Shown here: piece after piece, positions 1 to 48,225 of the stretch
Numbering within the stretch: the stretch's first letter is position 1
Layout of the letters: every line of letters begins with the position of its first letter
NCBI GenBank assembly: GCA_964347045.1
Contig: CAYFXC010000015.1
Location: 1-48,225, forward strand
Reading direction: 5' to 3'
Origin: an uncultured archaeon
Lineage (GTDB): Archaea; Asgardarchaeota; Hermodarchaeia; Hermodarchaeales; Hermodarchaeaceae
Length of the DNA stretch: 48,225 nucleotides
Position numbers and translations under genes: made by a program
Notes under the pieces: generated by a model
Seen by the model: the letters and a program-made list of their open reading frames with translations, nothing else
What the model was told of the DNA's origin: nothing
The model's database searches: none

Positions 1-992
1 GAAAACTCGCTTTCATAGGTGTAGTCGAATGTAACAGGCCACGTGGTGCTGACATCAAAAAGAACGGTTTTGCTGCTAGGGGTAAATGTGCTGTTCCACC
101 ACCCATCATTTGAAACACCGTTTTGGACACTACTAGTGTTAACTTGCATAGTGATTTGGGAAGGTGCCGGAGTTAAAGTCATAGGAATCAAAGACACGTT
201 CAGGAAAAAATCAACCCCCACATGTTCTGTCCATGGAGAACCTCGCCACGCATATCCACCATCACTGGTTTCAGAATCGAGGCGCCATTTCCACTCAGGA
301 AACGCACCTGGCCATTGCGTGGCGACTGCGAAGAAATGGTTATTATATGTCTGAGAAGTGTCAAGAAAAACTCCGCCTCCCCAAGAAACGTTTTGCCAGC
401 CATCAAAAGAAACGAATTGATCACCGAGATCAAGTAGAACGGGCGTTGAGATTGCTGTGGCTTCAGGCTTGGGGCGTCCACCATCGTTGGTTGCATTATA
501 AATTTCAATCACTAAATCAGTGCCATTTCTTAGATTTCCAATGCTAGCATAAAGCTTGACCATTATACTATACAGATAGCTTGAGTTTGTAACTTGGAAA
601 TTCATCGCACAGGGCAATTGGTCTCTGGATTCAGTTACACTTTCGTTTGTTTCAATGTCCAGAATCAGACCTCCCGCATTAATGTTCGAAAACGTCACGT
701 TTATGTAAGAAACCCAGTTGGGGGGCATGTCGACGGTGAAGTCGTTTGTGTCATTGGTTGGAGTACTACTGGACAATGTCTTGTTATAATAGGCAATGAC
801 GTTTGTTTGGCTCCCCGTACCGATGAAATTTCCAACAGGATTTGCACCATAAGGAGGGGGCGGTGAAGATTCGGCAGTGGGTGCATGTGTAGCTGTAGCG
901 GATGGAGGCTGTTGAGATGGAAATCCGACTAGGATAGGAAGAAGGAGGAGGACGACGATGAGGGCGACTGGTGTCCAAGGACGTCGTGCCAC
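1..992 (-). CDS. Secreted/cell-surface glycoprotein, partial (runs off the left edge)
   Basis: Not in the ORF track. Manual translation from GTG at 992 (GGTGA SD 7 nt upstream) is open for about 330 aa: MARRPWTPVALIVVLLLLPILVGFPSQQPP... It has a signal-like hydrophobic N-terminus, a Pro/Ser/Thr linker and about 11 N-X-S/T sequons. Confidence 0.8.
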   Translation of the reverse strand, partial: MARRPWTPVALIVVLLLLPILVGFPSQQPPSATATHAPTAESSPPPPYGANPVGNFIGTGSQTNVIAYYNKTLSSSTPTNDTNDFTVDMPPNWVSYINVTFSNINAGGLILDIETNESVTESRDQLPCAMNFQVTNSSYLYSIMVKLYASIGNLRNGTDLVIEIYNATNDGGRPKPEATAISTPVLLDLGDQFVSFDGWQNVSWGGGVFLDTSQTYNNHFFAVATQWPGAFPEWKWRLDSETSDGGYAWRGSPWTEHVGVDFFLNVSLIPMTLTPAPSQITMQVNTSSVQNGVSNDGWWNSTFTPSSKTVLFDVSTTWPVTFDYTYESEF

Positions 993-1201
993 CGCAAGTT
1001 CACCAAATAGCGTACTTTCTAACCCGCGTCTTTTATTACGACCGTTGTCGGGGAACTTTTAGTTCTTTCTTTAGAAACTTGCTTTGCTAAAGGGGTCTGC
1101 GGTTTTCTCATCTGTCAGAGGGGAATTTAGTCGGTGTTATTGCAGAGGCACAGCTAAATAGTCTTTGAAGAGAAAATGTTGGTGTTCAGAAGGGATATCT
1201 A

Positions 1202-1543
1202 ATGATCACTTTTGATGAATTCAAGAAACTCGACTTTCGCGTCGCGACCGTGACGAAATCCGAACAAGTGCCCGGAACCAAGAATTTGCTCAAACTCCAA
1301 ATAGATCTTGGGGAATTGGGCACCCGTCAAATTGTTACTGGTTTAGCCCAATATTATCCAGCAGAATCGCTGGTTGGCCGGCAACTTATCATATTAGTGA
1401 ACCTCAAGCCCGCGGTTTTTCGTGGTGAGAGATCTGAAGGAATGCTTTTAGCAGCTGAAGTGGGCAAACAAGAGGACCCTGAATACCAGGTGGTATTAGT
1501 CATTCCAGAAAAGGAATTACCGCCAGGAACTCCGGTGCATTAA
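1202..1543 (+). CDS. tRNA-binding OB-fold protein (Trbp111/CsaA/MetRS C-terminal-like)
   Basis: ITFDEFKKLDFRV, RQIVTGLAQYY, VNLKP, SEGMLLAA motifs. Confidence 0.9.
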   Translation: MITFDEFKKLDFRVATVTKSEQVPGTKNLLKLQIDLGELGTRQIVTGLAQYYPAESLVGRQLIILVNLKPAVFRGERSEGMLLAAEVGKQEDPEYQVVLVIPEKELPPGTPVH

Positions 1544-1558
1544 ATCGGTTTAACGATG

Positions 1559-2311
1559 CTAAACGAACATCCCACCGGCACCCCGATCATTTTCCCGTTC
1601 TTGCTGGCGTGCAAGCAGTTGTTTGATTTCTTGCTCAATAGCTTCCGCATCCGCCATGAGCTCTTCCGTGTTTATATCAAGGTCATACAACTCGTTGAAT
1701 ATGTTAATTGCGACGCTAGCGGCCCGAGGATCAGGGCGCCCGCGTTCCGCATACGGCAAAATTGCCACGGCGGGAAACTCACGAATCTCAAAATTAGCTA
1801 ACAGGAGGGCTAAGGGACCATATATTCCTCGCCCCTCCTCAAGGACTGGTAATTTAAATTTTTGAGCGGTTTCTCGATACGCAGAAGTGAAAGCGCTGCG
1901 ATAACGGACGTCATCTTCAGCGAATTGCATATCCAACCCTCCAAGCAGTAAGGCCTCTTTAAATTCCATATCAACACACCAATTGGCAACGGTCTCAGTA
2001 AAAGGTGCCCATTCTGCGCGGTGGGGCTGGAGTCGAGCGAATAGGAGGATGAAGCGATCGCCGTACTCGTAAATTTCGATGGGCATCAGGAGGCGGTTGC
2101 CACCGATGAAAACATGGGGAGGAACCAACGGGCTCATAATACATCCTATTGGTCGTGCAGCTTCTTGACCTGCTAAATGACGTAGCACAATGTATCCAGT
2201 TTCACCTAACGCACTATGAAATCCAGTAACCAAAATTTTTCCTTTCATTTTCACATCTGGTTCCTGTAAGATAATTTGAATTTCTTCAGAGTATTCCATT
2301 TTCTTCACCAC
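1559..2311 (-). CDS. PAC2 family proteasome assembly chaperone
   Basis: TGFH..GETG, GPLALLL, PDPRAA, 'INTEELMADAEAIE', C-terminal GMFV. Confidence 0.85.
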   Translation of the reverse strand: MVKKMEYSEEIQIILQEPDVKMKGKILVTGFHSALGETGYIVLRHLAGQEAARPIGCIMSPLVPPHVFIGGNRLLMPIEIYEYGDRFILLFARLQPHRAEWAPFTETVANWCVDMEFKEALLLGGLDMQFAEDDVRYRSAFTSAYRETAQKFKLPVLEEGRGIYGPLALLLANFEIREFPAVAILPYAERGRPDPRAASVAINIFNELYDLDINTEELMADAEAIEQEIKQLLARQQERENDRGAGGMFV

Positions 2312-2490
2312 ATTTTCATGCTAGCTGTAGCAGAATTTTTGATGGTTTTAAATTTTCTTCCCCGATTAGAGAAAATCCAGTCCTCCAACCTTTGACTACT
2401 TACTTCGAAATACATTTATGTGTAGGTTCAAATGCGTGAACATAATCCCGCCAAGACACCTACGTTAAGGCGCAGGGGACTCGTAACAGG

Positions 2491-3753
2491 TTGACCGAAC
2501 TCCATTTTCTGGGTGGCTGTAAAACCATAGGTAGTTCTGCCTATCTCGTAAAAGAAAACGATACATCTATTCTATGCGATTTTGGTGTCTCGTTCAACGG
2601 AAATCCAAGCTTCCCCCAGCTTAGCCGACCAACTAATCTTTTTGTTGCTCTCAGTCATGCACATTTAGATCACAGCGGTGGACTACCCTTACTTTTTGCC
2701 AGTGGATCCGCTCCTGTTTACATGACAGCAATAACGCGAGATTTGATTAAGATACTCCTTAAGGATATGATTCGTTTAAGCACGTATTTCCTTCCTTATG
2801 AAAAGGAAGAATTGGATCGGTTAATGCGGCGCATACGAATTGTGAATTACAAAGAGCCGATTGAAGTTAAAAAAGACCTTACTCTCACATTCCATGATGC
2901 AGGGCATATTCCAGGCAGTGCTGCAATTCAGGTTCAGACTCCTAATCATGATATCCTATATACGGGGGACATTAACACCATTGATACACAATTGCTCAAA
3001 GCTGCACGCATCCCCCAAAAGTCGCCAGATACCCTCCTATTAGAAAGCACCTATGCCCTTACTGCACATGAGGAACGACACACTATCGAAAAAAATTTCA
3101 TTCACAAAGCTGAGGAAACAATCGAAAATGGAGGAACTGTGCTTGTTCCTGCATTTGCAGTGGCACGAACCCAAGAAATCCTTTGCGTCCTAACCAAACA
3201 CAAAGCACCCTTTCCCATTTACATGGATGGAATGGCTCGTGATGCCTCACGAATCTTCCTTCGACATCCTAACTTTTTCAGAAATTACAAACTCTTGAAA
3301 AGGGCATTAGGAAACACTCAATGGATTCAAAGTCGGAAACAACGCGAAGGACTCACCAAGAACCCTGGATTGATTGTTGCACCAGCAGGCATGCTCAGTG
3401 GTGGCACCGCCGCCCAGTATCTAGGTGAAATCATGCATGATCCCAAAAATGCTGTCCTACTTGTAGGATATCAAATTCCAGGAACGCCTGGACGTGACCT
3501 GCTTGAAAACGGCTTCTTCGACGACGGCGACGGGTTAAAGCGTGTCAAAGCTAAATTCCAACTTTTTGATTTCTCGTCCCATGCTGGTCAACGCCAGTTA
3601 TTGGAACTTGGCAACGCGTTTCCCAATCTTGAAAATCTCTTTGCAGTTCATGGAGAAGCTGACGCCGTTGAATATTTAGCGAAGACATTGCACAAATCGA
3701 ATGGCATAAATGCCCATGTTGCCGAGACTGGGCAACGAATTGAACTTCCTTAG
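2491..3753 (+). CDS. beta-CASP metallo-beta-lactamase ribonuclease (aCPSF2-like)
   Basis: HAHLDHSG, AGHIPGS, YTGD, ESTY, FSSHAG, VHGE; no N-terminal KH domains. Confidence 0.9.
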   Translation: MTELHFLGGCKTIGSSAYLVKENDTSILCDFGVSFNGNPSFPQLSRPTNLFVALSHAHLDHSGGLPLLFASGSAPVYMTAITRDLIKILLKDMIRLSTYFLPYEKEELDRLMRRIRIVNYKEPIEVKKDLTLTFHDAGHIPGSAAIQVQTPNHDILYTGDINTIDTQLLKAARIPQKSPDTLLLESTYALTAHEERHTIEKNFIHKAEETIENGGTVLVPAFAVARTQEILCVLTKHKAPFPIYMDGMARDASRIFLRHPNFFRNYKLLKRALGNTQWIQSRKQREGLTKNPGLIVAPAGMLSGGTAAQYLGEIMHDPKNAVLLVGYQIPGTPGRDLLENGFFDDGDGLKRVKAKFQLFDFSSHAGQRQLLELGNAFPNLENLFAVHGEADAVEYLAKTLHKSNGINAHVAETGQRIELP

Positions 3754-3756
3754 TAC

Positions 3757-4647
3757 ATGGTGAAATATATCATGGCTGATGAGCTGCCAGTAATTTCAGG
3801 AGATCGCAGCACTATACTTACGAACCTACTCACATCAATGATAGTTGCCGCTTTACTTGGTATAATCGTCTTTCTTTCTGGCTTGCGTCTATATGCCGAA
3901 CCCATTCCTGAATCAGAATTTGGATTCTTTGCGGCTATTGGCAATGCAATTCTTTTTGTCGTTCTGGCTACCGTTGGTGCAACGCTAGTCGTTTTGCTCT
4001 TAAAATATGGGCGCGAAAAATTTCTTCGCTATCTTCTAATTGGTGCTTTTGGATTCATCAGTATTGTAGTGACTCTATATTTTGGATATATGTACGTGAT
4101 TGTATTCCAATTCATTGACCCCGTTTTAGCCTCTTTGATACTTTTCGCGTTAACAATGACCTTTGGTCTCGCATTCATTACGGTAGGTGCAGATAATCGA
4201 ATGAAAAATGGGGGGTTACTTATCTTTGGTGCGGCTATCGGAGCATTTCTTGGGGTAGTACTCCCCGTATGGACCAGTGTTCTGCTGCTTATCGGATTAG
4301 CTATCTACGATTATATATCCGTGAAGCGTGGGCCCATTCGAAAAATCGTCGAACTAACAGAAGATGATCCTGACAAGCTCGGTGCATTGGCGGTTTCAAC
4401 GGCAGAATGGGATATTGGTCTGGGCGATGTGGCTTTCTATGGAATGATGACAGTTCTCGCGCTGGTCAATTTTGGCTTCCTTCCTGCTATCCTAGCAGTA
4501 ATCGGTATCATTGCGGGTTTCCTCATTACACTCAAATTGCTAGAAAAACGAGGAATTATGCCTGGTCTTCCCGCTCCTGTAGCCCTAGGTCTTTTAGGAA
4601 TGACAATTGGCTTTCTAGTTCGTTGGGTGCTTCCGTTCATTCCCTAA
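3757..4647 (+). CDS. Presenilin-family (A22, GxGD) intramembrane aspartyl protease
   Basis: Multi-TM protein with YD and GLGD catalytic motifs and a PGLP (PAL-like) motif. Confidence 0.9.
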   Translation: MVKYIMADELPVISGDRSTILTNLLTSMIVAALLGIIVFLSGLRLYAEPIPESEFGFFAAIGNAILFVVLATVGATLVVLLLKYGREKFLRYLLIGAFGFISIVVTLYFGYMYVIVFQFIDPVLASLILFALTMTFGLAFITVGADNRMKNGGLLIFGAAIGAFLGVVLPVWTSVLLLIGLAIYDYISVKRGPIRKIVELTEDDPDKLGALAVSTAEWDIGLGDVAFYGMMTVLALVNFGFLPAILAVIGIIAGFLITLKLLEKRGIMPGLPAPVALGLLGMTIGFLVRWVLPFIP

Positions 4648-4677
4648 GACAGATAGCACCTAGTAAACCAAAAGGGC

Positions 4678-4872
4678 TTAGACATCAACAACGGGAAGCT
4701 TCATACCCGCTAGTAACCGTTCGGCGGTCCCAGGATCGCACACGTAGGTATAAAGATAACTTGGTGTGCGTAGCTTTAGTTTCACGGAATCTCGAAGCCG
4801 TTTTACACGAACTTCACTGGCTCGTTCAACGATTTCGAGGAATTCTTCTTCACTTTGAATTTCACGAGGCAT
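4678..4872 (-). CDS. rpl38e: Ribosomal protein eL38
   Basis: MPREI..EEFLEI, VKLKLRTPSYLYTY. Confidence 0.88.
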   Translation of the reverse strand: MPREIQSEEEFLEIVERASEVRVKRLRDSVKLKLRTPSYLYTYVCDPGTAERLLAGMKLPVVDV

Positions 4873-4974
4873 CAGAAATCACCTTTGGGTTTTGGCTACG
4901 AGGCAGAATCACAACTTAAAAGCATTGTGATAACCCTGACCATCTGATAGCTTGTCCAATTCACCGCTACAGAG

Positions 4975-5082
4975 TGGTGGGCCGGGCGTGAATTGAACAC
5001 GCGACCTCCGCCGTTTCCTCGCATCCAGCCTTTCAAGGCTTAATCCTGTGAGAGCGGCGTCATACCACTAGACTACCGGCCC
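4975..5082 (-). tRNA. tRNA-Val(CAC) with a 33-nt intron (about 5015-5047), encoded CCA
   Basis: GGGCCGG/CCGGCCC acceptor stem + ACCA; D arm GTC/GAC; anticodon stem CCGCT/GGCGG with loop CT-CAC-AC after splicing; T arm GCGTG-TTCAATT-CACGC. Confidence 0.92.
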
Positions 5083-5096
5083 TACGGGGTGTACGA

Positions 5097-5258
5097 CTAC
5101 CTTGAGAGCTCACGTCGTTTGGGTCGTAGGTTCTTGCGGCGGCAGCGACGACACTTTGTTGCCTTAAAGGGGTTTTTGGCTCCACAATCACGACAAATGG
5201 TGACATAGAGAAGATGGCGTAGTGCAATACGGCGTTTTTCGGGATCAGCGACAGGCAT
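5097..5258 (-). CDS. rpl40e: Ribosomal protein eL40 (stand-alone, no ubiquitin fusion)
   Basis: Below the ORF-track cutoff. Manual translation: MPVADPEKRRIALRHLLYVTICRDCGAKNPFKATKCRRCRRKNLRPKRRELSR. Confidence 0.93.
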   Translation of the reverse strand: MPVADPEKRRIALRHLLYVTICRDCGAKNPFKATKCRRCRRKNLRPKRRELSR

Positions 5259-5316
5259 CGTATTCACCTATTGGGGGTGCGGATTCCTTTGGTTCCTTAA
5301 AAGGATATCGCGATGA

Positions 5317-6192
5317 TTAGAGGATTTTTTGAAGTGTCTCAACAACGTCAATAGGGCGATCTATGACGGTAACCCCTGCTTTCCGTAAGGCTTTGATTTT
5401 TCCATCGGCGGTTCCTGTTTTACCACTAACGATGGCACCTGCATGTCCCATACGTTTTCCTTTGGGGGCAGTTCGACCTGCGATATATGCAACTACTGGT
5501 TTTGAGATGTGTTTTTTAATGTATTCTGCAGCTTCCTCTTCCGCACTGCCACCAATTTCTCCGATAAGGACCGTTGCATCAGTACCTTTGTCTTCTTCAA
5601 AGAGTTTGAGGGCATCCACAAACGACATACCAACAATTGGATCTCCTCCCAGCCCAATAGCTGTTGATTGACCAATACCAGCCCCTGTAAGGCTTGCAGC
5701 AACTTCGTAGGTGAGTGTCCCACTACGAGATATCAGGCCGACTCGCCCCGGTTTAAAGATATGAGCAGGCATAATTCCAAGTTTACATTGACCTGGTGAA
5801 ATTATCCCAGGAGTATTTGGTCCAATGATATAACTTCCTTGTTGGCGACCAAGTTCAATGAATCGCATCTCATCATGTACAGGAATGTGCTCGGTTATCA
5901 CAGTGACAATAGCGAGACCCGCATCTAACGCTTCGGAAGCTGCATCTGCTGCAAATCGAGCGGGAACAAAAATAATCGATGCATTGAGCTCGGGGAATCG
6001 TTGTTTAGCTTCAACCACACTATCAAAAACTGGAAGTCCTTCGATTTTTTGTCCGCCTTTTCCAGGCGTTGTACCCGCAAGCACAGTTGATCCATATTCA
6101 AGCATAGCTTGTGTGTGAAAATGCCCTTCTCGGCCGGTAATTCCTTGGACGAGAATCTTTGTATTCTTGTTAATCAAAATAGTCATAATCAA
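5317..6192 (-). CDS. sucD: Succinyl-CoA synthetase alpha subunit
   Basis: QGITG, GPNTPG, SRSGTL, MGHAGA phospho-His motif. Confidence 0.96.
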   Translation of the reverse strand: MIMTILINKNTKILVQGITGREGHFHTQAMLEYGSTVLAGTTPGKGGQKIEGLPVFDSVVEAKQRFPELNASIIFVPARFAADAASEALDAGLAIVTVITEHIPVHDEMRFIELGRQQGSYIIGPNTPGIISPGQCKLGIMPAHIFKPGRVGLISRSGTLTYEVAASLTGAGIGQSTAIGLGGDPIVGMSFVDALKLFEEDKGTDATVLIGEIGGSAEEEAAEYIKKHISKPVVAYIAGRTAPKGKRMGHAGAIVSGKTGTADGKIKALRKAGVTVIDRPIDVVETLQKIL

Positions 6193-7334
6193 TCTCCTTT
6201 CGGTGCCTGTTCAACTACGCGTTTTGCTGCTTCATCCATGGAACCTAAGAATGGCATGTTCGCGGCTTCTAAAATCGCCGCCCCCTCCTTTTCGCGTGTG
6301 CCAATCATTCGAATCACAATTGGTATATCCCCGGGAAATTTTTTCTGGGCTTCCACAATGCCACGAGCCATTTCATCACATCGTGTAATCCCTCCCAGAA
6401 TATTGACGAAAACCGCTTTCACAGCCGGATGCGATAGCACGATGTTCAGAGCCTGCCTCATCCGTTCAGCAGAAGCGCCACCCCCAACATCAAGAAAGTT
6501 CGCTGGCTTTCCACCATAATACATGACAGCATCCATTGTGGCCATCACTAAACCGGCGCCGTTACCAATTATCCCAATGTTGCCATCCAATTCCACATAG
6601 GTCATACCCTGTTCTTGTGCACGTTGTTCAAGCTCGGTTTGCTCTGAGATTCCTGAACTGACTCTTTCAGCGAGCGATTTATGGCGGTACAAAGAATTAT
6701 CATCCACATTCAACCGTGCATCGGCTGCAATGTATTCTCCCTCAGTTGTTTTAATGAGTGGATTAATTTCTGTTAGTTCCGCATCACTTCGGATAAACAC
6801 TTGCCAAAGCTTGAGCAATAGCCCTGCAACCGTCACCATAGCTTTTCCTTCAAACCCCGCGTTCTTGGCAATATTTCGCGCTTCAAAATCACGAAGCCCT
6901 AATATTGGATCAACCCAGAATCGAGCGATTTTTTCAGGGTGTTCTTCAGCGACTTGTTCAATATCAACACCACCCATCGAACTGCAAATGGCTACAGGGC
7001 GACGTCGGGCCCGATCAATTGTAATGCCCAGATAGATTTCCTGTTGAATATCAAGGCGTTGCTCAACCAATACCCGTTGAACTGGATAATCATGAATTCT
7101 TAGTTTTAATAGCTCCGCGGCTATCGCCTTTGCCTCTTGGGCAGTATTTGCAAACTTGATTCCCCCGGCTTTTCCCCGACCTCCCGCTAGAACCTGGGCT
7201 TTTATAACAACTGGACCTCCCAGCTGTTTTGTAATTTTGGCGACTTCATCAGCCGTAGTTGCCAGTCCTGAGGGTGGAAGAGGCAAACCTACTTGGCGAA
7301 ACGCCTCCTTTGCTTCATACTCAAAAAGCCGCAT
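6189..7334 (-). CDS. sucC: Succinyl-CoA synthetase beta subunit
   Basis: KAQVLAGGRGKAGG, EINPL, NGAGLVMATMD, ANFLDVGGGA. Confidence 0.96.
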   Translation of the reverse strand: MRLFEYEAKEAFRQVGLPLPPSGLATTADEVAKITKQLGGPVVIKAQVLAGGRGKAGGIKFANTAQEAKAIAAELLKLRIHDYPVQRVLVEQRLDIQQEIYLGITIDRARRRPVAICSSMGGVDIEQVAEEHPEKIARFWVDPILGLRDFEARNIAKNAGFEGKAMVTVAGLLLKLWQVFIRSDAELTEINPLIKTTEGEYIAADARLNVDDNSLYRHKSLAERVSSGISEQTELEQRAQEQGMTYVELDGNIGIIGNGAGLVMATMDAVMYYGGKPANFLDVGGGASAERMRQALNIVLSHPAVKAVFVNILGGITRCDEMARGIVEAQKKFPGDIPIVIRMIGTREKEGAAILEAANMPFLGSMDEAAKRVVEQAPKGD

Positions 7335-7346
7335 GAAAAATCACCT

Positions 7347-7847
7347 TTAGCTGCCTTCGGGTGTCCAAGTTGTGAGCACAGTGTGTGTTGAAGTCTCAAC
7401 CACTCCCTCGATTTCAGCAGCACTCGATAGAAACTCTGCTAACTCTGCTCCCCCGACAGCGACCACGATGTCCACTGATCCAGTAACACGGTGAAGGCGA
7501 ATCGGGTTCAATTGTTTAATTTCTTCATACACTTCAACACGGGCCCTCGGTTCAACCCTCAAAAAGACAAGTGCTTCATCTGTGGATTTTCCCAATAAAC
7601 GAAGAGAATCTGGTGATAAATCAATAAATCCGCGACCCGTTCGAATAAGTTTGAGTGCGCGAAGCTTTCGTAAATGGTTACTCAGTGCTTGTCGAGTAAT
7701 CTTTAGTTCCTTCGCTAATTCCGATTGAGTTCGCGTAACTGTTTGCACCGACATCGGGATGCTAGCCTGATACAGTTTTCGTAGAATCTCAAGCTGTCGT
7801 TCTGTCAATCGGACAACTCGGTCAACTAGCTCCAAATTTGTCAACAC
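7347..7847 (-). CDS. Lrp/AsnC-like transcriptional regulator (wHTH + RAM domain)
   Basis: TQSELAKELKITRQALSNHLRKL HTH; VTGSVDIVV...GVVETSTHTVL RAM-like C-terminus; first gene of the sucCD run. Confidence 0.8.
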   Translation of the reverse strand: MLTNLELVDRVVRLTERQLEILRKLYQASIPMSVQTVTRTQSELAKELKITRQALSNHLRKLRALKLIRTGRGFIDLSPDSLRLLGKSTDEALVFLRVEPRARVEVYEEIKQLNPIRLHRVTGSVDIVVAVGGAELAEFLSSAAEIEGVVETSTHTVLTTWTPEGS

Positions 7848-8039
7848 CTGCTAAAATGGGGTATTTGAGGAGTATGAACATTGCCTTTTCAGCGTTGTTC
7901 TTGTGTAAAGTAAATCGCACAAATATGACAAGGGCATCCATCGTCAGTAGGATGGGAACGTTTTTTAACCTTCCAGCATTAGCCCTCTCAATGAATCTCT
8001 CCTTTCACCAAATAAAGATTAGAAGTAGAAGGCTTAACT

Positions 8040-8549
8040 GTGAACTCTCCGCTCTGTGAAATTTGTATGAAAAATTATCCACTCATCTGTGGCAACTGTC
8101 AAGAAAAAATCGAAGAAGGAAAAATTACCGAACTCGATGTAAAGGTAGCCCGAGCGCTCGCTAGTTTAGAAGATCTTTTTCCTTCGATTAAAAACGTCAC
8201 ATTCAAACGAGTCTACCCAATTAATGAAGTTCTCATCGTTTTAGTCGGTAAAGGAGATGTACGGAGAATTCTAGGTTCGGGCCGTCGTGTCCTTCGCCAA
8301 TTGGAAGAAGAACTCAACGCCAAGGTTCGAATTGTCGAAGAAAGTCGCAACCCCCAGGATATTCTGAGGGATCTTATCCGACCTGTTAAAATTCTTGGAG
8401 TCAACACCATTTGGCTTCCTGACAACAGTTTCGAACGTATTATCCGCATAAGTGAAAGAGAACGAGAGAATATTCCTCTTTCACTGAAACAGTTAGAAAA
8501 CGCGATATATGAGATGACCAGCGAACGGATTCGAATCGTATTTGATTAA
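8040..8549 (+). CDS. NusA-like protein (N-terminal CxxC...CxxC, degenerate KH)
   Basis: PLCEIC..LICGNC, KVRIVEE, GVNTIWLPD. Confidence 0.8.
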   Translation: MNSPLCEICMKNYPLICGNCQEKIEEGKITELDVKVARALASLEDLFPSIKNVTFKRVYPINEVLIVLVGKGDVRRILGSGRRVLRQLEEELNAKVRIVEESRNPQDILRDLIRPVKILGVNTIWLPDNSFERIIRISERERENIPLSLKQLENAIYEMTSERIRIVFD

Positions 8550-8563
8550 TACTCAACCCTTTT

Positions 8564-9874
8564 TTATAACTGGGTTGGCATTTCTGGTTTGATAAATTCT
8601 CGCAAAATCACTGATGCATAACTTCCTTTGGCTAATTCGAATTGAATCCGAACTGGAGTATCGCCCTTTTCATCAATCACTGCAATTTTGAAGTCTTTAG
8701 GAGTCACGAGAAGTGCTCGAAACGTACCCCGGGAACTCAAGGCAGGAAGGTCTTTGAGACGAAAATGCCCAGGATTGATGTTCTCTGAGCTCAGAATAGA
8801 ACTAAAGATTTCACCCATGACCCCCTCTATTGGAACATGCTCGAAGTCATAGCCAATAATCGGAATGACCAGTTGATGAGTGCCATTTCGTACCTTTTGC
8901 TGGGCTTGAACTGTGGAACCCTTTAATACCGGACGTACCGCATGTATCTCGCCAGAACGGGGCATCAGAAAATCACCAAAAGTAGGTTCTTGTAGCGAAA
9001 TCGCCCGGTTTGCCCTTTCACTAATTGCTCGATTGAATATGTAAGATTGGTATGCATGAACATAGAGTCGGATTAAATCCTTGGGTAATACTTGTAGACT
9101 CTCTTTGAATTTGCCTGGGTGCTTGTTTAGGTAGTGGGTAATAGCACGTTCGTAAGTTCCCTGTGGCGATTCAGCAAATAACAATGGGCTCTCTTCATCT
9201 CCGTCTGCAAGTTGTTTTTTTTCCAAGAGAACTCGAATCGCTTGCTCATAATTTCCTAGAACAATTTGTTTACCCACAAGATGGGTATTAGGTCGGATAA
9301 CTCCAAAGCGCTGCGGTCCAAAAAAGTTGAGAACACCTTTAGCTTCGACAATCTCTCGGTGAATTTGCTCTCCTCGGTTCTTAGCCTCTTTGGTTCCAAG
9401 TGCAACCTCTCGAACGATTATATCAAACCGATTCCCCATCAAAGCTCCAGGTACAATGGGTTTTGAGACGCGGTGAGGGTGTAAAATCGATAGCTGAGTG
9501 CTATCTCGTCCAATTAGGTCGTGAGGTGCTCCACGATAAGATACACGTTGGGAGGTAATTGCACGGCGGTCTTTCATCCCAGCATATGAGAAGCGCTTGT
9601 AACTAACGCCCATTGACTTACTTAGTTGGCGTATTGCCTGAATCGAGTCAATATTTTGTTTTACTAGAAAAAACATGGTAAATTTTCCGGGTGTGTCTTC
9701 ATATTTCTCATCAGAGGCTTCAAGTGGAGCAATTAATCCATCTACCCCAATTTCTTGAACAACAAAATCCTTTGGTGTTTTTCTGAGTCGCCCCCCAATA
9801 CCCTCAGACTGTGTTGAAAACGCGTTCATTCCAATAAAAGCATCAAATTCTTGGGATTTCACAAAATCCACCAT
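8564..9874 (-). CDS. truD: tRNA pseudouridine(13) synthase TruD/Pus7
   Basis: DFVVQE, AGMKDRRAITSQ (catalytic Asp), GNRF, NFFGPQRFG, AYQSYIFN, GSYA. Confidence 0.95.
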   Translation of the reverse strand: MVDFVKSQEFDAFIGMNAFSTQSEGIGGRLRKTPKDFVVQEIGVDGLIAPLEASDEKYEDTPGKFTMFFLVKQNIDSIQAIRQLSKSMGVSYKRFSYAGMKDRRAITSQRVSYRGAPHDLIGRDSTQLSILHPHRVSKPIVPGALMGNRFDIIVREVALGTKEAKNRGEQIHREIVEAKGVLNFFGPQRFGVIRPNTHLVGKQIVLGNYEQAIRVLLEKKQLADGDEESPLLFAESPQGTYERAITHYLNKHPGKFKESLQVLPKDLIRLYVHAYQSYIFNRAISERANRAISLQEPTFGDFLMPRSGEIHAVRPVLKGSTVQAQQKVRNGTHQLVIPIIGYDFEHVPIEGVMGEIFSSILSSENINPGHFRLKDLPALSSRGTFRALLVTPKDFKIAVIDEKGDTPVRIQFELAKGSYASVILREFIKPEMPTQL

Positions 9875-9879
9875 ACACT

Positions 9880-10272
9880 TCAGAGCAATTGTAAATCGCC
9901 AGTAATTTTATCAACAGTCTTTGTGGAAGCAGGGCCTATTCCAAGTGATGTAACGGTTCCAGGAGGTAATTCGGTGAGACCCCTGTCCCGAACCAGATAT
10001 GTTGGGATTCCCGCTTTAACGGATTTTTCACGGAGAGAAATTAAATCGGCTTCAGTGGCTACCTTCACTGCAACTTTCTTTTGGCCCTCCCATAGCCATT
10101 TTCGCCAAGACGTTGGAGTATGTTTACGTGCCTCTTCGGCGGAGGAGACCGCGGCATGAGCCATTTGTACAGCAATCTTCCCTCGGCTCATTTTCAAGTC
10201 CGTACGAATCACTAGCACCTGTTTATACTCAAATTCATCAGCAGGGTTTTTCACGGTATTCAAATCCTCCAT
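9880..10272 (-). CDS. pth2: Peptidyl-tRNA hydrolase Pth2
   Basis: KQVLVIRTDLKMSRGKIAVQMAHA, DRGLTE, GIGP; start at ATG 10272 is a judgement call. Confidence 0.93.
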   Translation of the reverse strand: MEDLNTVKNPADEFEYKQVLVIRTDLKMSRGKIAVQMAHAAVSSAEEARKHTPTSWRKWLWEGQKKVAVKVATEADLISLREKSVKAGIPTYLVRDRGLTELPPGTVTSLGIGPASTKTVDKITGDLQLL

Positions 10273-10373
10273 TTCATCGCAAACCTCACGAAAATCCCTT
10301 AAGTACTTAGTCATCACCTTATGGCATATCTGCGTTTTTATTTTCTCTAGCTCAGTGAGGAGGTGATAAGGAG

Positions 10374-11081
10374 ATGACAGGAAAAATCACGACGGTGTTT
10401 TTCGATTTTGGAGGAACCTTATGCGATTATTATCCCTCTAATGCTGAAATCTGGACGAAAATCGCTAAACGGTTAGGTGTTCACATTTCACCTGATGATC
10501 ACCGGATTCAACGGGGATTAAGAAAACAGGGTCAAGCATATGAACAGTTAGGCATCCCTTTCTCAGAGCTGTCTAGAGATCAACTACACTATCTCAATTG
10601 TCAAGTTCTCACTGCCATGGGAATTGATGGGGACGGGACACAAGAAATTATTGATACGGAATTCCTCGCCCGTCAGCAAGGACAGATGTATACCATGTTT
10701 CCCGATGTTCCAGAAACACTTCGGACTATTAAACAAAAAGGGATTAAGATAGGGCTCATCTCGAATATTGACCAGCAAGGCGGACGGAAACTATGCGCCT
10801 CAATGAAAGAAAACGGAATTCTACAATATTTTAAGGCCATAATTCTCTCCTTTGAAGTTGGGGTCTGGAAACCCATGAAAGAGATTTTCGACATTGCTCT
10901 ACGAGAGATTGGAGAAAAAAACCCGGCTACCGCGATGCACGTCGGAGATAGTCCAATTGAAGATTTAAGGGGAGCAAATAACGCAGGGTTAATTCCGGTT
11001 TTCATCGATTCGTTAGACATTTTTTCAACTGAAAATATTATAAAAATCAAAACCCTGTCAGATATCCTCCAATACCTGTAA
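10374..11081 (+). CDS. HAD-superfamily hydrolase
   Basis: FDFGGTL, ISN, KP, HVGDSPIEDLRGA. Confidence 0.9.
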   Translation: MTGKITTVFFDFGGTLCDYYPSNAEIWTKIAKRLGVHISPDDHRIQRGLRKQGQAYEQLGIPFSELSRDQLHYLNCQVLTAMGIDGDGTQEIIDTEFLARQQGQMYTMFPDVPETLRTIKQKGIKIGLISNIDQQGGRKLCASMKENGILQYFKAIILSFEVGVWKPMKEIFDIALREIGEKNPATAMHVGDSPIEDLRGANNAGLIPVFIDSLDIFSTENIIKIKTLSDILQYL

Positions 11082-11088
11082 TAAGCAA

Positions 11089-12309
11089 GTGATTGTTGTG
11101 GATGCCGATGTTATTGTTATTGGTGCAGGACCTGCTGGCAGCCTAGCGGCTCGGCAACTTGCTCGAAAAGATCTCTCTGTCCTCCTTTGCGAAGAGCATA
11201 CTGAAGTAGGTCGACCAGTTCACTGTGCGGGGCTTATTGGCATTGAAGGCTTACGCAATAATGGCATTCTTCCCCAGCCAGATGTTGTCCTTCAACGTGT
11301 TCGCCGCTCAATTTTCCATTCACCATCAGGAACTCAGTTGGTACTTGCTAAAGATGAACCCCATGCGTTTGTCCTTAATCGGGATCGGTTGGATCAACAA
11401 ATTGTCCAAGAGGCGGAAGCCGCCGGTGTAAAATTGCTGTTAGGAAGCCGTGTCACTGAAGTTCATCGTGACCAAAACAAAATGCGTGTAAAACTTTCAG
11501 AAAAAGGCGGTAAACGTGAACTTCGCAGTCAATTTGTCGTTAACGCTGAAGGGATAAATGCGCAGTTAATGAAACCATTTAGGCTTCCCCGACCGAAAAG
11601 GAACTACATGCTTCCCGCTCTCCAATATGAAGTCACTAATATCTCGCTTCCAACGGATACAGTGCATCTTTTTTTTGATACTCAACTTGCAAAAAATTTC
11701 TTTGCCTGGGTCATTCCTCTCAGTGCGCATTCGGCAAGGGTTGGACTTGCAACGGCTCACAAACAAGCGCCCAGGGCATTGGATAAATTCATTAAGAAAT
11801 GTCCTCTCACGAAAGGTGTAAAGATCGAGAAACGCTACGGGGGTATTGTTTATTCAGGGGGACCTGTTGCAAGTACAATTAGCCGCAGATTTGTAAATAT
11901 CGGAGACGCCGCTGGTCAAACCAAGGCAACTACTGGTGGTGGGGTCGTGGCTGGAGGCGCCTGTGCTATCATGGCTGCTTCAAGCATTTATCGGTCGTTA
12001 AAAGATGGTCACTATAATCATACTGAACTCCAACACTATGAGCGGACATGGAAACGAAGTTGGGGGCGCCAACTCCAACTCATGTCACTTCTTCGTCGAC
12101 TAGTCAATACCCTTGATAACAATGAATTGGATTATCTTTTCACCAGTCTTCAGCATAGCAAAGTTCGACAAATCATTGAACACGAAGGCGATATTGATCG
12201 TCAAGGCCGTGTTATCATAGCAGCAGTTAAATCTCCTATACTTTTACGAAGCGTCGTTCGCCTCTTGTTAACAAAAGCACGTTTTCTTCCGCAGTTGCTT
12301 TGGAGATAA
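11089..12309 (+). CDS. Geranylgeranyl reductase family FAD oxidoreductase
   Basis: GAGPAG, CAG, FAWVIP, GDAAGQTKATTGGG. Confidence 0.88.
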   Translation: MIVVDADVIVIGAGPAGSLAARQLARKDLSVLLCEEHTEVGRPVHCAGLIGIEGLRNNGILPQPDVVLQRVRRSIFHSPSGTQLVLAKDEPHAFVLNRDRLDQQIVQEAEAAGVKLLLGSRVTEVHRDQNKMRVKLSEKGGKRELRSQFVVNAEGINAQLMKPFRLPRPKRNYMLPALQYEVTNISLPTDTVHLFFDTQLAKNFFAWVIPLSAHSARVGLATAHKQAPRALDKFIKKCPLTKGVKIEKRYGGIVYSGGPVASTISRRFVNIGDAAGQTKATTGGGVVAGGACAIMAASSIYRSLKDGHYNHTELQHYERTWKRSWGRQLQLMSLLRRLVNTLDNNELDYLFTSLQHSKVRQIIEHEGDIDRQGRVIIAAVKSPILLRSVVRLLLTKARFLPQLLWR

Positions 12310-12325
12310 AGTGTACACATCAGGG

Positions 12326-12670
12326 CTAGTATTCTCGCCAGGTCTGATTACATGTGGTGCACCGATAAAACGTTGTCATCGCTTCATCTCCTGAACGCGT
12401 CTGAACCTGCCAATAATATGCTTCTTTATGTCCACATTTAGGACAAATAGCTCGGACAGTAGGCATAGTCCGTTGTTCAAGCAGTTCTTCATCAATAACC
12501 ACAACTTCTTCCTTTTCGGGAATGTGATTGATTTTTTCACCATATCGGTACTTTTCTTTGGTTTTTGATGTGAAGCGTTTGGAATATCCACAACTTTGAC
12601 AGAGCAAGACTTTCTTTTTTCCCTCTTTTTGGGGACTCATGATGCTTGAACATTTCGGGCAAAATTCCAT
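12326..12670 (-). CDS. tfs: Transcription factor S (TFS)
   Basis: Two Zn ribbons, QTRSGDEAMTTFYRC acidic hairpin. Confidence 0.95.
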   Translation of the reverse strand: MEFCPKCSSIMSPQKEGKKKVLLCQSCGYSKRFTSKTKEKYRYGEKINHIPEKEEVVVIDEELLEQRTMPTVRAICPKCGHKEAYYWQVQTRSGDEAMTTFYRCTTCNQTWREY

Positions 12671-12737
12671 CTAGTTTAATCTCCGGAACATCAGGGATTG
12701 GAAAGCATTCGAGAAAATGCATAAGAATGTATTGGCT

Positions 12738-13205
12738 TTACACAGCATTTAGGGTCTGGTCTTTTTCCCATATCCGCTGTAGTAGAACCGAAAATCCCAT
12801 GGCAATCGATTCGATTCGTTCCGCTTTCGACTGTTTAGTTCCTACCCCATACTTCAGGAACTGATCCTGTAAGGTCTTGGCCGCATCTGGAATCGTAAAA
12901 TATCCTCGAAGCCATCCAAAGGCAATCATCGCCTCAACACAATCTCCGAGCCCATGAGCATCAAGACGGGACGGCGCTAGATGACGGAGATCCGCTAATC
13001 GAAGCGCTGTAGCAAGAATTTTCCCAGAAACTTTCTCGCCTTCAAATTGCTTGATCTGGATGCTTAGTGCTAGGGAATACAATAAATTCGTGAGTGGGTC
13101 GCCTAACTTGGCTAATTCTTTGTGCCGCATAGCCAATTCTAGTGAGTCAATCCCTTTTGCTTCGAGAAGTGCGTGCAGGTCCTCGAATGTAGACACGCCG
13201 GTCAC
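12738..13205 (-). CDS. Archaeal RNase III-related protein
   Basis: LAKLGD..NLLYSLALS, L+.A.L+.A.LR, GDCVEAMIA; usual position between rpo11 and tfs. Confidence 0.75.
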   Translation of the reverse strand: MTGVSTFEDLHALLEAKGIDSLELAMRHKELAKLGDPLTNLLYSLALSIQIKQFEGEKVSGKILATALRLADLRHLAPSRLDAHGLGDCVEAMIAFGWLRGYFTIPDAAKTLQDQFLKYGVGTKQSKAERIESIAMGFSVLLQRIWEKDQTLNAV

Positions 13206-13492
13206 GCGGCTTTGAGGGCTCTATTAAACTCCGTGCGCAGTTGCTCGGTTCGGTCTATAAGTTTTTGAGCGGCTTGTTTGAACACGTTGATGGCCTTGAC
13301 TTTTCCATCGGTTCGAAGGATGAATCTTGCGCTTCGTTCTAATGGGTGGGGGACGGAATATCCTGCAAAGGTAAGATGCTTGTCTTCAAATAGAATTTCA
13401 CGTAAAGGATTACAAAGGGTGTGTCCTTCTCCTTCTATATCTAACTCCAATTCTTTGGCAGTATTTTTGATAATATTGATGTTCATGGCCAT
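13202..13492 (-). CDS. rpoL: RNA polymerase subunit Rpo11 (RpoL)
   Basis: EGEGHTLCN, FAGYSVPHPL. Confidence 0.94.
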   Translation of the reverse strand: MAMNINIIKNTAKELELDIEGEGHTLCNPLREILFEDKHLTFAGYSVPHPLERSARFILRTDGKVKAINVFKQAAQKLIDRTEQLRTEFNRALKAA

Positions 13493-13572
13493 CGAATCCT
13501 TATTCAACTTTTTTTGGGGGCAGGCAGACCGTACACAACTTTGCTTATAAAATGTTGCTTACCCTTAATCTG

Positions 13573-13797
13573 TTATTGGAGTGGAAGTCCCTTAGAATCG
13601 CGATATATCGCTTGAGCACGGTTAACCGCTTTTCGTACTTGTGTTGGATCTCCACGCAGGGTCACAATCACGCCTCGTTGGTCGGCTTTGATGTGGAAGT
13701 CAAGTTTGAGTTTTCGTTTCAGTTGGTCGATGAAATCGATTTGGGCTTGGGCACCAGTTACAGGAAATGTAAGGCTCTTTTTGGTCCAGCGAGCCAC
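13573..13797 (-). CDS. Small protein resembling the N-terminal domain of DUF2067
   Basis: Located between csl4 and rpoL; beta-alpha-beta-beta-alpha pattern (VTLRGDPTQVRKAV). Confidence 0.55.
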   Translation of the reverse strand: MARWTKKSLTFPVTGAQAQIDFIDQLKRKLKLDFHIKADQRGVIVTLRGDPTQVRKAVNRAQAIYRDSKGLPLQ

Positions 13798-13813
13798 CCT
13801 AATATCGACTCCA

Positions 13814-14428
13814 TTAATCCTCTGATTGTGTTATCTCTGTGGGAGGTTCTGAATTGGGGATTTTACCATAGTTTTGTGAAAGCTTTCGCTTTTCGTAATT
13901 CCCGCACTCGACACATTCTAATCGACGTCCTTGCAAATGTAGGGGTTCGCCACAACGGCTACAGGATGCTTGAACTACTCCGTATCGTGAACCAACGGTT
14001 GACAGGCGGGCTAGACCATCCGCTTGTTGTTGAACTCTAGCTATGATAAGATCACCGGGTACAAAGAGGTCCCGCATTTGATCTATATAGCCTCCAGCCG
14101 CATTTTTGATGAACAAGTATCCTGAAAACGTTATTGGGCATTCTTGATCTTCAATTTGAAAGATGTTCACAATTGCTGATTTTTTAGTAACGTGTTGAAT
14201 GACACCCAACACAACGTCATTTCGTGTTGGGTAGATCGGCTTTCGGGTTGTACCCTTGACACTTATTTTCCGTTCTTTCATATCGATGTGAACTAAGCCA
14301 GTAATGGACGCGTAAATGATGTCATCTTCATCTTGAAAGGTTCCTTCACCGGGGAGGAATTCTTCTATCACTCCTAGCCTTTCGCCAGGTAATACTGAAT
14401 CTCCCTCTTTGATTCGTTGACCAGTCAT
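13814..14428 (-). CDS. csl4: Exosome RNA-binding protein Csl4
   Basis: VLPGERLGVIEEFLPGEGT, S1 domain, C-terminal Zn ribbon with EKRKLS. Confidence 0.95.
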   Translation of the reverse strand: MTGQRIKEGDSVLPGERLGVIEEFLPGEGTFQDEDDIIYASITGLVHIDMKERKISVKGTTRKPIYPTRNDVVLGVIQHVTKKSAIVNIFQIEDQECPITFSGYLFIKNAAGGYIDQMRDLFVPGDLIIARVQQQADGLARLSTVGSRYGVVQASCSRCGEPLHLQGRRLECVECGNYEKRKLSQNYGKIPNSEPPTEITQSED

Positions 14429-15060
14429 GTATTTTTCTCCTGTTTTTCAATTCGGTAAAAATCAACCAGTATTGTATGTCGTTTTTTTTCATGAAAGTGC
14501 ATGGTTGGGGGAAGTGTCATTGACATTTCCTGAACAAACGAGATTCGTCCACCTAAATCCGAGACAAACTGGGTAATGAATCTTCGCCCACCTTCCGACG
14601 CTTTGTGTAGCGAATAGGTCACCTTTCCAATTTCTAAGGCTTTTTGGAGAAAGGGTTGATCAGCATGAACACGTTGAACTCCAAACGGGGCATTCATTAA
14701 CACTGTATCTGCCTGAGCAGTGATGGTCTCAATATCTTGTGCGACGAATTCAATTCGCTCTTGCACACCAACTTGAACAGCATTTTGCTCTGCCACATTT
14801 AATACTTTCGAATCAATATCGACACCAACGACTTTCTGTGCCCCAAGGAGGGCTGCCCCTATTGCTAGTCGTCCCGGTCCACAGCCCAAATCATAAATGG
14901 ACCGATTTTCGATATCACCATAGGTTGCAGCTGTGAACACCAGGGTCGCCGCAACACTATCTGTCACCTCATATTGTTCCTTACTAGGACATGGGTCAGG
15001 GAATCCCTTTAGCTGACTTAGCACCATTTCTAATTGTTTCCGGGGCAGTCGTGCCGACAT
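14425..15060 (-). CDS. METTL5-family N6-adenine rRNA methyltransferase
   Basis: EQY, DLGCGPGRLAIGA, MNAPFG, YSLHK, FHEK. Confidence 0.9.
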   Translation of the reverse strand: MSARLPRKQLEMVLSQLKGFPDPCPSKEQYEVTDSVAATLVFTAATYGDIENRSIYDLGCGPGRLAIGAALLGAQKVVGVDIDSKVLNVAEQNAVQVGVQERIEFVAQDIETITAQADTVLMNAPFGVQRVHADQPFLQKALEIGKVTYSLHKASEGGRRFITQFVSDLGGRISFVQEMSMTLPPTMHFHEKKRHTILVDFYRIEKQEKNT

Positions 15061-15160
15061 AAAAAATTCTTTCCCTCTAGCTTTTTTATAACAATTGTAG
15101 TGATTACACTTAACTGCATTGAGGTTATAACCTCATAGGTCGTTGGAGGCATTCAGATTT

Positions 15161-16456
15161 ATGTCAAACTCTTATGAAATCAAAGAAGTTCGCGCAATGG
15201 AGATTTTAGATAGTCGTGGTAACCCAACGGTTCAAGCTGAAATTCTCACCACGAATGCCTATGGGCGTGCAATGGTTCCTTCTGGTGCCTCAAGAGGGAA
15301 ATTTGAAGCTGTAGAATTACGGGATGATGACCCCAAACGATTTCACGGTCGGGGCGTTAAGCAAGCAGTGAACAACATTCTCACCGTCATTGCACCAGCC
15401 ATTATTGGAATGGATGCTCGTGAACAACAAGCAGTTGATGCAAAAATGCGTAAATTGGATGGTACTCCAAACAAGGGGCATTTAGGCGCTAATGCGATTT
15501 TAGGCGTATCTTTAGCAGTAGCAAAAGCAGCAGCGGACACAGGTATTCAACACCTGTTTGAATACCTAGTTCCTCGTGAAGAGTATGTGTTACCTATTCC
15601 ATTGATGAATATTATCAATGGCGGAGTGCATGCAGGCAATCAACTCACTATTCAGGAGTTCATGATCATGCCTTTAGGTTTTAGTAACTTTCATCGCGCC
15701 TTACGTGCTGGTATCGAGGTTTATCACACACTCGGTAAAGTGTTAAAGGAAAAATATGGTCCTGTTGGTAAGAACCTTGGCGATGAGGGAGGCTACGCTC
15801 CTCCAATGCAAGAAACGCGTGACGCACTTAATGCGATTATAGCCGCTATTGAACAAGAGGGTTACAAACCCGGGAAGGAAATCAGTTTAGCAATAGATTC
15901 TGCTGCCACTGAATTCCATTCGAAGGGCAAATACACAATAGATAATCAAGTGTTGTCAACTGGAGACCTCCTTGACTTCTATCGTGGGTTGTGTAAGGAA
16001 TATCCGCTAATCTCAATTGAAGATCCTTTTGAGGAAAATGATTTTGAGAGTTTTTCACAATTAACCCAATCCATTGGTCAATCCGTGCAAATTGTTGGTG
16101 ACGATCTCTTTGTATCAAATAGTGACCGCCTACAGGAAGGGGTTGATATTGGTGCCGCAAATTCATTATTACTGAAAGTTAATCAAATTGGTACGCTCAC
16201 CGAAGCCATAGAAGCGGCACAACTCGCAGGATTAAATGGCTACACTGTTGTGGTCAGTCATCGAAGTGGAGAAACTGAAAACACCTTCATTGCCGATTTA
16301 TCCGTTGCTCTTTCTTGTGGTCAAATAAAAACCGGGGCACCTGCTCGGGGGGAAAGGACTGCAAAATATAACCGTCTCATCAAGATCCACTATGATTTAG
16401 AGGAACGTGGTCGATACGCTGGAAGCGAATTTCGGAAGTATAAGGTAACTCAATAA
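15161..16456 (+). CDS. eno: Enolase
   Basis: EILDSRGNPTV, VPSGAS, GDEGG, VGDDL, SHRSGETE, KTGAPARGER. Confidence 0.97.
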   Translation: MSNSYEIKEVRAMEILDSRGNPTVQAEILTTNAYGRAMVPSGASRGKFEAVELRDDDPKRFHGRGVKQAVNNILTVIAPAIIGMDAREQQAVDAKMRKLDGTPNKGHLGANAILGVSLAVAKAAADTGIQHLFEYLVPREEYVLPIPLMNIINGGVHAGNQLTIQEFMIMPLGFSNFHRALRAGIEVYHTLGKVLKEKYGPVGKNLGDEGGYAPPMQETRDALNAIIAAIEQEGYKPGKEISLAIDSAATEFHSKGKYTIDNQVLSTGDLLDFYRGLCKEYPLISIEDPFEENDFESFSQLTQSIGQSVQIVGDDLFVSNSDRLQEGVDIGAANSLLLKVNQIGTLTEAIEAAQLAGLNGYTVVVSHRSGETENTFIADLSVALSCGQIKTGAPARGERTAKYNRLIKIHYDLEERGRYAGSEFRKYKVTQ

Positions 16457-16518
16457 ACACTTATGCTAGCGTCTAGTGGCGTTGCATTCTAGTTTTTTCA
16501 TAAGACGCTGAGTGCTTG

Positions 16519-17055
16519 TTAAAATCCAATTTTCTTACGAAGCTCGTCTGGTGCTTTGTCAAGATGAAGTGTGCAAGGCGTTGGAAGCTTCATTGAAGCC
16601 CTACGTAATGCATCCTTTGCTACTTTCAAATTCTTGAAATCTACTTCTAAAGTTAAGACAGGTTGTCCTGGTCGGACTCGTGCTGCCAAGGCAAAGGGCT
16701 TACCGAAAGATCGACGCATTCCTTCTTGGATACGATCAGCTCCTGCAAATGCCATCATCTTCTTTTCTCGAAGAATCTGATGCGGGTAGGTACGAATCCA
16801 TAGGAAATAGTTCTCAGGTCCTAGGCTTCGTGTGAGATGACGGTTTGCAGCAATGCGCATTGCTTCAAGGGCGCTGTGACGAATTTGAACTGCCTCATCT
16901 GCTAGTAGACTTAGTGTTAACTCAAAGTTGCGGTTACGTTTCTTACCCATCCGCCACAGGACTACTTTTTTGCCTGGTATCCGCTTGATATATTCTTTGC
17001 GTGTGTACGGTGGGCGATTGATTTGTCGATAGCATTTTCCTGGTCTAGCGGGCAT
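16519..17055 (-). CDS. rpl10e: Ribosomal protein uL16 (L10e)
   Basis: RPGKCYR, ALEAMRIAANR, GADRIQEGMRRSFGKP. Confidence 0.96.
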   Translation of the reverse strand: MPARPGKCYRQINRPPYTRKEYIKRIPGKKVVLWRMGKKRNRNFELTLSLLADEAVQIRHSALEAMRIAANRHLTRSLGPENYFLWIRTYPHQILREKKMMAFAGADRIQEGMRRSFGKPFALAARVRPGQPVLTLEVDFKNLKVAKDALRRASMKLPTPCTLHLDKAPDELRKKIGF

Positions 17056-17141
17056 AATAATTCGCCTCAGTCATAGAGGTTGGAAGTATGGCAAATAATG
17101 CCGTCTTATTAATCTTACGCGATAACATGCTTCATGGAACC

Positions 17142-18308
17142 CTATGACGTGAAGATTTGAATGATGTCTTGGTCCTCTAAAATAAAGGTCAATCCGACCT
17201 TCTTTCGAATTTGTCCGGTACTCATACGGTAAACGAGTGCATACCGAAAATTCTTATGAAAATCACTGTGCAGGCGTTTGGTAAGATCCTCGACGCTAGA
17301 ATCAAGAGGTAATATTAGTGGTTTATCTCCAATTTCGCCTGAGCTTTTGCGTGTGAAAATGCGAATAACCCCAAGACCATTAAAAATCCCAAAGGCTGCA
17401 TTTTTAATACCTACGTCTTTTTCAACAGAAACGGGAAAAATCGGGAAAACGGCTTCAAAGTTTTTCTGTAATTCAGTATAATTTTTCGAACTCGTAGACG
17501 AATCTCCTTTGGTTGCAATAATAATCGAAGGAACATAGGTGGTTCGGCTATCAATAACCTCGATTAAATCTTCTAGTGTGGCAGGACCACGAAATTGAAG
17601 CGAGAAGTTATGAATACGTCGACGGCGCAAAAGTTGGCGAATAAGCTCTGGATCTCCTTGAAAGTTTGTGATTCCTACTATGTTTGTTCCTCCACTACCC
17701 GTTTTGGCGAATCGAATAGGTGGTGGGGGTTTGTTGAGTTTTATACGTGCCTCTTCTAAAATTGATACGAGAAATTCGACTTGAGTCCGTGGGGGTTTGG
17801 AAAGATCGATGACTAAGACGATGAGATCGGCATTTCGTATTCCCCCTAAAATTTGTCGACCAACACTACTGTCTACTGCTCCTTCGAATAGCGCAGGCAT
17901 TTCGATTAACTGGATGTCTGTACCACCGTATTTTAGTACACCCGGTTCAGGGAGTTGGGTGGTAAACTCGTATTCGCCTACTTTTGCCTTGGCTCCTGTT
18001 AATCGGTTTAATAGTGCAGTTTTTCCTGAATTTGTCATACCTACCAGAACAACTTGACCTGCACCTTCCTTCGCTAACGAGTAACTTGGTCCACCTGTTG
18101 CCATTTTTCGGCGAGCCCGCTTCTCCTCTCGCTCTTGGCGTAATACGGTCAACCGATGCCTGTAATGGGCTACCATCTTTTCAGAAGATTTGTGCTTCGG
18201 AATGAGTGAAATGAACTTTTCGAGCTTCTCGATACGCTCATCAAGACCCGATGCCTGTTCGTAAGCAATTTTCGCCGCTTGTGCTTCAGCAGTTAAGTTG
18301 ACAGGCAT
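17142..18308 (-). CDS. DRG/Rbg-like OBG-family GTPase with TGS domain
   Basis: IPKHK, GMTNSGKT, YEFTT, TKGD, C-terminal TGS (LEDQDIIQI). Confidence 0.9.
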   Translation of the reverse strand: MPVNLTAEAQAAKIAYEQASGLDERIEKLEKFISLIPKHKSSEKMVAHYRHRLTVLRQEREEKRARRKMATGGPSYSLAKEGAGQVVLVGMTNSGKTALLNRLTGAKAKVGEYEFTTQLPEPGVLKYGGTDIQLIEMPALFEGAVDSSVGRQILGGIRNADLIVLVIDLSKPPRTQVEFLVSILEEARIKLNKPPPPIRFAKTGSGGTNIVGITNFQGDPELIRQLLRRRRIHNFSLQFRGPATLEDLIEVIDSRTTYVPSIIIATKGDSSTSSKNYTELQKNFEAVFPIFPVSVEKDVGIKNAAFGIFNGLGVIRIFTRKSSGEIGDKPLILPLDSSVEDLTKRLHSDFHKNFRYALVYRMSTGQIRKKVGLTFILEDQDIIQIFTS

Positions 18309-18367
18309 GGAACTTTACACAACCCATTCAGCTGAGATTGATTCAAACCATTTGTTAATAATAGTGT

Positions 18368-18979
18368 CTATCGGGGGGTTTTTGCCTCAAAAAGTAGTAA
18401 ACGTTCAAAGAAAAATGCCTTCTCGTCCTTTACCTTCACCGAAGTAAAGAGCTGTCCGAGTCGACGTCGTATGTGTTCAGGGTCGGAAAGTGAAGATTGG
18501 ATTAATAACAATCTACCATCAGCGTGAAGGTACGGTATACACTGTGCCAGGAATTTCTCTGTGAGCTCATATCCTTTGTTTCCTCCTGACCATGCCAGGT
18601 CATACGCAGAGTCTTCCTTTGTACTTGGAAGATAGGGTGGATTAAAGGCTAATAAAGAGAATTTCTCATCAGAAAGGATTGGCTCAAAGAGATTTCCTTG
18701 ACGGATTTCCACAAGAGTTTCACATTTGTGAAGCGCCACATTTTTCTTGGCATTTTGAATTGCGACTTTTGATTGATCAGTAGCGATTACTTGGGCACCC
18801 GCCCTTGCAGCCACAATAGCTATGAGTCCACAACCTGTTCCTAGTTCTAACAGGGTATCGCCCGGACCGATATCGAGGTTTGCACAAAGCATGAAGGTAT
18901 CCTCAGCGGGTTCATAGACGCCGTCGTCCACAACAACCCAAATTTTCTCATAAAATGCGGCTGATGGACTCATAGGCAT
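18368..18979 (-). CDS. HemK2/PrmC-family protein methyltransferase
   Basis: VYEPAEDT, ELGTGCG, FNPPYLP. Confidence 0.92.
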   Translation of the reverse strand: MPMSPSAAFYEKIWVVVDDGVYEPAEDTFMLCANLDIGPGDTLLELGTGCGLIAIVAARAGAQVIATDQSKVAIQNAKKNVALHKCETLVEIRQGNLFEPILSDEKFSLLAFNPPYLPSTKEDSAYDLAWSGGNKGYELTEKFLAQCIPYLHADGRLLLIQSSLSDPEHIRRRLGQLFTSVKVKDEKAFFFERLLLFEAKTPR

Positions 18980-19794
18980 CGTTCCTCATAGATAATATTT
19001 GAAATGTCGGCGATTTGTTCGGGCGATAATTCTTCCACTCGTCGATCTAACCAAGGTATTTTAGCTTGGATTTGCTGGAATTCATCATTACACAAGAAGG
19101 CTTTCAAGGGTGTTCGTATTTTTTTTCTTCGTTGATTGAAAAGAACGGTGACAACTTGGGCCAATAGATCAGAGTCTTTCACTTCAAATGGAGGTTGAAA
19201 TTTGCGGGTAATTCGAACGAGTACTGAAGCTACTGCTGGTGGAGGGTAGAAGGATTCGGTAGCCACAACTTCTAATAATTCAATCTCAGCATAGTAACTT
19301 GCCATAACAGTTAATCTTCCATACTGCTTCGATCCTGGTTGGGCCGTAAGACGTTCTCCAAACTCTTTCTGAAGCATTAAAATCGCTGAGGGAATTTTAG
19401 ACTCAAAAAATTTGAATAAGATAGGAGAGGAAATTGCATAGGGCAGATTCGCAATAAGCTTATCACATGAAGGCCAATCAATTTTCGTAGCGTCACCAAG
19501 AATGAACTGAATCTGAGTGTTTGCCATTAGTTCTTCTGAAAGAATTTGATAGAGTCTGGTGTCTTTTTCAATCGTGTAAACCCGTTGAACATGGTCAGCT
19601 ATTGCTTGTGTCAAAATACCGGTTCCTGTTCCAATTTCAAGAATCTGCTCATCCAAAGAAAGGTTAGAGTGTTCAATTATTCGATTAAGCATCTTTTCGT
19701 CAACGAGGAAATGCTGTCCCAATTCTTTAGAAACACGGATATCATGTTTTTTAAGCCAATGTATAGTCCGGGTGAGAAGGGTCCCCGGGGTCAT
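18970..19794 (-). CDS. rsmA: 16S rRNA dimethyladenosine transferase KsgA/Dim1
   Basis: LGQHFL, EIGTGTG, ANLPYAISSP, FNQRRKK. Confidence 0.95.
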   Translation of the reverse strand: MTPGTLLTRTIHWLKKHDIRVSKELGQHFLVDEKMLNRIIEHSNLSLDEQILEIGTGTGILTQAIADHVQRVYTIEKDTRLYQILSEELMANTQIQFILGDATKIDWPSCDKLIANLPYAISSPILFKFFESKIPSAILMLQKEFGERLTAQPGSKQYGRLTVMASYYAEIELLEVVATESFYPPPAVASVLVRITRKFQPPFEVKDSDLLAQVVTVLFNQRRKKIRTPLKAFLCNDEFQQIQAKIPWLDRRVEELSPEQIADISNIIYEERCL

Positions 19795-19820
19795 TTTTCG
19801 AGCTCCGGTTAATTTAGATC

Positions 19821-20408
19821 TTAGTCCTTTTCAGCAACGGGCTTGCGGGTGAATAGGTTGTATTTATCTTCTCCACCCAATTCCATGAGAATTCGTTTGA
19901 TAATTATCTCTTTTGGAGCACGGATTTGTGTTCTTTCAGCAATATCTTGGAAACTGGTGAAAGAGGCTTTTCGTCGTTCTTCAAGGATGTCCCACATTAA
20001 CTTTTTACCGATTCCTGGAAGTAATTCCAAGCTATGCATCCTAGTTGTAAGTGGTCGGGCGTTGTTGAAAAAATCAACAAAACGGCCCTCCGATTTTTCA
20101 ACTAGTTTTTCAATTACAAAGGGTAATTCGCTTCGAGCAGTTGCAGTTAACACATCAAAGGTAATCCGTCGCTTAACATGGTCGATTTTATCCCGGCGGT
20201 CACGTCCAATGAAAATTGATTCTTGAGGATTAAATCGTGCTCCTTTTCTTGGGACTAATTCTAGGAGGGTAAAGTAGGTGTCACCAACTGCTTGGACAAT
20301 GGGGTCTTTTTTAAAAATTGGTCTTGTGTCCTCTGGGTAGCCACGTGGCAGGTGATCTAGGACGTAGGCGTATTCTTCAAACTTCTTCGTGGGTGGGCGT
20401 GTTGTCAT
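19821..20408 (-). CDS. DUF655 family predicted RNA-binding protein
   Basis: EEYAYVLD, FTLLEL, RMHSLELLPGIGKK; follows rpo4. Confidence 0.92.
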   Translation of the reverse strand: MTTRPPTKKFEEYAYVLDHLPRGYPEDTRPIFKKDPIVQAVGDTYFTLLELVPRKGARFNPQESIFIGRDRRDKIDHVKRRITFDVLTATARSELPFVIEKLVEKSEGRFVDFFNNARPLTTRMHSLELLPGIGKKLMWDILEERRKASFTSFQDIAERTQIRAPKEIIIKRILMELGGEDKYNLFTRKPVAEKD

Positions 20409-20479
20409 ATTTTACCCTCATAAAAGTAGTTTACAGAAGGTGCAGCGGACTTATCTCTTTTCCCGTTTTCTGCACGGCG

Positions 20480-20839
20480 CTACTTCTTTTTCTTTGCTGC
20501 CTCCTTCTTCATCGACGATACAAGAAGCTCCAAAATATCTGACAATTCGTCGGATGTATAAGTGCGAGGGGCTCTGGCGAGAAAAGAAGCAAGTTCCTCG
20601 GAAGTTGTGGGTGCGATGTCAACGAGTTGAATTGCCAAGGGTTCTTCCATCTCATATTTCTTCACGAACTTCTTGACCAATGCTTTTGCGGTTCGAGCGG
20701 GCAATGAAGAAAACTTCATTGTATGATCTAAGGTTACCCGTTGAATATAACTTAGCTCCGCTTTCTTACCACGTTTTATAAGTGTCATTTTTACTTCTGC
20801 GAGCGTAAGTGGTCGTGATTCAACGATTTCTTTTGCCAT
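20480..20839 (-). CDS. rpoF: RNA polymerase subunit Rpo4 (RpoF)
   Basis: LTLAEVK, ELSYIQ, AIQLVDIAP...EL; between eL21 and DUF655. Confidence 0.9.
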   Translation of the reverse strand: MAKEIVESRPLTLAEVKMTLIKRGKKAELSYIQRVTLDHTMKFSSLPARTAKALVKKFVKKYEMEEPLAIQLVDIAPTTSEELASFLARAPRTYTSDELSDILELLVSSMKKEAAKKKK

Positions 20840-20864
20840 GCTTGCTCCCTTTCCTGATTATTCC

Positions 20865-21164
20865 TTATTGTTTTCCACTAGGTCGGAGATGCTCTGGTCG
20901 AATTATGAGCAGTTTGGTTTTATTACCTAGTGTGGTTTCTACCTCATAAGCTCGACCACGACGTCCCTGAATGATACCCGCGCGACCATGGTAGCGTTTA
21001 TGGGGTTGACCACCATGAATTGCAGGATCAATGACAATGTCTACGCGGTCTCCTTCGGAATAAGGGCGCAGGAGTTTGCCTAAACTAGGCATGCCACGTT
21101 CGCGGACCTTTTTGGTCATCATTTTCCGGCTACCAACACGGTATCCGTGAGAGCGTTTTACCAT
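20865..21164 (-). CDS. rpl21e: Ribosomal protein eL21
   Basis: SHGYR, GQPHKRYHG, RPEHLR; true start is ATG 21164 overlapping the pus10 stop. Confidence 0.95.
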   Translation of the reverse strand: MVKRSHGYRVGSRKMMTKKVRERGMPSLGKLLRPYSEGDRVDIVIDPAIHGGQPHKRYHGRAGIIQGRRGRAYEVETTLGNKTKLLIIRPEHLRPSGKQ

Positions 21165-22513
21165 GGTAGTTTTTCCTCCACGATTGCTACATCTAGCACA
21201 TCTAGCTGAGTGCACACAGTAGGCGTGCCCAAGATTTTTGTGATACTTGGCACAGTGCGTCCCTCATCGCCCGATATAAATTCTTTGACATAGAGTCCAC
21301 CTTGGCAGTGAATGGTCAATTCAAAGGTTTTTGAGTCAATAGGAACGACCTTTAAAGCGTCAACACGCTTTTTCCGTACACGATCTGATCGGCGGTGGCT
21401 GACGCGCTGAGGGGTCCGTTGGTTTACGTGTAACGGAAACGGCATCTCCTCCAAGGATTTCAGTGTATCTTGGGGGATGGGTGCCTCAACATGCACAATC
21501 GCCTTATAAACCTTTTTGGATGAAGTGGCAGTACTTTTCAACCGTTTCACAACTTCTTTATTGGCAAAACGAAGATGGAACACTTTCACTTTACCCATGG
21601 TGGATTTGTTAATCCGCATCTGTGTTTGATCTAATGGAATTGATCGTGTTCGGGGATTGAGTACCTCGATTACAAAGGGTCGACCAGTTCCCAACATTAA
21701 TGCATCAATATCCTCGCGTCCTGCTCCATGAAACTTGACATCTGTTCCCCCTGTGAAATCGAGAACACTTGGGGCAATGAGCTCTTCGACAGATTCTGCA
21801 TACATTTTTCCAGTTTGTTTACAACGGGGACAGCCTTTTCCTCGACATTCTCGGCAAGGCCATCGGGTTTGCGGGATACCTCGGACAAGTTTTTGGTAGC
21901 GTCCATAGAGAAATAACGAATGAACTTCGAGCTCAACATCAAACTCGGGTATTCGCGTCAGTGCCACAATATCTGGTGAATCAAAATCTACAACTAGATT
22001 TAATTTTACTGAGACAAGTTTTCCAATTTCACGGTTGAGTTCAGCCTTGATGGTTTCGCCTGTGTCGATTTGAAATTCACTACGTAGCTGTTCTTCCTTC
22101 TCAATAATTGTAGGTTTAACTTTGGTGCCAATGAGAATCGAGGTTGCTTCCCAACCCTTTAGGGCGTGTATCACTGCTTGGGATGCTTCTTGGAGTTGAT
22201 CCATTACACCTCCGCAAATATCACATTTCTGATATGGTTTGAGGTCTCTTATTCCCTCTTTTTCAAGGAACTCTCTTGCAGGTTGAAATTGCCCATTTTC
22301 TGCAAGACGACGAATGAGTGTAATGCCTCGTTTGGGATCACTGTGGTATGTCTCTGTTCCCGCCATTAGCAGTAGGGTTTTCAGAGCGATTCCGCGATCC
22401 TTATTGGACAGCCCATACCCACGCATGGCGAATTGTCTACCTAAACACCAGTCATCAATGGTGTATTGACGGAGAATCTTCTGTGCACTTTTAATCATAT
22501 TTCCCAAGGACAT
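21158..22513 (-). CDS. pus10: tRNA pseudouridine(54/55) synthase Pus10
   Basis: GRYQK.VRGIPQTRW, FHGAGREDIDA, QRTPQRV, GLYVKE. Confidence 0.95.
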   Translation of the reverse strand: MSLGNMIKSAQKILRQYTIDDWCLGRQFAMRGYGLSNKDRGIALKTLLLMAGTETYHSDPKRGITLIRRLAENGQFQPAREFLEKEGIRDLKPYQKCDICGGVMDQLQEASQAVIHALKGWEATSILIGTKVKPTIIEKEEQLRSEFQIDTGETIKAELNREIGKLVSVKLNLVVDFDSPDIVALTRIPEFDVELEVHSLFLYGRYQKLVRGIPQTRWPCRECRGKGCPRCKQTGKMYAESVEELIAPSVLDFTGGTDVKFHGAGREDIDALMLGTGRPFVIEVLNPRTRSIPLDQTQMRINKSTMGKVKVFHLRFANKEVVKRLKSTATSSKKVYKAIVHVEAPIPQDTLKSLEEMPFPLHVNQRTPQRVSHRRSDRVRKKRVDALKVVPIDSKTFELTIHCQGGLYVKEFISGDEGRTVPSITKILGTPTVCTQLDVLDVAIVEEKLPW

Positions 22514-22561
22514 TAAGCCAACGTCAACTGTGCCGCTTTTTCAGTCTTTCTGCATCACTAT

Positions 22562-23125
22562 CTAACAGGTATCCAAAGTATGAATTACTTCCAGAATAGC
22601 AACATCACGAGGAATCTGCTTTTGATATTTTGCGATATTTACAGCAATCAGATCATTCTTTTCCCAATCTTCATAAAGCGGGCAATATATGGCTAGCTTT
22701 GAGAATTCAAATAACCGCTCTTTCCATGTTGGGATTTTGTTTGGAATTAGAAGTAAAGTATCTTGATTTAGACCATCTGCCAGCCGATCACGAATAGACT
22801 CCTCTGAGATAGTCACTCCAAAGGGGATCTTAGTGTTAGTGTGTGCGCGAGCTTCTTGAGACCGTAAAATGATATGTAGAATGGATCGTTCGTCGGTGCC
22901 GAGATAGCGGATTGTTGTGGGATTCAGAGTGAGAGTAAATGTATCCGGTTGGTGAAATCCAATGATTATTCGAACCCATTCACGAAGGGCATGGGACACA
23001 CAAAATCCGGCACGGATACAATGGGCAATATCGACATATGGCTGGGAAATGACCCCGATGTCAAGTTCTGTTTTGGTCAGATTATTGCTAGCAGGTGAGT
23101 CAAGAAAAATGTGGAAACGGGGCAA
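22562..23125 (-). CDS. Divergent TrmY-like SPOUT protein
   Basis: HC..AGF.VSHALR and GTDERS resemble TrmY; syntenic between srp54 and pus10; C-terminal SAM-binding loops not recognisable. Confidence 0.6.
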   Translation of the reverse strand: MPRFHIFLDSPASNNLTKTELDIGVISQPYVDIAHCIRAGFCVSHALREWVRIIIGFHQPDTFTLTLNPTTIRYLGTDERSILHIILRSQEARAHTNTKIPFGVTISEESIRDRLADGLNQDTLLLIPNKIPTWKERLFEFSKLAIYCPLYEDWEKNDLIAVNIAKYQKQIPRDVAILEVIHTLDTC

Positions 23126-24487
23126 CTATCGAGCGCCTCGAGGAAGTTTCTGATCCCTCATCAAACCTTCCATTCCAGGAATACGAAGGCCTCCACGACG
23201 TTTGCGAATGGTTTTGATGAACTTTCGTGATTGCTGGTATTGTTTAAGTAACTCTTTTACATCCTTTGGGTGGGTCCCAGACCCCCGGGCGATTCGTGCT
23301 GTGCGAGAACTTTTGATAATCTTCGGATTTTCTAATTCTTCTTCAGTCATCGATTTCATGATGACCTTCCACTTCTCCAAGTTTTCTTCGGCTACATCTT
23401 TCATCTCATCTGGCACTTTGTAACCTAGCCCGAGCATGCTTAGGATTTTTCCAATGGAACCTACATTACCCATTGCTTCCATTTGATTCATCATATCTTT
23501 CAGGGTGAATTTTCCAGATAGGAGTGCCTTGGCTAAATCCTTATCTGGCATCGCCTCAGAGTCTTGCACCTTTTTCAGAAGGGCTTTAAAATCTGCCATA
23601 CCTAAAAGCTGACCCACAAATTTCGTTGGCTCGAATTTTTCGATATCGTTGACTTTCTCACCCGTTCCGATGTATTTGATGGGTGCTCCAGTTGCTGCAA
23701 CTGCTGAAAGCGCCCCTCCACCCCGGGCTGATCCATCCAGCTTCGTGACAATTATGGACCCAATTGGTGTCGCAGCGTTGAAGGCTTCAGCTTGTGTTGA
23801 GGCTTGTTGACCCAAGGTTCCGTCAACCACGAGAATAATTTCTGTTGGGTTCAAAGCCTTAGCGATTTGTTTCATTTCTTTGATAAGACCTTTCTCCTCT
23901 TTATGACGTCCCGCTGTATCAACCAAGATGACCTCTGTCTTTTCTGTTTGGTAATGTTTCACGCCTTTTTTAGCAATTTTTATCGAGTCCTTTTCCTTCG
24001 GATCTCCAAAGCAGGGGACATCCGCTTGCTCAGAAAGTTGTTTTAATTGGTCGAAAGCTCCAGGACGAAATGTATCGGCTGCAACTACTCCGACGCTATG
24101 TCCCTCTTTTTTGAGCAGTTTCGCTAATTTGACAATATTAGTGGTTTTTCCACTTCCCTGAATGCCTACAACGAGATAGATATTCGTCTGTTTAGGTCGT
24201 AGGGTGAGGGGGACCATTTTTTGTCCGAGGATCTCGGTGAGTTCGTCATACACAACTTTAACTATGTATTCTCGACGGGAAATCCCAGGAGCGATTTCAT
24301 CTTTTAGTGCCCGTTTTTCAATCTTCTTTGTTAAATCCATAACCAGATGGACATTAACATCAGCTTGAAGGAGCGCTCGTTGTAGATCCTTCACTAGCTC
24401 TTTCACAGCCTTCTCATCTACAACAGAAGACCGTAGTAACTTCTGAATTGCTTGATGAAGCGATGAACCTAATTTTCCTAGGACCAT
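23126..24487 (-). CDS. srp54: Signal recognition particle protein SRP54
   Basis: [28 protein letters not shown] domain (RIARGSG). Confidence 0.97.
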
Positions 24488-24545
24488 TGTAATTGCCTAC
24501 CTACGAATACTGGACGGATAACTCAACACGCTATCTTAATTCTTT

Positions 24546-25487
24546 CTAATCGGAGTCAACGTCCTCTAATACGGCACCAATGATTAGTGGAAAGAGGGTG
24601 GTAGCATCGCCAATGACAGTTTCAAAATTTGCTTCTGCTTTCACCTTCCCCCATGATATTCCCTCTTGAAGTTTGGCCCCACTTAGGCTTCCGTCTTCTT
24701 CTCGAGCCATAGTGATTTGAATTGCACTATCTAGTCCGCCCCGTAGGATATTGGCGCCAAGGGTAAAATGTTTGGGCAATCCACCACCTAAAATTATAGC
24801 TCCAATTCGTTTTGCATCATGAACATAATTATAAAGAATTTCCATGTCTTTTAGCCCATTGAGCTTCAAAGGATGTAGTTGACCGAATAGGGCAACGTGT
24901 AAGCCGAGCATCGAGTCTAAAATGCCTGGACAAAAAATGGGTACTTCTTTTTGAACTGCTTGGTGGATTATGGAGTTCTCATCTCTTACATATTTTCCAA
25001 TTTTCTTGATGAGCTCTGATGGAGAGAGCCCCTCTGTACGTTCTGCTTCTGAGGTTTTACTCAAAACCGCGCGAATTGTCTCTTCGAATTTCTCAAATCC
25101 GGTGGTTTCAACGTAAACGTCACCAGCTCGCCCAAGTTGTTGTTTCGCTAGCTCTCGATCATCTGCGTGCAGAGTTCCTTTTACGTGGTGACCACCTATT
25201 GCTTCAAGCACGTCATGAACTACATTTGCTCCACTTGTCACGATCGCATGAATTCGTCTAGTTTTTACTAAGTATGATATAATATTGCGTAAACCGCCTG
25301 GAACCATAGGTCCTGCCATGGCTAAGAAGACGAAATAATCAGAGTCTGTGAAGATTTTTTTCACAATCTGTGTTGCTCTAGCGACCCTACCTGCACCCAA
25401 AACTCCTGCTCGTTGATACTGTTTCACCAACTCGTTTAGGGACATTCCCTTCGTGAGCTTCATTTGCTTAACATATCGACGAGACAT
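24546..25487 (-). CDS. dys: Deoxyhypusine synthase
   Basis: GGGLPKH, GSLSGA, EGISWGK (active Lys); adjacent to aIF5A. Confidence 0.93.
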   Translation of the reverse strand: MSRRYVKQMKLTKGMSLNELVKQYQRAGVLGAGRVARATQIVKKIFTDSDYFVFLAMAGPMVPGGLRNIISYLVKTRRIHAIVTSGANVVHDVLEAIGGHHVKGTLHADDRELAKQQLGRAGDVYVETTGFEKFEETIRAVLSKTSEAERTEGLSPSELIKKIGKYVRDENSIIHQAVQKEVPIFCPGILDSMLGLHVALFGQLHPLKLNGLKDMEILYNYVHDAKRIGAIILGGGLPKHFTLGANILRGGLDSAIQITMAREEDGSLSGAKLQEGISWGKVKAEANFETVIGDATTLFPLIIGAVLEDVDSD

Positions 25488-25535
25488 TGTATGAGAACCG
25501 AATCCGATTGTTTCACGTAAATGAAGGGCTGTTCA

Positions 25536-25940
25536 TTACCGGCGACGGATGAGCTTTTTTTGACCCATTACAATCCAATATTCTACTTGGATACCCTGTT
25601 CGATTTTTCCCTCAAAGTCTTCTTCACTTGGCATGGGCTCTTCGAAGCTCTCATAGCTTTCCATATCCATTAAGCCCAAGACGGGAGGCGTGGCATCAGT
25701 AATGTAGTTGACTTGCGCGACCCGTTTATCAATAACGGGTGAGTCAACTTTTGTGTCAGTTGGTAATACTATACTTTTCTTTGAACCATCAAAGACGCCA
25801 ACGGCTGTTATCCGGGCTTTGGCATGACCGTGCTTACCCGATTTGCTCTTCTCAATACTCACTACTCTGTAAGGCGCCTCCTCAATTATGAGATACCGAC
25901 CAACTTTCAAGCTTCCAGCTTCGACAACTTTATGCGACAA
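25536..25940 (-). CDS. eif5a: Translation factor aIF-5A
   Basis: SKSGKHGHAKAR hypusine loop. Confidence 0.96.
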   Translation of the reverse strand: MSHKVVEAGSLKVGRYLIIEEAPYRVVSIEKSKSGKHGHAKARITAVGVFDGSKKSIVLPTDTKVDSPVIDKRVAQVNYITDATPPVLGLMDMESYESFEEPMPSEEDFEGKIEQGIQVEYWIVMGQKKLIRRR

Positions 25941-26113
25941 CTTCAGCCACCGTCTCCGATAAAATTCAAGAGCTCACTTAAACCTTTTTACTCATTGGCA
26001 AAAGTCCAAATATAATGAAATCTTGACACTTTTCACAGACGCAAAACTAGAAAATCATGGAGACGCTATCAGCCCCTATCAAATAGTACCCTATCACAAG
26101 ACAAAGGCCAGAG

Positions 26114-26650
26114 GTGTTTATCATAACAATAGAAAAACCGCTCATCTTTGTTGTCGACACCTCAGCAGTATATCGACAAATCCAATTTACAGTGGAAGAT
26201 GTTCAACTAGCAACTACGCCGATTATCGAGAAGGAAATGTACCGAAAAGGGATCAAAGAAACAATTGACTTGCTCAAGGCTACAGAAAAACTTCAAATCA
26301 TCGAACCTACACCCCAATCGCTTGAGAAGGTCAAAACAACGGCTACTCAACTGGGTGATCTCCCCTACCTATCGGAACCAGATCAACAGCTTCTAGCCTT
26401 GGCTTTAGATCTTGATTCCCAAAATTTTCATGTGGTTGTATTAACTGATGATTACTCAATACAAAACGTTGCAAAACGCTTATCCTTAGAATTCAAATCT
26501 GCATCCACATCAGGTATCCGCGAAATAATCAACTGGGAAACCTATTGTAGTGCCTGTGGTCATAAAGAACCAAAATCCACAAAAGATGACATATGTCCAG
26601 TTTGTGGTACAATACTCAAACGGCGCGCGGTTCGCAAGGAGCAAATCTAA
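26114..26650 (+). CDS. nob1: Nob1-family PIN/Zn-ribbon endonuclease
   Basis: VVDTSA, LSEPD, TDDYSIQNVA, CSAC...CPVCG; exact start uncertain. Confidence 0.9.
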   Translation: MFIITIEKPLIFVVDTSAVYRQIQFTVEDVQLATTPIIEKEMYRKGIKETIDLLKATEKLQIIEPTPQSLEKVKTTATQLGDLPYLSEPDQQLLALALDLDSQNFHVVVLTDDYSIQNVAKRLSLEFKSASTSGIREIINWETYCSACGHKEPKSTKDDICPVCGTILKRRAVRKEQI

Positions 26651-26720
26651 TCAACATTAGTGTGATAGTCAACAAAATTTAAGAAGCCTATAACCATTCC
26701 TCTGAATCACATTCGAAGTA

Positions 26721-26912
26721 ATGAAGGCGAAAATCATGAGTGAAAGCAAATCAACATTCTGCTCATGCTGTGGGGGGCTTGTTACGCCCCGTGAAAACTC
26801 AGTCCAATTTACATGTCCCGCATGTGGGAATTATACTATTCGACGATGCCAAAAGTGCCGAGAATTCGCAAATACGTACACATGCCCTGCATGTAATTTC
26901 CAAGGTCCATAG
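26721..26912 (+). CDS. Small zinc-finger protein (DUF1610/HVO_2753-like)
   Basis: Four CxxC motifs, FTCPACG, ends FQGP; conserved position before aEF-1beta. Confidence 0.88.
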   Translation: MKAKIMSESKSTFCSCCGGLVTPRENSVQFTCPACGNYTIRRCQKCREFANTYTCPACNFQGP

Positions 26913-26951
26913 AGGGTTTTTTCTTTAATCATTAGGTGAAGGTTATTTGAG

Positions 26952-27218
26952 ATGGGAAAGGTTCTTGCCATTATGAAAATCATGCCCGAAGACGCAAACA
27001 AACCTATTGGCGAATTGCGTCAACGAATTGATCAATCCCTCGAAGGGAAAGTGCATGTCGAAGCTTGGGAAGAAATCCCAATTTTTGGTCCACTATATGC
27101 TCTTCGCCTTCGGTTCATCGTTGATGATGAAGCAGGCGGCACTTCGTTCGTCGAAGAGCTCATTAAGAAAGTTAATGGCGTTGGCCAAATCGAAATCGAG
27201 GCTGTCAGCCTAATTTAA
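26952..27218 (+). CDS. ef1b: Elongation factor 1-beta
   Basis: MGKVLAIMKIMPED, EIPIFG, GGT..VEE. Confidence 0.9.
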   Translation: MGKVLAIMKIMPEDANKPIGELRQRIDQSLEGKVHVEAWEEIPIFGPLYALRLRFIVDDEAGGTSFVEELIKKVNGVGQIEIEAVSLI

Positions 27219-27242
27219 AAAATTTCTTTTAAATCTATGAAA

Positions 27243-27381
27243 GGGTCCCCGAAGGTGTTCTTAGGGATTGCTCACGGAGCGTTGTTCTCTGGGAAAGTCA
27301 TTTACGGGGCCATGGCATGCCCATTGGAGGTCTGTGTGTGACATCCAAGAATCTCCCGACTTCAGTCGTGGACTGTGTCAA
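27243..27381 (+). mobile_element. Non-coding remnant of an IS200/IS605-family element (TnpB right end / omegaRNA-like), no transposase
   Basis: Ends in CAAGAATCTCC-CGACTTCAGTCG-TGGACTGTGTCAA, matching the 'GAATC + palindrome + TGTCAA' right-end pattern; several further hairpins; GC-rich relative to its flanks. Left boundary approximate. Confidence 0.6.
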
Positions 27382-27425
27382 AGTTTTTTATGTGTTGTTG
27401 CAGTTGCATTATATGGAGAATTACA

Positions 27426-29618
27426 GTGGAAGAAGATCAGCCTCCGAAAGGAAAAGCAATTTCTGTGCGTGTTAAAAAAGCCCATGAGCGTGACGCGGGT
27501 CGATTCATTGTCCGCATTGATTCCAAAACAATGGAAAAACTCGGTGTTCAAACTGGGGATATCATTGGAATCAAAGGACGAAAAGAAACTGCTGGTATTG
27601 TGTGGCCAGCATATCCACAAGACGAAGGCCAAAACATCATTCGAATGGATGGTCGGATGCGCCGTAATGCCGGAATAAGTTTAGAAGAACCCTTATCGAT
27701 TTACACAGTTCAAGAACGTCCTGCGTTATCTGTTGTCCTTGCTCCCCTTGAAATGCGATTTCCTGTCAAAGACTTTGATGACTTCGTTAAACAAAAACTT
27801 CTCAACTGTCCAGTTGTAAAAGATGACACCGTCCACGTTTCTATTCTTGGACGTCCTGTCCGTTTCATCGTTCGACGCTCTCGACCAACGGGTGTTGTGC
27901 TTATCGCTTTGAATTCACAACTTTCAATTCAAAGTGAACCACCAAAAGAACTCGATATTGGTGTTCCGCTTATTACTTATGAGGAAATTGGTGGGCTTGA
28001 ACATGAAATTCAACGCATCCGAGAAATGGTTGAACTACCATTGAAACATCCCGAACTGTTCGCACGATTAGGAATAACACCACCAAAAGGGGTTCTTCTT
28101 TTTGGTCCTCCCGGATGTGGAAAAACGCTCCTTGCACAAGCCGTTGCTAATGAATCAGAAGCCCATTTCATTTCCATCAACGGACCTGAAATCATGAGCA
28201 AGTTTTACGGCGAATCGGAAAAGCGCCTTCGCCAACTTTTCGAAGAGGCAGAAAAGAATGCCCCAAGCATTGTATTCATTGACGAATTAGATGCCATAGC
28301 ACCAAAACGTGAAGAAGTAATCGGCGAAGTTGAACGCCGTGTAGTCGCTCAACTGCTCGCCGTCATGGATGGACTCCAAAAACGAGGAGAAGTTATTGTT
28401 ATCGGTGCGTCTAATCGCCCCAACGCTATTGACCCCGCACTTCGACGACCTGGTCGATTTGATCGTGAAATTGAGATTCGCGTCCCTGATAAAGAAGGAC
28501 GACTTGAGATTATGCGCATTCATTCGCGGGGTATGCCACTTGAATCCGTGAAACCTGAAGGTATTGCAGAAATTACACATGGATTCGTGGGAGCGGATTT
28601 GGCGGCTCTTTGCCGAGAAGCGGCGATGAATGCCTTACGTCGATATCTTCCTCGTATTAATCTCGAAGAGGAAGAAATTCCCCCCGAAGTACTTGCAGAT
28701 TTACGAGTAACTAATGACGATTTCATTGAGGCTCTTCGAGAGATTCAACCTACGGCGATGCGTGAGGTTACCATAGAGGTTCCCAATGTTCGTTGGTCTG
28801 ACATTGGAGGTCTTGAAAAAATTAAACATAAGCTTCAGCAGGCGGTTCAGTGGCCTTTACAACATCCTGATTCCTTTTCACGAATGGGAGTTGAACCCCC
28901 TCGAGGAGTCCTACTTTATGGTCCACCTGGTTGTGGTAAAACCATGCTTGCTCGAGCTGTAGCTACTGAAAGCGAGGCTAACTTCATCAGCATTAAAGGC
29001 CCTGAGGTACTCAGTAAATGGGTTGGTGAGTCTGAAAAAGCCGTTCGGGAAGTCTTTCGTAGAGCGCGTCATGCGGCTCCTGCGATAATCTTCTTTGACG
29101 AAATAGATGCTATTGCACCCGCAAGAGGTACAGGTGCTGGAGATTCGCATGTCACTGAACGTGTTATCAGCCAATTTCTCACTGAAATTGATGGCATTCA
29201 ATCTCTGAAAGATATTGTGGTTCTGGCTGCAACTAATCGACCTGATCTCTTGGACCCCGCGATGCTCCGTCCTGGGCGATTTGATCGTCACATCCTTGTT
29301 CCTGCTCCTGACGAAGGTGCGAGAAAACAAATCTTTGAAATCTATACGAAAGGTATGCCCATCGCGAAGGATGTTAACTTAGACGAGTTAGTGAAGTTAA
29401 CACGGAATTTTGCAGGAAGTGATATCGCGGCATGTTGTCGTGAAGCGGCTCTTGCTGCCCTTGAAGAGAGCATGAAATCCACGAAAATAACTCGAAAGCA
29501 CTTCTTAAAAGCGATTGAAGAAGTTAGTCCGACAATTACAGCGGAAATGGAGAAAGCCTATCTCACTTGGGGTAAACGTGCAAAACAAACTCATCCAAGC
29601 ACGTCACCTTTCACATAA
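27426..29618 (+). CDS. cdc48: CDC48/VAT AAA+ ATPase
   Basis: N-domain plus two AAA modules (GPPGCGKT twice, DELD/DEID, RPGRFDR); GTG 27426 taken as start. Confidence 0.96.
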
Positions 29619-29648
29619 AACTGTTGAGCGACTTCGTAACTGGAATTG

Positions 29649-29909
29649 CTAGTCTTCAGCAATGGCTAGATATCGACGTTCACCAAGTAATTCGATTTTT
29701 CGTTTTGTTTTAGTAATTTGCTGAACATGAATTTTGCCGCTGATTTCTAGCTCCATGAGGGCCCGGTCTAACTCATCTGGTGCGACATTCACGCGGTTAG
29801 TTTTGAGCAACCGTGTTAGCTCTTTGTCGATTAGTACGCCTTGGCGTTTTTCTAGAATAGAAAGTATGACATTTCGAAGGGGAATTGTTCTCCACGTCAA
29901 AGCATTCAA
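29649..29909 (-). CDS. Small winged-helix protein
   Basis: ELDRALMELEISGKIHVQQ wHTH pattern; start may be TTG 29900. Confidence 0.7.
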   Translation of the reverse strand: MNALTWRTIPLRNVILSILEKRQGVLIDKELTRLLKTNRVNVAPDELDRALMELEISGKIHVQQITKTKRKIELLGERRYLAIAED

Positions 29910-30078
29910 CCTCTTTGTTAGTAACAGAAAATATTCTGATCTCGATAAAGATTAATATCTCGTTGGTGATGTCAGGTCAAGACAGGCATGAGAGCATTTT
30001 AAAGTTTCTCCTTACTCGGGAAGGTGAAAAAACAATACAACTTTAAGAAACATATTGTGAAATTCTACGCTAGAGCAA

Positions 30079-30438
30079 ATGGCGGCCCCTTCGATGTCAG
30101 CTGATCCTTTTATCAGAACTCCTGCAGTGTATACCGATATCGGTAGAATCTCATCTGAATCTGCAGGTCAACGTGTTCGTGTAATGGGGTTCGTCGTTGA
30201 TATCCAAGATCAAACAGGGTTCACCCTCAGTGATGATACAGGTCGAATTTCCGTGGTTACCGAACAGCCCCCGAAGCTCCAATCCTTTGTAAGAGCATTT
30301 GGCACAATCGCCGTCTCTCAGGAGGGTCAACCTTTGATACGCGCTGAAATAATTCAAGATCTTTCTGCACTTGATAAACAGTTATTTAGGCGTGTATTGA
30401 AAATAGTCCAAACCGCTCCCCGCGGGAGGAGTTCCTAG
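30079..30438 (+). CDS. Single-OB-fold RPA14/RPA3-like ssDNA-binding subunit
   Basis: R.PA, RVRVMG, LSDDTG, VRAFG, AEIIQDLS.LD pattern as in archaeal RPA14. Confidence 0.75.
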   Translation: MAAPSMSADPFIRTPAVYTDIGRISSESAGQRVRVMGFVVDIQDQTGFTLSDDTGRISVVTEQPPKLQSFVRAFGTIAVSQEGQPLIRAEIIQDLSALDKQLFRRVLKIVQTAPRGRSS

Positions 30439-31194
30439 TTGCTTGTAGCTAAATTTGATGATGCAAAAAATTGGCAGGCCCTTATCGGTGCTATTTCAGC
30501 TCTTGTTGATGAGGCTAACTTCGAGATTTCACCAAAAGGTATGACTCTCCGGGCTATGGATCCATCCCGGATAGCAATGGTCGACTTCGAGCTCCCGAAA
30601 AGCGCATTTAGTTCATATGAATGTGACGAAGAAGGACGCATTGGCATAAATCTTGACGAAATGGATAAAATCGTCAAACGTGCAGGAGCTGGAAATAGCC
30701 TTGAACTTGCACTCGACCGTGAGAAGAACCAATTACAGATTACACTCCAAGGTCGCACAAAACGGAGTTTCAAAATTTCACTTATTGACCTTGGGGCTGA
30801 TCGACCCCCCACTCTAAATGTAGATTTTGATATTAATATCAAAATTACAGCTGATACTCTCAAAGAAATTATCCAAGATGCTAACATAATCGGCGACTTC
30901 ATCGCCATCGATGCCCAACCAGATAACCTGAAAATTTCTGCTCGCGGAGATACAGGCAACCTGGAGGTGACTATCGGAAAATCTGAGGAGGCTCTTCTTG
31001 AGTATACAGTAAAAGAACCTGCCAAATCTCTTTACGCCCTCGAATATCTTAATGATATGATGAAAGCCGTTGCCGCATCTGATACAGTTCAATTAGAATT
31101 TGGTAAAGGTACTCCTATCAAATTGGTCTTCGCCGTCAGCAGCGGAGGACACATCACTTACTTCCTAGCTCCTCGAGTCGAAGACGACTTCTAA
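30439..31194 (+). CDS. pcn: DNA sliding clamp PCNA
   Basis: LVDEANF, RAMDPSRIAMVD, YALEYL, YFLAPRVE. Confidence 0.97.
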   Translation: MLVAKFDDAKNWQALIGAISALVDEANFEISPKGMTLRAMDPSRIAMVDFELPKSAFSSYECDEEGRIGINLDEMDKIVKRAGAGNSLELALDREKNQLQITLQGRTKRSFKISLIDLGADRPPTLNVDFDINIKITADTLKEIIQDANIIGDFIAIDAQPDNLKISARGDTGNLEVTIGKSEEALLEYTVKEPAKSLYALEYLNDMMKAVAASDTVQLEFGKGTPIKLVFAVSSGGHITYFLAPRVEDDF

Positions 31195-31226
31195 AAATTT
31201 AAACACCACTTTCCGAACACTAGGAA

Positions 31227-32267
31227 ATGAAAATGCAAGAGGATATTTCAATATATGAAGCAGCCAAATACCCTTGGTCAGTGATGGCTCTGTCGCTGCT
31301 TAAAGAACTTGATGTCTCGCTTGCCGAAGTCGATAAGAATCCCCGAATTGTTCAACGTGCTCGTCAACGGTTAAAAGATGCCTTTCATGCCAAATCATTA
31401 CAAAAACGTGGCAACAAAAGTGATGACGCATATATCGAACTTACCAGCTTCTTTGTCGCAAAAGCGTTAGTAGATGCAATTGGTAGCATGTATCTCCGGC
31501 GGCGGTGGGCAACAGTTGAAGCAAAATCAGCGGAAGACTTCTTGATTAAAGAATCTGATGTTAAACTTGCGAAGTTAGCAAAACAAGAATTTAACTGGAA
31601 TGTTGCTTCAAATGGGTCACGTGTAGTAGGACGAACTTTTTCTCACAGTCTCCATTTTACAAATTATCTGTCTGCGGTAGCAGGGTTTCATGAACGCGAG
31701 TGGAAACTTGTTAATAAACGGTTAACTGATGGATTTGTTTTGCTCCGAAAATCAGAAACCGTGCGCGTTCTTCGAGCCGCGGTGGAAAAGCTTCTTGTTA
31801 GTGATATTAAGAAAGTGCCTGCTGATTTTCCTCCCAATATTCAGTTAGTCTATGAAGAAATGGAATCAGTTGCTCGGAAACGATCTGATCGACTAAGACA
31901 AGAAATTGAGGGCGAGATTGTTCCTGAGGCTTTTCCTCCTTGTATGCAAGCGCTCCTTACTGATATGAAGCAGGGAAAACCGCTCTCCCATATCGCTCGG
32001 TTTGCTATAACCGCATTTTTACTTAATGTTGGTATGGATGTTGATTCGATAGTTGAACTTTTTATGCAAGCTCCTGATTTTCGAGAAGATTTAGCACGAT
32101 ACCAAATTGAACATATAGCCGGAAAACGTGGAAGCACGGAATATACACCACCTAGCTGTGCTTATATGATATCCGTTCGGCTCTGCGTTGACCCAGATCA
32201 AGCCGAAACTCGACGGCACCCTTTGAATTATTACCGCTACAGGAGGCAACGACTATCCAAACCCTAG
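31227..32267 (+). CDS. priL: DNA primase large subunit
   Basis: AKYP, WKLVN, FPPCM, APDF, YQIEHIAG, YTPPSC, HPLNYY. Confidence 0.94.
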   Translation: MKMQEDISIYEAAKYPWSVMALSLLKELDVSLAEVDKNPRIVQRARQRLKDAFHAKSLQKRGNKSDDAYIELTSFFVAKALVDAIGSMYLRRRWATVEAKSAEDFLIKESDVKLAKLAKQEFNWNVASNGSRVVGRTFSHSLHFTNYLSAVAGFHEREWKLVNKRLTDGFVLLRKSETVRVLRAAVEKLLVSDIKKVPADFPPNIQLVYEEMESVARKRSDRLRQEIEGEIVPEAFPPCMQALLTDMKQGKPLSHIARFAITAFLLNVGMDVDSIVELFMQAPDFREDLARYQIEHIAGKRGSTEYTPPSCAYMISVRLCVDPDQAETRRHPLNYYRYRRQRLSKP

Positions 32268-33484
32268 AGTTTCTCATCAAGCAATTTGCTGAATATTATC
32301 GTAACCCTATTACGCCAATCACTCCTCCACGCCAATTTGAAACCCGAGAGTTTGCCTTCTTTTGGTTTGCTCGTGAAGGGGCGCTTCGCCATACCAACTT
32401 CTTGAACCCTGAAGAACTGAGTAATTTCATGGGTAAAGAAGGTCCGGCACATGTATTCCACTCTGCTGCTTATTATGAAACCCCCGATGCTCCTCAAATG
32501 CCACTGAAAGGATGGCGTGGAGCCGACTTAGTTTTCGATATTGATGCGGATCATTTTGATTTACCCTGTCAGAAACAACACGATTCCTGGTGGTGTTTGG
32601 ATTGTGCCTACAGGGATCACGGGCATCGACCTGATCAATGTCCCAAGTGTAATAGTACACGAATCAATGCTTTGAAATGGATGTGCGAAGAATGCTTGGG
32701 AAAATCCAAAGACGAAGTAATAAAAATCATTGAAAATTTCCTCGTTCCCGATATGGGCATATCAAAAAAAGATATGATAGTTGTTTTCTCTGGGCATCGG
32801 GGGTATCACATCCACAGCTTTTCTTCTGAAATACATAATCTCGGATCTCAAGAAAGGCGGGAAATCGTCGATTATATCTCAGGAACTGGTATTGATTTTC
32901 GATACCAAGGGTTTGTTGATAATACATATGGTATCCCGAAGGGTCCTGACTCCCGGTTTCCTGGTTGGGAAAGAAAAATTGCCGAAGGTATTCGATACCT
33001 ATTTCAAAATCCAGAACAGCTCGGCCACATTCCTGGTCTTCGGACAAAACAGAGTCAAATATTACAAAAAGAAGCTGAATCCATTTATTCACAGCTCATT
33101 GAAGAACCTGCACGATACACTACGCCCAAAGGCGTCGGCCAAAAGGTTTGGTACATTATTGCCCAATTTGTGGTTGAATCTTCAGCCGCGGTAGTTGATG
33201 AACCTGTTACAACCGACATTCATCGGCTCATTCGACTTCCAGGTTCATTACATGGGAAAACCGGGTTCCTTGTTAAACACCTCGATGTATCTTCTCTTGA
33301 AGATTTTGATCCATTCACGCAGGCGCAAGTGTTCAAAGGAACAGCTACTGTTCAAATTTCTGATGCTCCTGAATTTTCTTTGAATGGTATCTATTATCCG
33401 CCAATGCGCGATATTAAAAAGGAGCTTCCCCTCTCCGCTGCTATGCTACTTCTCTGTAAGGGTGTAGCTGAAATCGTAATCTAA
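32255..33484 (+). CDS. priS: DNA primase small subunit with Zn-ribbon insertion; non-canonical start inferred
   Basis: DLVFDIDAD, FSGHRGYH, RLIRLPGSLH. The in-frame conserved N-terminus (FAEYY, REFAF, LRH) lies upstream of the track's TTG at 32402; the ATC 32255 start is inferred. Confidence 0.9.
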   Translation: MQTLEFLIKQFAEYYRNPITPITPPRQFETREFAFFWFAREGALRHTNFLNPEELSNFMGKEGPAHVFHSAAYYETPDAPQMPLKGWRGADLVFDIDADHFDLPCQKQHDSWWCLDCAYRDHGHRPDQCPKCNSTRINALKWMCEECLGKSKDEVIKIIENFLVPDMGISKKDMIVVFSGHRGYHIHSFSSEIHNLGSQERREIVDYISGTGIDFRYQGFVDNTYGIPKGPDSRFPGWERKIAEGIRYLFQNPEQLGHIPGLRTKQSQILQKEAESIYSQLIEEPARYTTPKGVGQKVWYIIAQFVVESSAAVVDEPVTTDIHRLIRLPGSLHGKTGFLVKHLDVSSLEDFDPFTQAQVFKGTATVQISDAPEFSLNGIYYPPMRDIKKELPLSAAMLLLCKGVAEIVI

Positions 33485-33487
33485 GGG

Positions 33488-34054
33488 ATGGAGCTCTCAT
33501 TGTATTCAGCTCTTCTTGAACGCTGGCAAGCTGAAAGAGATTCACTGGATCTGCTTCCACTACGGGACTCTTTTCTCCAGAGCATTCGAGATTACATTGA
33601 GCAAGTCCTCGCACAGAGCCGAGCCGAAAACACCCCAGATCTTCAACGCCAATTATTTGAAACAGAACTGAGGAATCTCCAATTTATGATGAAAAACCTA
33701 CTCACGTTGCGCGTGAAAAAAATCCTTGCTAGACTCGTTGAACATGATATTGATTATGATCTTCTAACGCGCAGTGAACGTCGGTTTACGGACCAAATTT
33801 CTCGAAATGTTCGTTCGGTTCTTATGCCCGCAGACGATTTATTTGCTCCATTGGAAACTAATGACACCTCACAACTATTACTTATCCGATTTCTTGAAGA
33901 ACACCCGCAGCTCGTTGGAGTAGATTTAAAAACATACGGACCTTTCAAAGCGGATGACCTGGCGGCGCTTCCTGTTGAAAACGCCCGGATCATAATCAGA
34001 AAAAATCAAGCAGAACCTGTCGAACTAGGTGACATTCACCATGAAAGCTCCTAA
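33488..34054 (+). CDS. GINS subunit (Gins15/51-type, A-B domain order)
   Basis: LRVKKI, LTRSE, VGVDLKTYGPF..DDLAALP..NA. Confidence 0.88.
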   Translation: MELSLYSALLERWQAERDSLDLLPLRDSFLQSIRDYIEQVLAQSRAENTPDLQRQLFETELRNLQFMMKNLLTLRVKKILARLVEHDIDYDLLTRSERRFTDQISRNVRSVLMPADDLFAPLETNDTSQLLLIRFLEEHPQLVGVDLKTYGPFKADDLAALPVENARIIIRKNQAEPVELGDIHHESS

Positions 34055-34316
34055 AACCATGAAAACATATTGTGCACGGTGTAAAAAACACACCGAGCAC
34101 GCTGTTAGTCTATACAAGAAAGGTCGTGAACGGGTTCTTTCTGCAGGGCGACGCCGGTATGACAGAAAGGAATCAGGTTACGGTTCTCAACCCAAACCCA
34201 TCCAAAAACGCTTCTCTAAGGTTACTAAGAAACAGTCACTTCGACTAAAATGCAAAGAGTGTGACCATGTATCGGTTCGAAAGGGCATACGCCTGAAAAA
34301 ATTGGAACTGGTCTAA
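34041..34316 (+). CDS. rpl44e: Ribosomal protein eL42 (L44e)
   Basis: TYCARCKKHTEH, GYGSQPKP, KVTKK..LRLKC. Confidence 0.96.
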   Translation: MKAPKTMKTYCARCKKHTEHAVSLYKKGRERVLSAGRRRYDRKESGYGSQPKPIQKRFSKVTKKQSLRLKCKECDHVSVRKGIRLKKLELV

Positions 34317-34333
34317 TCATGGAGTGAAAAACA

Positions 34334-34531
34334 GTGACAAAAAAGAAAAAGGTCATTAATGAACCTCGATCCCGTTTTCTACTAGTCAAATGTAAAGAAT
34401 GCGACAATGAACAAACGGTCTTTGGAGGGGCAACTCAAAAAGTCGTATGCGATGTTTGCGGTAAACCCCTAACAAAACCTACTGGGGGAAAAGCTCAAAT
34501 TATCGGTGAAGTTATCCAAGAACTAAGTTAA
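34334..34531 (+). CDS. rps27e: Ribosomal protein eS27
   Basis: PRSRFLLVKC..CDNEQ, PTGGKA. Confidence 0.96.
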   Translation: MTKKKKVINEPRSRFLLVKCKECDNEQTVFGGATQKVVCDVCGKPLTKPTGGKAQIIGEVIQELS

Positions 34532-34569
34532 TTCTTACTTCCCCAGGTTCTCAATCATAGGTGGTCCCC

Positions 34570-35379
34570 ATGTCAACAGACGATGTTAAACCTTCACTAG
34601 CACGATCTAAACTCCCAGACGTGGGAGAACTTGTTATCGCTACGGTGAGCCGAATTACCTCTCATGGTGCTTATGGGAAAATGGATGAATACAATGAACA
34701 GGAATGCTTCATTCACATTTCTGAAATTGCCTCAACATGGGTGCGAAATATCCGAAACTTCGTCCGAGAAAATCAAAAGATAGTCATCAAAGTTCTTCGA
34801 GTGGATACGGAACGAAAACAGGTTGATACTTCATTACGCCGCGTCACCAAAGAACAAGGGCGGATGAAGATACAAGAATGGAAACGTGCCCAACGAGGAA
34901 ATAAATTATTAGCATTGGCCGCTGAACGCATGAAAAAGACACCCGAAGAAGCCTATTCAATTGCTGGAAAACCTATTGAAGCGAACTTCTCCGATATACT
35001 CGAAGGCTTGGAAGAAACGAAGGAGAAAGGCCCCAAGGTTCTCATCGATATCGACGTCCCCAAAAAATGGGCTGAGGTATTGTACGAACTTGCCCAAGCA
35101 CATGTCATTATTCGGGATGTTAGTGTAGAAACAACCCTCGAACTCACCTGTCGGGGACCTGAAGGAGTTGAAGGAATCCGAAGGGCTCTTCTTGCTGCAG
35201 AAGAAATTGTTGAACCCTCGGGCGGAATTGTCTTTCTCGAAGGTGCTCCACGATATCGAATTCAAGTAAGTGGTAAAGATTACAAACAAGCTGAACAACT
35301 ACTGGAAAAAGCTGTTGAAAAAAGTCTTAAAATCATTGAAGAATGCGGTGGCGAAGGGAAAGTAGCCACCCGGTCATGA
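34570..35379 (+). CDS. eif2a: Translation initiation factor aIF-2 alpha
   Basis: LPDVGELV, FIHISEI, KVLRVD, GAPRYRI. Confidence 0.95.
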   Translation: MSTDDVKPSLARSKLPDVGELVIATVSRITSHGAYGKMDEYNEQECFIHISEIASTWVRNIRNFVRENQKIVIKVLRVDTERKQVDTSLRRVTKEQGRMKIQEWKRAQRGNKLLALAAERMKKTPEEAYSIAGKPIEANFSDILEGLEETKEKGPKVLIDIDVPKKWAEVLYELAQAHVIIRDVSVETTLELTCRGPEGVEGIRRALLAAEEIVEPSGGIVFLEGAPRYRIQVSGKDYKQAEQLLEKAVEKSLKIIEECGGEGKVATRS

Positions 35380-35412
35380 ATTGACAATCAACCTACTATG
35401 AGGGAAGCCTAA

Positions 35413-35613
35413 CTGACAAAACTTCTAAAAAAATGTAGCCGGTGTAATACATACACACTCAATGCTACATTATGTCCTTCGTGTGGCGGACCTATAACTA
35501 ATGCTCACCCAGCACGATTTTCCATCGAAGATCGCTACGGTTCATATCGCCGAAAAATGAAGAAAGAACTACTCTCCACAATTAGCACTGAGAACGAAGC
35601 ACCAACCAAATAA
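35413..35613 (+). CDS. nop10: H/ACA RNP protein Nop10, CTG start
   Basis: Not in the ORF track: (M)TKLLKKCSRCNTYTLNATLCPSCGG...AHPARFSIEDRYGSYRRKMK; canonical position after aIF2a; in-frame TAA directly before the CTG. Confidence 0.92.
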   Translation: MTKLLKKCSRCNTYTLNATLCPSCGGPITNAHPARFSIEDRYGSYRRKMKKELLSTISTENEAPTK

Positions 35614-38585
35614 TATAGGCTACTCAAAAGGTTGTCTTTTACTGGTGATGTTTCTAATGCTGGCGAACTTGGTTGCTCTAGTGCAGGTGAACTTGGAGGT
35701 GTAGGTGTAGCTTGAATTGTAATAGGAATGGTCAAATTCAATCCATAATAATTTGGAACGGAACTCATATAGCGTAAAAGAACATTGACCTCTTCGCCTG
35801 CCACGAGATCAACACCCCAATATGCAGCATCGATGGTTATCCCAAGTACATCCGTAGTATATAGAAGACGGCCTCGAGTGAGTTTGGCGTTTTCGATTGA
35901 AAACTCAACATCGTTGAGAAGCCCTTCGTAATCTACTTCGATATAGCCATCTCCGGTATTTTGTAGTTCAACATAGATTGTGTCATTATCGTATGCCCAT
36001 GAATTGGCTACCAGCCCTGTCAGCTCCCATGCTGGTGCTTTACGAACAGGAATGGTTAGTGACGCATTTAATGTTGGAATAAAACCAGCGGCAAATAAGG
36101 TGACGTTAATATCTGTTCCCACGGTGAAATAGGGCGGCGCCCGGATATTTACCATTACAGTTTCACCAGGCTGAATCGTTAGGTTACCCGTATCTGAAGC
36201 CATAAACTCACTAAAAACAGTTGTAATCGCGTATACCTCATCGAGGGCATTCCAATAGCCAATTTCAGCCAAATCGATTGTAAATGGGTGGAGTCCTGTG
36301 TTTTTTACTCCCACCACAACCTGCGAGAGATCGGCTGATGGGGCATCCTCGTCTCGATTCACTGGAAAGGCACTAGCACCAGTTAATTCCATTTTAGTAT
36401 CCAAGTAGGTGTAGTTGGCCTTGTAGATTTTCATTAGCTGCAATTCGCTGGTATAGGTGGGAACAAACAGGCTGAAAATTGTACGCCCTGGCTCTGTATC
36501 CATACTAGGTTCTGGTCCAGGTTCACCGGTGGAATTGAGGGCTGGGGGATTGACACCTAATATGCTTGCATTGAGCCAGAGGAGATTATAGATTACTGTG
36601 TCATAGAACGGTTCAAGGTATCTGCCTGTGTTCGGATCCCAGAAGTGGGTTTCATCTGGGACTTCATCACCGAACACTTCACCAGCAATTCGAATCATCC
36701 ACTGCCACTTACCTTCATCACCACTAAATCCAGGATTCCCTAACCCAAAATGCACAAACGGGTAATCTACATTAAACCTTCGACAGATTTCGAGGGCTGC
36801 TACATAATTGGTTTCCATGAACATCCGGCCAACCCACGCTATCTGGGTTTTATTTATGGTCGCGTTATCTACAACAGTGAACCGGTCGCCGACTTGACGG
36901 GTCCAATAGCCATAATCCCACCAGGACATAAAGACCGTACCTGGGGGAGTGTGGTACTGCATCCATGAAAAGGCTTCAAGATAGTCTCGGAAATACTGCA
37001 CATTGCCTGCAACATCACGTCCTCCTGGTGTTATCTCTGGACCTCCCATTTGATCAATAGCTCCGATAGCAGTAATGGTTGAAGCAAGCAGTAATATAAT
37101 GAGAAACAAATACGCGACACTCGCAAATCCTCGGCCAACAGGGGGGGTGATGCGGCGGCGCCGTCGGGTAAGAATCGGGCGTTGCCAGAAAATAGGGCGG
37201 AATGGGCGAATGGACATTAATAGGCCGTATGCACCAAGGATGGCTGCGGCGGGGGCAAGGATGAGTGATAGCCGAATCATAGATCCGGTAAAATACAAGG
37301 CGGTAAGCGCAAAGATAATGAGCAAAATATCAGTTTCGCGTTCACGCTGAAATGCAATATAAAATCCAAATGGTATGAGGAGCACTAGGAAGCTCAGATT
37401 ATACCAGAATGTAGCCCATGGTGATGGAAGGTGTTCACCCACTGAGGCTAAAAGAAACGCTTCCTGTCGAATTAATGGGTCAATAACAGTGTAAAATTTA
37501 CCCGCTAGATTTCCAAGAAAACCTTGTCCTTGACCAAAGGATAAAGTGAGGAATAAGCCAGACTGGAAAAGGTAGCCCAATCCAACAACAATTAGCGCGC
37601 ACATCGTACCAAAAATATAGGCAAAATAGGGTCGAATCCGGGTTGAAAACCCTGTCAAACGACCTGGAATCCCCATCTCAGTTAATTGATAGCTGCGACT
37701 TAATTCTATCAGTATGAGGAGGGCCCAAATCGCTAGTGGTATAAGCCCTGTAGTGGAGGTTGCCCAGTCGGGACCTATTCGAGGAACACAAATCGCAAGG
37801 AGCATACCACCAATGACGACTCCAGTATAAGTCACTAATAGCCGACGGGAATATCGTCGAAGTAGAACCATGACTAGAGCGAAAATGGCTAGAATCTGGA
37901 ACATGTAAAGGTAAACGCTCCAACTAGCCGAAAGGTATCCTAATGATAATGCGCCAAGTATAGCCGAAGCGACTGAACCTTTACGTAACGAACGAATGAA
38001 GAAGAAAAGTGTTAGAAGGATTGCAAGAATTCCGATGGCTTCGTTGTCAAAGAAGCCTGCAATGGTACGTTGGGTGTAAGCGGGAAGTATAGCCATAAAA
38101 AAGGCCGCTAAAAGACCAACTTCCTTTGAGCTCACCTCAACACCTAGGGCATAAATTGCGAGGATACCGAATACACCCATAATGGAAGGGAAAAGAACAA
38201 CCAGAGTCATTGTGTCTAGGTTGATTCCTACAGCTTTAATCACTAAGAACATAAATGCGGCGGTGAACGGAATTCCAGGGTAGGAAGATTGGGGAATATT
38301 TCGGCCAAAGGGTACCCAAGTTGTCCAATCATACCAACCAAACCACGCACCAAACCCATGTTGTAAAATAAATTCGACTTCCCGGAGATTATACCAGGGG
38401 TCAAATGCACGCATCAGGACTTCAAAGCCAAGCATGGGGAGAAGCCGGATCATTAATGCAATGATGGAAATGATAATGAGCGCGACGGCTGAGATGACAT
38501 TTGCCCTGGAAACTTCCATTCTTGGTCCATGTATGTATCGACGAAGGAAAGACCAAGTGGATCGGAGCGCGCCGCGTACTGACAT
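35535..38585 (-). CDS. aglB: Oligosaccharyltransferase AglB/STT3 with C-terminal extension
   Basis: FDPWY, GFFDNE, SVGEH, SWWDYG, DNAT, DEGKWQWMIRIA. Confidence 0.95.
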   Translation of the reverse strand: MSVRGALRSTWSFLRRYIHGPRMEVSRANVISAVALIIISIIALMIRLLPMLGFEVLMRAFDPWYNLREVEFILQHGFGAWFGWYDWTTWVPFGRNIPQSSYPGIPFTAAFMFLVIKAVGINLDTMTLVVLFPSIMGVFGILAIYALGVEVSSKEVGLLAAFFMAILPAYTQRTIAGFFDNEAIGILAILLTLFFFIRSLRKGSVASAILGALSLGYLSASWSVYLYMFQILAIFALVMVLLRRYSRRLLVTYTGVVIGGMLLAICVPRIGPDWATSTTGLIPLAIWALLILIELSRSYQLTEMGIPGRLTGFSTRIRPYFAYIFGTMCALIVVGLGYLFQSGLFLTLSFGQGQGFLGNLAGKFYTVIDPLIRQEAFLLASVGEHLPSPWATFWYNLSFLVLLIPFGFYIAFQRERETDILLIIFALTALYFTGSMIRLSLILAPAAAILGAYGLLMSIRPFRPIFWQRPILTRRRRRITPPVGRGFASVAYLFLIILLLASTITAIGAIDQMGGPEITPGGRDVAGNVQYFRDYLEAFSWMQYHTPPGTVFMSWWDYGYWTRQVGDRFTVVDNATINKTQIAWVGRMFMETNYVAALEICRRFNVDYPFVHFGLGNPGFSGDEGKWQWMIRIAGEVFGDEVPDETHFWDPNTGRYLEPFYDTVIYNLLWLNASILGVNPPALNSTGEPGPEPSMDTEPGRTIFSLFVPTYTSELQLMKIYKANYTYLDTKMELTGASAFPVNRDEDAPSADLSQVVVGVKNTGLHPFTIDLAEIGYWNALDEVYAITTVFSEFMASDTGNLTIQPGETVMVNIRAPPYFTVGTDINVTLFAAGFIPTLNASLTIPVRKAPAWELTGLVANSWAYDNDTIYVELQNTGDGYIEVDYEGLLNDVEFSIENAKLTRGRLLYTTDVLGITIDAAYWGVDLVAGEEVNVLLRYMSSVPNYYGLNLTIPITIQATPTPPSSPALEQPSSPALETSPVKDNLLSSLYYLVGASFSVLIVESSSFFIFRRYEP
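35652..35697 (-). repeat. Imperfect 24-nt tandem duplication encoding PSSPALE twice in the AglB linker
   Basis: Plus strand tctaatgctggcgaacttgg / tctagtgcaggtgaacttgg. Confidence 0.6.
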
Positions 38586-38673
38586 TCAGTCACCAATTGG
38601 TGTATGGAGTGGTGCCATCATAACTACGTGTACTTAAAAAATTTCTCTTACCGACCAAACCACCATCTCTGGG

Positions 38674-39066
38674 TTATTTTGCCAATCCTTCAATGAAGCT
38701 CTTATACGCCTCCGCGTTCATGAGATCCTTTATCTCGTCGGGATTTGAGAGTTTGATTACAATCATCCATCCCTCGCCATAGGGATCATTATTCACCAGT
38801 TCCGGTGCTTCTTCCAGTTTTTCATTCATTTCAACAACTTCACCAGAAACCGGTGAAAAGAGTTCTGAAGTTGCTTTCACCGAATCAACGGTCCCAAAAA
38901 CCTCATTGGCTTTTATCGTCGTACCAGCTGAAGACAATTCCACCATGACAATTTCGTGCAGCTCTTCTTGAGCATAATCTGTAATGCCCACACGTACAAC
39001 TCCATCTTCTTGGCGGACCCATTCATGTTCATTTGTATAAAATAAATCAGCAGGGATTTTGCTCAT
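38674..39066 (-). CDS. gcvH: Glycine cleavage system H protein
   Basis: HEWV, GITDYAQ, DSVKATSE lipoyl-Lys motif, DPYGEGW. Confidence 0.96.
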   Translation of the reverse strand: MSKIPADLFYTNEHEWVRQEDGVVRVGITDYAQEELHEIVMVELSSAGTTIKANEVFGTVDSVKATSELFSPVSGEVVEMNEKLEEAPELVNNDPYGEGWMIVIKLSNPDEIKDLMNAEAYKSFIEGLAK

Positions 39067-39151
39067 TTTATCAGAAACTCCAATTAATAGATTGAGTGCG
39101 CGTTTAGCCTTCCCGGTATATAGCTCTTATTGATGGTTTTCAGAAACTAGC

Positions 39152-39163
39152 AAACGTTTAAAA
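39152..39163 (+). promoter_or_regulatory. Putative BRE/TATA promoter of tRNA-Leu
   Basis: AAACG-TTTAAAA about 25 nt upstream of 39187-39188, which would give a leader of about 10 nt before G39197. Confidence 0.55.
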
Positions 39164-39196
39164 TGCTCAGGAGTTAATCTTTGCATCACCCTTATC

Positions 39197-39426
39197 GCGG
39201 GGGACCCTTCCGAAGGGGGTCTTTGCCGCCAAACCGGTGGCGGGGGTATCTACATGTGTAGACCTCACAGCCAAGCCTGGTTAACGGCGCAGGAGTCACC
39301 TGGAATGGCAGGTTGACGGCGTTACTCAAGATCTAACCAGGTTCATGAGACATCCTGTCCGGCAGCGGTTCGAGGGTTCGAATGAGTGGTGCGCTGCGAG
39401 CTCCGAAATTCCCTCCCCCCGCACCA
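39197..39426 (+). tRNA. tRNA-Leu(CAA) with 4 (probably 5) BHB introns
   Basis: Exons 39197-98, 39242-47, 39269-93, 39324-30, 39352-82, 39410-26 join to GCGGGGGTAGCCAAGCCTGGTTAACGGCGCAGGACTCAAGATCCTGTCCGGCAGCGGTTCGAGGGTTCGAATCCCTCCCCCCGCACCA: an 88-nt class II cloverleaf with A73 and CCA. If the first intron is not used, the gene starts at 39240 with the same mature sequence. Confidence 0.93.
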
Positions 39427-39501
39427 TTGTCCATCGTTACCTTTTTGACTGTAAGTTCCCTAGCTTGTATAACTGATTTCCGTCTCCACGGGGCTAATTC
39501 C

Positions 39502-40095
39502 ATGCTACACGTGGTATATCTAATGCACCCAAGCGGGGTCTGTCTTCTAGACCAAAAATTTGGAGAATTAGAACTTGACTCCACGCTAGTTGCTGGCTTC
39601 TTTTCTGCAATCCGAGAATTCGCCCGAATGATCTCGAAAGGCAAAGGTGAAGCGCGAATCGTTGAGATGGGCGATTTTTACATTACCTATGCAGCCGGAG
39701 ATTATATTGTCGTGGCGGCCATCGTTGACAAAGATGACAATCGTCTCCAAGTACTTCAAGCACTTGACAAAGTCATCGAACGATTTTCAAGTATTTATGA
39801 AGACATCCTTAAAGCGTGGGATGGAAAACTTGTCTTTTTTTCCTTTACACCAGAGCTTAATCAAATGCTCAACAATGGATTCATTGGGACAAACGATGTA
39901 CCTGCACCCAAACTCAAACGAGGTCTTCCAAAACTAATGGTTAAACTCGGGCAAATTAGTGAGCACGAATACAACGTTGCTAAGCAATGTGACGGTACAA
40001 AAACCCCGAAGGAAATATCTGACACGGTGGGGCTTTCTCAGGATGACGTGGAAGTGCTCTTATATCGACTCAATAAACTCGATCTAATCGAGTAG
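39502..40095 (+). CDS. Longin/roadblock-like domain fused to a C-terminal winged helix
   Basis: VYLMHPSGVCLL...DSTLVAGFFSAIREFA is a pattern typical of Asgard longin-like domains; CDGTKTPKEISDTVGLS..V..LL..L is a wHTH. Start moved to ATG 39502 because the upstream part overlaps the tRNA. Confidence 0.7.
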   Translation: MLHVVYLMHPSGVCLLDQKFGELELDSTLVAGFFSAIREFARMISKGKGEARIVEMGDFYITYAAGDYIVVAAIVDKDDNRLQVLQALDKVIERFSSIYEDILKAWDGKLVFFSFTPELNQMLNNGFIGTNDVPAPKLKRGLPKLMVKLGQISEHEYNVAKQCDGTKTPKEISDTVGLSQDDVEVLLYRLNKLDLIE

Positions 40096-40111
40096 GATAA
40101 TGCTTTTTATT

Positions 40112-40771
40112 TTATTCACTGGCCTCCAGAAGTACTCCCATAGCGATAATCCCAATAGCTATCATTACAATGATGGGTGCAATGAGCACTCCAAGAGCTG
40201 GGAGTACTGCTTGAAGAACGCGACCACCGTAGTATATCAAAAATCCTGTACCCAATAGGAAATTACTTGTTCGAAGTTGACCTGTAAGCTGTAGTCCAAT
40301 GAAAAAGAATAGCGCAGGTAAGACGATTACGTACAACGGAAGAATGGCGTAATTCGAGATGATGTATCCAATGGTCAATATACCCCCTGTTAGTGAGGAT
40401 GGCCAAAACAACCAAGGTAGAATCAGGATTAGAATTGCGATAATGAGTGGCGGTGAGGAAATAAGGACAATCTGCCACAGCTTTCGTTCAAGAATTTGAT
40501 ATGCTAAAGCAAGAAATACTGTGAAGATCGCTATCCATGAAGTAACGGTTGCTAATCGCCACCAGCTTTCGATATGGATATAGAAGTCCCAGACTAGATA
40601 AAAGATTCGACCAATACCAAGTAGGAGGAAGAAGAGGCCGAAGCCTAAGTGGAATGGATTTCGCTTCTCGCGATATCGAAAAGCGAGAAAGTAGATGAAC
40701 AGGAGAAAGAAGTATCCAACTATAACAAACCATAAACCAATAATCAGTGTGTCAAGCTCAGTAAATTGCAT
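40112..40771 (-). CDS. Uncharacterised polytopic (about 7 TM) membrane protein
   Basis: Seven hydrophobic segments, FFLLLGIGRIFYLVWDF; GAGGGTG SD before ATG 40771. Confidence 0.75.
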   Translation of the reverse strand: MQFTELDTLIIGLWFVIVGYFFLLFIYFLAFRYREKRNPFHLGFGLFFLLLGIGRIFYLVWDFYIHIESWWRLATVTSWIAIFTVFLALAYQILERKLWQIVLISSPPLIIAILILILPWLFWPSSLTGGILTIGYIISNYAILPLYVIVLPALFFFIGLQLTGQLRTSNFLLGTGFLIYYGGRVLQAVLPALGVLIAPIIVMIAIGIIAMGVLLEASE

Positions 40772-40933
40772 TACGACACCCTCTTTCCGCGTGGAAATGT
40801 TACTAGAAAGTCTTCTTTTTTTTCCATATAAGCCTGCTGTTTGCAAATCGGTCCTCAAGGAACGCTGAAGAAGGCAAATGTTTTTACTTTTACAAATGTA
40901 AAGCTAGTTCCACACCACCTTGGGGTGACCTTC

Positions 40934-41485
40934 GTGATCGATCGTCGATTAATTAATGGGTCAAAGATAGGTAGTGAGCTCGCTGAAGACATGACCAAAG
41001 CAGGTCTTGATCGTATTCGTTCTTGTATTCAATGTGGAACATGTACCGGTTCCTGTCCTTCAGGTCGTCGCACAGCGTATCGGACTCGGCGGTTAATTCG
41101 AAAAGCTCTCCTAGGGTTACGAGAAGAAGTTTTGTCCGATCCGAATTTATGGCTCTGTTCAACGTGTGGCACGTGTACAGAGCGGTGCCCTCGCAAAATC
41201 GATGTCACAGAAGCAATTCTCTATCTTCGAAATCTCTCCTGCGAAGCCGGGTATATGCGACCAGAACACAGAGATGTCTCCCACAAACTCATTGAAACAG
41301 GACATGCAGTTCCCATTGATGATGAAAAATGGAGTAAAATACGCGAAGAGCTCGGGCTTTCACCCCTTCCTCCCACCGTCCATTCCTATCCCAAGGCCTT
41401 GAAGGAAATTCAACACATAATCAAGCAGACCCGTTTTGACAAACTCGTCAACTACAAGGAGAGCAAAAAGGATGGTAAAACATAG
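40934..41485 (+). CDS. hdrC: Heterodisulfide reductase subunit C
   Basis: CIQCGTCTGSCPSGR, LWLCSTCGTCTERCPR, TGHAVP; GGGGTGA SD before GTG 40934. Confidence 0.94.
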   Translation: MIDRRLINGSKIGSELAEDMTKAGLDRIRSCIQCGTCTGSCPSGRRTAYRTRRLIRKALLGLREEVLSDPNLWLCSTCGTCTERCPRKIDVTEAILYLRNLSCEAGYMRPEHRDVSHKLIETGHAVPIDDEKWSKIREELGLSPLPPTVHSYPKALKEIQHIIKQTRFDKLVNYKESKKDGKT

Positions 41486-42365
41486 ATACAGTTTCTTCCT
41501 TGGCTGCGTTATTCCAAACCGACTACCCCAAATTGAAGCCGCAACTAGCCTCGTGGTTCCTAAACTTGGAATCGAACTCGTCGATATGAAAGGCGCATCA
41601 TGTTGCCCTGCGCCTGGTGTAATCAAATCTTTTGATAAAAGCACTTGGCTTTCTATCACTGCACGCAATCTATCACTCGCAGAAGAAAATGGTTTGGACA
41701 TCCTTGTTCTGTGTAACGGTTGTTATGGAACACTTATCGCTGGTTTAAACGACTTAAAGGATGCTGAGACACGGAAAAAAGTCAATAAAATTCTGAAAGG
41801 CACTGGACATCAATACAAGGGCACTATAACAGCCAAACATCTGGTAGAAGTCTTGTACAATGACATAGGCAAGGACGTTATCAAAGAAACCATCGAAAAT
41901 CCAATCGATGCGCGGTTTGCCATTCAAATTGGATGCCATCTTCTCAAACCCAGTTATATTCGACCCTGGGGGGTAGTTGAGGATTTCACGCTGGTAGATG
42001 AACTCGTCGAACTAGTAGGCGGAACACCTGTCGATTACAAACTCAAAGACATGTGTTGTGGAGCAGGTGGTGGATTACGATCCGCTGAACTTGAAGTTTC
42101 TTTGGATATGGTTCGGGAAAAACTTGAAGCGATGAAACAAGCCAACGTTGACGCAATAGTCAATGTCTGCAACTTCTGTCACTTACAATTTGATTTAGGA
42201 CAAATGCAGGTGAACAAACAATTTGGCACAGACTACCAAATCCCGGTCATATATTATACCCAGTTATTAGGGCTAGCCCAAGGCTTTACGCCAAAGCAAA
42301 TGGGACTGGACAAACACTACATTTCTGTTGCCCCATTCCTTGAAAAAATCGGGATGAGCTTGTGA
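41472..42365 (+). CDS. hdrB: Heterodisulfide reductase subunit B
   Basis: FLGC, SCCPAPG, CNGC, GCHLLKP, CCGAGGG, CNFCHLQFD. Confidence 0.95.
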   Translation: MVKHRYSFFLGCVIPNRLPQIEAATSLVVPKLGIELVDMKGASCCPAPGVIKSFDKSTWLSITARNLSLAEENGLDILVLCNGCYGTLIAGLNDLKDAETRKKVNKILKGTGHQYKGTITAKHLVEVLYNDIGKDVIKETIENPIDARFAIQIGCHLLKPSYIRPWGVVEDFTLVDELVELVGGTPVDYKLKDMCCGAGGGLRSAELEVSLDMVREKLEAMKQANVDAIVNVCNFCHLQFDLGQMQVNKQFGTDYQIPVIYYTQLLGLAQGFTPKQMGLDKHYISVAPFLEKIGMSL

Positions 42366-42670
42366 TGTTTATTAGGCAGGAACGACCCCTTGCTAAATCC
42401 ATCGAAAAAGCTCTCCAAAAAAAGGGCTTTAAATTTATTGAAGTCGTATCACCCTGTCCACGCCTATACGACCGTTATCACCGCCATGGCAGTGGTCTTG
42501 AAGTCATGAAGAGATTCCGAAAAATATCTGTGATACGAAACTTCACTGATCCCATGAAAGCAGAAATCAACTATCGTACACGCATCGTTTACGGCGAATT
42601 CATTGACATAGAAAAACCGGAGTTCACCGACCTTCTCAACCAACAAGCTAACGAACTTCAAAAGAGGTGA
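42362..42670 (+). pseudogene. C-terminal fragment of a 2-oxoacid:ferredoxin oxidoreductase beta subunit
   Basis: L..SIEKALQKKGFKFIEVVSPCP present; N-terminal CxGC and GDG TPP-binding region absent. Confidence 0.75.
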
Positions 42671-42680
42671 CCACGAATCA

Positions 42681-43244
42681 ATGGCGCGAACTGAAATTCG
42701 ACTCGGTGGTTTGGGCGGTCAAGGCATCATAAAATCAGCGGCCATTATTGACGAGGCTGCCTCCATACACGACAGGAAAAAAGCCGTACAGACAGCTTCC
42801 TATGGTCCGGAATCCCGCGGCAGTACCTGCAAAGCCGAGGTTATTATCTCCGAACAACCCATCGATTATCCCCTCGTTTTAACTCCTCATTTATTGGTTG
42901 CCCTATCAAATGATGTCTTCCAAAAATACAAAGACGATTTGAACAAAGAAAGTATCGTGATTATTGATTCAGACTTGGTACAAGAAGGAAAGATAAAACC
43001 CGGCATCCAAATACATCGTATTACGGCAACTGCAACTGCACACCAAGTTCTGAAAAATCCCTTGGTAACAAATGTGGTAATGTTGGATGCCTTCACCGCA
43101 ATTACCAAAACAGTCACTCCTGAGGCAATGCGAAAAACCATTGCCAATATGTTCCCGCACTTCCAAGAACTCAACCTCCGTGCTTTCGACGAGGGCATGA
43201 AACTCGGACAGAAAGCTTTGGAGCAGCAATCAAAAACGAAGTGA
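42681..43244 (+). CDS. 2-oxoacid:ferredoxin oxidoreductase gamma subunit (possibly degenerate)
   Basis: EIRLGGLGGQG, SYGPESRG, IDYP, NLRAFDEG. Confidence 0.85.
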   Translation: MARTEIRLGGLGGQGIIKSAAIIDEAASIHDRKKAVQTASYGPESRGSTCKAEVIISEQPIDYPLVLTPHLLVALSNDVFQKYKDDLNKESIVIIDSDLVQEGKIKPGIQIHRITATATAHQVLKNPLVTNVVMLDAFTAITKTVTPEAMRKTIANMFPHFQELNLRAFDEGMKLGQKALEQQSKTK

Positions 43245-43253
43245 AACCCGCAA

Positions 43254-45224
43254 ATGTCAACTGAACCTCCTCAAATCGGCGTATTCATCTGCCACTGCGG
43301 ATCCAACATCGCAGGCGTCATCGATATTCCCAAACTCGTAGAATACACCAACACGCTCCCAAATGTTGTCGTGGCAAAAGAATACCGTTATATGTGCTCT
43401 GACCCAGGACAAGACCTCATCAAAGCGGAAATCAAGAAAAAGGGGCTCAACCGCGTTGTTATCGCTGCCTGCAGCCCCACCCTCCATGAATATACATTTC
43501 GTCGAGTCCTCGAAAGCATGAAGGTCAATCCGTTCTTCCTAACCCTCGCGAATATACGCGAACACTGCTCTTGGGTCCACACCCACGAAAAAGACGCGGC
43601 TTTTGAAAAAGCAAAAGACCTCGTGCATATGGCCATAGCCCGTGCATCAGAACTGCAACCATTGGAAAAGAAAGAAACCACAGTGAAACCCAGCATCCTC
43701 ATAATTGGCGGTGGCATCAGCGGAATCCAAGCGGCTTTAGATGTCGCTGATGCAGGCTACAAAACCTACCTAGTAGAAAAACAACCCAGTATTGGTGGGC
43801 ATATGGCCCAACTTGATAAGACTTTTCCGACACTCGACTGCAGCAGTTGTATTTTGACGCCAAAGATGAGCCTTGTAGGTCATCATCCAAACATTGACCT
43901 TTTATCCTACAGTGAGGTGAAGGAGGTTTCAGGATTTGTAGGCAATTTTACTGTGAAAATCGAGCGGAAGCCACGATATGTTATTGAGAGTAAGTGCACA
44001 GCTTGTGGCCAGTGTACTGAAGAGTGCCCAATTAAGGGTCTTGACGAATTTAATGCTGGGTTACAGAAGCGCAAAGCGATATTCATTCCCTTTGCGCAAG
44101 CGGTGCCCAATACCTACGTTATCGACCCCACACGTTGTTTGATGATTCGGCGGTCAAAATGTGGAAAGTGCAAAGAGCGTTGTGAGTCTGGAGCCATTGA
44201 CTTCGAGATGAAACCAGAGTTATTGGAGCTCGAAGTTGGCGCTATCATTGTGGCTACAGGCTATCAGCTCTTCGATGGGAAGCGTGTGCCAGAGTATGGA
44301 TATGGTAAATACCCTGACGTCATTACAAATCTAGAAATGGAGCGGTTATTAAGCGCCGCAGGACCTACAGAAGGTAAAATCATTCGTCAATCCACGCGGC
44401 AAAAGCCGAAACACATCGCATTCGTTCAATGTGTCGGTTCTCGAAACGAACTGTATAATCCCTATTGTTCCCGCGTTTGTTGTATGGCTGCTATCAAACA
44501 AGCACGCCAAATTCGGGAAAAATACCCTGACGTAAAAGCCACCATTTTATATGTTGACATGCGCGCTTTTGGTAAGGGTTACGAGGAATTTTATGAAACT
44601 ACTGCCCGAGAACATGGCGTCCTTTTCGTTCGGGGGAGAGTTTCAGAAATCCGTCAATCATTCGACACTGATCGACTAGTGGTTCGTGCCGAAGATACTC
44701 TAATTGGCGAACCCATCGAGCTAGAAGTGGATATGGCCGTACTATCCAATGGACTGGAACCCTTTCAAGGAGCCGCAGAGCTTTGTAGAACTCTTGGCAT
44801 CCAACGAAGCGCTGATGGGTTCCTCTTAGAAGCACACCCCAAGCTCCGCCCTGTTGAAACAATCACTGATGGTATATTCATTTGCGGAGCCGCGCAAGGA
44901 CCCAAAGACATACCCGACTCTGTTGCACAAGCCAAAGGCGCTGCTTCAAGCGCCTTAACAATGGTGACGGCAGGCAGAGTAACCCTCGAGCCCTATACTG
45001 CCGTTGTTAACGAAGACCTCTGCGCAAGATGCCGGTGTTGCGAGACGGCCTGTCCCTATGGCGCACTCAAAATGGTTGAAGACGTCATAAAGGTCACAGA
45101 AACCCAGTGTAAAGGCTGTGGAACCTGTGCCGTCGCATGCCCCAACAACGCCATTGCTCCCCAACACTTCACCAATTCCCAAATCAATGCTCAACTTGAC
45201 GCACTCTTTCAAGAGGCTAAGTGA
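43254..45224 (+). CDS. hdrA: Heterodisulfide reductase subunit A
   Basis: CHCGSNI, AACSP, NIREHCSW, GGGISG, DKTFPTLDCSSC, QCVGSR, CSRVCC, ferredoxin motifs. Confidence 0.97.
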   Translation: MSTEPPQIGVFICHCGSNIAGVIDIPKLVEYTNTLPNVVVAKEYRYMCSDPGQDLIKAEIKKKGLNRVVIAACSPTLHEYTFRRVLESMKVNPFFLTLANIREHCSWVHTHEKDAAFEKAKDLVHMAIARASELQPLEKKETTVKPSILIIGGGISGIQAALDVADAGYKTYLVEKQPSIGGHMAQLDKTFPTLDCSSCILTPKMSLVGHHPNIDLLSYSEVKEVSGFVGNFTVKIERKPRYVIESKCTACGQCTEECPIKGLDEFNAGLQKRKAIFIPFAQAVPNTYVIDPTRCLMIRRSKCGKCKERCESGAIDFEMKPELLELEVGAIIVATGYQLFDGKRVPEYGYGKYPDVITNLEMERLLSAAGPTEGKIIRQSTRQKPKHIAFVQCVGSRNELYNPYCSRVCCMAAIKQARQIREKYPDVKATILYVDMRAFGKGYEEFYETTAREHGVLFVRGRVSEIRQSFDTDRLVVRAEDTLIGEPIELEVDMAVLSNGLEPFQGAAELCRTLGIQRSADGFLLEAHPKLRPVETITDGIFICGAAQGPKDIPDSVAQAKGAASSALTMVTAGRVTLEPYTAVVNEDLCARCRCCETACPYGALKMVEDVIKVTETQCKGCGTCAVACPNNAIAPQHFTNSQINAQLDALFQEAK

Positions 45225-45652
45225 CCATGAAAAAAGATTTCGAACCCAAAATTATATGCTTTGCCTGTAGATGGTGTTCCTACGCTGGGGCAGACATGGC
45301 GGGAACATCTCGAATTCAGTATCCTCCCAACGCTCGAATTATTAGAGTTAATTGTAGTGGTCGGATAGATCCCATGTTTGTCTTACGGGCACTAAAACTC
45401 AATGCAGACGGCGTTTTAATTGCAGGTTGTCATTTTGGAGACTGCCATTATATTACAGGCAACTACCAGACATCCCGTCGCGTTGCCCTGCTACATCAGT
45501 ATCTAGAGGCGTTCAATATTAATCCCGAGCGTGTGCGATTCGAACAAATCTCTGCCGCCGAGGGACCAAAGTTCGCCTCGACCATGAAGACGTTTGTGAC
45601 TAAAATTAAGGCGTTAGGACCCAACCCATTGGCCAACGGAGGTCCTCAATAA
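45221..45652 (+). CDS. mvhD: Methyl-viologen-reducing hydrogenase delta subunit
   Basis: CRWCSY.GAD.AG, CSGRIDP, GCHFGDCHY. Confidence 0.96.
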   Translation: MTMKKDFEPKIICFACRWCSYAGADMAGTSRIQYPPNARIIRVNCSGRIDPMFVLRALKLNADGVLIAGCHFGDCHYITGNYQTSRRVALLHQYLEAFNINPERVRFEQISAAEGPKFASTMKTFVTKIKALGPNPLANGGPQ

Positions 45653-45653
45653 A

Positions 45654-46592
45654 ATGTCAAAACCAAGTCTCGCAGTAGAAACCCTAAGCATTTGTTCTGG
45701 TTGTGAAATTGCCATATTAGATCTACATCAAGCTTTACCAGGCGTATTGGACGCAGTGGAACTCAAATATATTCAGGTCCTGATGGACCATCGCGAACCC
45801 CCCGAAGGAGTAACCGTTGGCTTTGTCTCCGGTGCTGTCCGCAACGAAGAACAGTTGGAACTCCTTCACAAAATGCGTGAACGCTGCACCGTTCTCGTCG
45901 CCTTTGGTGCTTGTGCCGCCTACGGTGGTGTTCCCGGTCTCGCCAACCTACACACCACAGAGGAAATCCTACAAGAAGTTTACATCAACACGAAAAGCAC
46001 CGTAAACCCCAAAGGTGTGATTCCTCACAAAATCGTACCCCCCATGCTTCCTGAACTCCATCCTCTCAGCGACTTTGCCAAAATCGAATACAGTCTCCCA
46101 GGCTGCCCACCACCACCCAAACTCATCGCCGAACTCGTCACCTGCCTCCTCGAAGGCAAAGAATTCAAACTCGAAGCCAAAACAGTTTGCGACCAATGCC
46201 CCCTCGAAAAAGAAGAAAAAAGCATCACCGAATTCAAACGTTGGGGCACAGAGAAAATCTTTCCTGAACGTTGCTTACTCGAACAAGGTTACCAATGCCT
46301 CGGACCTAGCACCCAATCCGGCTGCGAAGCACGCTGCCCCGAAGCCCTTTCACCCTGTAGAGGATGCTTTGGTCCCACAGAGAACATTGAGGACCAAGCG
46401 GCGAAGATGATTGGCGTCATCGGCAGCATTGTCGACCAAGATCCCAGCAAAGCTCCCACTCCCAATCAAATAGTGAAGGAAATTCCCGACCTCGTCGGAA
46501 CATTCCTACGCTTCACAATTGCTGCTTCCACCTTCAAGAAAGCAGTCCACACCAAGGTAGTCAAAACCAAATCTGCGGAGGCAAAAACATGA
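45654..46592 (+). CDS. mvhG: [NiFe] hydrogenase small subunit MvhG
   Basis: CSGCE, FGACA, PGCPP, CLLEQG..CLGP, PCRGCFGP. Confidence 0.94.
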   Translation: MSKPSLAVETLSICSGCEIAILDLHQALPGVLDAVELKYIQVLMDHREPPEGVTVGFVSGAVRNEEQLELLHKMRERCTVLVAFGACAAYGGVPGLANLHTTEEILQEVYINTKSTVNPKGVIPHKIVPPMLPELHPLSDFAKIEYSLPGCPPPPKLIAELVTCLLEGKEFKLEAKTVCDQCPLEKEEKSITEFKRWGTEKIFPERCLLEQGYQCLGPSTQSGCEARCPEALSPCRGCFGPTENIEDQAAKMIGVIGSIVDQDPSKAPTPNQIVKEIPDLVGTFLRFTIAASTFKKAVHTKVVKTKSAEAKT

Positions 46593-48010
46593 CTTCAAAA
46601 AACAAAACTATCAAAATCGCACCGGTCTCCCGCATCGAAGGACACGGCGCTATCACAATCAATTTAGATGAAAAAGGCAACGTCGCCAAGGCCCACTTTT
46701 CGGTCATGGACGTACGCGGCTTTGAAAAATTCATGCAAAACCGACCCGTCGAAGAGGCAAACCGTATCGCCACACGAATGTGCGGCATCTGCCCGGTCAG
46801 CCACCACCTGACCTCCGCCAAAGCCGCCGATGCCCTCTTTGCCGCTGACCCCCCACGCACTGCCAAACTCCTCCGCGAACTCATGCACCAAAGCCAAATG
46901 CTCCACTCTCACGTCTTACACTTCTTCTACCTCGCCGCTCCAGACCTCCTCATTCCCGACGGCGACCCCTCAACCCGCCACGTCGTCACCCTCCTCAAGC
47001 AAAACCCCGAGTTGGTGAAAAAAGTCATCCGACTCCGCCAAATTGGTCAAGACGGCATCAAGATCACCGGCGGACGATCCATCCACCCGGTCACCGCACA
47101 AGCCGGCGGTATCTCCAAACCCCTCAGCGAAGACGAACGCGATGAAATGCTCGAATGGAATGAAGAAGCCTACACCCTCTTCCACGAGCTCTACCCCGTC
47201 GTCCAACCCCTCCTCGGACAAGTCGAAGTCCTCGACGAACTCAAAACCGGTTATGTGGGACTCGTCAATAACGGCAACCTTGAATTCTACGACGGCCCGG
47301 TACGTATCATTAACTCTGATGGGAAACGCCTCGCTGAATTCCCCATCAAAGACTACCTTCAATTCATCGGCGAACACGTCGAAGACTACTCCTACCTTAA
47401 ATTCCCCTTTTATCTCCCCCATGGCTGGCCCAAAGGCATCTACCGAGTCGGCCCCCTCGCCCGCCTTAACGTCGCCGACAAAATCTCCACACCCGAAGCC
47501 AACGAAGAACTCACCAAATTCCGCGCCCAATTCGGTAAAACACCCGACCACACCTTCCTCTACCACTACGCCCGCATGATCGAAACCCTCTACGCCATCG
47601 AACGCACCAAACAACTCCTCACCGACCCCCACATCACCAGCCCCGACATCCAGACCCCCATCACCATCAAAGGCGGACGCGGTGTCGGCGTTCTCGAAGC
47701 CCCCCGCGGACTCCTCATCCACGACTACACCGCCGACCCCAACGGCCTCCTCACCAACGTCAACCTCATCGTCAGCACTGTCGGCAACAACCCCGCCATG
47801 GACCTTGGAGTACAGACATTAGCACAACGCCACATCAAAAATGGATACATTGACCAACAGATAGAGAACAGTTTGGAGATGGGTATACGTGCGTACGATC
47901 CCTGCCTTAGCTGTGCGGTTCATAGTATAAATGGTCGTCTAGCTTTACGTGTTGAAGTGTTGAACCATCGTGGAGAAATCCACAAAATCATTCAAAACTT
48001 CGAGGACTAG
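46589..48010 (+). CDS. mvhA: [NiFe] hydrogenase large subunit MvhA (group 3c by context)
   Basis: RIEGH, L1 RMCGICPVSH, EAPRG, L2 YDPCLSCAVH plus a cleavable C-terminal tail. Confidence 0.96.
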   Translation: MTSKNKTIKIAPVSRIEGHGAITINLDEKGNVAKAHFSVMDVRGFEKFMQNRPVEEANRIATRMCGICPVSHHLTSAKAADALFAADPPRTAKLLRELMHQSQMLHSHVLHFFYLAAPDLLIPDGDPSTRHVVTLLKQNPELVKKVIRLRQIGQDGIKITGGRSIHPVTAQAGGISKPLSEDERDEMLEWNEEAYTLFHELYPVVQPLLGQVEVLDELKTGYVGLVNNGNLEFYDGPVRIINSDGKRLAEFPIKDYLQFIGEHVEDYSYLKFPFYLPHGWPKGIYRVGPLARLNVADKISTPEANEELTKFRAQFGKTPDHTFLYHYARMIETLYAIERTKQLLTDPHITSPDIQTPITIKGGRGVGVLEAPRGLLIHDYTADPNGLLTNVNLIVSTVGNNPAMDLGVQTLAQRHIKNGYIDQQIENSLEMGIRAYDPCLSCAVHSINGRLALRVEVLNHRGEIHKIIQNFED

Positions 48011-48040
48011 AGTTGTCAATTACTTGGCTATAGAACGAAT

Positions 48041-48225
48041 TCAAAGGAAATCATAGTCTATGATGCGATTCAAGACCTGTTTCTCGCGGTAATCGGGAAG
48101 TAAAAGCGGAGCCTTTCGGTCCGTATCAATCCCGGCGGTTTGTAACTCTGTTTCATATTTGTCTAAATGAGCCAAACTCAGTGTTTTCAGGCGTTTTGCG
48201 GATTTAGCATATTTTGCAGCCGAGA
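48041..48225 (-). CDS. 3' end of an unidentified CDS (partial)
   Basis: One minus frame is open from the window edge: ...SAAKYAKSAKRLKTLSLAHLDKYETELQTAGIDTDRKAPLLLPDYREKQVLNRIIDYDFL*. Confidence 0.5.
   Translation of the reverse strand, partial: SAAKYAKSAKRLKTLSLAHLDKYETELQTAGIDTDRKAPLLLPDYREKQVLNRIIDYDFL

Follow-up and report, generated by a model that had tools for sequence, protein, structure and literature searches.

Multi-intron tRNA genes of the Thermoproteales were reportedly described by Sugahara et al. in 2008. A 2014 review gives three introns per gene as the maximum for the Thermoproteales (PMC4033280). In Asgard archaea, 92–95% of the tRNA genes in the complete genomes of Atabeyarchaeia and Freyarchaeia have introns and over half have several (2024, PMC11291895). 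In an October 2026 preprint covering 90 Asgard genomes, Goswami et al. report as many as five intervening sequences in one gene and find that tRNAscan-SE misses 30% of them (10.64898/2026.10.13.758758). Asgard archaea have a loop-bearing (alpha-beta)2 splicing endonuclease EndA, the type that cuts relaxed motifs (PMC5829648).

The tRNA-Leu(CAA) gene analyzed here is from an Asgard archaeon of the Hermodarchaeia and is a new member of this published Asgard phenomenon. It is from the same phylum as the genes in the two Asgard papers and resembles them in having several introns of ~20–30 nt at non-canonical positions and in being missed by annotators. Those papers treat another class, the term 'Hermod' being absent from the main text of the 2026 preprint, and they place insertions in the acceptor stem and at junctions under 'other'. 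Neither PMC11291895 nor the main text of the preprint mentions a duplicated acceptor strand, a leader or RNase P. The Thermoproteales genes are also similar, with introns of the BHB and relaxed BHB types at many sites, 30/31-like and T-loop ones among them, and an (alpha-beta)2 EndA with a specific loop; however, they belong to another phylum and have at most three introns, compared with four here. Four introns per gene exceeds the long-quoted archaeal maximum of three, and the picture of heavily interrupted Asgard tRNA genes now extends to Hermodarchaeia. An earlier interpretation made from the DNA letters alone (the sequence-only reading) knew of no archaeal report of five introns, a point overtaken by the 2026 preprint. 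It also proposed an unrecognised multi-intron tRNA system; many tRNA genes in this lineage are indeed interrupted, but heavy interruption in Asgard archaea was already published in 2024.

The window, the whole stretch of 48,225 nt that was analyzed, is contig 15 of a 2.58-Mb metagenome-assembled genome that is 89% complete and has 43% GC (genome G000 below). Removal of the four introns listed in Table 1 results in an 88-nt tRNA-Leu(CAA) that is accepted by ARAGORN. The identical 88 nt are obtained with or without removal of a further segment, positions 39199–39241, because the sequence GCGGGGG is present twice (starting at 39197 and 39240). The ARAGORN cloverleaf of the spliced sequence displays a 7-bp acceptor stem, A73 and an encoded CCA, and the 14-nt variable arm, discriminator A73 and anticodon CAA are those of a class II tRNA-Leu. 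Intron removal restores the canonical cloverleaf, with junctions that read as in uninterrupted paralogue and orthologue sequences. The CCA is in keeping with the genome as a whole, where it directly follows 22 of 23 complete Rfam tRNA matches. The sequence-only reading had all of these coordinates right, as well as the product of either removal and the four splice motifs that it quoted, including the one mismatch at 30/31.

Table 1. Features of the tRNA-Leu(CAA) locus and its flanks (positions in the window)
Feature	Position	Strand	Remarks
TATA-like box TTTAAAA	39157–39163	+	~34 nt upstream of first GCGGGGG
Upstream copy of acceptor 5' strand, GCGGGGG	39197–39203	+	proposed decoy for acceptor 3' strand CCCCCGC
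Structured leader insert	39204–39239	+	two hairpins; homologous to tRNA-Leu(UAA) leader insert
Exon 1, tRNA nt 1–8 (GCGGGGGT)	39240–39247	+	8/8 columns invariant
Intron 8/9	39248–39268	+	21 nt; strict hBHBh'
Exon 2, tRNA nt 9–30	39269–39293	+	22/25 columns invariant
Intron 30/31	39294–39323	+	30 nt; relaxed motif
Exon 3, tRNA nt 31–37	39324–39330	+	7-nt micro-exon with anticodon CAA; 7/7 columns invariant
Intron 37/38	39331–39351	+	21 nt; canonical position
Exon 4, tRNA nt 38–59	39352–39382	+	anticodon 3' strand, variable arm, T-stem 5' strand, T-loop; 28/31 columns invariant
Intron 59/60	39383–39409	+	27 nt; strict hBHBh'; T-stem is the outer helix
Exon 5, tRNA nt 60–73 and encoded CCA	39410–39426	+	17/17 columns invariant
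T5 run, probable transcription terminator (from sequence)	39442–39446	+	within conserved 3' trailer

The gene is invisible to ARAGORN and Rfam, as the sequence-only reading had anticipated for standard scanners. ARAGORN reports none in the unspliced window and its intron search also misses the gene, and Rfam finds only another tRNA, at 4978–5082. This blindness of ARAGORN and Rfam to Leu(CAA) shows why the tRNA sets of such genomes look incomplete. No other archaeal-type Leu(CAA) was found in the assembly, a check that the sequence-only reading had asked for. The Leu set consists of the CAA gene described here, UAA (C1:238k), CAG (C1:9.8k, two introns), GAG (C1:100.9k, one intron) and UAG (C33). 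Several candidates for a second copy were rejected. The sequence at 4975–5082 on the minus strand of the window, called Leu(caa) by ARAGORN with the -i option, is really a class I tRNA-Val(CAC) with a 33-nt 37/38 intron, and the ARAGORN Leu(caa) at c29722–29845 of contig C7 is really a tRNA-Gln(CUG). A blast match at C1:48129–48151 has no tRNA structure. A fragment of a bacterial-type Leu(CAA) is found at the end of the 1948-bp contig C74, which none of the 12 congeners searched contains; this contig probably entered the bin as a contaminant. An ORF on C74, read by eye, is one we take to be HTH plus PTS-EIIA-like. Similarly, the 2183-bp contig C68 ends in a bacterial-type Phe(GAA)-like tRNA fragment and is also probably a binning contaminant.

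The Leu(CAA) locus is present in 19 of 19 family genomes (Hermodarchaeia, two genera; 14/14 same-genus and 4/4 sister-genus). In an alignment of 18 species, with identities given relative to the source genome, exons are 98–100% identical within the genus and 95–100% identical in the sister genus, whereas introns are 76–89% and ~50% identical, respectively. Genome G002 is without the 8/9 intron exactly at the predicted junction, where GCGGGGG is followed by TAGCCAAG with nothing in between. The paralogous tRNA-Leu(UAA) of the source genome (C1:237965–238117, minus strand) is uninterrupted at 30/31, 37/38 and 59/60, and there it reads as the spliced Leu(CAA) with the exception of the anticodon base. 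The exon changes in the D-loop of exon 2 covary with the 37/38 intron, and in the variable arm of G016 a C-to-A and a G-to-T change occur as a pair. Exact matches to exon 4 were found in 15 public contigs, about half of them named Hermodarchaeota, Hermod or Ca. Hermodarchaeum yapensis; the others are labelled Promethearchaeota, Odinarchaeota or Thorarchaeota, which are taken as naming differences. The double-copy plus 8/9 layout, searched with Leu-specific sequence, is present in 19/19 family genomes and in 0/381 other Asgard genomes searched.

The four splice motifs were compared in 18 loci each, for 8/9 all those that have the intron. The 8/9 motif is GGGG/CCTC with bulges GT^A and AC^A, and its central helix, GGGG with CCYC, has 4/4 pairs in every locus. 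The inner helix shows compensatory changes (TCTAC/GTAGA, TCTCC/GGAGA and TCTAG/CTAGA), and the last bases of the leader make up the 5' half of the outer helix, TGGC/GCCA. The 59/60 central helix, TTCG with CGAA or CGGA, likewise has 4/4 pairs in 18/18 loci, with an invariant 5/5 outer helix and compensatory changes in the inner helix. The 37/38 central helix is CTCA/TGAG, or has GGAG with 3/4 pairs; it is 4/4 in 10 loci and 3/4 in 8. In this locus the 30/31 motif is CGCA/GGCG with one A-G mismatch, and in 18/18 loci the central helix has 3/4 pairs, always three base pairs plus an A-G or A-A mismatch. It has no outer helix but a strong covarying inner helix, in which three pairs are changed on both sides, and represents a relaxed, HBh'-like motif.

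A BHB-like pattern by itself is cheap, as a relaxed scan gives 232 candidates in 290 nt; the 59/60 and 8/9 motifs are ranked first and second among these 232. The pre-tRNA structure was therefore scored as a whole, i.e., the helices of the four motifs (outer, central and inner) together with one hairpin of the leader and the D-loop/intron helix (intron 4 in the scoring). In the proposed helices 94.2% of cells are paired, compared with 32–50% when the partner strand is slid by 1–3 columns. Eight pairs show compensatory change, with 24 cells altered on both sides, and the covariation score is 0.122 as opposed to 0.018–0.049 for the slid controls; 0 of 500 shuffles reach 0.122. The motif and exon signal is far above chance, since exons are invariant across two genera while introns diverge and since the helices pair far better than the slid controls. 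The comparative sequence evidence confirms a real and conserved four-intron tRNA-Leu(CAA) gene that is probably functional, with exons conserved across the family genomes and BHB helices upheld by compensatory changes, the conservation in relatives that the sequence-only reading had called for.

It is possible that this gene is instead a decaying pseudogene whose insertions are debris, with UUG codons read by tRNA-Leu(UAA), which exists in the genome and could read UUG by wobble. We consider this highly improbable, as there is little or no variation in any of the five exons across 19 genomes, compensatory change upholds the splice motifs, and the promoter, CCA and terminator are conserved.

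The 30/31 motif occupies nt 25–28, and the anticodon stem is the outer helix of the 37/38 motif. Since the two compete by sharing nt 27–28, intron 30/31 would probably be spliced before intron 37/38. Automatic BHB-guided splicing, breadth-first and then best-first, solved most tRNA genes of the genome but not Leu(CAA), because the relaxed 30/31 motif ranks low and the 37/38 motif scores only after 30/31 is removed. In addition, the sequence TAACCAGG in the 37/38 intron (positions 39334–39341) is complementary to the D-loop sequence CCTGGTTA (39276–39283) of the same tRNA, and two pairs of this helix are changed on both sides within the genus. CATGGT is found with ACCATG in G006 and G002, and GGTC with GACC in G012; the pairing is lost in the sister genus. 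tRNA-Leu(UAA), which is without a 37/38 intron, has an anti-D-loop segment in its leader instead (GACTAAGC with GCTTGGTC). Such anti-D-loop pairing may hold the D-arm open before splicing.

The host encodes the splicing endonuclease for non-canonical motifs and the ligase. The EndA alpha subunit, encoded on C7, is 186 aa; it best matches the catalytic subunit (alpha) of the (alpha-beta)2 EndA from Aeropyrum pernix (E 6e-45), in an alignment that spans the region of the crenarchaeal-specific, broad-specificity loop. The EndA beta subunit is 199 aa, is without the catalytic His and matches beta subunits. The two subunits fit the EndA type published for Asgard archaea (PMC5829648). RtcB (571 bits) and an RNase P RNA are also encoded. 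The EndA beta gene (C1:239.5k) lies within a tRNA gene cluster at C1:236–241 kb that has several interrupted tRNA genes, including Leu(UAA) and a three-intron Met.

Semi-automatic splicing of the genome gave 38 tRNA genes, a partial set that was hand-checked only in part. Within this set 15 genes have no intron, 15 have one, six have two and one Met gene has three, so that the intron load is lower here than in the Asgard papers. A tRNA-Pro(CGG) gene (C1:41613–41812, plus strand) has four introns of ~30, 33, 31 and 29 nt, at the D-loop, 22/23, 37/38 and 59/60, and its approximate splice is accepted by ARAGORN. The four-intron Leu(CAA) is extreme for its genome, yet tRNA-Pro(CGG) is a second such gene.

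Upstream of the four introns is the 43-nt stretch 39199–39241, located between the two GCGGGGG copies. The upstream copy is 7/7 invariant in 18 genomes, and 0 of the 8 nt that precede it are invariant. The TTTAAA-type box is at the same distance from this copy in 19/19 loci, which have two types of upstream sequence, and transcription would start ~10 nt before 39197, judging from the usual archaeal promoter spacing. The leader can form a hairpin of G39203–C39207 with G39217–C39221 (93.5% of cells paired), the first base of which is the last G of the upstream copy. A second hairpin pairs 39225–39230 with 39236–39241, so that its final two bases are G1 and C2 of exon 1; the TGGC at the 3' end (39238–39241) can alternatively pair with GCCA (39270–39273) as the 8/9 outer helix (92.6% paired). 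BHB-like candidates inside the leader, 39206–39225 and 39226–39248, were rejected, as their removal would not give a tRNA.

An upstream copy of the acceptor 5' strand is linked to the 8/9 intron. In the source genome, each of the four genes with an 8/9 intron is preceded by a 7-mer that can form 7/7 pairs with the gene's own acceptor 3' strand, at distances of 43 nt (Leu-CAA), 42 nt (Leu-UAA), 13 nt (His, C7) and 17 nt (Ser, C59). Only 1 of 35 other genes has such a 7-mer within 60 nt, and there the copy is upstream of the TATA box. Fisher's test of the 7-mer against the 8/9 intron gives 6e-5; the four genes comprise two pairs, Leu CAA/UAA and His/Ser, within which the acceptor stems are identical, and may represent fewer than four independent cases. 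The copy and the 8/9 intron are jointly absent in G002 (Leu-CAA) and in G015 (His). The Ser gene (C59:1404–1552, plus strand) is a second one for tRNA-Ser(UGA); its upstream copy reads GTCGGGA, it contains an 8/9 intron and it lies on a 2.8-kb contig. It may come from another archaeon in the sample, and it is unusable for comparison because it has no counterpart in the 18 relatives.

The tRNA-His orthologues provide a comparison in which copy and real strand differ. Their real strand never varies, in contrast to the upstream copy (GCCGGGG, GCCGGGA, GCTGGGA and GCCGGGT), which differs only at two wobble-tolerant positions: position 3, opposite a G of the invariant 3' strand, and position 7, opposite a U. 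All changes but one keep the pairing with the acceptor 3' strand. This pattern indicates that the His copy is selected for pairing and not for membership in the mature tRNA; the copy would be outside the mature tRNA because it varies at wobble-tolerant positions while the exons are invariant. In the Leu genes decoy and real strand are the same in sequence, and the choice of the mature copy there rests on the analogy with tRNA-His.

Secondary structure was modeled with ViennaRNA ensembles for 13–17 orthologues per gene, with tertiary structure, proteins and temperature ignored. With the native leader, the mean pairing probability of the upstream copy with the acceptor 3' strand is 0.93–0.97 (0.96 for positions 39197–39203 of Leu(CAA)), that of the real strand with the acceptor 3' strand is 0.00, and that of the real strand with its central-helix partner in the intron is 0.58–0.96. 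With the leader removed, the real strand has values of 0.79–0.99 for the acceptor 3' strand and 0.01–0.05 for its intron partner. Replacement of only the upstream copy by AAUAAUA clearly affects folding in His but has little effect on the Leu genes, in which the remainder of the insert pairs with the D-arm as well; the complement is a poor control because it pairs with the real strand.

These properties point to a four-intron gene with a structured decoy leader, not a fifth intron, that would be removed by RNase P, and we regard this interpretation as likely. A precursor of ~250 nt would be transcribed from the TATA-type promoter, and its 43-nt leader would open with the decoy, a second version of the acceptor 5' strand. 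By pairing with CCCCCGC of the acceptor 3' strand, the decoy would leave the real nt 1–6 free for the 8/9 motif, in which real nt 3–6 are the central helix. After splicing, the real strand would displace the decoy and RNase P would take off the leader. Both the decoy role and the removal by RNase P are model-based proposals. The 8/9 intron can reach the endonuclease only if the GC-rich acceptor stem is opened, and this family appears to use a conserved spare leader strand for that purpose.

The sequence-only reading had counted four to five introns, and the four are well supported. The fifth would imply that the first GCGGGGG supplies the 5' end of the mature tRNA and that 39199–39241, or the same segment in another register, is removed by EndA at a relaxed or non-standard motif, giving a 43-nt circle with the junction ...GGTGGC/GGGGGACCC... 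We judge this five-intron gene to be distinctly improbable. It is consistent with the 4/4 central helix TATC/GGTG (two wobble pairs) and 5-bp outer helix in register 2/3 of this locus, with the invariance of the first copy, and with its location at the usual promoter distance, where the intron-free gene of G002 starts; a motif-free census such as that of the 2026 preprint would also count the segment as a fifth intervening sequence. However, when central-helix pairs were counted in eight registers (splice after repeat nt 0–7), no conserved BHB was found in any register among 18 Leu(CAA) and 13 Leu(UAA) loci. The mean is 1.2–3.0 of 4 pairs in registers 0–7, a 4/4 helix is present in 1 of 18 loci, this one, in register 2/3 and in none in the other registers, and the similar element in Leu(UAA) behaves alike. 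The motif would furthermore need leader bases that are not conserved. The invariance of GCGGGGG is equally expected from pairing with CCCCCGC, in which only position 2 could wobble, and the tRNA-His copy, which differs from the invariant exon, argues against the first copy as the source of the mature tRNA.

A four-intron gene with a passive leader also seems improbable. The copy would then be a duplication footprint from the arrival of the intron or insert, with no role in splicing, and would be trimmed by RNase P. The joint gain or loss of copy and intron also fits a single insertion or deletion, and the small effect of the in silico decoy mutation in the Leu genes is compatible with a passive copy. 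Another such footprint may exist in tRNA-Leu(UAG) (C33:9716–9935, minus strand), which is without an 8/9 intron; 99 nt upstream is a decayed second version of its first ~24 nt, GCGGGAG together with a D-arm-like sequence. Neutral footprints are expected to decay, but the copy of Leu(CAA) and Leu(UAA) is 7/7 invariant in two genera and two paralogues next to leader sequence that is 0/8 invariant. The retention of pairing by the tRNA-His changes and the 4/4 versus 1/35 association with the 8/9 intron also argue for the structured decoy leader.

The decoy may be viewed more generally as a cis-acting RNA chaperone in archaeal genes whose intron motif consumes the acceptor 5' strand; it would keep the 3' end in a substitute acceptor helix while the real 5' strand builds the splice motif, and would then be discarded by RNase P. 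In the Leu genes this device would have been elaborated into a conserved 43-nt structured leader common to two isoacceptors, with a second, anti-D-loop segment, which Leu-CAA has in its 37/38 intron and Leu-UAA in its leader. We lean only slightly toward this broader proposal. If the spare leader strand of this family does act in this way, intron position is constrained by the local motif together with helper elements outside the mature tRNA, and the leader would offer a simple, testable case of RNA-guided refolding as tRNAs mature in the archaea most closely related to eukaryotes. It is the conserved decoy leader that merits experimental study.

The split tRNAs of Nanoarchaeum equitans have complementary leaders, which assemble the splice motif in trans and are later discarded. 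The similarity is that non-tRNA flanks pair so that EndA sees a BHB and are then discarded. The N. equitans flanks, however, pair with each other across two transcripts and are part of the motif, whereas the leader proposed here would act in cis, would find its pairing partner outside the motif, in the acceptor 3' strand, and would be removed by RNase P instead of EndA. A decoy leader was not found in the multi-intron tRNA reviews searched, nor was a published description of this architecture found in the searchable literature.

The flanking regions show two further properties. The 3' trailer GTTACCTTTTTGAC is kept in both genera; the conserved part ATCGTTACCTTTTTGAC (39433–39449, T-run included) exceeds the need of a terminator alone. 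The upstream region, 39130–39196 in the window, has two unrelated promoter types among the 19 loci (L001–L019), AAACGTTTAAAA... and CCCGAAGCAGTTTTAAGC..., which form a mosaic among species of one genus. G002 has the first promoter type together with a gene body typical of the second group, a combination that suggests recombination at the Leu(CAA) locus.

Follow-up and report, generated by a model that had tools for sequence, protein, structure and literature searches.

Archaeal tRNA introns are taken to be confined to sites that leave the precursor able to present a BHB motif to the splicing endonuclease, and the near-emptiness of intron sites in or beside the acceptor stem is attributed to this requirement. 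The motif of the archaeal splicing endonuclease is the hBHBh' form, and the non-canonical sites named in a review are 3/4, 20/21, 22/23, 25/26, 29/30, 30/31, 45/46, 53/54, 56/57 and 59/60, followed by "etc." (PMC4090602); site 8/9 is absent from that list, in which 3/4 is the most 5' site named and is treated as an extreme case. The intron sites of C. merolae lie in the D, variable and T regions only (PMC3728597). Site 8/9 is not named in the accessible portions of PMC4033280, PMC3239211 (on ARMAN), PMC3218864 (on split and permuted tRNAs) and PMC4390854, in which "8/9" cannot be matched as text, and the insertions reported for Asgard archaea in "acceptor stem and junctions" are described as "few", without positions (10.64898/2026.10.13.758758). 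The best reading of these sources is that 8/9 is rarely or never listed as an intron site. Multi-intron tRNA genes contain up to three introns in the Thermoproteales, according to the accessible parts of PMC4033280 and PMC8450103, and up to five per gene in Asgard archaea (PMC11291895; 10.64898/2026.10.13.758758).

The window analysed here is a 48,225-nucleotide stretch of DNA (GCA_964347045.1 CAYFXC010000015.1:1-48225) from an Asgard archaeon that is Hermodarchaeota-like, and the interrupted gene that it carries is a tRNA-Leu. When four segments, 39248-39268 (site 8/9), 39294-39323 (30/31), 39331-39351 (37/38) and 39383-39409 (59/60), are taken out of 39240-39426 on the plus strand, ARAGORN recognizes the remainder as a class II tRNA-Leu(CAA) of 88 nt, whose cloverleaf is perfect and whose CCA is encoded. 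The unspliced gene receives no call from ARAGORN and no Rfam match, and a second tRNA-Leu(CAA) gene was not found in the 2.58-Mb assembly, which is 89% complete; two other ARAGORN "Leu(caa)" calls were rejected, one being a tRNA-Val(CAC) and the other a class I tRNA with the acceptor AGCCCGG. The mislabelled tRNA-Val(CAC) lies elsewhere in the window, on the minus strand at 4978-5082, and has a 33-nt canonical intron (Rfam 56 bits).

Exon 1 (39240-39247, tRNA positions 1-8, GCGGGGGT) is invariant in all orthologues and provides the 5' strand of the acceptor stem once spliced. Exon 2 (39269-39293, positions 9-30), comprising the D arm plus the 5' side of the anticodon stem, shows 97% identity among the orthologues, and exon 3 (39324-39330, positions 31-37), which contains the anticodon CAA, is invariant. 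Exon 4 (39352-39382, positions 38-59) comprises the 3' anticodon stem, the long variable arm and the T stem and loop, with 98-100% identity, and the invariant exon 5 (39410-39426, positions 60-76) comprises the 3' strand of the T stem, the 3' acceptor strand CCCCCGC, A73 and the encoded CCA. The BHB scorer finds full central helices at the 8/9, 37/38 and 59/60 junctions and three of four central pairs at 30/31. Intron 2 (39294-39323, 30 nt) is thus flanked by a relaxed BHB; it is present in all orthologues, and the alternative 31/32 register scores worse. In intron 3 (39331-39351, 21 nt), at the canonical site, the central helix is CTCA/TGAG with 4/4 pairs, and the outer helix, the anticodon stem, has 6 bp after removal of intron 2. 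Intron 4 (39383-39409, 27 nt) has a strict hBHBh' with 4/4 central pairs (TTCG/CGAA), five outer pairs (the T stem) and four intron-stem pairs, and this BHB is also present in the MFE and centroid folds. As a separate observation, intron 3 holds AACCAGG, the complement of the D-loop stretch CCTGGTT (39275-39283), and among orthologues L002-L015 a D loop that reads GCATGGT goes with ACCATGC in intron 3, a change that looks compensatory when read by eye; this suggests that intron 3 may pair with the D loop in the precursor and that splicing may follow an ordered pathway.

Upstream of the tRNA, a TATA-like box (TTTAAAA, 39157-39163), assigned by sequence similarity only and conserved in the orthologues, is followed by a second GCGGGGG (39197-39203), which begins 43 nt 5' of the first tRNA base and is a copy of the 5' acceptor strand. 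The spacer between this leader copy and the tRNA (39204-39239) contains two hairpins, ACCC..GGGT and GCCGCC..GGTGGC; it is conserved to the degree of an intron (69-79% identity), and its hairpins show paired changes among the orthologues when read by eye.

Several of these properties resemble described systems. As far as the accessible parts of PMC4090602 and PMC4033280 extend, the non-canonical introns of Crenarchaeota and Thermoproteales share with the 8/9 introns described here a length of 14-34 nt, a 3-4-3 BHB and a location outside the anticodon loop, and these organisms likewise combine an alpha/beta-type endonuclease, predicted in the present genome, with several introns per gene. However, the present gene has four introns, whereas the accessible text on the Thermoproteales gives a "maximum of three", and the 8/9 intron goes with a conserved leader copy of the acceptor strand, unlike the crenarchaeal introns in the accessible parts of the same two papers. 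Other reports on Asgard archaea, which concern the same phylum, describe many tRNA genes with two to five intervening sequences that are often missed by annotators, introns that favour BHB-forming boundaries, and lineage-specific gains and losses, all of which apply here; those studies center on other classes and on sites in the D arm, anticodon and T arm, and the Hermodarchaeota-labelled family is not discussed in them. The split and permuted tRNAs of Nanoarchaeum equitans, Caldivirga and Thermofilum pendens (accessible parts of PMC3218864 and PMC4090602) provide a further parallel, in that transcribed non-tRNA sequence pairs with parts of the tRNA and builds the endonuclease substrate, as is predicted here, and in T. 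pendens an overlong distance between promoter and tRNA marks the odd gene, as does the distance of 83 nt here compared with 32-43 nt. In contrast to those genes, as far as the same parts of these sources describe them, the present gene is a single collinear unit, its extra sequence duplicates the 5' acceptor strand instead of being the complement of a leader or trailer, and the proposed fate of this sequence is removal by RNase P, not splicing. No description of an acceptor-strand copy in a leader was found in the literature searched, and the word "leader" is absent from the preprint 10.64898/2026.10.13.758758.

The first-pass annotation had placed a BHB with the outer helix GC/GC, the central helix GGGG/CCTC and the intron stem TCTAC/GTAGA at 39240-39272, and all of these elements are found there in 3-4-3 geometry. 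The outer helix is formed by G39240-C39271 and C39241-G39270 and is lengthened in this genome by G39239-C39272 and U39238-A39273, to which the spacer contributes its final two bases. The central 4-bp helix pairs GGGG (39242-39245) with CCTC (39263-39266) and includes one G-U pair, the 3-nt bulges GTA (39246-39248) and ACA (39267-39269) lie on opposite strands, and the intron stem pairs TCTAC (39249-39253) with GTAGA (39258-39262) around the loop ATGT. Cleavage after the second base of each bulge would remove 39248-39268 (21 nt) and join U8 to A9. The BHB scorer counts 4/4 central, four outer and five intron-stem pairs over 39240-39273, and a strict hBHBh' at the 8/9 junction arises in 212 of 20000 shuffles of the intron (1.06%). 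The free energy of the BHB hairpin is ordinary (-9.8 kcal/mol, z = -0.94), and the case for the BHB therefore rests on geometry and conservation.

Conservation of the motif was assessed in 31 distinct Leu introns at 8/9 (14-34 nt), all of which keep 4/4 central pairs and an intron stem of 2-7 bp, with a loop that is free to vary. In alignment A1, the canonical BHB pairs are formed in 99.2% of the cells, compared with 33-51% for slid partners; compensatory changes are present at all five intron-stem pairs, and the central helix alternates only between G-C and G-U. None of 500 shuffles matches the observed pairing and covariation scores, and one of 500 matches the compensatory-pair count. ViennaRNA favours a G run slipped by one, with G4-G7 paired and a 2-nt bulge, and for this reason the choice of the 3-nt register is based on the endonuclease rule together with the intron-less allele. 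In genomes in which the intron begins with T, the intron-less junction is reproduced by the 8/9 register only.

The locus was found in 14 genomes of the same genus and four of a sister genus, and the 8/9 intron is retained in 17 of the 18 full-length related copies. The exception is genome G002 (locus L014), from which the intron is precisely missing: an uninterrupted GCGGGGGT continues directly into AGCC, with the same promoter and flanks and with the three other introns retained, and this sequence is a natural intron-less allele, whose junction is the one predicted. Across 17 orthologues from two genera, identity is 97-100% in the exons, 65-75% in the introns (69-74% in intron 1) and 38-46% in the far leader; the exons are thus conserved while the intron drifts within structural limits, as expected of an intron spliced by EndA. 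The paralogous tRNA-Leu(UAA), on contig C1 of this genome and in relatives, carries the same intron family at 8/9. The earlier proposal of an intervening sequence at 8/9 is accordingly borne out by its removal along with the three others to give a perfect tRNA-Leu(CAA), by the uninterrupted related allele and by the Infernal matches, in which the Leu(UAA) paralogue and a Ser gene align only from model position 9 on. The 8/9 element is very probably a genuine spliced intron, as these sequence comparisons indicate.

The annotation had also suggested a genome-wide search for the same 21-nt intron, and here the family signature is present only in the two Leu genes, with no other close copies found in the genome. 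A dispersed mobile element was rejected as the nature of the intron on these same two grounds. In exact-pattern scans of public genomes, the architecture was recovered from MAGs labelled Candidatus Hermodarchaeota or Promethearchaeota, and 8/9 introns are carried by three or more gene families within this archaeal family, besides two Bathyarchaeia MAGs; among ordinary archaeal Leu genes with a GCCGAGC D arm, no match for an 8/9 intron was obtained in 185,579 species genomes. A geometric genome scan for 8/9 BHBs gave 10,810 raw matches, almost all of which are due to chance, and such a scan is informative only after splicing and filtering with ARAGORN, a filter that overlooked the relaxed BHB of a Ser gene described below.

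Two EndA paralogues (PF01974) are encoded in the genome, by ORFs of 186 aa on contig C7 and 199 aa on contig C1. Paralogue 1 matches the catalytic half of the two-unit enzyme and retains the Tyr, His and Lys residues, and paralogue 2 matches the structural half and the beta-subunit models and has lost the catalytic His; by these matches, the pair is assigned to the (alpha-beta)2 arrangement. In the accessible part of PMC3239211, this type is linked to broad specificity and to relaxed and non-canonical BHB substrates, and by analogy the host endonuclease would be able to act at non-canonical sites. The structural, beta-like gene (contig C1, 239537-239797, minus strand) is located approximately 1.5 kb from tRNA-Leu(UAA), within an intron-rich tRNA cluster.

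The leader copy is 100% conserved in the 17 orthologues, and the leader just upstream of it is 38-46% identical. The TATA-like box starts 40 nt before the copy versus 83 nt before the real 5' end at 39240, and the normal distance from TATA box to tRNA 5' end in this genome is -32 to -43. Wherever a family-conserved gene contains an 8/9 intron, a copy of that gene's 5' acceptor strand lies approximately 13-43 nt upstream. Of the Leu genes in this genome that share one acceptor sequence, Leu(CAA) and Leu(UAA) possess intron and copy alike, and both are lacking from Leu(GAG) and Leu(CAG); in the Leu(CAA) gene of G002, intron and copy are both gone, and the one GCGGGGG that remains there lines up with the leader copy. 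Among the 47 genes of the family for which presence or absence could be called, intron and copy never occur apart (43 have both and four have neither). An exact upstream copy of the acceptor strand is found in none of 23 other tRNA genes, and approximate copies are found in 4 of the 23.

The second Leu gene in this genome, tRNA-Leu(UAA) (contig C1, minus strand, ~237,950-238,120), is interrupted at 8/9 by an intron of 23 nt, and its leader copy, GCGGGGG, lies 42 nt upstream. The tail of its spacer can form 8-9 bp with the D loop (z -4.5), and the sister genus shows an A-U to G-C compensatory change in this pairing. Pairing of spacer and D loop as an extension of the outer BHB helix was considered; it is strong in the Leu(UAA) genes (8-9 bp, z -3 to -5.7), and at the window gene the value is -7.3 versus -6.5 kcal/mol in shuffles, which is not significant, and the extension is therefore not claimed there.

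In the Leu genes, both copies of the strand and the 3' acceptor strand are invariant, and covariation therefore lends no support to their pairing. The Ser family, which serves as an independent test, supplies a few wobble-compatible changes. A multi-intron tRNA-Ser(UGA)-like gene on contig C7 of this genome (72544-72698), with the acceptor GCCGGGA and a relaxed BHB at 8/9, has a near-copy of the acceptor strand 13 nt upstream; its identity as Ser(UGA), with a 12-nt intron at 32/33, was read by eye and is tentative, and brute-force intron removal followed by ARAGORN was discarded as a route to its identity, because it produced numerous isotype calls in conflict with one another. In this Ser family, 11 genomes of the same genus and one of the sister genus have the intron and, 13-16 nt upstream, the copy; three genomes of the sister genus have neither, and no genome has one alone. 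The real strand of these genes is constantly GCCGGGA, while the leader copy occurs as GCCGGGG, GCUGGGA, GCCGGGA, GCCGGGC and GCCGGGU, which indicates that the copy is not the mature 5' strand. The three commonest forms make 7/7 pairs with UCCCGGC, with wobble in two of them, and the copies also include one U-U and one C-U mismatch at position 7. The Ser copy thus appears to behave like a sequence selected for pairing with the 3' strand.

Structure prediction gives a consistent picture. The earlier claim that the BHB is incompatible with the cloverleaf agrees with the predicted folds: tRNA bases 1-2 pair with 10-11 and bases 3-6 pair with the intron, so that the acceptor and D stems are impossible at that moment; a precursor cut free of its leader has the cloverleaf as its MFE, in which the intron makes a side hairpin and no BHB appears, and when the leader is present, the BHB forms. 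In the MFE folds of 31 Leu precursors (14 of the UAA type and 17 of the CAA type) and 12 Ser precursors (n = 43 in total), the 3' acceptor strand is placed on the leader copy in every case (31/31 and 12/12) and never on the real strand, with a margin of 3-14 kcal/mol over the best native-acceptor fold, and the BHB center is formed in 29 of the 31 Leu precursors. For 39187-39426, the MFE and centroid folds agree on the pairing of the copy, and they also contain the BHB at 59/60 and, for the one at 37/38, its central helix. After in-silico removal of the intron, the margin of the fold that uses the leader copy falls to 0-7 kcal/mol, and in 13 of 14 cases this fold is still predicted to be a little more stable than the native fold; a switch back to the native strand is therefore assumed. 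These energies come from nearest-neighbour folding, which ignores tertiary structure, tRNA tertiary contacts, proteins and co-transcriptional folding.

On balance, we consider it probable that the locus is a working tRNA-Leu(CAA) gene with four BHB introns, in which the leader copy acts as a stand-in acceptor strand, a reading that draws on sequence comparison and predicted folds. For the stand-in role taken separately, the scales tip slightly in favour. The acceptor helix is far stronger than a BHB of 2+4 bp, and the 3' strand would therefore pull the real 5' strand out of the motif if nothing else occupied it. The transcript would start approximately 10 nt before the leader copy (39197-39203), and the copy would pair with the 3' acceptor strand CCCCCGC, so that a tRNA-like frame is kept; by keeping the 3' strand off the real 5' strand, the copy would preserve the BHB. 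The two-subunit endonuclease would then cut after U8 and before A9, and a ligase would join the ends. The real 5' strand would subsequently displace the stand-in, and RNase P would remove the whole 53-nt leader at 39239/39240. We infer four parts of this model: cleavage itself, the sequence in which the steps occur, the exchange of strands and the action of RNase P.

A different account of the duplicated strand would make the upstream copy, or its first bases, the true 5' exon of a gene with five introns. Such a gene would place the promoter at its normal distance, which holds for the first copy and not for the second, and would fit the observations that the first copy is conserved like an exon and the spacer like an intron, and that the single GCGGGGG of the intron-less G002 allele aligns with the first copy; Asgard tRNA genes with up to five intervening sequences have been reported (10.64898/2026.10.13.758758), and a full BHB with four central, five outer and two inner pairs is possible at 2/3 in the present genome only. 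In other genomes, however, the 2/3 motif has only 1-3 central pairs, and registers 0-7 of a 43-nt intron between the GCGGGGG copies give no conserved canonical BHB in 30 related precursors; the sole recurrent signal, at register 5, is a GC palindrome without an outer helix. Identical repeats are also unable to provide the complementary central helix of a BHB. In several genomes, the Ser copy departs from the mature strand at positions 3 and 7, and therefore at most two of its bases could be exonic, and the copy of one Leu(UAA) gene (L045) is one G short. A fifth intron is thus quite unlikely.

The copy could instead be a remnant, without function, of whatever DNA event gave rise to the intron, such as an insertion that left a target-site repeat or a partial tandem duplication, in which case the BHB would be cut on the nascent transcript unaided. 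The BHB is wholly 5'-proximal, inside the transcript's first 80 nt, and its formation and cleavage could precede synthesis of the 3' strand and need no helper; the motif suffices for archaeal endonucleases (PMC4090602), and direct repeats would also account for easy joint loss. A degenerate duplicate of the 5' end lies 99 nt upstream of the Leu(UAG) gene on contig C33, a gene that lacks an 8/9 intron, and shows that 5' ends can become partly duplicated in this genome. However, a neutral 7-mer is not expected to remain invariant over two genera between flanks at 38-46% identity, three gene families with two acceptor sequences each have a copy that pairs with its own 3' strand, and intron and copy never separate in the 47 family genes. 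We regard a relic as unlikely. That the gene is a decaying, unused pseudogene, with the BHB-like shape a remnant or a product of chance, is hardly credible: standard tRNA finders make no call, UUG is readable by tRNA-Leu(UAA) through wobble, and another Leu(CAA) gene might be unassembled in an assembly that is 89% complete, but the five exons are 97-100% conserved in 17 genomes, the spliced product is a flawless cloverleaf, BHB geometry is kept at all four junctions, and the assembly yields no other Leu(CAA) gene.

Returning to the stand-in reading, a wider claim is that a spare copy of the 5' acceptor strand is a general, so far unpublished cis-acting device, which would hold the 3' strand, lend the real strand to the BHB and open acceptor-proximal sites such as 8/9, with coupled gain and loss; to us this is evenly poised. 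The gene family shows a route round the limit on acceptor-proximal introns, in that the 8/9 intron is always paired with a leader element able to take the acceptor pairing. If true, this would add a folding-helper element to pre-tRNA processing, account for a class of tRNA genes wholly missed by standard finders, and offer, in the archaeal group nearest to eukaryotes, a concrete example of an intron and its helper being gained and lost together. Annotations of genomes from this family will lack tRNA-Leu(CAA) and tRNA-Leu(UAA) unless such genes are sought.

Additional genes were observed outside the conserved families. A 2.8-kb contig of this genome (C59, 1421-1552) carries a tRNA-Ser(UGA) interrupted at 8/9 by a 31-nt intron with a strict BHB and again by a canonical intron of 13 nt, and its upstream GUCGGGA could make 7/7 pairs with the 3' strand. 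An orthologue of this gene with the 8/9 intron was found in no relative, and the gene may be strain-specific or a contamination. In two Bathyarchaeia MAGs (JAWCLV010000013.1 and JAGTQN010000121.1), a tRNA-Leu(GAG) has an unrelated 23-24-nt strict BHB intron at 8/9, and an imperfect repeat, GGCGGAGGGTC, lies immediately 5' of GGCGGGGGT; the upstream copy, read by eye as GCGGAGG, is imperfect. Little weight is given to the approximate copies that precede the Ser gene on C59 and the Bathyarchaeia Leu genes; similar matches occur upstream of 4 of the 23 control genes. The tRNA-Leu(UAG) gene on the minus strand of contig C33 (~2170-2400 of the reverse complement) has a 33-nt T-loop intron, and its degenerate duplicate (GCGGGAG and a D-arm-like stretch), which directly follows a tRNA-Glu, is probably, by its sequence, a relic of partial duplication. 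In a scan anchored on T arm, acceptor and CCA, tRNA genes with 22-33-nt T-loop insertions of the 59/60 type are numerous over the contigs of this genome and are misread or missed by ARAGORN, and the tRNA set of this genome is far more interrupted than standard tools indicate.

Follow-up and report, generated by a model that had tools for sequence, protein, structure and literature searches.

The segment at 39240–39426 (+) of the window, by which we mean the whole 48,225-nt stretch of DNA analysed here, is a gene for tRNA-Leu(CAA) that is interrupted at four places (8/9, 30/31, 37/38 and 59/60) and split into five exons (Table 1). The window belongs to an uncultured Asgard archaeon whose GTDB class consists of a single family. 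Taken as a whole, the locus is best explained, with a probability of roughly 0.7, by four BHB introns, of which the one at 30/31 is removed before the one at 37/38, and by a structured leader in the 43 nt upstream. The presence of four introns in the gene is itself almost certain.

Anatomy and conservation of the tRNA-Leu(CAA) gene

Joined in silico, the exons form an 88-nt tRNA-Leu(caa) with an encoded CCA end that ARAGORN recognizes as a regular class-II cloverleaf, and removal of the four introns thereby restores a canonical tRNA. The anticodon lies, as a sequence-only reading of the window had noted, on a 7-nt exon (ACTCAAG) between introns of 30 and 21 nt, and the spliced product that carries it is accepted by ARAGORN. 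Unspliced, the gene is missed both by ARAGORN, which calls no tRNA in the whole window, and by Rfam. A TATA-like box that keeps its position in the tRNA-Leu(CAA) orthologues may serve as a promoter element, and a T-run within the conserved motif GTTACCTTTTTGAC is probably a terminator. The sequence ATCGTTACCTTTTTGAC (39430–39449), located 3' of the CCA end, is kept in both genera, a conservation that goes well beyond a plain T-run terminator.

Table 1 Coordinates of the tRNA-Leu(CAA) gene and its flanks (window positions) and of other genes with an upstream acceptor-strand copy (contigs C1, C59 and C7 of the window genome, G000)
Feature	Position	Strand	Evidence or remark
TATA-like box TTTAAAA	39157..39163	+	sequence; 33 nt upstream of first GCGGGGG copy
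First copy of 5' acceptor strand, GCGGGGG	39197..39203	+	in tRNA-Leu(CAA) and tRNA-Leu(UAA), 18/18 family genomes
Leader hairpin 1, GACCC/GGGUC	39203..39221	+	96.5% of cells paired, 2 compensatory pairs
Leader hairpin 2, GCCGCC/GGUGGC	39225..39241	+	87% of cells paired; one pair G.U to A-U or G-C
Exon 1, tRNA positions 1-8 (GCGGGGGU)	39240..39247	+	invariant across orthologues
Intron 8/9, 21 nt	39248..39268	+	full hBHBh' motif
Exon 2, positions 9-30, D arm and 5' anticodon stem	39269..39293	+	in-silico joining
Intron 30/31, 30 nt	39294..39323	+	relaxed HBh' motif
Exon 3, 7-nt micro-exon ACUCAAG, positions 31-37, anticodon CAA	39324..39330	+	invariant, 18 orthologues
Intron 37/38, 21 nt	39331..39351	+	hBH motif
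Exon 4, positions 38-59, 3' anticodon stem, long variable arm, 5' T arm	39352..39382	+	
Intron 59/60, 27 nt	39383..39409	+	hBHBh' motif
Exon 5, positions 60-76, encoded CCA	39410..39426	+	in-silico joining
T-run inside conserved motif GTTACCTTTTTGAC	39441..39445	+	sequence, alignment
tRNA-Leu(UAA)	C1, about 237976-238117 (L153/L168)	-	copy and intron after nucleotide 8
tRNA-Ser(UGA)	C59:1404-1552		GUCGGGA, 10 nt, GCCGGGA-U, then intron
Long tRNA gene	C7:72531-72698		GCCGGGG, 6 nt, GCCGGGA-U, then intron

The tRNA-Leu(CAA) gene is also present in 14 further genomes of the genus and in four of a sister genus; our 18-gene alignment omits one genome (G005), in which the gene is cut by a contig end. 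Across the two genera the exons are invariant whereas the introns vary. In a 17-sequence alignment 95.1% of the cells in the proposed motif helices are paired, as against 40–52% with slid partners, compensatory changes on both sides occur at eight helix pairs, and the observed covariation score is matched by 0/500 shuffles. It is hardly credible that the locus is a decaying pseudogene or that its interruptions are assembly artefacts: standard tRNA finders do miss the gene, but the same arrangement is seen in 18 independently assembled genomes, the intron changes are compensatory around invariant exons, splicing in silico gives a perfect cloverleaf, and no other leucine gene with a CAA anticodon was found in the window genome.

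We took a BHB motif to be a 4-bp central helix with a 3-nt bulge on either side, the bulges lying on opposite strands and each being cut after its second base. The 8/9 and 59/60 introns have this form, with 4/4 central pairs in every orthologue that contains the intron. At 8/9 the outer helix is GGC/GCC, the central helix GGGG/CCUC (GGGG/CCYC across orthologues, 4/4 pairs in 17/17) and the 5-bp inner helix UCUAC/GUAGA, which is 100% paired and includes two compensatory pairs; the orthologues have either A or U as first intron base and an invariant first base in the exon that follows, which fixes the splice site at 8/9. At 59/60 the T stem is the outer helix and UUCG/CGAA the central helix, and this junction, which like that at 8/9 is ambiguous in a single sequence, is settled because the first intron base varies (U, G or A) and the first base of the next exon is invariant.

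The 30/31 motif is of a relaxed type. Its central helix consists of CGC/GCG plus an A.G or A.A mismatch in 18/18 orthologues (3/4 pairs), its outer helix has just 2 bp (G24-C32 and G23.U33), and three pairs covary in the strong 8-bp hairpin that forms its inner helix. The 37/38 motif uses the anticodon stem as its outer helix and CUCA/UGAG as its central helix, with 4/4 pairs in 10/17 sequences and 3/4 in 7/17, where the fourth pair is A.G; its inner helix is unconserved, with 67% of cells paired.

Shared bases and the predicted order of splicing

The two introns that flank the micro-exon depend on overlapping motifs. C32 and U33 (39325–39326), as the sequence-only reading had pointed out, take part both in the outer helix of the 30/31 motif and in the central helix of the 37/38 motif, and these helices are kept in 17 orthologues. 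C27 and A28 are also common to both, in the 30/31 central helix and the 37/38 outer helix. Because these four nucleotides are shared, the 30/31 and 37/38 motifs are mutually exclusive, and because adjacent motifs exclude each other, cutting, ligation and refolding would have to alternate.

The claim that the full 37/38 outer helix (CAGGA/TCCTG) can form only after removal of the 30/31 intron needs to be narrowed. RNAalifold predicts that the helix can form in the presence of the intron, by using the intron's first A (39294), but the geometry of the motif is still broken: CAGGA/UCCUG then sits 30 nt from the 37/38 central helix, and the 3' bulge is part of a three-way junction. A stable inner helix is missing from the 37/38 motif, which needs the anticodon stem stacked directly on its central helix, and because this stacking is impossible earlier, the 37/38 intron is expected to wait for removal of the 30/31 intron and ligation of its exons. 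Once the 30/31 intron has been removed, the minimum free energy fold of the anticodon arm has a continuous stem and central helix, with the 3' bulge present.

Folding of each splicing intermediate, a check that the sequence-only reading had proposed, agrees with this order. We expressed the cost of a motif as the energy of forcing it relative to the ensemble (ViennaRNA, 37 °C), a nearest-neighbour estimate that takes no account of proteins, tertiary contacts or temperature. The 37/38 motif is cheap only after 30/31 removal in all 18 orthologues, costing 8.8–12.6 kcal/mol before and 0.6–3.8 kcal/mol after, a drop of 6–11 kcal/mol; in the window gene it costs 10–13 kcal/mol with the 30/31 intron present and 3.3–6.5 kcal/mol once it is removed. 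The 30/31 motif of the window gene costs about 5 kcal/mol in the full precursor and 7–10 kcal/mol if the 37/38 intron goes first, and the cost is mostly higher after prior 37/38 removal in the orthologues as well. In the genus of the window the 30/31 cost is 3.6–5.8 kcal/mol in 13/14 sequences and 8.3 kcal/mol in the remaining one (L009). Formation of the 59/60 motif costs 0.4–0.9 kcal/mol in most splicing states and 2.2–2.8 kcal/mol with the 37/38 intron removed first. The 8/9 motif costs 3.0 kcal/mol with the upstream leader and 7.0 kcal/mol without it, and the favoured 8/9 and 30/31 motifs still lie 3–7 kcal/mol above the ensemble minimum.

We therefore consider it probable, from the modelled structures and energies, that the 30/31 intron is spliced before the 37/38 intron. 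The predicted pathway as a whole has 59/60 and 8/9 early, 30/31 next and 37/38 last. The introns would be cut by the archaeal splicing endonuclease and the exons then joined by RtcB. The 59/60 motif would be the cheapest to form in every state; the 30/31 motif (HBh') would be self-contained, with its inner hairpin, 3-bp central helix and 2-bp outer helix; and the 37/38 motif (hBH) would be completed once the 30/31 intron is out and the exons ligated. Throughout, the micro-exon would stay covalently attached on one side. If all four cuts around exon 3 were made before ligation, they would leave a free 7-mer held by just 4 bp to an excised intron, and the mutual exclusion of the motifs would therefore avoid its loss. 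The logic that sequential cutting and ligation would avoid freeing the 7-nt exon, first put forward in the sequence-only reading, is sound. Of the sequential order proposed there, the precedence of 30/31 over 37/38 holds up in silico (in structure, energetics and 18 orthologues), and the part that concerned the 5' half of the gene and an intron at 2/3 does not.

The alternative is that no order is obligatory: an endonuclease of broad specificity would take out each of the four introns independently of the others, and fast ligation or a protein-held precursor would keep the micro-exon. Such an enzyme might not need the outer helix to cut 37/38 at its 5' site, and α2β2 enzymes do cleave relaxed HBh' and hBH motifs (PMC3488258). 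Predicted costs are positive for all motifs except 59/60, which means that protein binding must contribute anyway, and for the sister genus the model gives the 30/31 motif no advantage over 37/38, with a predicted cost of 8.6–12.1 kcal/mol that is as high as that of the blocked 37/38 motif. Against this, sharing of C27, A28, C32 and U33 precludes coexistence of the two motifs, a 37/38 motif without a contiguous outer helix keeps its central helix alone, and the fall in 37/38 cost after 30/31 removal is seen in every orthologue. We regard splicing without an obligatory order as unlikely.

A further argument against it comes from pre-tRNAs of the red alga Cyanidioschyzon merolae, in which processing, as RT-PCR showed, follows motif stability and invariably ends with the 37/38 motif (Soma et al. 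2013; PMC3728597). The motif ranking predicted for tRNA-Leu(CAA) is the same. The C. merolae system differs in being eukaryotic and in that each of its motifs folds independently, whereas the order in tRNA-Leu(CAA), which is a prediction, would follow from the sharing of bases and the interruption of an outer helix.

The upstream copy of the acceptor strand

The 5' acceptor strand sequence GCGGGGG occurs twice, at 39197 and at 39240. On balance we favour the view that the 43 nt between the copies are a 5' leader and not an intron at 2/3. The downstream copy is then more likely to be exon 1, and the upstream copy with the two hairpins that follow it to be a leader of ~50 nt removed by RNase P, which would cleave at an inferred site, 39239/39240. 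The 3' strand of hairpin 2 overlaps G1-C2 and competes with the 8/9 outer helix.

The sequence-only reading had seen here a fifth intron: exon 1 would be the GC at 39197–39198, the intron 39199–39241, and a 6-nt exon (39242–39247) would join the 7-nt one as a second micro-exon and force a multi-step order. In the window genome the proposed 2/3 motif is indeed a perfect hBHBh' with the second copy (TATC/GGTG, 4/4 pairs, and ACCCT/GGGGT, 5/5 pairs). The same positions form only 1–3/4 and 1–4/5 pairs in the 16 orthologues that have the element, where the leader bases of the central and outer helices are neither conserved nor covarying, and at none of the eight splice positions (0 to 7) between the GCGGGGG copies do the orthologues share a conserved motif. 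A BHB intron at 2/3 is accordingly unsupported, its motif being neither conserved nor covarying across these 16 orthologues and perfect in the window genome alone, and so are the 6-nt exon and the suggested use of 39243–39247 in both the 2/3 and the 8/9 motifs.

Other evidence on a fifth intron points both ways. The first copy lies exactly at the expected tRNA start, 33 nt from the TATA box, and its G1-C2 does not vary in any orthologue or paralogue seen, a constraint not obviously expected of a pure leader. In one genome (G002; L014, contig C12) the tRNA-Leu(CAA) gene lacks both the upstream element and the 8/9 intron and retains the 30/31, 37/38 and 59/60 introns; its tRNA starts at the place that the first GCGGGGG copy takes in the other genomes, with the same 33-nt spacing to the TATA box. 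This joint loss would also fit the loss of two introns through a cDNA copy. On the other side, in one tRNA-Leu(UAA) gene the first copy is shortened, and the upstream copy of an analogous gene on contig C7 has accumulated changes (C3 to U, G7 to A or U and the deletion of 1 nt) whereas its downstream copy is invariant like an exon. Together these observations make five introns, with one at 2/3, rather improbable; a fifth intron of non-canonical type keeps some probability, and we retain the leader as the preferred reading.

An upstream acceptor-strand copy combined with an intron after nucleotide 8 is found in four genes: Leu(CAA), Leu(UAA), Ser(UGA) and the C7 gene, a tRNA-like gene (C7:72544–72698) for which the ARAGORN calls are inconsistent. 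In the last three the near-copy lies 6–36 nt upstream of the true 5' end. The upstream copy pairs 7/7 with the 3' acceptor strand in all four genes, partly by wobble. The copy–intron architecture of tRNA-Leu(UAA) is present in every genome of the family. An adjacent copy is absent in three class-II genes without an intron after nucleotide 8 (two tRNA-Leu and one tRNA-Ser), and for the C7-type gene both copy and intron are absent in three sister-genus genomes and both present in a fourth. Matches to the two-copy pattern that we inspected in other Asgard families are not tRNA genes. We also considered a CCGG-palindrome helix between the copies, a bulge–helix–loop at 7/8 in the Ser-type genes, and set it aside as a coincidence; the Leu sequence cannot form this helix.

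One tentative idea, which we think more doubtful than not, is that introns after nucleotide 8 sequester the 5' acceptor strand and that a surrogate in the leader has co-evolved with them, pairing with the 3' strand and later being discarded by RNase P. For as long as the 8/9 motif ties up the true 5' strand of tRNA-Leu(CAA), the 3' acceptor strand may have the leader copy as its partner. If true, such an arrangement would serve as an intrinsic folding device under which 8/9 splicing comes first, strand exchange second and 5' maturation last. The leader lowers the cost of the 8/9-type motif by 4–8 kcal/mol in the four genes. The reduction is nearly as large when the first copy is complemented or the leader shuffled, which shows no copy-specific folding effect. 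The idea thus fits the co-occurrence of copy and intron, and the folding test gives it no specific support because the controls behave alike. The acceptor-strand copy in the leader, which comes and goes with introns after nucleotide 8, is nonetheless the more original lead from this locus, and if functional it would link the design of the 5' leader, intron position and the timing of RNase P.

A separate upstream repeat was observed at the tRNA-Leu(UAG) gene of contig C33 (−) (reverse-strand coordinates 2171–2390), which has a T-loop intron. A diverged copy of ~25 nt of the gene's own 5' end, comprising the acceptor strand and D-arm-like sequence, lies 92 nt upstream, just after the preceding tRNA, and may be a remnant of duplication or integration.

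Processing enzymes, known systems and other tRNA genes

The window genome encodes two EndA paralogues (frames of 188 and 199 aa; PF01974, 105 and 70 bits), a single RtcB (PF01139, 571 bits) and an RNase P RNA. The two distinct EndA genes would be compatible with an endonuclease of the α2β2 type. One of them (C1:239537–239797, −) is located within a tRNA gene cluster (C1:238037–241297, L227), near tRNA-Leu(UAA); the other is in the region of C7:6355–6609, and RtcB is at C7:129123–130433.

Earlier work has described tRNA splicing that is ordered or nested as well as Asgard tRNA genes with many interruptions, and the tRNA-Leu(CAA) gene is a good example of them and not a new mechanism. Some archaea have 'nested' introns, in which the last motif forms only after the others have been processed (PMC3728597). 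The multi-intron tRNA genes of Thermoproteales (Sugahara et al. 2007, 2008), as they are described in PMC3728597 and PMC4033280, resemble ours in having several non-canonical BHB introns per gene, relaxed HBh' and hBH motifs with a two-subunit endonuclease, and a motif that depends on prior removal of another intron, a dependence that in tRNA-Leu(CAA) is a prediction. They differ in lineage, ours being Asgard and not Thermoproteota, and in number, with four introns in tRNA-Leu(CAA) against a stated maximum of three per tRNA gene in Thermoproteales (PMC4033280; PMC4390854). The Thermoproteales introns also form transposing families, whereas those of tRNA-Leu(CAA) have no detectable genomic copies: a blastn-short search of the genome with the four introns and the leader returned no credible second copy, its single weak match being on contig C17 in sequence unlike a tRNA gene. 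An intron family of the Thermoproteales transposing type was rejected on these grounds.

Among Asgard archaea, genomes are known in which 92–95% of the tRNA genes contain introns (PMC11291895), and a preprint reports up to five intervening sequences per Asgard tRNA gene and many D-arm introns that are missed by tRNAscan-SE (bioRxiv 10.64898/2026.10.13.758758). The present genome is alike in having many multi-intron tRNA genes and D-arm-proximal introns that escape standard tools. These studies focus on Atabeyarchaeia and on Freyrarchaeaceae/Jordiarchaeaceae (PMC11291895; bioRxiv 10.64898/2026.10.13.758758). The main text of the preprint mentions just a few acceptor-stem sequences, and apparently does not treat splicing order, acceptor-strand copies in leaders or Hermodarchaeia. 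Our results extend the pattern of heavily interrupted Asgard tRNA genes to a Hermodarchaeia-like family, and the tRNA-Leu(CAA) gene, compact and naturally occurring, lends itself to testing how archaea avoid the loss of a 7-nt exon that bears the anticodon.

Two functional proposals made in the sequence-only reading are speculative. One is that splicing gates the supply of the UUG decoder. The same genome has a tRNA-Leu(UAA) gene with a single intron, and tRNA-Leu(UAA) could read UUG by standard wobble rules, depending on the modification of U34. The other is that the introns act as a shield against integrative elements; intron protection against such elements is a proposal of Randau and Soll, as cited in PMC3488258.

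Across the whole window genome, the Rfam tRNA model places only about 26 tRNA genes above its cut-off. A scan for T arm, acceptor strand and CCA adds further genes of 145–200 nt (for example C1:41613–41812 and C1:9617–9785), and many multi-intron tRNA genes are therefore hidden from it. All tRNA genes inspected at their 3' end encode CCA, which was itself a requirement of the scan. The window contains a second tRNA gene, 105 nt long at 4978–5082 (−), which has an intervening sequence and, although missed by ARAGORN, scores 56 bits with the Rfam model.
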